A stretch of DNA of 12,705 bases, taken from a virus (Duplodnaviria > Heunggongvirae > Uroviricota > Caudoviricetes). The translations under genes were made by a program, and so were the position numbers. Positions 1 to 12,705 of the stretch are shown here, one piece after another. Every line of letters begins with the position of its first letter. The stretch's first letter is position 1. Below the pieces are notes generated by a model that was given only the letters and a program-made list of their open reading frames with translations, was not told the origin of the DNA and made no database searches. The stretch lies in the IMG/VR virus record IMGVR_UViG_2778261165_000008; one strand, 5' to 3'.

Positions 1-73
1 CGCCCTGACTTTCCAGAACCATACGAACTGCCCGTTGACGGACCTCGGGGGAAAAACGTGTATTTTTAGTCAT
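1..73 (-). CDS. IS3-family transposase OrfA, N-terminal fragment (5' partial in window)
   Basis: ATG on the minus strand at 73..71 translates as MTKNTRFSPEVRQRAVRMVLESQG, the start of an IS3-family OrfA as I recall it for IS629. An AGAGG Shine-Dalgarno sits just upstream on the minus strand. The ORF runs off the window edge. Confidence 0.7.
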   Translation of the reverse strand, partial: MTKNTRFSPEVRQRAVRMVLESQG

Positions 74-127
74 CCTGTTTACCTCTTTCTCAGGGAGTTT
101 AGTCTCCAGGATTCCCGGGGCGGTTCA
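1..127 (-). mobile_element. Terminal part of an IS3-family insertion sequence (IS629/IS1203-like); element continues beyond the window start
   Basis: The minus strand read from 127 downward begins TGAACCGCCCCGGGAATCCTGGAGACTAAACTCCCTGAGAAAGAGGTAAACAGG and then ATG, which matches my recollection of the IS629 left inverted repeat and leader. The terminal inverted repeat is at about 103..127. Identification is from memory, not a search. Confidence 0.75.
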
Positions 128-1528
128 CAGAGAGCAGATGCCTTTTCAAAACAATATCAGACCCGGGAGCAGCAGAGAGCTAGTGAACTTGCAAAACTGG
201 AAAAGCTAAAGAATCAGTATTCAAAGGAAGAATATAATAATCTTATCGCTCAAATAAATGAGCGTTATAAAGATCCAAAGCAACCAAAGGCGAAAGGTTA
301 TTCTGATGATGCAGCCCAACGAATGATTGATCATCTGAATCAACAGAATGCGTTACTAAGTTCACAAGCTGAGTTGACCGTTAAATTAAGTTCCTCTGAA
401 CAGGAACTGGTTAAGTGGCGTCAGCGGATTGCCGACCTAGAGTCACGACCATCATCGAAATTAACCCAGGATCAGAAATCGCTTCTCTTACACCGGGAAG
501 AAATAACCGCGTTGATGGAGAAAAATGTTGCGATTGAAAAGAATAACAGGCTAATCAAGGAATCCGCCGAAATAACAGCATGGCGTGATTCATTGCAGGC
601 TTCGATTGATAATCGTCAGCAGGGGTATGATATTCAGATTGCTGGTTATGGGGTTGGCGATAAAAATCAGCAACGCCAGCAGGAATTACTGCGGATTGAA
701 CATGGATATAACAATCAGCGTCTGCAACTTGAACGTGACTATGCAGATAAATCCCGTGGAATGTCAGATCATGTTTTTCAAGAGAAAATGCAGGCTCTGA
801 ATGATGCTCTGGAACGGGAAAAAGAAATTGTCAGACAGAAAAACGAGCAGCTCGATATTCAGGCAGGAGACTGGGTTAGTGGTGCCTCCCAGGGATTCAA
901 TAACTGGCTGGATGACACTAAGGATATCAGTGAGCAGATAAAATCAACCACGACTCAGATGTTTGATGGGATGACCGATGCGCTGGGTGATTTTGTCACG
1001 ACAGGCAAGGCAAATTTTCGTTCTTTCGCTACTTCCGTGATTTCGGATCTTAGTCGAATGGCATTAAAGGCTTCAATTACTGGGATTTTCGACAGCATTA
1101 GTAACAGTTCTTCTGGGGGGATTTTAGGAACTATCGGGAGTGCTATTAGTAAATTTATTCCGAATGCAAAGGGCGGTGTTTATGAGTCTCCGTCATTGAG
1201 CACGTATTCGAACGGTATTTATGATTCCCCGCAATTTTTTGCTTTTGCAAAAGGGGCTGGTGTTTTTGGTGAGGCTGGACCGGAAGCCATTATGCCATTA
1301 ACACGAACTTCCGATGGTTCTCTTGGTGTCAGAGCTATTAATAGTAAAAGTGGTAATGGAGGCGGAGATATTACCTATGCCCCTGTATACCAAATCACTA
1401 TTCAAAATGACGGCCAGAATGGAGAGATTGGCCCTCAGGCAATAAAAGCACTTATGGGGATGGTTGATCAGCGGGTGCAGGGCAATCTGTTAAATATGCG
1501 ACGTGATGGGGGAATATTAAGTGGCTAA
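128..1528 (+). pseudogene. H: Tail tape measure protein (lambda gpH-like), 3' portion of about 466 codons, separated from its 5' part by the IS insertion
   Basis: The open frame 35..1528 has its first 31 codons inside the IS terminus, so they are IS antisense read-through and not gene sequence. From 128 on, the translation is coiled-coil rich and ends with a Gly-rich segment containing GGVYESPSLSTYSNG and FAKGAGVFGEAGPEAIMPL, which I recognise as the tape measure C-terminal region. It sits directly upstream of M as in lambda. Confidence 0.85.
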
Positions 1529-1859
1529 TACGGAAGAATTTCACTGGTTACCAGAGGATGGAATGAAAACAGAAAATAAACCATCGATAAAAACTGTAAG
1601 ATTTGGCGATGGTTATGAGCAACGAAGTCCAAATGGACTTAATCATTCTCTGCGCGTTTTCACCTGTGATTTCAAAGTTGAGGCGAATGAACGTGATTCA
1701 TTTGAAAAATTTTTAGCCCGGCATGAAGGCTATAAATCTTTTTTTTGGCGCCCGCCGGGTATTAACAGAAAAATCAGAGTGGTGTGTCGAACGTGGTCAG
1801 CGACAGAACATATCACCTATACCGATTTTTCGTGTCAGTTTGACGAAGTGGTGATCTGA
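1521..1859 (+). CDS. M: Minor tail protein M (lambda gpM family)
   Basis: 112 aa containing VRFGDGYEQRSPNGLN and FFWRPP, matching lambda gpM as I recall it. The GTG start at 1521 overlaps the H stop; the N-terminal FHW....GM appears to align with lambda FRW....GM, supporting the long start. An alternative ATG at 1563 has a GAGGA Shine-Dalgarno. The stop overlaps the L start (TGATG). Confidence 0.88.
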   Translation: MANTEEFHWLPEDGMKTENKPSIKTVRFGDGYEQRSPNGLNHSLRVFTCDFKVEANERDSFEKFLARHEGYKSFFWRPPGINRKIRVVCRTWSATEHITYTDFSCQFDEVVI

Positions 1860-2557
1860 TGCAGGACATACAACAGGAAACGCTGAATGAATGCATTCGT
1901 GCGGAGCAGTCGGCCAGCGTGGTGCTCTGGGAAATCGACCTGACCGAGGTAGGCGGGGATCGCTACTTTTTCTGTAATGAGCAGAACGAAAAAGGTGAGT
2001 CTGTCACCTGGCAGAGTCGGCAGTATCAGGCCTATCCCATTCAGGGGAGTGGATTTGAGATGAACGGCAAGGGCAGTGCTGCCCGTCCGACACTGACGGT
2101 CTCTAACCTGCACGGCATGATCACCGGGATGGCGGAAGATCTGCAGAGTCTGGTCGGCGGAACGGTGGTCCGGCGTAAGGTTTACGCCCGCTTTCTGGAT
2201 GCGGTGAACTTCGTCAACGGAAACAGCGAAGCCGATCCGGAGCAGGAGGTGATCAGCCGCTGGCGCATCGAGCAGTGCAGCGAACTGAGCGCGGTCAGTG
2301 CCTCTTTTGTACTGTCCACGCCGACTGAAACGGATGGCGCTGTTTTTCCGGGACGTATCATGCTGGCCAACACCTGCACCTGGACCTATCGCGGCGATGA
2401 GTGCGGTTATAGCGGTCCGGCGGTCGCGGATGAATATGACCAGCCGACGTCCGATATCACGAAGGATAAATGCAGCAAATGCCTGAGTGGCTGTAAGTTT
2501 CGCAATAATGTCGGCAACTTTGGCAGCTTCCTTTCCATTAACAAACTTTCGCAGTAA
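1859..2557 (+). CDS. L: Minor tail protein L (lambda gpL family), with C-terminal cysteine cluster
   Basis: 232 aa, the same length as lambda gpL. The ATG overlaps the M stop by 1 nt. The C-terminal region carries Cys residues (CTWTYRGDECGYSG, CSKCLSGCKF) consistent with the known Fe-S cluster of gpL. Confidence 0.9.
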   Translation: MQDIQQETLNECIRAEQSASVVLWEIDLTEVGGDRYFFCNEQNEKGESVTWQSRQYQAYPIQGSGFEMNGKGSAARPTLTVSNLHGMITGMAEDLQSLVGGTVVRRKVYARFLDAVNFVNGNSEADPEQEVISRWRIEQCSELSAVSASFVLSTPTETDGAVFPGRIMLANTCTWTYRGDECGYSGPAVADEYDQPTSDITKDKCSKCLSGCKFRNNVGNFGSFLSINKLSQ

Positions 2558-2562
2558 ATCCC

Positions 2563-3306
2563 ATGACAGAGACAGAATCAGCGATTCTGGCGCACGCCCG
2601 GCGATGTGCGCCAGCGGAGTCGTGCGGCTTCGTGGTGAGAACGCCGGAGGAGGAAAGATATTTTCCCTGCGTGAATATCTCCGGTGAGCCGGAGGAGTAT
2701 TTCCGGATGTCGCCGGAGGACTGGCTGAGTGCAGAAATGCAGGGAGAGATTGTGGCGCTGGTCCACAGCCACCCCGGTGGTCTGCCCTGGCTGAGTGAGG
2801 CCGACCGGCGGCTGCAGGTACAGAGTGATTTGCCGTGGTGGCTGGTCTGCCGGGGGGCGATTCATAAATTCCGCTGTGTGCCGCATCTCACCGGGCGGCG
2901 CTTTGAGCACGGGGTAACGGACTGTTACACGCTGTTCCGGGACGCTTACCATCTGGCGGGAATTGAGATGCCGGATTTTCATCGCGGGGATGACTGGTGG
3001 CGTAACGGTCAGAATCTCTATCTGGATAATCTGGAGGCCACAGGGCTGTATCAGGTGCCGTTGTCAGCGGCGCAGCCGGGCGATGTGCTGCTGTGCTGTT
3101 TTGGTTCATCGGTGCCGAATCATGCCGCCATTTACTGTGGTGACAGCGAGCTGCTGCACCATATTCCTGAACAACTGAGCAAACGAGAGAGGTACACCGA
3201 CAAATGGCAGCGACGCACACACTCCCTCTGGCGTCACCGGGCATGGCACGCATCTGCCTTTACGGGGATTTACAACGATTTGGCCGCCGCATCGACCTTC
3301 GAGTGA
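2563..3306 (+). CDS. K: Tail assembly protein K (JAB/MPN metalloprotease-like N-terminus plus NlpC/P60-like C-terminal domain)
   Basis: 247 aa. ALVHSHPGG with downstream S..D resembles the JAMM motif. A Cys (DCYTLF) and His (NHAAIYCG) pair resembles an NlpC/P60 catalytic core. The 3' end overlaps the I start by 103 nt in a different frame. Confidence 0.82.
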   Translation: MTETESAILAHARRCAPAESCGFVVRTPEEERYFPCVNISGEPEEYFRMSPEDWLSAEMQGEIVALVHSHPGGLPWLSEADRRLQVQSDLPWWLVCRGAIHKFRCVPHLTGRRFEHGVTDCYTLFRDAYHLAGIEMPDFHRGDDWWRNGQNLYLDNLEATGLYQVPLSAAQPGDVLLCCFGSSVPNHAAIYCGDSELLHHIPEQLSKRERYTDKWQRRTHSLWRHRAWHASAFTGIYNDLAAASTFE

Positions 3307-3845
3307 AAACGGGGTCCGAAGCCATCCGGGCGCTGGCCATGCAGATCCCGGCATTTCGTCAGAAACTGAGCGACGGCTGGTACCAGGTACGCATTGCCGG
3401 GCGTGATGCAGGTGAAACCGAATTGTCTGCCCGTCTTAATGAGCCGCTGGAAAATGGTGCCGTGATCCATATCGTGCCGCGTCTGGCAGGAGCCAAAAGT
3501 GGCGGTGTGTTTCAGGCTGTGCTGGGGGCGGCTGTTATGGCGGTTGCTATATGGATGCCGGGGGTAGGAATTATGGCGAGTAATCTGCTGTTTTCTCTCG
3601 GTGCCAGTATGACGCTTGGCGGTGTTGCACAGATGCTGGCCCCTAAACCCAAAACCCCCCGCACACAGACAACGGATAACGGCAAACAGAATACCTATTT
3701 TTCTTCACTGGATAACATGGTTGCTCAGGGCAATGTTCTGCCTGTTCTGTACGGTGAAATGCGTGTGGGGTCGCGGGTGGTTTCTCAGGAGATCAGCACG
3801 GCAGACGAAGGGGACGGTGGTCAGGTTGTGGTGATTGGTCGCTGA
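3204..3845 (+). CDS. I: Tail assembly protein I (lambda gpI family)
   Basis: 213 aa starting MAATHTLPLASPGMARICLYGDLQRFGRRIDLRVKTG, which matches lambda gpI as I recall it. It has a hydrophobic Gly/Ala-rich middle and the conserved C-terminus NGKQNTYFSSLDNMVAQGNVLPVLYGEMRVGSRVVSQEIS. A GAGAGAGG purine-rich stretch lies upstream of the ATG. Confidence 0.9.
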   Translation: MAATHTLPLASPGMARICLYGDLQRFGRRIDLRVKTGSEAIRALAMQIPAFRQKLSDGWYQVRIAGRDAGETELSARLNEPLENGAVIHIVPRLAGAKSGGVFQAVLGAAVMAVAIWMPGVGIMASNLLFSLGASMTLGGVAQMLAPKPKTPRTQTTDNGKQNTYFSSLDNMVAQGNVLPVLYGEMRVGSRVVSQEISTADEGDGGQVVVIGR

Positions 3846-3863
3846 TGCAAAATGTTTTATGTG

Positions 3864-3891
3864 AAACCGCCTCCGGGCGGTTTTGTCGTTT
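3864..3891 (+). terminator. GC-rich hairpin (8-bp stem AAACCGCC / GGCGGTTT, loop TCCG) followed by a T-rich tail, between I and J
   Basis: Inverted repeat read directly from the sequence at 3864..3883, followed by TGTCGTTT. It may be an attenuator or an mRNA-stability element rather than a full terminator. Confidence 0.3.
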
Positions 3892-3905
3892 ATGGAGCAT
3901 GACGA

Positions 3906-6900
3906 ATGGGTAAAGGCAGCAGTAAGGGGCATACCCCGCGCGAAGCGAAAGATAACCTGAAATCCACGCAGCTGTTGAGTGCGATTGATGCCATCAGCGA
4001 AGGGCCGATTGAAGGTCCGGTGGACGGATTAAAAAGCGTGCTGCTGAACAGTACGCCGGTGCTGGACAGTGAGGGGAATACCAATATATCCGGTGTCACG
4101 GTGGTGTTCCGGGCAGGTGAGCAGGAGCAGACACCGCCGGAGGGATTTGAATCCTCCGGCTCCGAGACGGTGCTGGGTACGGAAGTGAAATATGACACGC
4201 CGATCACCCGGACCATCACGTCGGCAAACATCGACCGTCTGCGCTTTACCTTCGGTGTGCAGGCACTGGTGGAAACCACCTCAAAGGGGGACCGGAATCC
4301 GTCGGAAGTCCGCCTGCTGGTTCAGATACAGCGTAACGGTGGCTGGGTGACGGAAAAAGACATCACCATTAAGGGCAAAACCACCTCGCAGTATCTGGCC
4401 TCGGTGGTGGTGGATAACCTGCCGCCGCGCCCGTTTAATATCCGGATGCGCAGGATGACGCCGGACAGCACCACAGACCAGCTGCAGAACAAAACGCTCT
4501 GGTCGTCATACACCGAAATCATCGATGTGAAACAGGGCTACCCGAACACGGCACTGGTCGGCGTGCAGGTGGACTCGGAGCAGTTCGGCAGCCAGCAGGT
4601 GAGCCGTAATTATCATCTGCGCGGGCGTATTCTGCAGGTGCCGTCGAACTATAACCCGCAGACGCGGCAATACAGCGGTATCTGGGACGGAACGTTTAAG
4701 CCAGCATACAGCAACAACATGGCCTGGTGTCTGTGGGATATGCTGACCCATCCGCGCTACGGCATGGGGAAACGTCTTGGTGCGGCGGATGTGGACAAAT
4801 GGGCGCTGTATGTCATCGGCCAGCATTGCGATCAGTCGGTGCCGGACGGTTTTGGCGGCACGGAGCCGCGCATCACCTGTAATGCGTACCTGACCACACA
4901 GCGCAAGGCGTGGGATGTGCTCAGTGATTTCTGCTCTGCGATGCGCTGTATGCCGGTATGGAACGGGCAGACGCTGACGTTCGTGCAGGACCGACCGTCG
5001 GATAAGGTGTGGACCTATAACCGCAGTAATGTGGTGATGCCGGATGATGGTGCGCCGTTCCGCTACAGCTTCAGCGCCCTGAAGGACCGCCATAATGCCG
5101 TTGAGGTGAACTGGATTGACCCGAATAACGGCTGGGAGACGGCGACAGAGCTTGTTGAAGATACGCAGGCCATTCTCCGTTACGGTCGTAACGTCACGAA
5201 AATGGATGCTTTTGGCTGTACCAGCCGGGGGCAGGCACACCGCGCCGGGCTGTGGCTGATTAAAACAGAACTGCTGGAAACGCAGACTGTGGACTTCAGC
5301 GTGGGCGCAGAAGGGCTTCGCCATGTGCCGGGCGATGTCATTGAAATCTGTGATGATGACTATGCGGGTATCAGCATCGGCGGGCGCGTGCTGGCGGTAA
5401 ACAGCCAGACCCGGACGCTGACGCTCGACCGTGAAATCACGCTGCCATCCTCCGGTACCACGCTGATAAGCCTGGTTGACGGAAGTGGCAATCCGGTCAG
5501 CGTGGAGGTTCAGTCCGTCACCGACGGCGTGAAGGTGAAAGTGAGCCGTGTTCCTGACGGTGTTGCTGAATACAGCGTGTGGGGGCTGAAGCTGCCGACG
5601 CTGCGCCAGCGCCTGTTCCGCTGCGTGAGTATCCGTGAGAACGACGACGGCATGTATGCCATCACCGCCGTGCAGCATGTACCGGAAAAAGAAGCCATCG
5701 TGGATAACGGGGCGCACTTTGACGGTGACCAGAGCGGCACGGTGAATGGTGTCACGCCGCCAGCGGTGCAGCACCTGACCGCCGAAGTCACCGCAGACAG
5801 CGGGGAATATCAGGTGCTGGCGCGCTGGGACACGCCGAAGGTGGTGAAGGGTGTGAGCTTCCTGCTCCGTCTGACCGTAACAGCGGATGACGGCAGTGAG
5901 CGGCTGGTCAGCACGGCCCGGACGACGGAAACCACATACCGCTTCAGGCAGCTGGCGCTGGGGCGTTACATGCTGACGGTCCGGGCGGTAAATGCGTGGG
6001 GACAGCAGGGCGATCCGACGTCGGTATCGTTCCGGATTGCCGCCCCGGCAGCGCCGTCGCGGATTGAGCTGACGCCGGGCTATTTTCAGATAACTGCCAC
6101 GCCGCATCTTGCGGTTTATGATCCGACGGTACAGTTTGAGTTCTGGTTCTCGGAAACGCGGATTGCGGATATCAGGCAGGTTGAAACCACAGCCCGCTAT
6201 CTTGGTACGGCGCTGTACTGGATAGCCGCCAGTATCAATATTAAGCCGGGCCATGATTATTATTTTTACGTTCGCAGTGTGAACACAGTCGGCAAATCGG
6301 CATTCGTGGAGGCTGTCGGTCGGGCGAGCGATGATGCGGAAGGTTACCTGGATTTTTTCAAAGGAGAAATCGGGAAAACACATCTGGCCCAGGAGCTGTG
6401 GACGCAGATTGATAACGGTCAGCTTGCGCCTGACCTGGCTGAAATCAGGACGTCCATTACGAATGTCAGCAATGAAATCACGCAGACCGTCAATAAAAAA
6501 CTGGAAAATCAGAGCGCGGCAATCCAGCAGATACAGAAAGTTCAGGTTGATACAAATAATAACCTGAACAGCATGTGGGCCGTGAAACTGCAGCAGATGA
6601 AGGACGGACGCCTTTATATTGCGGGTATCGGAGCCGGTATTGAGAATACGCCAGCAGGTATGCAGAGTCAGGTGCTTCTGGCTGCTGATCGGATTGCGAT
6701 GATTAATCCTGCGAATGGCAACACAAAGCCGATGTTTGTTGGTCAGGGCGATCAGATATTCATGAACGACGTGTTCCTGAAACGCCTGACGGCTCCGACC
6801 ATTACCAGCGGCGGTAATCCTCCTGCATTTTCCATGACACCGGACGGAAAGCTGACCGCTAAAAATGCAGATATCAGTGGCAGTGTGAATGCGAACGCCG

Positions 6901-7385
6901 GGACGCTCAACAACGTTACGATAAATGAGAACTGTCAGATTAAAGGGAAACTGTCAGCCAACCAGATTGAAGGCGATATTGTCAAAACAGTGGGTAAGGC
7001 TTTCCCGCGGGACTCCCGGGCACCGGAGCGGTGGCCATCAGGGACCATTACCGTCAGGATTTATGACGATCAGCCGTTTGACCGGCAGATTGTTATTCCG
7101 GCGGTGGCATTCAGCGGTGCTAAACATGAGAGAGAGCATACTGATATTTACTCCTCATGCCGCCTGATAGTGAAGAAAAATGGTGCTGAAATTTATAACC
7201 GTACCGCGCTGGATAATACGCTGATTTACAGTGGTGTTATTGATATGCCAGCTGGTCACGGCCACATGACGCTGGAGTTTTCGGTGTCAGCATGGCTGGT
7301 AAATGACTGGTATCCCACAGCAAGTATCAGCGATTTGCTGGTTGTGGTGATGAAGAAAGCCACCGCAGGCATCAGTATCAGCTGA
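3906..7385 (+). CDS. J: Tip attachment / host specificity protein J (central tail fibre, lambda gpJ family)
   Basis: 1159 aa. The N-terminus [25 protein letters not shown] and long stretches further in match lambda gpJ as I recall it. The C-terminal roughly 300 aa, the receptor-binding region in lambda, look clearly more divergent from my recollection of lambda J. Confidence 0.95.
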
Positions 7386-7403
7386 ATTTTATAACCCATA
7401 TAC

Positions 7404-7428
7404 GGGCGCCAGAAATGGCGCCTTTTTT
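7404..7428 (+). terminator. Rho-independent terminator downstream of J
   Basis: Palindromic GGCGCC stem (7405..7410 and 7417..7422) with loop AGAAAT, followed by TTTTTT at 7423..7428, 19 nt after the J stop. Confidence 0.6.
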
Positions 7429-7452
7429 ATTGCAGAAAAGCGAGAGGTAATT

Positions 7453-8052
7453 ATGCGTAAAGTTTGTGCAGCCATTTTGTCCGCAGCCATCTGTCTGGCC
7501 GTATCCGGTGCGCCTGCATGGGCGTCTGAGCAGCAGGCCACACTGAGCGCAGGGTATCTTCATGCCCGTACGAACGCTCCCGGCAGCGAAAATCTGAACG
7601 GGATTAACGTGAAATACCGTTATGAGTTTACGGACACGCTGGGGCTGATTACGTCATTCAGTTATGCCAACGCTGAAGATGAGCAAAAAACGCATTACAG
7701 CGATACCCGCTGGCATGAGGATTCCGTGCGTAATCGCTGGTTCAGCGTGATGGCGGGGCCGTCTGTGCGCGTGAATGAATGGTTCAGCGCGTATGCGATG
7801 GCGGGTATGGCTTACAGCCGTGTGTCGACTTTCTCCGGGGATTATATCCGCGTAACTGACAACAAGGGGAAAACGCACGATGTGCTGACCGGAAGTGATG
7901 ACGGTCGCCACAGCAACACGTCTCTGGCGTGGGGAGCTGGCGTGCAGTTTAACCCGACCGAATCCGTGGCCGTTGACGTCGCTTATGAAGGCTCCGGCAG
8001 CGGTGACTGGCGTACCAACAGTTTCATCGTTGGTGTCGGTTATAAATTCTGA
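7453..8052 (+). CDS. lom: Lom/Ail/PagC/OmpX-family outer membrane beta-barrel protein (lambda Lom-like moron)
   Basis: 199 aa with an N-terminal signal peptide (MRKVCAAILSAAICLAVSGAPAWA then SEQ). The body has alternating aromatic/hydrophobic beta-strand patterns and ends in a C-terminal Phe (GVGYKF), typical of outer-membrane barrels. It sits between J and stf as in lambda. A GAGAGG Shine-Dalgarno lies 5 nt upstream. Confidence 0.9.
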   Translation: MRKVCAAILSAAICLAVSGAPAWASEQQATLSAGYLHARTNAPGSENLNGINVKYRYEFTDTLGLITSFSYANAEDEQKTHYSDTRWHEDSVRNRWFSVMAGPSVRVNEWFSAYAMAGMAYSRVSTFSGDYIRVTDNKGKTHDVLTGSDDGRHSNTSLAWGAGVQFNPTESVAVDVAYEGSGSGDWRTNSFIVGVGYKF

Positions 8053-8078
8053 TTAGCCAGGTAACACAGTGTTATGAC

Positions 8079-8106
8079 AGCCCGCCGGTTCAGGCGGGCT
8101 TTTTTG
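8079..8106 (+). terminator. Rho-independent terminator downstream of lom
   Basis: Stem AGCCCGCC (8079..8086) pairing with GGCGGGCT (8093..8100), loop GGTTCA, followed by TTTTT at 8101..8105. Confidence 0.65.
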
Positions 8107-8116
8107 TGGGGGGAAT

Positions 8117-11100
8117 ATGGCAGTACGGATTTCAGGTGTACTGAAAGATGGCGCAGGTAAGCCGATACAAAACTGCACCATTCAGCTAAAGGCCAGGCGC
8201 AACAGCACCACGGTGGTGGTGAACACAGTGGCCTCAGAAAACCCGGATGAAGCCGGGCGTTACACAATGGACGTCGAGTATGGTCAGTACAGCGTCAGTC
8301 TGTTGGTGGAGGGATTCCCGCCGTCACACGCCGGGATTATCACCGTATATGAGGACTCAAAGCCGGGCACACTGAATGATTTCCTCGGTGCAATGACGGA
8401 GGATGATGTCCGGCCAGAGGCACTGCGCCGTTTTGAACTGATGGTGGAAGAGGTGGCGCGTAACGCGTCCGCAGTGGCACAGAACACGGCAGCCGCGAAG
8501 AAGTCAGCCAGTGATGCCAGCACATCTGCCCGTGAGGCGGCAACCCATGCGACTGATGCTGCAGGCTCAGCACGCGCAGCCAGCACGTCAGCCGGACAGG
8601 CCGCGTCGTCGGCTCAGTCAGCGTCTTCCAGCGCAGGAACGGCATCAGCAAAGGCCACTGAAGCATCAAAAAGTGCTGCCGCTGCAGAGTCCTCAAAAAG
8701 CGCGGCGGCCACCAGTGCCGCTGCGGCAAAAACGTCAGAAACGAATGCGGCAGCGTCACAACAATCAGCAGCCACTTCAGCATCCACCGCGACCACGAAA
8801 GCGTCAGAAGCTGCCACCTCAGCCCGGGATGCGTCGGCTTCAAAAGAGGCGGCAAAATCATCAGAAACGAGCGCAGCCTCGAGCGCCAGCAGCGCAGCTT
8901 CCTCGGCAACGGCGACAGCAAATTCTGCGAAGGCGGCAAAAACGTCCGAGACGAACGCCAAGGCTTCTGAAACGGCAGCGGGACAGAGTGCCTCAGCTGC
9001 GGCAGGCTCAAAAACAGCGGCTGCGTCGTCTGCCAGTGCCGCGTCAACAAGTGCCGGGCAGGCCTCAGCCAGTGCCACCGCCGCCGGAAAATCGGCAGAA
9101 AGTGCTGCATCGTCCGCTTCAACAGCCACAACGAAGGCTGGCGAAGCCGCTGTACAGGCCAGCGCAGCAGCGAGGTCTGCTTCCGCAGCGAAGACATCCG
9201 AAACGAATGCGAAAGCGTCGGAAACCCGTGCAGAATCCTCAAAAACGGCAGCCGCATCGTCCGCCAGTTCGGCAGCGTCATCGGCATCATCTGCGTCTGC
9301 TTCAAAAGATGAGGCGACCAGACAGGCGTCAGCAGCGAAGGGCAGCGCCACGACGGCATCCACGAAAGCAACAGAGGCGGCAGGCAGTGCGACGGCAGCA
9401 TCTCAGAGCAAAACTGCTGCTGAATCCGCTGCGACCCGTGCGGAAGCTGCTGCTGATCGTGCTGAAGAGATTGCCGGTGCAGTTGCGATGGAAGACGCAA
9501 GCCTTACAACTAAAGGTGTTGTGAAACTTAGCAGTGCTGTTGATAGCACCAGTGAATCGCTGGCCGCAACGCCAAAAGCAGTTAAAGCAGCCAATGACAA
9601 TGCGAATAGCAGGGTGCCATCTAACCGAAAAGTTAACGGAAAAGCACTGACTGCGGATATAACATTAACGCCGAAAGATATTGGTACTTTAAATTCAGTA
9701 ACGATGTCTTTCTCTGGCGGGGCTGGGTGGTTCAAACTGGCTACGGTTACCATGCCACAAGCGAGTTCCATCGTTTACATCGCATTGATTGGTGGCGCTG
9801 GTTACAACGTCGGTTCCCCACATCAGGCAGGCATTTCAGAACTGGTTCTACGAGCAGGCAATGGAAACCCCAAAGGAATTACCGGGGCTTTGTGGAAGCG
9901 TACAGCCGTCGGATTAACGAATTTCGCCTGGATCAACACATCCGGCGATACATATGATATTTACGTTGAGATTGGCAATTATGCGACTCGTGTAAATATC
10001 CATTGGGATTGTACTGCAAATGCGACAGTTTCTATTTATACATCGCCAACATATTCAGCGAGTAAGCCTTCCAGCGTTACCGATGGTGTTGTTTATACGA
10101 TGTATAGCACACATCAGAAACCGACGCCGTTAGATATTGGAGCACTGCCAACAACCGGAGGAACAGTTTCAGGTCCGTTGTCTGTTACAGGTGGATTAAC
10201 TGGTTCATTGAATGGTAATGCAAGTACAGCCACGAAATTGCAGACGGCAAGATCTATCGGTGGAGTTGTTTTCGACGGTTCTGCAAATATTAACCTTCCA
10301 GGTGTAAACACTACGGGTAATCAGAACACCACTGGTAATGCTGCAACTGCTACAAAACTTCAGACTGCAAGAAAAATATCCGGTGTTCCATTTGATGGTT
10401 CTACTGATATCACTTTAACCGCCGCGCATGTGGCTGCTTTTGCCAGAAGAGCAACGGATGCGTATGCCGATGCGGATGGGGGCGTTCCATGGAATGCCGA
10501 ATCAGGCGCTTACAATGTCACCCGCTCTGGCGACAGCTATATTCTGGTTAACTTCTATACCGGAGTCGGAAGTTGCCGGACCTTGCAGATGAAGGCGCAT
10601 TACAGAAATGGTGGTCTGTTCTACCGTTCTTCAAGAGACGGTTATGGTTTTGAAAGTGGTTGGGCGCAGCTTTACACCTCGGCTCATCCTCCTGCAGAGT
10701 TTTATCCAGTCGGTGCACCAATCCCGTGGCCATCAGATACCGTTCCGTCTGGTTATGCCCTGATGCAGGGGCAGACTTTTGACAAATCTGCCTACCCAAA
10801 ACTTGCAGCCGCTTATCCGTCAGGCGTGATCCCTGATATGCGTGGCTGGACGATTAAGGGCAAACCTGCCAGTGGTCGAGCCGTATTATCTCAGGAACAG
10901 GACGGCATTAAATCGCACACCCACAGCGCCAGCGCATCCAGTACGGATTTGGGGACGAAAAACACATCGTCGTTTGATTACGGCACTAAATCCACGAATA
11001 ACACCGGGGCGCATACCCATAGTGTTAGCGGTACGGCTGCTTCAGCCGGTGCACATACCCATTCGATGACATTTGTTTCAGGTGGTTCCAGTGGTGCTCC

Positions 11101-11344
11101 GGGAAGTGGAGCATCTGATTATTCTAAATACAGTGTTAACACTTCTTCTGCAGGCGCTCATACGCACTCTGTATCGGGTACTGCTGCAAGCGCAGGTGCA
11201 CACGCACATACTGTGGGTATTGGTGCTCATACGCACTCGGTTGCGATTGGCTCACATGGACACACCATCACCGTTAACGCTGCTGGTAACGCGGAAAACA
11301 CCGTCAAAAACATCGCATTTAACTATATTGTGAGGCTTGCATAA
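8117..11344 (+). CDS. stf: Side tail fibre protein (lambda Stf family), mosaic
   Basis: 1075 aa. The N-terminus [38 protein letters not shown] and the C-terminus from GAPIPWPSD to [11 protein letters not shown] match lambda Stf as I recall it. Between them are an Ala/Ser/Thr-rich repeat block, a divergent AT-richer domain and His-rich HxH repeats. The stop overlaps the tfa start (TAATG). Confidence 0.93.
8465..9480 (+). repeat. Ala/Ser/Thr-rich low-complexity coding repeats inside stf, with recurring [13 protein letters not shown]-type units
   Basis: Three similar DNA units lie near 8717..8760, 8933..8975 and 9187..9228. The biased composition produces long stop-free alternate frames on both strands (ORF-track entries 8340..9500, 8511..9524 and 8614..9363). 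Confidence 0.8.
10205..10415 (+). repeat. Two copies of a phage tail-fibre repeat motif (G-N-A[20 protein letters not shown]) inside stf
   Basis: [28 protein letters not shown] and [28 protein letters not shown] are encoded about 120 nt apart, with synonymous divergence at the DNA level. Confidence 0.75.
10911..11270 (+). repeat. His-rich HxH repeat region in the Stf C-terminal domain
   Basis: Repeated [24 protein letters not shown] and SHGHT motifs, including duplicated [17 protein letters not shown] units. Similar HxH motifs are known from distal tail fibre tips, for example in T4 gp37. Confidence 0.7.
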
Positions 11345-11919
11345 TGGTATTCAGAATGAGTGAACAACCACGGACCATAACAATTTATAATCTGCTGGCC
11401 GGAACTAATGAATTTATTGGTGAAGGTGATGCATATATTCCGCCTCATACAGGTCTGCCAGCAAACAGTACCGATATTGCACCGCCAGATATTCCGGCAG
11501 GCTTCGTGGCTGTTTTCAACAGTGATGAGGCATCGTGGCATCTCGTTGAAGATCATCGGGGTAAAACGGTTTATGACGTGGCTTCCGGCGACGCGTTATT
11601 TATTTCTGAACTCGGTCCGTTACCGGAAAATGTTACCTGGTTATCGCCGGAAGGGGAGTTTCAGAAGTGGAACGGCACAGCCTGGGTGAAGGATACGGAA
11701 GCAGAAAAACTGTTCCGGATCCGGGAGGCGGAAGAAACAAAAAACAACCTGATGCAGGTAGCCAGTGAGCATATTGCGCCGCTTCAGGATGCTGCAGATC
11801 TGGAAATTGCAACGGAGGAAGAAATCTCGTTGCTGGAAGCATGGAAAAAGTATCGGGTATTGCTGAACCGTGTTGATACGTCAACTTCACAGGATATTGA
11901 ATGGCCAGCACTGCCGTAG
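11344..11919 (+). CDS. tfa: Tail fibre assembly protein (Tfa family, TfaR/TfaQ-like)
   Basis: 191 aa, with [50 protein letters not shown] near the N-terminus. It closely resembles the E. coli K-12 Rac/Qin Tfa proteins as I recall them and is translationally coupled to stf. Confidence 0.9.
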
Positions 11920-12016
11920 GGTAAAACATATAAATTCTATAATTAGATGTATCTTTCCATTTACGGCAAGGAAGGGGGCTTGGAAGACGTAAAGCATCTC
12001 ACACCGAGATTATTTT

Positions 12017-12520
12017 TTATATGTCAGGTGTCTGAAGTTTTGCTTTGGCTCTTAAAATGGTTTGCCGCGAGGTTTTGAATTCCCGGGCAATGGCACTTAT
12101 ACTTACACCTGACTTAATTCGTTCGAATACCACCTGTTTCTGTTCTTCATTTAACACAGGTGGTCGACCAAAACGTTTCCCTGCGCCGCGGGCTCTTACT
12201 ATCCCGGAATGAGTGCGTTCAAGTAAAAGGTCTCGTTCAAATTCAGCGACTGCTGAAATTACTTGCATCATCATTTTTCCTGTTGGACTGGTCAGGTCAA
12301 TGCCCCCCAATGCTAAGCAATGCACTCTGATACCTGTTTCGGTCAGTTGTTCCACTGTTTTCCTGATATCCATTGCATTACAACCAAGGCGATCCAGTTT
12401 TGTCACAATCAATTGATCACCACATTTCAGGCGAGCAAGCAACCGGTTAAAACCAGGACGCTCACTGGTTGCTGCTGAGCCCTGAGAGATCCCCTCATAA
12501 TTTCCCCAAAGCGTAACCAT
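12017..12520 (-). pseudogene. pin: Site-specific DNA invertase (serine recombinase, Pin/Hin/Gin family), N-terminally truncated and lacking the catalytic Ser segment
   Basis: The 167-aa minus-strand ORF contains [36 protein letters not shown] and a C-terminal helix-turn-helix, all serine recombinase hallmarks. About 25 to 35 N-terminal residues, including the G-Y-x-R-V-S-T catalytic motif, are absent, and the first residues (MVTLWGNY) do not fit the family. The in-frame sequence upstream carries a stop. Confidence 0.8.
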
Positions 12521-12705
12521 GTGTGAATAAATTTTGAGCTAGTAGGGTTGCAGCCACGAGTAAGTCTTCCCTTGTTATTGTGTAGCCAGAATGCCGCAAA
12601 ACTTCCATGCCTAAGCGAACTGTTGAGAGTACGTTTCGATTTCTGACTGTGTTAGCCTGGAAGTGCTTGTCCCAACCTTGTTTCTGAGCATGAACGCCCG
12701 CAAGC
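12490..12705 (-). other. Unassigned stop-free frame running in from the window's 3' edge on the minus strand (C-terminal fragment of an unknown protein, or non-coding junction DNA)
   Basis: A minus-strand frame is open for about 70 codons (…[37 protein letters not shown], then stop) and ends about 30 nt inside the truncated pin ORF in a different frame. I could not assign a family. Confidence 0.2.

What the first reader, a model, noticed from the sequence alone, without database searches (positions are those of the whole stretch)
1..1528. IS629-like insertion sequence interrupts the tail tape measure gene
The first 127 bp match the terminal inverted repeat and OrfA start of an IS3-family element, on the minus strand. 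The tape measure reading frame continues directly from the IS boundary at 128 with no start codon or ribosome-binding site of its own. The 5' part of the gene must therefore lie on the far side of the IS, outside the window. An interrupted tape measure gene would block tail assembly, so this prophage is probably defective, yet the downstream M-L-K-I-J-lom-stf-tfa genes are all intact. That raises the question of whether the tail-fibre and lom genes are retained under selection, for example for lysogenic conversion or as a reservoir for recombination.
Basis: partly seen in the sequence, partly recalled or inferred. Interest (0 to 1): 0.55.

Follow-up and report, generated by a model that had tools for sequence, protein, structure and literature searches.

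The report
IS629 insertion in Rac tape-measure gene
A common E. coli jumping gene (IS629) very recently landed in the tail-length gene of a Rac-type prophage; this is an ordinary step in prophage decay, and the 127-base length of the IS piece comes from how the draft genome was assembled.

Summary
Window 1-127 (minus strand) is 127/127 identical to the left end of a 1310-bp IS629 copy, covering its inverted repeat and the first 24 OrfA codons. Window 128 is the first base of codon 612 of a 1077-aa tape measure gene that is intact in many E. coli genomes. The prophage is a Rac-family prophage.

The window is a complete short-read contig (NTPJ01000082.1). It ends in IS629 on the left and in IS10, inserted in pinR, on the right. 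The 5' half of the gene therefore cannot be seen in this contig.

Two complete sister genomes (Z1323CEC0004 and Z1323CEC0002) carry the matching left junction: TMP nt 1-1836, then the IS629 right end. Together with the window, which starts at TMP nt 1834, this gives a 3-bp CAG target duplication, the mark of a simple IS629 insertion.

The selection idea is not supported. Window 127-12481 has zero mismatches over 12,355 bp to an uninterrupted prophage, so the insertion is too recent for any decay. The sister genomes have already lost TMP-3', M, L and the start of K through a second IS629 event.

Verdict: real, ordinary and of an already known kind.

The parts
1..127 (-). Left (IRL) end of IS629. 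The imperfect terminal inverted repeat is at about 103-127, the Shine-Dalgarno AAGAGG is upstream of the ATG, and the OrfA ATG is at 73-71 followed by 24 codons running to the contig edge.
   Evidence: 127/127 identity to the 1310-bp IS copy in L003. That copy is 99.5% identical to an annotated IS629 (H88). The 127 bp match 5,781 E. coli records annotated as IS3 family transposase.
128..130 (+). CAG, the right-hand copy of the inferred 3-bp target-site duplication (TMP nt 1834-1836, codon 612, Gln).
   Evidence: In Z1323CEC0004 the left junction ends ...CTCAGACAG|TGAACC, at TMP nt 1836. The window's right flank starts at TMP nt 1834.
128..1528 (+). 3' remnant of the tail tape measure gene: codons 612-1077 (466 aa) plus the stop codon. 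It has no start codon of its own.
   Evidence: Collinear with the intact 1077-aa gene WP_000840618.1 with 0 mismatches. Pfam TMP_4 and Tape_meas_lam_C.
1521..1859 (+). Minor tail protein M homologue. Its start overlaps the tape measure stop codon by 8 nt.
   Evidence: Pfam Phage_min_tail 1.2e-31. Identical to WP_000024051.1 in PK8241.
1859..2557 (+). Minor tail protein L.
   Evidence: Pfam Phage_tail_L 7e-98.
2563..3306 (+). Tail protein K (JAB + NlpC/P60). Position 2635 is where the second IS629 abuts K in the sister genomes.
   Evidence: Pfam Prok-JAB and NLPC_P60. The K junction maps to window 2635.
3243..3845 (+). Tail assembly protein I. The start is the RefSeq one; the mechanical ORF begins at 3204.
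   Evidence: Pfam Lambda_tail_I 1e-23. Annotated in L016.
3906..7385 (+). Tail tip attachment protein J.
   Evidence: Seven Pfam J-protein domains.
7453..8052 (+). Lom (Ail/Lom outer membrane protein).
   Evidence: Pfam Ail_Lom 5.7e-125, full length.
8117..11344 (+). Side tail fibre (Stf).
   Evidence: Pfam phage_tail_N, Collar and Phage_fiber.
11344..11919 (+). Tail fibre assembly protein (tfaR).
   Evidence: Pfam Caudo_TAP 2.2e-42. Annotated tfaR in PK8241 and Z1323CEC0004.
12017..12481 (-). 3' part of the pinR-type serine recombinase gene. Its 5' end is cut off by IS10.
   Evidence: The Resolvase domain match begins at profile position 42. Homology to intact pinR stops at 12481.
12482..12705 (.). 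End of an IS10 (ISVsa5, IS4 family) copy inserted in pinR, running to the contig edge.
   Evidence: 100% match to the ISVsa5 transposase/recombinase junction in Z1323CEC0004 and Z1323CEC0002.

Best explanation
A 1310-bp IS629 element (IS3 family) transposed into codon 612 of the 1077-codon tail tape measure gene of a Rac-family lambdoid prophage of E. coli. It sits antisense to the tail operon and duplicated the 3-bp target CAG.

The insertion splits the gene in two:
- A 612-aa N-terminal fragment, terminated by the TGA that begins the IS terminus.
- A start-less 466-aa C-terminal remnant, window 128-1528.

The event is evolutionarily very recent, which is why every downstream tail gene is still identical to copies in uninterrupted prophages.

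The window shows only 127 bp of the IS because it is a whole short-read contig. The contig broke inside a multicopy repeat at the assembler's k-mer length.

By analogy with lambda gpH, loss of a full-length tape measure protein should abolish tail assembly. This copy of the prophage therefore cannot make infectious particles unless the IS excises precisely.

What is shown and what is inferred:
- Shown: the identity of the IS end, the in-frame break at codon 612, the intact downstream genes, zero divergence from an uninterrupted prophage, and the matching left junction in sister genomes.
- Inferred: that the left junction is adjacent in this very genome, and that the phage is tail-defective.
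For: - IS end 127/127 identical to a 1310-bp IS with TG...CA termini. That IS is 99.5% identical to an annotated IS629.
- Its products carry HTH_Tnp_1 and rve domains and an annotated programmed frameshift.
- Window 128 equals TMP nt 1834, which is codon 612.
- Z1323CEC0004 and Z1323CEC0002 carry TMP nt 1-1836 followed directly by the IS629 right end. They have 0 mismatches to window 2635-12705, including the IS10/pinR junction. This gives the CAG duplication.
- The exact 612-aa N-terminal fragment is on record on 63 contigs.
- An independent complete IS629 lies in the same gene and orientation, 177 bp downstream, with a 3-bp GAT duplication, in WP7-S18-ESBL-09.
- IS629 makes 3-4 bp duplications, and 62% of its copies in O157 genomes lie in prophages or prophage-like elements (PMC3271280).
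- 0 mismatches in 12,355 bp to the intact PK8241 prophage.
- The window is contig NTPJ01000082.1, 12,705 bp.
Against: - No single record shows both junctions around one undeleted IS.
- None of 5,426 complete E. coli genomes has the window's right junction.
- The two complete genomes with the left junction have a second IS629 and a deletion in place of TMP-3'-M-L.
- The far side of the IS in the source genome is unseen.
- Tail-defectiveness is inferred from lambda gpH, not tested.
Confidence: 0.88

Rival explanations
1. IS-mediated deletion or rearrangement rather than a simple insertion. In the source genome the far side of this IS629 copy abuts unrelated DNA, and the 5' 1.8 kb of the tape measure gene is lost or moved elsewhere.
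For: - This outcome exists in relatives. In MS 196-1 an IS629-type copy sits between a truncated DUF1376 replication-region gene and a 5'-truncated tape measure gene, with no target duplication (GCC...ATT).
- Z1323CEC0004 shows an IS629-adjacent deletion from inside the first IS to K.
- The window cannot show the far side.
Against: - The matching left junction with the overlapping CAG exists in genomes otherwise identical to the window.
- The 612-aa fragment ending at exactly this codon is on 63 contigs. This is most simply explained by an ancestral simple insertion that the window's strain retains.
Confidence: 0.09
2. The intact lom, stf, tfa and other tail genes are kept by selection, for example for lysogenic conversion or as a recombination reservoir, after the phage was inactivated.
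For: - In K-12 Rac, stfR, tfaR and pinR persist although the central tail genes are gone.
- In the sister genomes with the deletion, J, lom, stf and tfa remain.
Against: - Zero substitutions over 12,355 bp against an uninterrupted prophage. No time has passed in which relaxed selection could show, so intactness carries no information.
- K-12 lomR is itself split by IS5.
- M, L and the K start were lost quickly in the sister lineage.
Confidence: 0.05
3. Assembly artefact: the 127 bp of IS were joined to the tape measure sequence by misassembly, and the gene is in fact intact.
For: The IS segment is exactly k-mer length (127) and sits at a contig end.
Against: - Contigs of matching extent occur in other independent assemblies: 12,608 bp and 12,400 bp, from GCA_002227985.1 and GCA_015336325.1.
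- Complete long-read genomes hold the complementary junction at the same 3 bp.
- An intact gene would have let the assembler read through rather than break there.
Confidence: 0.02

Closest known systems
IS629 (isoforms IS1203 and IS3411), IS3 family, of E. coli and Shigella
   Same: - The end sequence is identical.
- The sister copy is 1310 bp with TG...CA termini.
- It has orfA/orfB with an annotated programmed frameshift, HTH_Tnp_1 and rve domains, and a 3-bp target duplication.
- It shows the known preference for prophage DNA.
   Different: Nothing of substance. Only 127 bp of the element lie in the window. The copy is 99.5%, not 100%, identical to the annotated IS629 of phage JLK-2012.
Cryptic prophage Rac of E. 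coli K-12 (ydaY-ynaA-lomR::IS5-stfR-tfaR-pinR-ynaE-ynaM)
   Same: - Same gene order and gene names: ydaY upstream of the tape measure gene, then lom, stf, tfaR and pinR.
- In genomes that carry the identical sequence, the same chromosomal flank: ydfK/ynaE, ynaM, uspF, ompN.
- K-12 Rac also has a truncated tape measure gene (ynaA) and an IS-split tail-region gene (lomR::IS5).
   Different: - K-12 Rac has lost the tape measure 3' part and M through J by deletion, and its IS is IS5 in lomR.
- Here M through tfa are all intact, the tape measure gene is split by IS629, and pinR is split by IS10.
Bacteriophage lambda tail gene block H-M-L-K-I-J-lom-stf-tfa
   Same: Same order of Pfam families: Tape_meas_lam_C, Phage_min_tail, Phage_tail_L, JAB/NlpC_P60, Lambda_tail_I, J domains, Ail_Lom, the tail fibre N-terminal domain and Caudo_TAP.
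   Different: - The tape measure protein is 1077 aa. My recollection of lambda gpH is 853 aa.
- The gene is AT-richer than the rest of the window: 43% against 54% G+C.
- Head genes in relatives are P22-capsid-like rather than lambda-like.

Membership tests
IS3 family / IS629 | Terminal inverted repeats with 5'-TG...CA-3' ends. | tested here: met
   The window's minus strand starts TGAACCGCCCCGG.... In the full copy with the identical end, the two ends match at 13/13 terminal bases and 22 of the first 25. Only one end lies in the window.
IS3 family / IS629 | Near-identity to a reference element named IS629, with a length of about 1310 bp. | tested here: met
   127/127 identity to a 1310-bp copy. 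That copy is 99.5% identical over 1310 bp to the element annotated IS629 in phage JLK-2012 (H88). ISfinder itself could not be queried.
IS3 family / IS629 | orfA and orfB overlapping, with a -1 programmed frameshift giving an OrfAB transposase. | not testable with these tools
   Only the first 24 OrfA codons are in the window. In sister copies RefSeq annotates 'programmed frameshift' and an AL1L pseudoknot, and the two frames are visible.
IS3 family / IS629 | A DDE (rve) catalytic domain and an N-terminal HTH. | not testable with these tools
   These lie outside the window. The product of the sister copy hits PF01527 HTH_Tnp_1, PF13276 and PF00665 rve.
IS3 family / IS629 | A 3-4 bp target-site duplication. 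| tested here: inconclusive
   Only the right junction is in the window. Combining it with the left junction of Z1323CEC0004 gives CAG/CAG, TMP nt 1834-1836. Within single genomes, independent IS629 copies show GAT/GAT (L004) and ATC/ATC (L005). The literature reports 3-4 bp (PMC3271280).
Lambda-type tail tape measure protein | Tape-measure Pfam domains and collinearity with an intact family member. | tested here: met
   Tape_meas_lam_C 1.2e-26 and TMP_4 6.4e-25. The remnant has 0 mismatches to codons 612-1077 of WP_000840618.1.
Lambda-type tail tape measure protein | A complete reading frame with an N-terminal TMP_2 domain and its own start codon. | tested here: not met
   The frame has no start at 128. 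The N-terminal 611 codons, which carry PF06791 TMP_2 in relatives, are absent from the window. It is a gene fragment, not a functional member.
Rac-family prophage | The gene order ydaY-TMP-...-lom-stf-tfaR-pinR. | tested here: met
   Window genes compared with K-12 Rac and with PK8241 and SE11. ydaY itself lies upstream of the window.
Rac-family prophage | Integration at the Rac locus, with the right flank ynaE/ydfK-ynaM-uspF-ompN. | not testable with these tools
   The contig ends in IS10 inside pinR. Genomes with identical sequence have this flank.

The most novel reading that the evidence does not exclude
The tape measure gene of Rac-type prophages may be a recurrent target of independent IS insertions across E. 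coli lineages. If so, this could reflect selection on the host to disable virion production while keeping the rest of the prophage.

Events seen here:
- IS629 at TMP nt 1834.
- IS629 177 bp further downstream.
- IS5 52 bp downstream of the first site.
- Nested ISKpn26 and IS629 plus a further IS5 in FDAARGOS_1249.
- An IS629-linked deletion in MS 196-1.

The evidence does not exclude this reading. It equally fits the gene simply being the largest and AT-richest target in a non-essential region.
Probability: 0.1. Interest if true: 0.3.

Novelty: already known. Interest (0 to 1): 0.1.

Why it matters
It matters little beyond annotation.

- **Annotation:** the 401-aa 'phage tail tape measure protein' that pipelines call on such contigs (ATG at window 323) should be treated as a gene fragment.
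- **Contig ends:** they reflect IS repeats in a draft assembly.
- **Prophage state:** this Rac-type prophage is a freshly inactivated copy. It offers a snapshot series of IS-driven prophage decay: intact (PK8241), then IS629 in the tape measure gene plus IS10 in pinR (this window), then a second IS629 with a deletion reaching K (Z1323CEC0004 and Z1323CEC0002).
- **Lineage marker:** the junction could serve as a marker for this chicken-associated E. coli clone.

Tried and rejected
1. **Same right junction in complete genomes.** I searched 5,426 complete E. coli genomes. None has it. The three full-coverage hits were multi-piece matches to other IS insertions.

2. **Recovering the source contig through the truncated tape measure ORF.** The edge-running 508-aa and TTG-started 497-aa forms are not in the protein collection. 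The 401-aa form is, but none of the long contigs carrying it has this junction.

3. **Testing for the 612-aa 5' fragment in the source assembly.** I did not run the search for homologous proteins, because the representative of that 90% cluster is a different, 859-aa sequence. The exact protein would not have been returned.

4. **Outward promoter or terminator at the IS/TMP junction.** Nothing above shuffled expectation.

5. **Literature on IS629 in tape measure genes or in Rac.** Nothing specific.

6. **The selection hypothesis.** Rejected as untestable on this copy because divergence is zero.

Full report
**1. Observation**

The first 127 bases, read on the minus strand, begin TGAACCGCCCCGGGAATCCTGGAGA. 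They run through a Shine-Dalgarno AAGAGG to an ATG at window 73-71, followed by 24 codons, MTKNTRFSPEVRQRAVRMVLESQG.

- This stretch matches sequence annotated as 'IS3 family transposase' in 5,781 records of the complete E. coli genome set, with a best E-value of 3e-59.
- It is 127/127 identical to the left end of a complete 1310-bp element in E. coli Z1323CEC0004 (L003 8946-10255).
- That element has TG...CA termini and imperfect inverted repeats, with 13/13 terminal bases matching and 22 of the first 25.
- It has two overlapping reading frames. RefSeq annotates them as one programmed-frameshift transposase with an AL1L pseudoknot. The product hits HTH_Tnp_1 and rve.
- It is 99.5% identical over all 1310 bp to the element annotated 'IS629' in phage JLK-2012 (H88).

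The 'IS629-like, IS3 family, minus strand' reading is therefore correct. ISfinder itself could not be queried.

**2. The tape measure gene**

- Window 128-1525 carries the Pfam domains TMP_4 and Tape_meas_lam_C.
- The same sequence is part of an uninterrupted 3234-bp, 1077-aa 'phage tail tape measure protein' gene (WP_000840618.1) in SE11, PK8241 and many other strains. In all, 702 complete genomes cover at least 80% of the 1-1528 query.
- Window 128 equals nt 1834 of that gene, the first base of codon 612.
- There is no start codon at the boundary. The frame is open back to window position 2, through the antisense IS sequence.
- The window thus holds codons 612-1077 (466 aa, 43% of the protein) and no N-terminus.
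- Annotation pipelines call a 401-aa protein from the ATG at 323 on such contigs. That is a fragment, not a gene.

**3. What the window is**

A look-up of the truncated Pin protein encoded at the right end returned contig NTPJ01000082.1 of assembly GCA_002463735.1. Its length is 12,705 bp, the window's exact length (L021). The window is therefore a complete draft contig.

- Its right end (12482-12705) is the end of an IS10/ISVsa5 copy inserted in the pinR-type recombinase gene.
- A second assembly's contig (NLKA01000085.1, 12,608 bp) has 97 bp less IS10 and is 97 bp shorter. By this arithmetic it carries 127 bp of IS at each end.
- The '127 bp' is therefore the overlap a k=127 de Bruijn assembler leaves at a repeat, not a biological boundary. 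This is my inference about the assembler.
- The contig cannot be extended, so the far side of the IS is not observable in it.

**4. The other junction**

Among 5,426 complete genomes, none has the window's right junction. Two have the complementary left junction: Z1323CEC0004 and Z1323CEC0002, chicken isolates from South Korea. It reads ...GGAATTGAACTCAGACAG|TGAACCGCCCCGGTTTTCC.

These two genomes also share the window's IS10/pinR junction at 100%. Z1323CEC0004, the copy that was aligned, has:
- 0 mismatches to window 2635-12705;
- a 5' tape measure part identical to that of PK8241.

The left flank ends at TMP nt 1836 and the window's right flank starts at nt 1834, so CAG is present on both sides. 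This is the 3-bp duplication expected of IS629, which makes 3-4 bp duplications (PMC3271280).

The N-terminal fragment is terminated by the TGA of the IS terminus. It is exactly 612 aa (WP_244566372.1) and is on record on 63 contigs, so the insertion is shared by a lineage.

A fully contiguous example of the same kind of event exists in WP7-S18-ESBL-09. There, a 1310-bp IS629-type copy sits in the same orientation 177 bp further into the same gene, flanked by GAT/GAT.

I conclude, at about 0.88 confidence, that the source genome has TMP(1-1836)-IS629-TMP(1834-3234). This remains an inference. The rival, in which the far side is unrelated DNA after an IS-mediated deletion or inversion, is real in relatives. 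MS 196-1 has IS629 flanked by GCC...ATT, with the whole head region missing.

**5. Context**

The downstream genes are M, L, K, I, J, lom, stf and tfa, by Pfam. All are identical to intact annotated CDSs of PK8241.

- Genomes with the identical sequence have ydaY upstream of the tape measure gene.
- They have tfaR-pinR-ydfK-ynaM-uspF-ompN downstream.
- This is the layout and chromosomal position of cryptic prophage Rac in K-12: ydaY-ynaA-lomR::IS5-stfR-tfaR-pinR-ynaE-ynaM-ttcC-uspF-ompN.

The window is the tail module of a more complete Rac-family prophage.

**6. Mechanism and consequences**

- Shown: the gene is physically split, with the IS antisense to the operon.
- Inferred from established lambda biology: gpH, the tape measure protein, is required to build the tail. 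No full-length tape measure protein means no tails and no infectious particles from this copy.
- Nothing near the junction looks like a promoter or terminator above chance.
- The M start overlaps the tape measure stop by 8 nt. M translation may therefore also suffer if it is coupled to translation of the upstream gene. This is speculation.
- pinR is also inactivated, by IS10.
- Both PK8241 and Z1323CEC0004 carry an annotated frameshift in a head-region gene outside the window. The prophage may therefore have been defective already.

**7. The selection question**

Window 127-12481 has zero mismatches in 12,355 bp to the uninterrupted PK8241 prophage. With no substitutions since the insertion, the intactness of M through tfa says nothing about selection. 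It is what any recent insertion looks like.

The sister genomes show decay already proceeding.
- A second, identical IS629 sits inside the first one, which is truncated to 1176 bp.
- It abuts K at window-equivalent 2635.
- This removes the remaining 134 bp at the left (IRL) end of the first IS, together with TMP-3', M, L and the first 72 bp of K.

**8. Novelty**

IS629 insertions in prophage genes are well documented. In O157 genomes, 62% of copies lie in prophages or prophage-like elements (PMC3271280). IS-driven erosion of Rac is textbook, as K-12 lomR::IS5 shows.

Several independent IS hits in this same gene turned up in passing. This could hint at a preferred target. It is equally expected for a 3.2-kb, AT-richer gene (43-45% against 54% G+C) in dispensable DNA.

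Interest is about 0.1.

Noticed in passing
window 12482-12705 (and pinR remnant 12017-12481, minus strand): The right end of the window is the end of an IS10/ISVsa5 (IS4 family) copy inserted in the pinR-type recombinase gene, removing about the first 40 codons. The identical junction occurs only in Z1323CEC0004 and Z1323CEC0002 among complete genomes. There, two ISVsa5 copies lie in tandem between the two pinR fragments.
   Followed up: partly
window 1 and 12705 (both contig ends): The window is the entire draft contig NTPJ01000082.1 of GCA_002463735.1. A sister contig from another assembly (12,608 bp) appears to carry exactly 127 bp of IS at both ends. This points to k=127 assembly breaks at repeats.
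   Followed up: yes
L003 7770-10255 (Z1323CEC0004); corresponds to window 128-2634 being absent: A second, identical IS629 is nested in the first, which is truncated to 1176 bp. It directly abuts K at window-equivalent 2635. This deletes TMP-3', M, L and 72 bp of K, as an IS-adjacent deletion in the sister lineage.
   Followed up: yes
window-equivalent positions 180 and 305 in L004, L008, L009 and L010; also L002 and L005: Several independent IS events hit the same tape measure gene in other strains:
- IS629 with GAT/GAT at window-equivalent 305.
- IS5 at the CTAG at window-equivalent 180.
- Nested ISKpn26 and IS629 plus another IS5 in FDAARGOS_1249.
- An IS629-linked deletion in MS 196-1.

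   Followed up: partly
window 11687-11885, + strand, inside tfa: Full-length Rfam match to RF02111 'IS009' (220.9 bits, gathering score 117). As I recall, this is a candidate small-RNA family, not an insertion sequence. It lies within the 3' part of the tail fibre assembly gene.
   Followed up: no
L016 3649-4043 and L003 2414-2808 (outside the window): A head-region gene ('protein singed') is annotated as frameshifted in both PK8241 and Z1323CEC0004, while WP7-S18-ESBL-09 has an intact 396-bp CDS there. The prophage lineage may have been defective before the IS629 insertion.
   Followed up: no
window 4506-6383, minus strand: A 625-aa open reading frame lies antisense to J. It is probably a by-product of the composition of the J gene.
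   Followed up: no
window 128-1528 against 1529-12481: The tape measure remnant is markedly AT-richer (43.4% G+C) than the rest of the tail module (53.9%).
   Followed up: no

Follow-up and report, generated by a model that had tools for sequence, protein, structure and literature searches.

Lambda-type tail tip attachment protein J with a mosaic C-terminal third in a broken Escherichia coli prophage

The tip attachment protein J (gpJ) of lambda-like phages has been described as a conserved body of about 980 amino acids (aa) ending in a C-terminal domain that spans about 150 aa and is hypervariable, for example in the isolated phage Lambda_2G7b (NC_049954; here 2G7b), and in lambda only the last ~150 aa determine receptor recognition. 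LamB is the receptor of lambda and, natively, of phage 21 (phi21), in which mutations in J add the use of OmpC and then of OmpF; OmpC is the receptor of 434, A8, and phi330. All relatives with an experimental receptor assignment use trimeric porins. Natural J C termini have already been used for retargeting lambda particles, and swapped C-terminal modules are a well-documented, ordinary pattern in lambda-like phages, so the phenomenon itself has been described before. Here, we report the modules, junctions, and receptor-binding domain (RBD) of a J protein encoded in a 12,705-nucleotide (nt) stretch of viral DNA (IMG/VR record IMGVR_UViG_2778261165_000008; the window), whose RBD allele is the one carried by 2G7b.

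Materials and methods

The window J was compared by global alignment with lambda gpJ (NC_001416; 1,132 aa), with identity taken over 50-aa windows, and with the J proteins of ten phages. RBDs with at least 95% aa identity over the last ~147 residues were grouped as A-type, a group that includes the window RBD. Short fragments returned by the homologue search, some of them frameshifted, were excluded before structure prediction (AF2). Fiber and shaft domains are named as in Ge & Wang 2024.

Results

The window holds the tail module H'-M-L-K-I-J-lom-stf-tfa of a broken E. coli prophage; insertion sequences (IS) bound this module and cut it short. Gene order around J is that of lambda (tape measure, M, L, K, I, J, then lom, stf, tfa; Pfam matches of neighboring open reading frames), and the tail module DNA is collinear with lambda and with the isolated phage PhiR55_1 (PV340571). 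Because an IS3-family element interrupts the tape-measure gene upstream of J, the J of this genome is probably not now used for infectious particles. Beside the invertase gene, an invertible tail-fiber segment was unconvincing, with only weak inverted repeats of 16 to 23 nt.

With no internal stop in its 1,159 codons, gene J is intact and encodes a tip attachment protein (central tail fiber) of the lambda family (Table 1). Pfam matches (FNIII-A_GpJ, Phage-tail_3, Ig_J, Ig_J_second, Phage_Tail_Tip, and Ig_GpJ_C) were all far above cutoff; the hub, FNIII, and Ig domains follow the lambda order (PF24801, aa 86 to 207; PF13550, aa 330 to 496; PF24421, aa 610 to 714; PF24489, aa 716 to 818; all E < 1e-39), and both the C-terminal fiber (PF09327, aa 872 to 1000) and the Ig-like RBD (PF12421, aa 1029 to 1159) are present. 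The solved lambda gpJ (8iyk_J) matched with phmmer at E = 0 and 2,176 bits, aligned over residues 1 to 836 and 867 to 1158, and shares the order of hub domains, two FNIII domains, helical shaft, beta-prism fiber, and Ig-like RBD. RefSeq E. coli genomes contain 100% identical copies annotated as gpJ. Open reading frames in other frames or antisense, in or near J (4506 to 6383, minus strand, 625 aa; 6331 to 6567; 6925 to 7167), had 0 Pfam matches and were taken as spurious.

Table 1. Coordinates of gene J, its modules and junctions, and the downstream gene lom
Feature	Position (nt)	Strand	Residues (aa)	Remarks
Gene J (tip attachment protein/central tail fiber)	3906..7385	+		1,159 aa, intact; open reading frame list and translation
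Lambda-type body (hub domains and two FNIII/Ig domains)	3906..6365	+	1-820	97% aa identity to lambda
Junction 1, lambda-like to "long shaft" allele	6351..6365	+	816-820	FNIII-2/alpha-helical shaft boundary, ...GYLDFFKG|EIGKTHL...
Divergent module 1, alpha-helical shaft and upper central straight fiber	6366..6680	+	821-925	27 aa longer than lambda (alignment)
Conserved lower central straight fiber	6681..6941	+	926-1012	76-97% aa identity over ten comparison phages
Junction 2, phage 21-like to A-type	about 6750-6812			Within lower fiber
Divergent module 2, Ig-like RBD, A-type allele	6942..7385	+	1013-1159	Pfam Ig_GpJ_C, aa 1029-1159, E = 6e-37
Junction 3	6943-6949			In RBD module
lom (Ail/Lom outer-membrane protein)	7453..8052	+		Pfam Ail_Lom, E = 6e-125; conserved 3' flank of RBD cassette

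Identity to lambda gpJ was 96 to 100% per 50-aa window to about aa 800, 14 to 50% over aa 801 to 925, 86 to 96% over aa 926 to 1000, and 34 to 58% over aa 1001 to 1159; taken by domain, the divergent modules 1 and 2 were 30% and 43% identical and the lower fiber between them 86%. The drop after aa 820 far exceeds chance, because 798 of 820 N-terminal and 169 of 339 C-terminal residues are identical (Fisher p = 1e-81). An earlier sequence-only reading, which described a lambda-like body and a divergent last ~300 aa, was right about the body, and the divergent peptide that it quoted lies at aa 1062 to 1127 (nt 7089 onward). Alignment with lambda gpJ likewise showed a divergent C terminus, with no uniformly high identity. 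The divergence is broken, however, by the conserved lower fiber, and it begins about 60 nt downstream of nt 6300 (aa 799), where that reading had placed it. Nor is all of it receptor region, as had been supposed: the last ~147 aa are the RBD, but the first divergent block is alpha-helical shaft.

Over the body, DNA identity to lambda, phage 21, 2G7b, h434, cdtI, and PhiR55_1 was 93 to 100% (dN/dS, 0.09). At junction 1, informative sites change from 2G7b/lambda-like to phage 21/VT1-Sakai-like; between 2G7b and VT1-Sakai, the maximum chi-square (428) fell at nt 6284 to 6314, and GC content, 0.58 to 0.63 upstream of about nt 6250, drops there to 0.49. Module 1 is 30% identical in aa to 2G7b and h434, as it is to lambda, and 95 to 99% identical to VT1-Sakai, PhiR55_1, phage 21, cdtI, and WGPS6. 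The switch at junction 2 gave chi-square values of 116 to 482 (80 to 586 over all breakpoints). DNA similarity to h434, cdtI, and WGPS6 returns at nt 7226 to 7347 and continues through lom; homology therefore flanks the RBD on both sides, returning downstream in lom and around the stop codon of J.

Every C-terminal module has alleles at 93 to 100% DNA identity among PhiR55_1, VT1-Sakai, 2G7b, Stx2a_WGPS2, phage 21, and cdtI, and all four pairings of a shaft allele with an RBD allele are found: short with A-type (2G7b), short with 434-type (h434), long with A-type (the window and PhiR55_1), and long with 434-type (cdtI and WGPS6). On the strength of these combinations, the junctions in J are read as recombination junctions, as the sequence-only reading had proposed for the single boundary that it saw; the first is sharp against the lambda/2G7b type, and there are two more. 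This recombination is inferred from present-day mosaics, to which we assign neither donor nor direction.

The J genes of PhiR55_1 and the window match from end to end (94.7% nt). VT1-Sakai (Sp15, an O157 prophage) is 91 to 100% identical in DNA between nt 6066 and about 6845, then 93 to 97% through most of the RBD; its body and that of Stx2a_WGPS2, also an O157 prophage, are divergent (58 to 88% nt to the window), and its J is frameshifted. 2G7b differs from the window in joining the A-type RBD to a short, lambda-type shaft. Phage 21 J shares the lambda-type body and the long-shaft allele (95% aa), and most of its sequence up to about nt 6800 is about 93% identical in DNA, but its RBD is 61 to 65% identical in aa and about 50% in DNA, and the variable loops differ.

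The A-type RBD is very common in E. coli. It is present in PhiR55_1 (98% aa identity), 2G7b (96%), VT1-Sakai (95%), and Stx2a_WGPS2 (96%), in 57 phage records at 80% identity or more, and in protein clusters of 1,940 to 4,737 members. The window RBD is not the lambda allele, being about 50% identical to it in DNA, and is 43 to 45% identical in aa to the 434 type. With dN/dS of 0.07 to 0.09, the A-type is under purifying selection; together with a saturated synonymous divergence from the lambda RBD (dS about 1.5), this indicates that the RBD alleles are old and maintained, not decaying.

The predicted C-terminal structure (AF2 monomer; pLDDT, 81.7) is an Ig-like RBD whose best PDB matches are A8 gpJ with and without OmpC (9wcb/9wca) and lambda gpJ with and without LamB (8xck/8xcj), at a modeled TM of about 0.8. 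The gpJ of the A8 chimera, or phi330 J, is the best solved match to the window C terminus (443 bits; Foldseek E = 3e-20 for the window model against A8 gpJ, with 66% identity over fiber and RBD), and its fiber-to-RBD transition stretch is identical to that of the window. Allelic variation and indels cluster in four alternate loops (aa 1036 to 1045, 1070 to 1081, 1099 to 1106, and 1130 to 1139), and the loops at the opposite pole (DDQPFD, NG, and MPAG) are conserved. The variable loops, all four of which differ from those of lambda in length and sequence, correspond to the four bottom loops with which lambda gpJ is described as contacting its receptor and to the OmpC-contacting hairpins modeled for phi330; we predict that they are the receptor-contact loops, taking the receptor-facing pole from strand alternation and not from coordinates.

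Discussion

The window J is an intact lambda-family J in which a lambda-allele body (the hub and FNIII domains) is joined to a mosaic C-terminal third, likely made up of modules swapped among lambdoid phages by homologous recombination. Module 1 is a "long" allele of the alpha-helical shaft and upper fiber, the conserved lower fiber would have supplied the crossover homology for allele exchange, and module 2 is a common non-lambda RBD allele. By analogy, J would be trimeric at the tail tip, and receptor binding would make it trigger DNA ejection: if J works like its solved homologs, the lambda and A8 fibers, the RBD trimer may insert its four variable loops into an outer-membrane porin that is itself trimeric, and RBD opening would then pass via fiber and shaft until the tail tip opens. 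The damage to the surrounding prophage, where IS elements cut the tape-measure and invertase genes at the window ends, could suggest instead that the gene of a defective prophage has decayed by mutation, or that the divergence is an artifact of assembly, and that J is no functional allele. That explanation is extremely improbable and was rejected: the reading frame is intact over all 1,159 codons, 100% identical J DNA occurs in many independent complete genomes, isolated and propagated phages carry the same RBD, Pfam and fold matches are strong, and dN/dS (about 0.08) shows constraint.

From the divergence of the RBD from lambda, the sequence-only reading concluded that the receptor was probably a different outer-membrane protein; the divergence stands, but it is no guide to the receptor. 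The RBDs of phage 21 and lambda are 45% identical and share LamB, and those of A8/phi330 and phage 21 are 80% identical and differ (OmpC versus LamB). Sequence divergence within the RBD family thus does not predict the receptor, and reading the receptor off percent identity was ruled out. Papers on the PhiR phages, Lambda_2G7b, phi330, the gpJ chimeras A8/1A2, and Gifsy-1, and a 255-phage receptor screen, yielded no experimental receptor for an A-type RBD. Homology at 43 to 65% identity suggests that a trimeric porin is the likely class; our first guess within it is OmpC, perhaps certain variants only, with LamB as a second possibility. Binding to OmpC and not LamB, possibly to some OmpC variants only, is a tentative reading to which we give appreciable weight, if less than an even chance. 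Among solved structures, A8 gpJ (9wcb), which binds OmpC, is nearest in both sequence and fold, and the RBDs of 434, A8, and phi330 all use OmpC. The natural gpJ C terminus 1A2 functions on EDL933 OmpC and not on K-12 OmpC, and many O157 prophages and Stx phages carry the A-type allele; the link from A-type to 1A2 is, however, a guess. K-12 never appears among the listed hosts of A-type PhiR phages, which are E. coli C or ECOR13; this is a lead only. Set against OmpC is the RBD identity to A8/phi330 of just 58 to 59%: the window does not carry the A8/phi330-type allele, and the phi330 hairpin ENFNSNNQQS (E953 to S962), which enters the OmpC barrel in the AlphaFold3 model of the phi330 authors, is replaced by the unrelated EREHTD, 5 residues shorter.

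That the A-type RBD still binds LamB as phage 21 does, its divergence being allelic variation in the LamB binding mode or in the LamB variants bound, strikes us as rather unlikely. Phage 21 is the closest relative of the window RBD with an assigned receptor (61% identity), and its LamB-using RBD is about as distant from that of lambda as the window RBD is; but the differences between the window and phage 21 sit in the predicted receptor-contact loops, and a single J mutation already gives phage 21 the use of OmpC, so receptor choice is labile in this clade. It is more doubtful still, and a matter of speculation, that the receptor of the A-type RBD might be some outer-membrane protein other than LamB, OmpC, or OmpF and that, separately, long and short shaft alleles might tune the ease of the tail-opening trigger and be exchanged independently of receptor specificity.

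The significance of these findings beyond annotation is limited. Their practical value lies in a very common E. coli RBD allele for which we found no receptor assignment and for which live carriers exist (PhiR55.1 and 2G7b), and in a map of three junctions that shows safe cut points for building chimeras.

Results

The plus strand of the window is a lambdoid tail module, as read from an ORF list and Pfam matches (see table). J has 1,159 codons without interruption and carries the complete lambda gpJ set of Pfam domains (FNIII-A_GpJ, Phage-tail_3, Ig_J, Ig_J_second, Phage_Tail_Tip, and Ig_GpJ_C), and its sequence matched the solved lambda gpJ structure (E = 0). An antisense ORF within the GC-rich J body (4506-6383, minus strand, 625 aa) was without a Pfam match and was regarded as spurious.

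Features of the window and junctions within J
Feature	Position (nt)	Strand	Basis
Tape-measure protein, C-terminal part	35-1528	+	Pfam Tape_meas_lam_C
M	1521-1859	+	ORF and Pfam
L	1859-2557	+	ORF and Pfam
K	2563-3306	+	Pfam JAB and NlpC/P60
I	3204-3845	+	ORF and Pfam
J	3906-7385	+	ORF and Pfam
Junction 1 (aa 816-820), FNIII-2/shaft boundary	6351-6365	+	Maximum chi-square
Junction 2	6750-6812	+	Maximum chi-square
Junction 3	6943-6949	+	Maximum chi-square
lom	7453-8052	+	ORF and Pfam
Side tail fibre (stf), 1,075 aa	8117-11344	+	ORF and Pfam
Tail-fibre assembly protein (tfa)	11344-11919	+	ORF and Pfam
Serine invertase, N terminus absent	12017-12520	-	Pfam Resolvase match begins at model position 42

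J was globally aligned to lambda gpJ (1,132 aa) and identity was scored per 50-aa window, with domain names following Ge & Wang (2024). Identity was 96-100% from aa 1 to ~800, 14-50% at aa 801-925, 86-96% at aa 926-1000, and 34-58% beyond aa 1000 to the C terminus. The sequence-only reading had described a lambda-like body with a divergent C-terminal region, which the per-domain values bear out: 97% (aa 1-820), then 30% (821-925), 86% (926-1012), and 43% (1013-1159), so that C-terminal identity is not uniformly high (798/820 identical residues N-terminally versus 169/339 C-terminally; Fisher p = 1e-81). It had also called the last ~300 aa divergent; the divergence is real and its start was nearly correct, but the C-terminal third is not a single divergent block. 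Divergence begins with a block that takes in the alpha-helical shaft and the upper part of the beta-prism "central straight fibre" and exceeds lambda's by 27 residues; the conserved block within the C-terminal third is the lower fibre, and the Ig-like receptor-binding domain (RBD) comprises only the last ~147 residues.

J genes of eight phages (lambda, PhiR55_1, phage 21 [phi21], VT1-Sakai, Lambda_2G7b [2G7b], lambda h434 [h434], Stx2a_WGPS2 [WGPS2], and cdtI) were aligned to the window and identity was scored per 120-nt window; WGPS6 and phi330 joined only the per-domain protein comparison. The lambda-type body (nt 3906 to ~6340) was 93-100% identical to lambda, phi21, 2G7b, h434, cdtI, and PhiR55_1, and just 58-88% to VT1-Sakai and WGPS2. 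It is followed by a "long shaft" allele (nt ~6340-6780), 97-100% identical to VT1-Sakai (120-nt windows starting at nt 6306-6546), ~89-96% to phi21, cdtI, and PhiR55_1 from nt 6366, and 28-66% to lambda, 2G7b, and h434. A stretch conserved in all eight aligned phages (nt ~6780-6930) precedes the RBD allele, here named A-type (nt ~6930-7385), which was 93-100% identical to PhiR55_1, VT1-Sakai, 2G7b, and WGPS2 and 36-68% to lambda, phi21, h434, and cdtI.

Junctions were located by scanning the informative sites for maximum chi-square (values, 80 to 586). Short shafts occur with A-type (2G7b) and 434-type (h434) RBDs, as do long shafts (A-type, window and PhiR55_1; 434-type, cdtI and WGPS6). Since all four combinations occur between alleles differing at well over a hundred positions, the modules have recombined; judged from these sequences, the four-gamete pattern can only have arisen in this way. 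The divergence boundary, earlier put forward as a candidate recombination junction, is thus upheld by scan and pattern alike, with at least three junctions. On the 3' side, phages carrying different RBD alleles become similar to the window again at nt 7226-7347 (the last J codons) and stay so through lom, and the RBD is therefore a cassette flanked by homology on both sides.

The shaft (nt 6366-6680, aa 821-925) has at least three allele types, which assort independently of the RBD: short (lambda, 2G7b, and h434), long (window, phi21, cdtI, VT1-Sakai, and WGPS6), and a third (WGPS2 and phi330; ~60% identity). In three E. coli J homologue fragments (P0029, P0031, and P0065; compared with J aa 1069-1140), the first RBD half is A-type and the second is different, and RBD identities to the window grade near-continuously from 99% to about 55%; together these suggest that recombination has also taken place within the RBD, in addition to that at its borders. 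The lom allele is not lambda's: at blastn sensitivity, lambda matches only from ~nt 7925, and lom of h434, cdtI, WGPS6, 2G7b, and others matches over its whole length, including 7453-7925.

Gene decay was rejected as a reading of the J divergence: RBD dN/dS was 0.07-0.09 against PhiR55_1, 2G7b, and WGPS2, which is purifying selection within the A-type group, and synonymous sites were saturated against lambda (dS, ~1.5). These rates indicate RBD alleles that are old and maintained. The A-type RBD is present in the isolated phages PhiR55_1 and 2G7b and in E. coli protein clusters whose members number in the thousands. Several complete E. coli genomes contain DNA 100% identical to nt 127-12481, with J annotated there as gpJ. 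The J of VT1-Sakai (Sp15; L004, 581-4053), the closest match to the shaft module and 95% identical (aa) in the RBD, is frameshifted, with two CDS annotated "truncated by a mutation," whereas the window's J is intact.

The tape-measure gene H, represented in the window by just its ~497 C-terminal codons, adjoins the terminus of an IS3-family element (nt 1-126; 100% identical to multicopy elements annotated "IS3 family transposase"). The minus strand there encodes MTKNTRFSPEVRQRAVRMVLESQG..., presumably an IS629/IS1203-like product. The last 224 nt (12482-12705) are an ISVsa5/IS10-like (IS4-like) element inserted in the invertase gene. Since similarity to other prophages is confined to nt 127-12481, ending exactly at 12481, both genes are interrupted by IS elements; this prophage copy is probably defective, although J is intact. 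GC content is 0.42-0.44 over nt 127-1860 (tape-measure C terminus and M) versus 0.55-0.63 in L-K-I-J. That segment is 99.8% identical to "Salmonella phage SPF_0923," 98.3% to several vB_EcoS-...R phages, and unlike lambda or PhiR55_1, whose similarity begins only at nt 1837-1856; the M/L boundary marks a further module junction. Within stf, nt 8500-9500 are strongly biased in composition (GC, ~0.61; AT skew, 0.3-0.4), and the long ORFs there, one of 386 aa on the minus strand (8340-9500) and one of 337 aa in another plus-strand frame (8511-9524), had no Pfam matches and are probably by-products of repetitive, biased fibre-shaft coding sequence. Around the invertase gene that follows stf-tfa, nt 9500-12500 held no convincing inverted repeats or alternative fibre/tfa segment for an invertible host-range switch, the only inverted repeats being imperfect (16-23 nt).

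Discussion

An AlphaFold2 model of J aa 990-1159 (mean pLDDT, 81.7) is a beta-sandwich, and its best PDB matches are gpJ of A8, a chimera made with a natural C terminus (9wca/9wcb, alone and with EDL933 OmpC; TM, 0.78-0.80; 66% identity), and lambda gpJ (8xck/8xcj, alone and with LamB; TM, 0.80; 48% identity). Across 23 alleles, variability and indels gather in four alternate loops (aa 1036-1045, 1070-1081, 1099-1106, and 1130-1139), and the opposite-pole loops DDQPFD, NG, and MPAG are conserved. The variable loops agree with the four receptor-contacting bottom loops of the lambda RBD and with the hairpins contacting OmpC in the phi330 authors' AlphaFold3 model.

Among relatives with this RBD fold, published work assigns LamB to lambda and, as native receptor, to phage 21, in which a single J mutation adds OmpC and more mutations add OmpF; it assigns OmpC to 434, to phi330, and to the natural C terminus of the A8 chimera. 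The RBDs of A8 and phi330, which share 99% identity, are 80% identical to that of phage 21 and differ from it in receptor, whereas phage 21 and lambda RBDs share a receptor at just 45% identity; percent identity is therefore no predictor of receptor in this family. The window RBD is 61% identical (aa) to phage 21, 58-59% to A8/phi330, 43% to lambda, and 43-45% to the 434 type. In place of the phi330 hairpin ENFNSNNQQS, which points into the OmpC barrel in the authors' model, the window has a different, shorter EREHTD. A literature search found no experimental receptor assignment for the A-type allele. A trimeric porin is its most likely docking partner; we favour OmpC slightly, at less than even odds, regard LamB as nearly as likely, and leave the remaining share to other proteins. 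The different outer-membrane receptor that the sequence-only reading held probable is here a candidate. A second natural C terminus, 1A2, recognises EDL933 OmpC and not K-12 OmpC, O157 prophages are rich in the A-type allele, and K-12 is not among the hosts listed for A-type PhiR phages, which are E. coli C or ECOR13; these points we treat as a lead on the receptor and no more.

The lambda gpJ account is the source of a possible mechanism. By homology, hub domains of the J trimer would seal the tail tip, with the central fibre projecting from the trimer. Bottom loops of the RBD trimer would enter the receptor trimer, and the RBD trimer would then splay open, twisting the beta-prism fibre and flipping the helical shaft; this would release the FNIII domains, open the tip, and let DNA exit. 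All lambda gpJ parts used in triggering are present in the window's J, with a longer shaft.

The mosaic pattern of J is textbook for lambdoid phages and already known. A preprint describes J as conserved across ~980 aa with a hypervariable C-terminal ~150 aa, naming Lambda_2G7b as an example, and the receptor of lambda has been changed earlier by grafting natural J C termini onto it. Here, the confirmed observation is accompanied by a refined anatomy of J.

Follow-up and report, generated by a model that had tools for sequence, protein, structure and literature searches.

lom as probable exchangeable cargo of a terminator-bounded slot between J and stf in a Rac-type lambdoid prophage of Escherichia coli

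The window analyzed in this work, a stretch of DNA of 12.7 kb (12,705 nucleotides), is filled by the tail module of a lambdoid prophage, as judged from the list of its open reading frames and their Pfam matches. The tail genes occur in the order partial H, M, L, K, I, J, lom, stf, and tfa (11344-11919), after which a resolvase-type invertase gene is found on the minus strand. Gene J (3906..7385, plus strand) encodes the tail tip attachment or host-specificity protein of 1,159 amino acids, with matches to Phage-tail_3, Ig_J, FNIII-A_GpJ, Ig_GpJ_C, and other Pfam families. The next late gene beyond lom, stf (8117..11344, plus strand), encodes a side tail fiber of 1,075 amino acids that matches phage_tail_N, Collar, and Phage_fiber. 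The region between these two genes has a compact layout, in which the J stop codon is followed by 18 nt, a hairpin with a T-run (T1), a 21-nt leader with a Shine-Dalgarno sequence, lom, 26 nt, another hairpin with a T-run (T2), and, after 11 nt, the ATG of stf.

This DNA belongs to a well-represented type of prophage. Positions 6900-8600 are 100% identical to several E. coli chromosomes, and in E. coli 2018-06-4CC the identical locus sits at the Rac prophage site, preceded by ydaY and followed by tfaR, pinR, ydfK, uspF, and ompN. The tail module can be assigned to a Rac-type lambdoid prophage of E. coli. Inverted repeats that might delimit a Pin-invertible segment were looked for near tfa and pinR, and none were found. 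The J-lom-stf stretch was matched in 4,816 of the 5,426 complete E. coli genomes (~89%), at a median of 2 and a maximum of 15 places per genome. The gene lom, its location between J and stf, and both terminators are already known in public records: the window Lom is present in RefSeq (WP_001233121.1), and the GenBank record of phage mEp460 (JQ182728) annotates both flanking hairpins as rho-independent terminators. The lom gene of lambda is a textbook example.

The lom coding sequence (7453..8052, plus strand) specifies 199 amino acids plus a stop codon, and its product is predicted to be a Sec-exported, 8-stranded outer-membrane barrel of the Ail/Lom family. The match to the Pfam family PF06316 (Ail/Lom) covers the entire protein, with residues 1-199 aligned on profile positions 1-199 (E = 5.7e-125; 415 bits, the gathering score being 23), and PHROG 108 (phrog_108), "Lom outer membrane protein," was matched at E = 4e-108. 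In the PDB, the window Lom matches lambda Lom, to which it is 43% identical, as well as Yersinia Ail and E. coli OmpX, the latter two at E values of ~1e-19 over the whole mature protein. The scores against the NCBIfam models for Rck and OmpX were under the equivalog cut-offs, which places the protein in a separate Lom branch and argues against its being an Rck or OmpX orthologue. By inspection, the N terminus (encoded by 7453-7524) has the features of a signal peptide, namely, MRK, a hydrophobic core of 17 residues, and an AWA|SEQQ cleavage site in agreement with the -3/-1 rule, with no lipobox; the C terminus reads GVGYKF and ends on an aromatic residue. An AF2 model of moderate confidence (pLDDT 69), in which the first strand is poorly resolved, contains 8 strands with long L2 and L3 hairpins, and places residues 2-18 as a helix outside the barrel. 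Its top Foldseek matches were Ail (3qrc/3qra) and OmpX (1qj9), at E values of ~1e-8 to 1e-9. The window Lom thus has the fold and the aromatic C terminus (...GYKF) of the Ail, OmpX, PagC, and Rck barrels but differs from them in its L1-L3 loops, which are longer and variable. Homologues vary mostly in the signal peptide and in loops L1 and L2, and some of them combine a lambda-like N-terminal module with a remainder of the type found in the window (W-type).

The 21-nt leader of lom (7432..7452, plus strand) contains the Shine-Dalgarno sequence GAGAGG at 7442-7447, 5 nt before the ATG, for which an anti-Shine-Dalgarno duplex of -7.2 kcal/mol was calculated; the duplexes of J, L, K, and tfa are all weaker than this one, and only that of stf, among the genes compared, is stronger. 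The leader is almost invariant in W-type relatives, and homologous short leaders are present in lambda-type and M-type loci. An earlier sequence-only reading of this DNA had proposed that lom has its own strong Shine-Dalgarno sequence and encodes a Lom/Ail-family barrel with a signal peptide, and had suggested a comparison with the Ail and OmpX families. These proposals agree with the data above.

The same reading had placed a terminator on either side of lom, and this is well borne out. T1 (7404..7431, plus strand), 3' of J, consists of a stem at 7404-7423, a T6 run at 7423-7428, and ATT at 7429-7431; its hairpin has 8 pairs, 6 of them GC, and a GAAA loop. T2 (8079..8105, plus strand), 3' of lom, consists of a stem at 8079-8100 and a T6 run at 8100-8105, with 8 pairs, 7 of them GC, and a loop of 6. 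No other terminator-like site of the window ranked above either of them. Folded alone, T1 and T2 reach -15.7 and -18.2 kcal/mol, respectively, with a z score of -4.0 in both cases and none of 200 shuffles as good. When a stringent definition was applied (stem of 7-8 bp, at least 6 GC pairs, and a T6 tail), T1 and T2 were the only sites on both strands of the window; a first-order Markov simulation gave a chance expectation of 0.02 such sites per window, with a probability of ~0.005 for two or more. On the minus strand, T-runs are absent from both positions, so that T1 and T2 are oriented with the late operon.

Comparison of related loci revealed that these structures are conserved. Among 15 distinct variants of T1, 94% of cells pair, and three of the eight pairs show compensatory double changes, whereas the pairing and covariation scores seen in the real alignment were not attained by any of 500 shuffles. 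One variant has an inverted loop (GAAA to TTTC). For T2, inspection showed that the outer stem is retained in four sequence versions. A match of T2 to the Rfam family Trp_leader was below threshold (27 bits against a gathering score of 41), and this identity was rejected in favor of a generic resemblance to terminators. In lambda and in M-type loci, a hairpin of other sequence is found at the position of T1. The fact that the position is kept while the sequence is swapped, as seen in lambda and in M-type, Gifsy-1, and L062-type loci, argues for selection on the structure and the U-tract. T1 and T2 are consequently predicted to be strong, conserved, plus-strand intrinsic terminators.

Clear information on what is variable at this locus comes from relatives in which stf follows J directly, without lom, namely, the phages ev017 and Tritos and the remnant of a prophage carried by E. 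coli LB14b. In the lom-less junction, the J stop codon is followed by the identical T1 hairpin (GGGCGCCAGAAATGGCGCC), by TTTTTTATT, and then by TGTGGAGTGA(A/G)T-ATG, which contains the start codon of stf. The segment that is present in the window and absent from these empty sites spans 7432..8104 (plus strand; 673 nt, with an ambiguity of +/-2 nt caused by TT at both ends) and comprises the 21-nt leader, lom, the 26-nt trailer, the T2 hairpin, and most of the T2 T-run. Upon in silico deletion of 7432-8104, the junctions of ev017 (83% identity) and LB14b (91% identity) were restored over 238 nt, and in LB14b the blast joint lies at about 7431. The variable unit is thus the leader, lom, the trailer, and T2. 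T1, in turn, belongs to the end of J and hence to the backbone, because the lom-less relatives keep an identical copy of it. Of 60 evenly sampled phage records that carry this stf 5' block, about 8 lack the lom 3' end. Since the three empty sites share the same T1, the same junction, and the same stf 5' allele, they may reflect one event spread by recombination, and repeated gain and loss of lom is therefore not claimed.

A block at 7950..8500 (plus strand), which extends from the last ~100 nt of lom through the trailer and T2 into the 5' end of stf, is common to lambda and to all three lom alleles, and most W, M, and L loci, which represent these alleles, have one and the same intergenic region downstream of lom. 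Identity to lambda amounts to 77-93% in this block. It is 32-68% in most segments of the lom body, apart from one conserved strand with up to 80%, and ~50% toward the end of J. A mosaic joint is located inside the 3' end of lom. The proposal that lom is an independently acquired cassette thus holds in part: the gene is absent from the same site in relatives, but T1 lies outside the variable unit and the T2 region is common to different alleles.

Other prophages provide examples of the same architecture with different contents. At the Gifsy-1 locus STM2589.1n, a terminator, a short leader, an ORF for an unrelated secreted protein of 80 amino acids (phrog_2243), and a T2-like terminator, whose hairpin has its 3' arm in common with T2, precede stf. 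In L062-type loci, which represent a second lom context, another version of T2 is found directly before stf. T2 may therefore belong to the slot rather than to lom, given that such hairpins precede stf together with other cargo and with another lom context. Insertion sequences have also entered this region, with an IS4 in the J-stf slot of Lambda_4B5 and an IS200C right after T2 in CFT073. Homologues of lom exist elsewhere as well, in Gifsy-2 between M and L beside sodC and in VT2-Sakai in an unrelated context, each followed by a terminator, which supports the mobility of the gene family. What recurs is the slot itself, in which J is followed by a terminator, then by cargo with a short leader, and, directly before stf, by another terminator; lom is most likely exchangeable cargo in this conserved, terminator-bounded J-stf slot within a Q-antiterminated late operon.

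The closest characterized locus is that of lambda, which has the same J-lom-stf order, a hairpin with a T-run after J, a leader of ~20 nt with GAGAGG, and a near-identical T2 and stf start. It differs from the window in the moderate similarity of the Lom proteins noted above and in its T1 hairpin, which is of different sequence and weaker (-9.7 against -15.7 kcal/mol in the window). Phages mEp460 and 434 have the same W-type lom allele and the same leader as the window, with 88% identity for the 434 Lom, but carry different J receptor-binding domains and T1 stems with compensatory substitutions.

Does lom qualify as a moron? Morons have been defined as units of promoter, gene, and terminator with deviant GC content (PMC3594210). 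With classic morons such as HK97 gene 15 (Juhala et al. 2000; Cumby et al. 2012), lom has in common that it is an extra gene for an envelope protein in a late operon, absent from relatives and followed by a terminator, but the promoter and the deviant GC content of those morons were both not seen here. A sigma-70 consensus scan detected no promoter near lom. In a sigma-70 position weight matrix scan of the 200 nt upstream of lom, the best site scored 5.9 bits with a poor -10 element, the chance level for ~1,000 trials; the matrix frequencies follow published compilations and the scan is heuristic, and both scans are blind to activator-dependent or non-sigma-70 promoters. The promoter prediction that had been suggested for this gene thus returned nothing above chance, and the same matrix scan found nothing better upstream of lambda lom. 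The -10-like hexamers TATAAC (7391-7396) and TTTATT (7426-7431) were rejected, as they are without a -35 element and would place the transcription start at or inside T1. Furthermore, only 21 nt separate the tail of T1 from the lom ATG, so that the leader within the indel is too short to hold a promoter.

The base composition of lom resembles that of its neighbors, with GC contents of 0.553 for lom, 0.561 for J, and 0.588 for the first 600 nt of stf, GC3 values of 0.61 for lom and 0.66 for J, and no step at lom in the GC profile. From the definition of a moron, presence or absence at the same site and a downstream terminator (T2, which is possibly the slot's) were thus found, whereas, at the level of sequence, its own promoter and a deviant base composition were not. 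The sequence-only reading of lom is therefore partly supported: the gene was rightly seen as accessory, but its self-containment and a classic moron architecture find no support at the level of sequence.

The lambda late operon is transcribed from pR' by a Q-modified RNA polymerase, which ignores terminators. By extension from lambda biology, Q-modified polymerase would read through T1 and T2 during lytic growth, and lom would be mainly a late gene, carried on the late transcript and translated from a ribosome-binding site of its own. As long as the prophage is repressed, T1 would shield lom, and T2 would shield stf, from stray transcription; stf would be reachable only by transcription that passes both T1 and T2. 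Expression of lom in lysogens, if any, would come from read-through of T1 or from a weak promoter outside the reach of the scans. Lom would act at the cell surface. Its probable role there, for which lambda Lom is the model, is to mask, late in infection, the porin that the phage itself uses as receptor. Taken as a whole, this explanation, which combines exchangeable cargo, late expression by read-through, and a role at the surface, is considered fairly probable.

Published information on the expression of lambda lom is consistent with late read-through, but it is conflicting and not decisive. lom has repeatedly been reported among the genes expressed from the lambda prophage (PMC7067206; PMC1151598; PMC12366544), so that, in lambda at any rate, either a promoter or read-through must supply the transcript. 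In an array study, lom went undetected in lysogens, and little was said to be known of its promoter (PMC2147009). According to a 2025 study that cites the ribosome profiling of Liu et al. 2013, Lom levels are low in lysogens and increase dramatically at late times of infection (PMC12366544). The lom orthologue of Phi24B was found to be equally expressed in lysogens and induced cells (PMC3342100); its genomic context is different from the J-stf slot. lom is dispensable for plaque formation, and lom, stf, and tfa are counted among the dispensable genes (PMC10695390). In RNA-seq compendia, lomR_1 is among the least-expressed genes of E. coli K-12. The K-12 transcriptome was rejected as a test of lom expression since the native 5' end of lomR has been lost through fusion to the ynaA pseudogene; lomR is also split by an IS5.

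Two other explanations of this architecture need to be weighed. According to the one closest to the sequence-only reading, lom is a classic moron that has its own promoter, is expressed independently in the repressed prophage, is insulated by T1 and terminated by T2, and serves as a lysogenic conversion gene for adhesion or serum resistance. Support for it comes from the literature, where lambda lom is described both as prophage-expressed and as a moron (PMC3594210; PMC7067206; PMC1151598), from the Phi24B data (PMC3342100), although obtained in another context, and from the link between lambda lom and adhesion to buccal cells (Vica Pacheco 1997, as cited by later authors). The presence/absence polymorphism, the homologues at other phage positions, and the good Shine-Dalgarno sequence of lom fit it as well. 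It is at odds with the lack of any sigma-70-like promoter within 200 nt, the 21-nt leader contained in the indel, and the strong terminator that ends 22-25 nt before the lom ATG, and with the assignment of T1 to the backbone and the absence of a GC anomaly. The array study in which lom was undetected in lysogens (PMC2147009) and the reported strong increase of Lom late in infection (PMC12366544) also speak against it, and we regard this explanation as unlikely.

The other explanation concerns the hairpins, which might not be terminators in the main but RNA-processing or 3'-stabilizing hairpins, or joints for recombination at the DNA level. The two ends of the indel lie in the two T-runs, blast joints lie at ~7431 and ~8108, the insertion sequences of CFT073 and Lambda_4B5 entered at or near these sites, and the T1 variant with the inverted loop would also be in keeping with such a role. 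The canonical structure of a GC-rich stem followed by T6 on the sense strand only, the compensatory changes that preserve the stem, and the recurrence of a hairpin at the same position with replaced sequence in lambda, M-type, Gifsy-1, and L062-type loci are what would be expected of terminators, so that a primarily different function is judged to be very improbable. The roles as terminators and as processing or recombination sites are compatible and do not exclude each other. The explanation of lom as late-expressed cargo between two intrinsic terminators is the preferred one.

With respect to function, adhesion or serum resistance can be attributed to the window Lom only as an association at the level of the family. 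Adhesion to buccal cells was tied to lambda lom by Vica Pacheco (1997), as that study is cited in PMC3594210 and PMC1151598. Plasmid-expressed lambda Lom was shown to confer strong protection against lambda-vir and none against T7, and the proposal was made that lambda Lom acts late in infection to prevent phage from adsorbing non-productively to kin (PMC12366544). The chains of PDB entry 9wso include lambda Lom and the maltoporin LamB, an observation that concerns the chain composition only; a literature search found no paper mentioning this entry. LamB is the lambda receptor and is bound by lambda J. The newer evidence on lambda Lom points to receptor masking rather than adhesion, and a role of the window Lom in host adhesion is considered less likely. 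T5 offers a functional analogy, since its Llp lipoprotein blocks FhuA: Llp and Lom are both phage envelope proteins encoded near receptor-binding genes, and Llp limits the adsorption of its own phage. The two differ in that Llp is a lipoprotein and Lom a barrel.

A potential target for the window Lom is suggested by the neighboring adhesion proteins. The receptor-binding domain of the window J, formed by its last 135 amino acids, is 42% identical to that of lambda J and has its best PDB match in A8 gpJ; an A8 gpJ entry (9wcb) contains OmpC too. In contrast to lambda J, which binds LamB, the window J is thus nearer to the OmpC-associated A8 gpJ. The N terminus of Stf matches lambda Stf in 9e7m, and its tip resembles T4 gp37. 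With a J domain like that of A8 and a Stf tip like that of T4 gp37, both of which may target OmpC, a mask directed at this porin is conceivable by analogy. The association between lom alleles and J receptor-binding domains is strong, but at least 7 clusters of these domains are found together with the W-type lom, and most of the association is explained by linkage through the adjacency of the two genes alone. The more general notion that the J-stf junction of lambdoid phages is a dedicated, promoterless, terminator-bounded slot whose cargo is expressed with the late genes and consists, in the case of Lom, of receptor masks, with lambda-type Lom for LamB and W-type Lom for OmpC, and that these proteins are not lysogenic-conversion adhesins, is put forward tentatively and is doubtful in its full form. 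Such masks would keep progeny off lysing or infected kin.

Beyond annotation hygiene, the finding has little significance. It carries a caution, in that terminators at both ends do not make a gene an independent unit. As T1 belongs to J, hairpins precede stf regardless of the cargo, and no promoter was detected, expression in the prophage state, and hence a conversion role in a defective prophage, should not be assumed for lom. If the receptor-mask reading holds for the allele of the window, lom would be a late gene that benefits the phage and not a virulence factor, and the thousands of lom copies in pathogenic E. coli would, if this is true, be interpreted differently.

The slot between J and stf, which comprises a terminator after J, a short leader with its cargo (lom in the window) and a terminator ahead of stf, collects other events as well. 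An equivalent slot lies between J and stf in Gifsy-1 (locus L010, 1489-1807), where the cargo differs: it is STM2589.1n, an 80-aa protein of family phrog_2243 with a signal peptide that is unrelated to the Lom protein of the window. STM2589.1n is likewise preceded by a terminator and a short leader and followed by a terminator resembling T2, the intrinsic terminator found after lom in the window (8079-8105). In Lambda_4B5, the slot holds an IS4 instead of lom (L008, 368-1714), in CFT073 an IS200C insertion is located immediately 3' of T2 (L093, 3250-3708), and in phage D2 lom is reduced to a remnant that retains the last ~55 codons (L004, 2478-2687).

The lom gene is itself internally mosaic. 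Four homologues in alignment A2, namely, P0081, P0094, P0096, and P0104, combine a signal peptide and L1 loop similar to those of the lambda- and M-type alleles with a remainder of the W type, the allele present in the window. The L2 loop occurs in the same alignment in two alternative versions, ANAEDEQKTH and AGDKNRQLTR, that assort independently.

Variation also extends to the terminator hairpins. In some relatives (L025, L032, and L041), the loop of T1, the terminator after J, is inverted and the hairpin reads GGGCGCCA-TTTC-TGGCGCC, as compared to -GAAA- in the window (7404-7422); this is a hairpin-inversion variant in which the stem is kept. An alternative downstream context, found at L062 and ~20 other W- or M-type loci, begins 10 nt 5' of the lom stop codon. 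These loci carry a perfect 14-bp hairpin (ACGCAGGTTCATCC...GGGGTGAACTGCGT; L062, 2140-2175) with a weak T-tract, which is placed after lom and ahead of a second T2-type terminator. A match to the Rfam Trp_leader family that covers the lom 3' end and T2 (window 8025-8107; 27.3 bits, E = 0.006) remained below the gathering score of 41 and most likely reflects a generic resemblance to terminators.

Further upstream, GC content and GC3 are 0.41-0.44 and 0.35-0.39, respectively, in the partial H gene and M (35-1859), whereas L, K, I, and J (1859-7385) show values of 0.56-0.59 and 0.57-0.67. This sharp step suggests that the M/L boundary is a mosaic joint. A 625-aa ORF called on the minus strand, antisense to J (4506-6383), is probably a by-product of the codon bias of J.

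At the other end, the minus-strand pinR-type invertase gene (12017-12705, including the adjoining IS) has lost its 5' end. Homology to intact Rac loci ends at 12481, beyond which the window consists of an IS4-like ISVsa5 (IS10-type) element. The remaining invertase ORF encodes 167 aa, its first residue corresponding to position 42 of the resolvase profile, and is preceded by in-frame stop codons. The best full match was obtained for two E. coli strains from chicken, Z1323CEC0004 and Z1323CEC0002.

The distal tip of Stf (residues 862-1075; window 10700-11341) matches the receptor-binding tip of the T4 long tail fibre protein gp37 (PDB 2xgf) with an E value of 5.9e-87. For the J receptor-binding domain, the closest match is A8 gpJ, and one of the PDB entries of A8 gpJ also contains OmpC. 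OmpC may be the target of both prophage adhesins, J and Stf.

Follow-up and report, generated by a model that had tools for sequence, protein, structure and literature searches.

The DNA analysed here, a stretch of 12,705 nucleotides referred to as the window, carries a tape-measure fragment and the genes M, L, K, I, J, lom, stf and tfaR as intact open reading frames with full-length domain matches. The gene order J-lom-stf-tfaR-pinR, adjoining uspF/ompN, is like that of Rac in E. coli K-12, with stf between lom and tfaR, and Pfam matches for J, Ail/Lom and Caudo_TAP also place stf after J and lom and before an overlapping tfa chaperone gene. The stf gene is a single open reading frame of 1075 aa plus stop on the + strand, and its coordinates coincide with those of a RefSeq CDS (WP_072007630.1, "prophage tail fiber N-terminal domain-containing protein"). 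Annotated copies that are 100% identical were found in E. coli SLK172 and 12 others among the complete genomes listed, frameshifts being absent from the identical copies, and across 30 genomes among the matches listed the gene is conserved at 96.8-100%. A search of the product against NCBIfam gave no match. The gene is unremarkable and had been annotated before: it codes for the side tail fibre of a lambda-like E. coli prophage of the Rac type and, as is known for fibre genes of this sort, is put together from exchangeable modules. A strong terminator-like hairpin lies 17 nt upstream of its start codon, so that late-operon antitermination is presumably required for expression. The features of the locus are the following:

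8117-11344, + strand: stf, side tail fibre gene, Rac-type StfR allele (open reading frame; identical annotated CDS)
8117-8398, + strand: N-terminal anchor (aa 1-94), a collar on the tail in lambda (PF08400; PDB 9E7M/9MGH)
8411-9481, + strand: shaft of 51 heptads (aa 99-455) in A-x-x-S-A-x-x register (lag-7 periodicity; heptad table; relatives)
9500-9622, + strand: PF03406 "phage tail fibre repeat" motif (aa 462-502; Pfam E = 1.9e-19; Mu S match, PDB 5YVQ/8JU3)
9668-10120, + strand: knob (aa 518-668), predicted nine-strand beta-sandwich, jelly-roll-like (predicted structure, pLDDT 69.6)
10214-10297, + strand: tail-fibre repeat, copy 1 (aa 700-727; likeness to copy 2)
10334-10417, + strand: tail-fibre repeat, copy 2 (aa 740-767; likeness to copy 1; K-12 StfR homology resumes here)
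10430-10696, + strand: gp37_C/Mu-S-like globular domain (aa 772-860; PF12604, E = 1.4e-5; Mu S, PDB 8JU3, a stretch at E = 2.4e-19)
10700-11341, + strand: collar plus needle (aa 862-1075), T4 gp37 tip homologue (PDB 2XGF, E = 5.9e-87; PF07484; six PF03335 stretches)
11063-11158, + strand: hypervariable tip head cassette (aa 983-1014), presumed receptor contact, lying between the third and fourth HxH motifs (homology-block map; T4 tip alignment)
11344-11919, + strand: tfaR, tail fibre assembly chaperone (PF02413, E = 2.2e-42; annotation; its ATG overlaps the stf stop, TAATG)
12017-12607, - strand: pinR, serine invertase/recombinase gene (annotation)

Anchor and heptad shaft

Seven segments were resolved in the stf product, namely the anchor, the 51 heptads, the PF03406 motif, the knob, the two 28-aa repeats, the Mu-S/gp37_C-like domain and the collar with the needle. 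A preliminary description of this DNA had counted at least four modules; the modular make-up holds, while the number is revised to seven recognisable segments. The anchor had rightly been called lambda-like: PF08400 extends over aa 1-134 (Pfam, E = 2.4e-71), a PDB sequence search matches aa 1-94 to the lambda Stf N-terminus (9E7M/9MGH, E = 5e-49) and amino acid identity to lambda is 88%. It is present at 80% nucleotide identity or more in 82/82 related loci. The collar-type N-terminal domain, the gene position with an overlapping tfa and the long Ala/Ser heptad shaft are those of a lambda-type Stf (PF08400 family).

The block that follows had been described as low-complexity, Ala/Ser/Thr-rich, about 1 kb long and composed of imperfect tandem units. 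Its composition and size are as described, with an Ala+Ser+Thr fraction of 0.70-0.80 in 50-aa windows over aa 151-450 and a length, flanks included, of ~1.05 kb (nt ~8411-9481), and it is the low-complexity label that has to be replaced, since the block is a perfectly phased heptad array. Protein identity at lag 7 is 0.435 (z = 11.2 against 500 shuffles), every multiple of 7 stands at z = 7.5-9.4, and the heptad table gives Ala at position a in 46/48, Ser at d in 37/48 and Ala at e in 34/48, with zero register breaks and a period of 7 unbroken over ~350 aa. The tandem units are therefore present in the protein and not as a 21-nt array in the DNA: Tandem Repeats Finder run on stf returned only two trivial 12-nt rows, direct repeats in the block are only 60-88% identical, DNA identity is ~45% at any multiple of 21 nt, the heptads being too degenerate at this level, and no higher-order repeat was found in the heptad DNA.

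We infer that the shaft is a trimeric alpha-helical coiled coil. It has the heptad periodicity without register breaks of a canonical coiled coil but not the large hydrophobic Leu/Ile/Val at a and d, and because its core is one of small residues, Ala at a and Ser at d, it is described as working like a coiled coil and is not classed as a canonical one. The lambda counterpart, with 36 heptads, has been modelled as a proximal coiled coil which fits the rod seen by cryo-ET (PMC12617516), a model based on AlphaFold3 plus cryo-ET and not on an atomic map. The two blocks are homologous (63-70% identity), and the earlier view of the block as a module separate from lambda is abandoned.

Shaft length varies among the related loci. 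In 80 related viral loci, all from IMG/VR, the shaft comprises from 7 to 66 heptads (counts of 7, 19, 21, 33, 35, 36, 37, 51 and 66), and the register is kept wherever both flanking motifs were found, with a spacing from EEVAR to KG[IV]VxLSS of 131, 243, 250, 257, 355 or 460 aa, always 5 mod 7. One relative (L018) possesses a recent 315-nt duplication whose copies are identical at 310/315 positions and whose junction falls on a short stretch of shared sequence. This variation in repeat number is in accordance with the proposal that the repeats are substrates for length change. A homologue search with aa 1-505 was of no use in this respect, as the 120 matches listed were all 89-98% identical and mostly labelled partial.

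Sliding-window GC content is 0.61-0.63 over 8400-9450, 0.44-0.49 over 9450-10650 and 0.51-0.54 beyond 10650. Split by codon position, the shaft has a GC2 of 0.80 and a GC3 of 0.50, the anchor a GC3 of 0.62 and the central part a GC3 of 0.28-0.40. The high GC of the shaft is thus a consequence of its Ala/Ser/Thr codons and not of its origin, and high GC was rejected as a sign of foreign origin because the excess is at codon position 2 and GC3 is below that of the anchor. The central domain, said to be AT-richer, is indeed the only part AT-rich at synonymous sites; the drop in GC3 begins at ~aa 421-480, ahead of the break in homology at nt ~9570-9630.

Central region and recombination junctions

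Similarity of aa 505-862 to the reconstructed Ur-lambda Stf is undetectable (best E = 1.9), which agrees with the description of a central domain unlike lambda. Two tail-fibre motifs had been assigned to this non-lambda centre. The two 28-aa direct repeats, with a pattern ending ..G..FDGS and 21/28 aa and 53/84 nt in common, do belong there, while the first motif, PF03406 (aa 462-502), is common to lambda. The knob is jelly-roll-like with moderate confidence, and its predicted fold appears to match a domain found in tailspike-like proteins. A PDB sequence search with aa 500-775 gave only a chance match (E = 0.33); a first AF2 model of the same residues was poor (pLDDT 55.7), Foldseek against PDB found nothing at E<=0.001, and the model was discarded.

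Homology breakpoints with the 82 related loci are clustered in six places, at conserved motifs. A major recombination junction lies at the 3' end of the PF03406 motif, where 40 homology blocks end (nt 9570-9629) and where K-12 StfR and most relatives cease to be homologous; 13 blocks begin in 10320-10349, K-12 StfR and others restarting at 10334. Module identities vary independently, as in one relative (L004) that is 99-100% identical up to the Mu-S-like domain and 81% identical in the tip. Module boundaries are thus recombination junctions, as expected from the domain shuffling proposed earlier, and recombination of lambda with Rac within stf/tfa has been demonstrated by experiment (PMC3945230).

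Of the closest known systems, one is found in the same chromosomal context (lom-stf-tfaR-pinR-...-uspF-ompN) in K-12, where Rac StfR (b1372, 1120 aa) is 91% identical in the anchor, 93% in the 51-heptad shaft, 91% in the Mu-S-like domain and 86% in the needle. K-12 Rac has two DNA blocks in common with the window, 7863-9603 (90%) and 10334-12481 (93%). In the interval from ~9603 to ~10334 K-12 carries a longer central segment that is unrelated, has a single KLQT repeat and lacks the knob, whereas the allele described here has the jelly-roll knob and two repeats, and also a different tip head between HxH motifs 3 and 4. Ur-lambda Stf (774 aa; PDB 9E7M/9MGH; PMC12617516) has in common the collar-forming N-terminus (88%), the Ala/Ser heptad shaft, PF03406, the collar plus HxH needle (67%) and an overlapping tfa, but it has 36 heptads against 51 and a hinge/distal segment unrelated to aa 505-862.

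Other parts are shared with phages of different types. Mu S (PDB 5YVQ, 8JU3) contains the PF03406 motif and the gp37_C-like domain, and a Punavirus (P1-like) S-homologue fibre matches aa 459-1075 at 52%; Mu and P1 S are, however, myovirus baseplate fibres with another N-terminal attachment domain, and their tips are switched by inversion, which was not found here. Escherichia phage Cyrano, a ~110-kb phage-plasmid, has a fibre in which the central module (aa 458-854) is 84% identical, and five E. coli plasmids of 105-115 kb among the matches listed carry DNA 95.6-98.6% identical to that of the knob. The Cyrano gene differs in its product, a fibre of 1341 aa with the annotation P1 S homologue, and in adjoining a J-type protein.

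Collar, needle and tip head

The C-terminus had been described as lambda-like, with HxH repeats of the T4 gp37 kind, and both statements are supported. Identity to lambda orf-314 is 67%, and aa 862-1075 align end to end with the T4 gp37 tip (PDB 2XGF), with the collar, seven HxH motifs and the C-terminal sequence conserved; the domain is homologous to the iron-binding needle, from which metal binding is predicted. The motifs start at aa 934, 966, 980, 1015, 1029, 1038 and 1047, hold all 14 His of the C-terminal 215 aa, and 7/7 align to iron-site positions of T4 gp37, while among 10,000 shuffles of the segment the number of motifs averaged 0.84 and never exceeded 6. T4 gp37 is otherwise unrelated to the stf product, its tip head loop is not conserved here, and its chaperones are gp38/gp57A as opposed to the lambda-type Tfa (PF02413).

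It is known that T4 gp37 holds seven iron atoms and that residues after its third HxH bind LPS and OmpC (PMC6957217). The tip head of the stf product aligns to these residues and differs from the T4, lambda and K-12 StfR heads. It matches at 80% or more in only 7/82 related loci, compared with 28-35 on either side, and 26 homology blocks end at 11010-11069 and 21 begin at 11130-11159. The tip head is a swapped cassette, presumed to make the receptor contact. The architecture of the lambda fibre and its binding of OmpC have been described (PMC12617516); since the tip head differs from that of lambda, OmpC binding by the fibre encoded here is not to be assumed.

Discussion

From these results the stf gene is very probably a lambda-like, Rac-site fibre gene coding for a modular, trimeric, metal-stapled mosaic fibre, a reading built on homology to Ur-lambda Stf, T4 gp37 and Mu S. 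A homotrimer would be expected, of which the N-terminal ~94 aa would dock on the tail above the tip and the 51 Ala/Ser-cored heptads would make up the shaft, a slender alpha-helical coiled coil some 50 nm long. The distal part would consist of the PF03406 motif, the jelly-roll knob, the two beta repeats and the Mu-S-like domain, and the chain would end in the collar and a six-stranded needle with seven metal ions, each held by HxH motifs of three chains. A small variable head at the end of the needle would contact the outer-membrane receptor, the receptors of the lambda and T4 homologues being OmpC and LPS, and the overlapping tfaR probably provides the folding chaperone. Unequal exchange between heptads would change shaft length in whole heptads, and homologous recombination at short conserved motifs (AKTSETN-type heptads, the PF03406 end, the KLQT repeat, the collar start and the GAHTHS boxes) would swap cassettes among lambdoid prophages, ~110-kb phage-plasmids and P1-, Mu- and T4-like phages.

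The Ala/Ser/Thr block could instead be a low-complexity linker lacking ordered structure, or GC-rich foreign DNA acquired on its own, and its 70-80% of Ala+Ser+Thr, a GC of 0.62 against 0.45-0.55 on both sides, the lack of a DNA tandem array by Tandem Repeats Finder and the small Ala/Ser at a and d, atypical of a coiled-coil core, would all suit such a reading. We consider it very improbable, because the period of 7 is unbroken for ~350 aa (z = 11.2) with Ala at a in 46/48 heptads, all six flanking-motif spacings are equal modulo 7 in shafts of 7-66 heptads, the GC excess is at codon position 2 (0.80, with GC3 at 0.50) and the lambda homologue of the block fits the cryo-ET rod (PMC12617516). 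It is also quite improbable that stf is a decaying remnant of a cryptic prophage without a functional fibre. Rac in K-12 is a cryptic prophage, being defective, with lomR broken by IS5 and most tail genes absent, and many database copies of the stf product are labelled partial, but these proteins come mostly from short contigs, so assembly breaks are probably the cause. In the window all genes from the tape-measure fragment to tfaR are intact, the conservation of stf in the 30 genomes among the matches listed includes identical copies without frameshifts, and the seven HxH motifs and the heptad register are undisturbed.

That PinR switches the fibre tip by inverting DNA, in the manner of the G segment of Mu, the C segment of P1 and the P segment of e14, is scarcely credible here even though pinR lies just downstream on the opposite strand and invertases have been proposed to drive stf exchange (PMC3945230). 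The gap between tfaR and pinR is only 98 nt and holds no alternative stf' or tfa' segment, the only inverted repeats are a 23-nt pair (74%) and a 16-nt pair (88%), both weak, and a gix/hix-like AAACCNNGGTTT core was not found with one mismatch allowed. An invertible tail-fibre segment of the Gin/Cin/Pin type was accordingly rejected: the invertase gene is adjacent, but crossover sites and alternative segments were not found.

Returning to the modular trimeric fibre, one could speculate further that heptad number is a selected, quantised "reach" tuned to O-antigen or capsule thickness, and that the knob is a second, glycan-binding site which makes the fibre bispecific. We regard this as unlikely. 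If true, the knob would bind surface polysaccharide and the HxH tip a porin or the LPS core, and reach would be tuned through unequal recombination to the O-antigen or capsule layer of the host.

In lambda-like phages the side tail fibres determine how fast the phage adsorbs and, in part, which hosts it infects, and they are used as interchangeable components of engineered phages and of delivery particles. The PF03406 end, the second KLQT repeat, the collar start and the boxes flanking the tip head may serve as natural in-register splice points for chimeras, with the whole-heptad rule for shaft length as an extra constraint on their design. The mosaicism of tail fibres, the iron needle with its HxH motifs and recombination between lambda and Rac in stf have all been published previously, so this case is correct but ordinary, and its biological yield is a tidy example added to a well-documented phenomenon, nothing more.

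Identity and surroundings of the stf gene

The side tail fibre gene of this lambda-like, Rac-type E. coli prophage is a single ORF:

8117-11344 (+), stf, 1075 aa

Its product is 100% identical to WP_072007630.1 ("prophage tail fiber N-terminal domain-containing protein"), and an identical annotated CDS is present in E. coli SLK172 and 12 other complete genomes among the matches listed; at least 80% of the stf length was found in 369 of 5426 complete genomes. The exact gene is annotated in RefSeq, and the feature is already known. The gene order tape measure, M, L, K, I, J, lom, stf, tfaR, pinR, followed in SLK172 by ydfK, ynaM, uspF and ompN, is that of the K-12 Rac prophage, therefore stf is an allele of stfR. 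The tail genes are intact in the window locus and no decay is visible in stf, so we rejected a decayed gene. The stf stop and the start of the chaperone gene tfaR overlap (TAATG, 11341-11346), which suggests that fibre and chaperone are translationally coupled.

Strong terminator-like hairpins with T runs (7404-7423 and 8079-8100, 8 pairs each) flank lom, the latter ending 17 nt upstream of the stf start codon. This bracketing is compatible with lom as a self-contained insertion, and it implies that stf and tfa depend on late transcription with antitermination. Further upstream, a composition step at ~1650-2100, between the tape-measure end with the next gene (GC 0.41-0.45) and L onwards (0.53-0.65), may mark a further mosaic junction within the tail operon. 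Downstream, the serine recombinase gene pinR (12017-12607, -) adjoins tfaR. An invertible tail-fibre segment was nevertheless rejected: beside pinR the window holds no detectable invertible segment, alternative fibre or chaperone genes or gix-like site, and pinR is apparently an orphan invertase, like that of K-12 Rac.

Anchor and heptad shaft

Every element listed in the preliminary description (lambda-like anchor, Ala/Ser/Thr block, AT-richer centre, repeats, HxH) is present in stf; the observation is confirmed and its interpretation supported, with three corrections. The N-terminal anchor is lambda-like, with PF08400 covering aa 1-134 and lambda Stf in PDB 9E7M matching aa 1-94. Some database copies of the N-terminal part (P0008, P0012 and P0047) are labelled "short-chain fatty acid transporter, partial", evidently an annotation error.

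The Ala/Ser/Thr block had been described as low-complexity sequence with imperfect tandem units, separate from the lambda-like anchor. The composition is there (in windows spanning aa 151-450, 70-80% of residues are Ala, Ser or Thr), but the block is a lambda-like, structured shaft of regular heptads. Tandem Repeats Finder found no array in stf, and direct DNA repeats in the block are short and 60-88% identical, with spacings mostly multiples of 21 nt. In the protein, the autocorrelation of identity has its peak at lag 7 (0.435, z=11.2), with others at every multiple of 7 (z=7.5-9.4) and at no other lag. The 51 heptads run without stutter from aa 99 (RPEALRR) to aa 455 (AEEIAGA), with Ala at position a in 46 of 48, Ser at d in 37 of 48 and Ala at e in 34 of 48; no higher-order repeat was found in the shaft, identity being ~40-45% at any multiple of 7. 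Lambda has a homologous block, 63-70% identical to the window shaft, and a 2025 cryo-EM/cryo-ET study assigns residues 102-393 of Ur-lambda gpStf to a proximal coiled coil (PMC12617516), so the block had already been interpreted in the literature. Since the core is Ala/Ser rather than the classical Leu/Ile, we infer a coiled coil from the periodicity and the lambda model. With the standard coiled-coil rise of ~0.148 nm per residue, the 357 residues would span ~53 nm and lambda's 36 heptads ~37 nm. Long ORFs in other frames or on the other strand of the heptad region (8340-9500 (-), 8614-9363 (-) and 8511-9524 (+); 386, 249 and 337 aa) are probably not genes but a consequence of the stop-free GCN/TCN/ACN repeats; in lambda, a counterpart within stf is annotated as orf206b.

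Length variation among relatives

Repeat-unit number was compared across 80 IMG/VR loci encoding the same anchor. The distance from EEVAR to KG[IV]VxLSS is 131, 243, 250, 257, 355 or 460 aa, always 5 mod 7 wherever both flanking motifs were found. Complete shafts have 7, 19, 21, 33, 35, 36 (lambda), 37, 51 or 66 heptads, the 51-heptad form occurring in 38 sequences including the window and K-12 StfR, and register is kept in the shafts written out heptad by heptad. The 66 heptads of L018 include a 315-nt tandem duplication (15 heptads; copies 310/315 identical) whose junction lies within the short shared sequence CCAGTGCCGCG. This duplication shows directly that unequal exchange has occurred recently and in register, and the internal repeats are, as had been proposed, substrates for length variation.

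PF03406-type motifs number 0-5 and KLQT-type repeats 0-2 in relatives, and HxH motifs usually seven where the needle is present. L008 has five tandem PF03406-type motifs (Stf aa ~366-560) followed by the same knob as the window, therefore this motif can itself amplify. Two loci with the window-type anchor, L060 and L083, have a quite different distal design, in which a 21-heptad Glu-rich shaft gives way to a long, collagen-like Gly-x-y repeat region (GPPGPKGEQGPAGPQGPKGDKGERGD...) at aa ~246-365.

Base composition and the central part

Along stf, GC falls from 0.61-0.63 (8400-9450) to 0.44-0.49 (9450-10650) and is 0.51-0.54 thereafter. We split the segments by codon position.

Base composition of Stf segments
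Anchor, aa 1-112: GC 0.548, GC2 0.41, GC3 0.62
Shaft, aa 113-455: GC 0.619, GC2 0.80, GC3 0.50
PF03406 and linker, aa 456-526: GC 0.446, GC2 0.49, GC3 0.34
Knob, aa 527-695: GC 0.475, GC2 0.55, GC3 0.40
Repeats, aa 696-771: GC 0.434, GC2 0.57, GC3 0.28
Mu-S-like domain, aa 772-860: GC 0.528, GC2 0.56, GC3 0.47
Tip, aa 861-1075: GC 0.516, GC2 0.59, GC3 0.44

High shaft GC is ruled out as a sign of origin because GCN, TCN and ACN codons cause it. At synonymous sites, by contrast, AT-richness of the central part is real (J and lom have a GC3 of 0.66 and 0.61), in keeping with a different source. It carries one PF03406 motif (aa 462-502) and two 28-aa direct repeats (aa 700-727 and 740-767; 21/28 aa common), and aa 505-862 showed no similarity to the reconstructed 774-aa Ur-lambda Stf (best E=1.9).

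The tip

The expected T4 gp37-type tip was borne out. Seven HxH motifs hold 14/14 His of the last 215 aa, against a mean of 0.84 motifs and a maximum of 6 in 10,000 shuffles of these residues; aa 862-1075 match the crystallised T4 gp37 tip over their whole length (2XGF, E=5.9e-87), with 7/7 window motifs in register. The T4 needle coordinates seven iron atoms along its length, and its residues right after the third HxH (~932-959) bind LPS and OmpC (PMC6957217). The equivalent aa 983-1014 are the least conserved part of stf and are bounded by nearly identical GAHTHS-coding boxes, so that this stretch looks like a specificity cassette.

Mosaicism and exchange

Horizontal tail-fibre segment exchange (lambda, T4, P2, Mu, P1), the HxH iron needle, lambda Stf architecture and experimentally observed lambda x Rac recombination within stf/tfa are published (PMC3945230; PMC12617516; PMC6957217). 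Explicit whole-heptad quantisation of shaft length and a fine junction map were not found in a small literature search; proteins of this kind would be expected to show both.

The postulated domain shuffling is evident among the relatives, as identity to the window protein varies independently from module to module. L004 and L023 match it at 96-100% up to the end of the Mu-S-like domain and at 79-81% in the tip; in L008 the anchor is identical, the shaft is shorter, and knob and tip are at 96% and 98%. K-12 StfR is 91-93% identical in anchor and shaft, is without the knob, and has the last two modules at 91% and 86%. In ~20 loci, similarity to the window protein is confined to the anchor and part of the shaft. 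Homology blocks (>=80% identity, >=150 nt) in 82 related loci have their ends clustered at a few places.

Clusters of homology-block ends
8940-8969: within the shaft
9570-9629: directly 3' of PF03406
10320-10349: second KLQT repeat
10650-10709: directly 5' of the collar
11010-11069 and 11130-11159: both sides of the tip head
11880-11939: tfa end

Coverage in these loci is 82/82 for the anchor, ~50 for the distal shaft, 8 for the knob, ~20 for the Mu-S-like domain, 33-37 for collar and needle, only 7 for the tip head and ~31 for the needle C-terminus with tfa.

Knob DNA (9632-10330) was found in 514 of 5426 E. coli genomes, with 173 places on plasmids; on large plasmids it sits in tail fibre genes. 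Five knob-carrying plasmids among the matches listed (e.g. NZ_CP101923.1 and NZ_CP149811.1; 105-115 kb, 95.6-98.6% identity) are presumably phage-plasmids. The fibre of the phage-plasmid Cyrano also carries the knob (84% aa), and a more distant one is present in a P1-like fibre. The high identity on plasmids implies recent exchange between large plasmids and chromosomal lambdoid prophages.

Follow-up and report, generated by a model that had tools for sequence, protein, structure and literature searches.

IS10 within the pinR Gene of a Rac-Type Lambdoid Prophage

Introduction

At the right end of a 12,705-nucleotide stretch of phage DNA (the window, by which we mean the whole stretch that was analyzed), the 3′ part of a gene for a Pin-type recombinase faces the tail-fibre assembly gene tfa across a short spacer. 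Invertases of the Pin/Gin/Cin type are associated with the flipping of tail-fibre cassettes, and the original prediction took this locus to be the remnant of a host-range switch, deleted or broken by recombination. The locus raises two questions: what broke the recombinase gene, and whether an invertible cassette is truly missing from its side.

Gene order in the window

The window covers the right arm, with the late genes, of a Rac-type lambdoid prophage. Its genes are arranged in the order tape measure, M, L, K, I, J, lom, stf and tfa, with pinR pointing toward tfa from the other side. The features are as follows.

35–1528: tape-measure protein, C-terminal part (Pfam)
1521–1859: M (Pfam)
1859–2557: L (Pfam)
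2563–3306: K, with JAB and NlpC/P60 domains (Pfam)
3204–3845: I (Pfam)
3906–7385: J (Pfam)
7453–8052: Lom (Pfam)
8117–11344, plus strand: stf, side tail-fibre gene, 1075 amino acids (Pfam phage_tail_N, Collar and Phage_fiber)
11344–11919, plus strand: tfa, tail-fibre assembly gene, 191 amino acids (Pfam Caudo_TAP, E = 2.2e-42)
11920–12016: spacer of 97 nucleotides between the convergent tfa and pin stop codons
12017–12481, minus strand: 3′ fragment of pinR, codons 43–196 plus stop
12473–12481: IS10 target, 9 base pairs, TGCTGAGCC
12482–12705, minus strand: IS10, first 224 nucleotides from the “inside” end (CTGAGAGATCCCC...), running off the window
12495–12704, minus strand: IS10 transposase, last 69 codons plus stop (from translation)
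12017–12520, minus strand: hybrid open reading frame (ORF) of 167 amino acids, 13 codons of the IS10 end followed by PinR 43–196

The stf product is named “phage tail protein” by PGAP in an identical genome, and the tfa product is WP_001351719.1, annotated as tfaR. The right-arm order of Rac-type prophages, J-lom-stf-tfa-pinR-ydfK/ynaE-ynaM followed by uspF-ompN, was found here, with the genes beyond the window taken from relatives. In those relatives, ttcA, uspF and ompN mark the site occupied by the Rac-type prophage.

At the opposite end, positions 1–126 are the end of an IS3-family element of which 100%-identical copies occur on thousands of E. coli plasmids. The element cuts into the tape-measure gene, and most genomes match the window only from position 127 onward. 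Because both ends of the window sit in IS elements, the window probably represents a draft contig that broke at repeats. An Rfam scan of the window returned a single match, a full-length IS009 (RF02111) at 11687–11885 on the plus strand with 220.9 bits. This match lies wholly within the 3′ coding end of tfa, just upstream of the 11920–12705 interval, and is unrelated to the junction described below.

A recombinase fragment without the catalytic serine

The minus strand of 12017–12481 encodes 154 amino acids that align to G43–I196 of the intact, 196-residue PinR. The Pfam Resolvase match of this fragment is limited to profile positions 43–144 of 145, and its HTH_7 domain is complete (E = 2.4e-11, profile positions 1–44 of 45). 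For comparison, an intact allele (L002) covers Resolvase positions 1–144 and includes Ser11, a residue that lines up with the serine of Gin for which PDB 3uj3 carries alanine. The N-terminal 42 residues of PinR, among them the active-site segment YCRISTLDQ with Ser11, are absent from the window. This bears out the earlier description of a truncated invertase without its catalytic-serine segment.

Intact pinR alleles match the fragment at 100% nucleotide identity as far as position 12481. The intact allele, of which the window holds a part, encodes a protein 99% identical to K-12 PinR over its full length. The portion of the recombinase encoded in the window cannot be catalytically active, and the pinR::IS10 allele is a recombinase knock-out. 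Its appearance as an N-terminal deletion arises because the window ends 224 nucleotides into the IS.

The break coincides with an IS10 terminus

The abrupt junction that had been placed near 12490 is real, and its position is corrected to exactly 12481|12482. We mapped it by megablast, with positions 11300–12705 as the query and 5,426 complete E. coli genomes as the database. Numerous genomes that carry an intact, annotated pinR align at 100% identity as far as query position 1182 (window position 12481) and diverge thereafter. The “different stop-free frame” that had been described past the break is indeed present, and is the 3′ end of the IS10 transposase gene (12495–12704).

All 224 nucleotides from 12482 to 12705 match IS10-right of Tn10, as carried by plasmid R100, with 100% identity. 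There the element adjoins tetR/tet(B)/tetC, and the window carries the tet-facing end. The same IS10 portion is matched in 1175 plasmid records, with coverage of at least 80% in 1161. The transposase coding sequence, WP_001339197.1, is annotated by PGAP as “IS4-like element ISVsa5 family transposase” both in R100 and in the E. coli genome Z1323CEC0004 (L001), in which the full IS10 copies measure 1329 base pairs and each hold a coding sequence of 402 amino acids.

The preferred target of IS10 is 5′-NGCTNAGCN-3′, with 9 base pairs duplicated upon insertion (PMC4574204). The nine nucleotides that abut the element in the window (12473–12481) read T-GCT-G-AGC-C, which fits this consensus, and they specify Gly43-Ser44-Ala45 of PinR on the minus strand. 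With the same end sequence, transposase accession, length of 1329 base pairs and 9-base-pair duplication, the event shows no difference in kind from known IS10/Tn10 transposition. We propose that IS10 (IS4 family, 1329 base pairs, the IS of Tn10) inserted into this consensus hotspot at codons 43–45 of pinR. Such an insertion would part the first 42–45 codons, including YCRISTLDQ and the Ser11 nucleophile, from the remainder of PinR. It would also be of recent date, given that neither half of the gene yet differs from intact alleles.

The far side of the insertion in related genomes

Since the window stops inside IS10, the sequence beyond 12705 is extrapolated from the closest relatives. Among the 5,426 complete E. 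coli genomes, those of the chicken isolates Z1323CEC0004 and Z1323CEC0002 alone have the exact pin|IS10 junction. In Z1323CEC0004, the pin 3′ part is followed by IS10 (1329 base pairs), TGCTGAGCC, a further IS10 (1329 base pairs) and TGCTGAGCC with the pin 5′ part, beyond which lie ydfK, ynaM, uspF and ompN. The 5′ part comprises 45 codons, is annotated as a partial recombinase and is located 2.7 kb from the 3′ part. The nine-nucleotide target occurs in three copies in both junction-carrying genomes, flanking the IS pair and separating its members. When both IS copies and two of the 9-base-pair repeats are removed in silico, the result is exactly the intact, 591-nucleotide pinR of strain L73.

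That these two genomes retain the pin 5′ fragment and the 9-base-pair repeats argues that the N-terminus was displaced by transposition and not deleted. The duplication and the surviving 5′ part are demonstrated in these two related complete genomes only, and we infer that the far side in the source genome of the window is the same. The two IS10 copies of Z1323CEC0004 (L001, 7183–9849) are in direct orientation and differ at 15 nucleotides. Because the copies are non-identical and parted by one target repeat, the arrangement implies two successive, independent insertions into the same hotspot, as opposed to a tandem duplication. The two assemblies are probably clonal, and they are the only ones from which the tandem IS10 pair is known.

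Positions 2635–12705 of the window are 100% identical to Z1323CEC0004, and the counterpart of 134–2634 is missing from both junction-carrying genomes. We considered whether the window might be DNA of Z1323CEC0004 itself and rejected this on account of the absence of 134–2634 from that genome. At the corresponding place (L007, 4860–7340), Z1323CEC0004 has lost the 3′ end of the tape-measure gene, M, L and the 5′ end of K, and carries two IS3-family elements instead; this loss is IS-associated erosion of the same prophage. A different lambdoid prophage, with the effector genes espK and espO, resides near potB in Z1323CEC0004.

The layout without a cassette is the native one

The tfa and pin stop codons are separated by 97 nucleotides (11920–12016), the window has a single stf and a single tfa, and no inverted stf/tfa copy or meaningful inverted repeat was found in 8000–12481. 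The original observation that no cassette lies between tfa and pin is true. Its reading as a lesion does not hold, since the intact Rac prophage of K-12 has the same layout: lomR, stfR and tfaR converge on pinR, followed by ynaE, ynaM, att, uspF and ompN. The K-12 gene (b1374) resembles the window copy in its protein (99% identical), in gene order, in the 97-nucleotide spacer, which is identical, and in having no adjacent invertible segment. It differs in being intact, whereas the window copy is interrupted by IS10, and K-12 Rac also has IS5 in lomR. The pinQ gene of the Qin prophage is a 99%-identical paralogue of K-12 pinR.

The same arrangement extends to strain L73, where an intact pinR occupies the convergent position after tfa, and to free phages. 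PinR proteins 99.5% identical to the intact allele are encoded by deposited lambdoid phages, including 2H10, Tritos and mEp460_ev081. In phage 2H10, J, lom, stf and tfa converge on pinR, which is followed by a small ORF, dinI and int. Phage Tritos has a different tail-fibre module, yet its pinR again occupies the convergent position and is placed after what is left of the tfa 3′ end. The spacer has one base changed in each of these two phages. The Tritos remnant (L006, 6592–6850) is fused to the same spacer and pinR, which places a mosaic joint inside tfa. The cassette-free layout is the native state and is standard for lambdoid phages that carry PinR or PinQ. The absence of an adjacent invertible cassette is unconnected with the IS10 insertion.

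We also searched for crossover sites with two half-site matrices built from the true e14 P-segment sites of K-12. The e14 sites were located as CTCTCGAAAACC-TT-GGTTTGGGAGAA and TTCTCCCAAACC-AA-CGTTTATGAAAA, with 1797 nucleotides between the repeat arms, and they score 28.6–31.7. The best match in the window reaches 13.9. The null, taken as the maximum of each of 100 shuffles of the window, has a mean of 10.6 ± 1.8 and a top value of 14.7. Thus, no gix/pix-type site in the window exceeds the shuffle null, and the interval 11920–12016 is absent from the top matrix matches, in line with the original remark that no convincing gix/hix-type crossover site was found there. No crossover-type site was detected at the intact pinR loci either (L002 and L004; the scan included K-12 Rac), where no score is above 9.5. 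Searches for bounding inverted repeats, in 8000–12481 and around intact pinR (L002 and L005), yielded short pairs with 72–93% complementarity, which is at chance level.

A palindrome, GAGACCCAAAATCGATTTTGTGAAAA, is present about 130 nucleotides upstream of intact pinR (L002, 5440–5465), outside the window, and matches e14 pixR at 16 of 26 bases. As a crossover site it was rejected, at a score of 6.6 that falls short of the shuffle null. It may represent an operator or the relic of a site. In the spacer between tfa and pin, no terminator-like site was found, and promoter-like matches are at chance level.

PinR and the proven invertases

Gin, Cin, Pin and Hin are expected to share roughly 60% identity or more. 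PinR is only 39% identical to PinE and hence probably stands apart from the Gin/Cin/Pin group of cassette flippers, and the premise that this gene should behave as a flipper of that type would then fail. The best PDB matches of PinR are Gin chains (2.5e-29), modestly better than gamma-delta resolvase (2.5e-22).

There are points of likeness. PinE of e14, Gin of the Mu G system and Cin of the P1 C system are, like the pinR product, small serine recombinases (Resolvase plus HTH_7) encoded near genes of the stf/tfa type. However, in e14 a 1797-base-pair segment between inverted 26-base-pair sites carries tfaP/tfaE and stfP/stfE in opposed orientation, elements that the pinR locus is without. Moreover, pinE of e14 points away from the P segment, whereas pinR is convergent with tfa.

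PinQ and PinR share 99% identity with one another and 38% with PinE, and neither had previously been characterised (Kirigo et al., Nucleic Acids Res 2025, PMC12529663); PinR is named in a preceding bioRxiv version of that work. Production of PinQ inverts the 1797-base-pair P segment of e14 in trans, and PinQ/PinR are reported to be able to do so (PMC12529663). The inversion gives rise to a chimeric StfE2, which blocks adsorption of phage T2 (PMC12529663). BLAST with the whole Rac, Qin and e14 sequences revealed inversions in e14 only (PMC12529663). Since deletion of pinE alone locks the P segment in one orientation (PMC12529663), how much PinQ/PinR contribute at native levels is less certain than that paper's title implies. 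Z1323CEC0004, the complete genome closest to the window, lacks e14 at its canonical site (L010, 1–1400). There, icd is intact and abuts iraM, and the reported trans target is accordingly absent at icd.

Alternative explanations for the break

We observe directly which IS is present, where exactly the junction lies, what the target sequence is, which domains are encoded and that the layout is conserved, and we consider it very probable that IS10 split the pinR gene of a Rac-type prophage whose missing cassette is simply the normal layout. The original description of a broken remnant was right that the gene is broken. The cause it gave, deletion or recombination, is contradicted by the IS10 end, the consensus target and the 9-base-pair duplication. 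In its full form, that account would have deletion or illegitimate recombination remove both the N-terminus of the invertase and an inverted stf′/tfa′ cassette from a host-range switch acting in cis. Both are truly missing within the window, and tail-fibre genes beside a serine recombinase do resemble the Mu G, P1 C and e14 P systems. We nevertheless regard such decay as extremely unlikely. An IS10 end sits at a consensus target, and relatives have kept both the duplication and the 5′ fragment. Intact pinR has the same neighbours and spacer in K-12 Rac, the layout recurs in phage genomes, and simple deletion of an e14-like cassette cannot yield a pin gene that is convergent with tfa. The 39% identity of PinR to PinE and the reported finding that E. 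coli genomes show no inversions in Rac or Qin (PMC12529663) weigh in the same direction.

Two further accounts were considered. IS10 could have inserted in this way, and a later IS10-mediated adjacent deletion, or an inversion or recombination between IS10 copies, could have left the source genome with no pin 5′ fragment beyond the IS. The lineage is rich in IS elements, with at least 40 matching places per genome, and the IS3-family-associated loss of 134–2634 at the other end of the window has occurred in a related genome. We judge this course of events unlikely, as both junction-carrying complete genomes retain the 5′ fragment and the 9-base-pair repeats. Alternatively, the junction might be an assembly chimera, produced by misjoining of repeats in a draft assembly, given that both window ends lie within multicopy IS elements, where assemblers fail. 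This has almost no credibility against the recurrence of the same junction in two complete genomes, the precise IS terminus, the consensus target, the 9-base-pair duplication and a hybrid ORF that is found on 15 contigs from several sources.

The hybrid reading frame and the significance of the locus

The ORF that spans the junction is called “recombinase family protein” WP_089521847.1 by PGAP and is best described as an annotation product that specifies a putative protein. The exact hybrid protein is encoded on the 15 public contigs mentioned above and a one-residue variant on 5. In addition, “partial” PinR proteins that start at residue 44 or 45 are present on 36 and 7 contigs, respectively, in keeping with draft contigs that terminate at an IS in this same place. 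Because hybrid and partial proteins occur on so many contigs, this hotspot is one that has been sequenced many times in public assemblies.

The hybrid ORF follows the IS10 transposase gene directly and is read in the same direction. It might be expressed by read-through as a catalytically dead, dimerising and DNA-binding product that interferes with other Pin recombinases, with the recurrent hit being selected, although we think this highly improbable. If it were so, the protein could lock a target in trans, for instance a P segment of the e14 type, and the recurrent IS10 hit would represent a selected modulator in place of a neutral knock-out.

The peculiarity of the locus is real, and it is fully accounted for by IS10 in pinR together with the normal orphan layout. 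It is already annotated publicly, as a partial recombinase beside IS4-like transposases. The locus adds to the cases in which IS elements erode an accessory gene of a prophage, and as such is of little weight. It does caution against reading orphan PinR/PinQ genes as broken cis switches, because the layout is conserved in phages and action in trans on e14 has been reported. Codons 43–45 of pinR form a perfect IS10 hotspot, which provides natural pinR-null strains for testing the proposed anti-phage role of PinQ/PinR.
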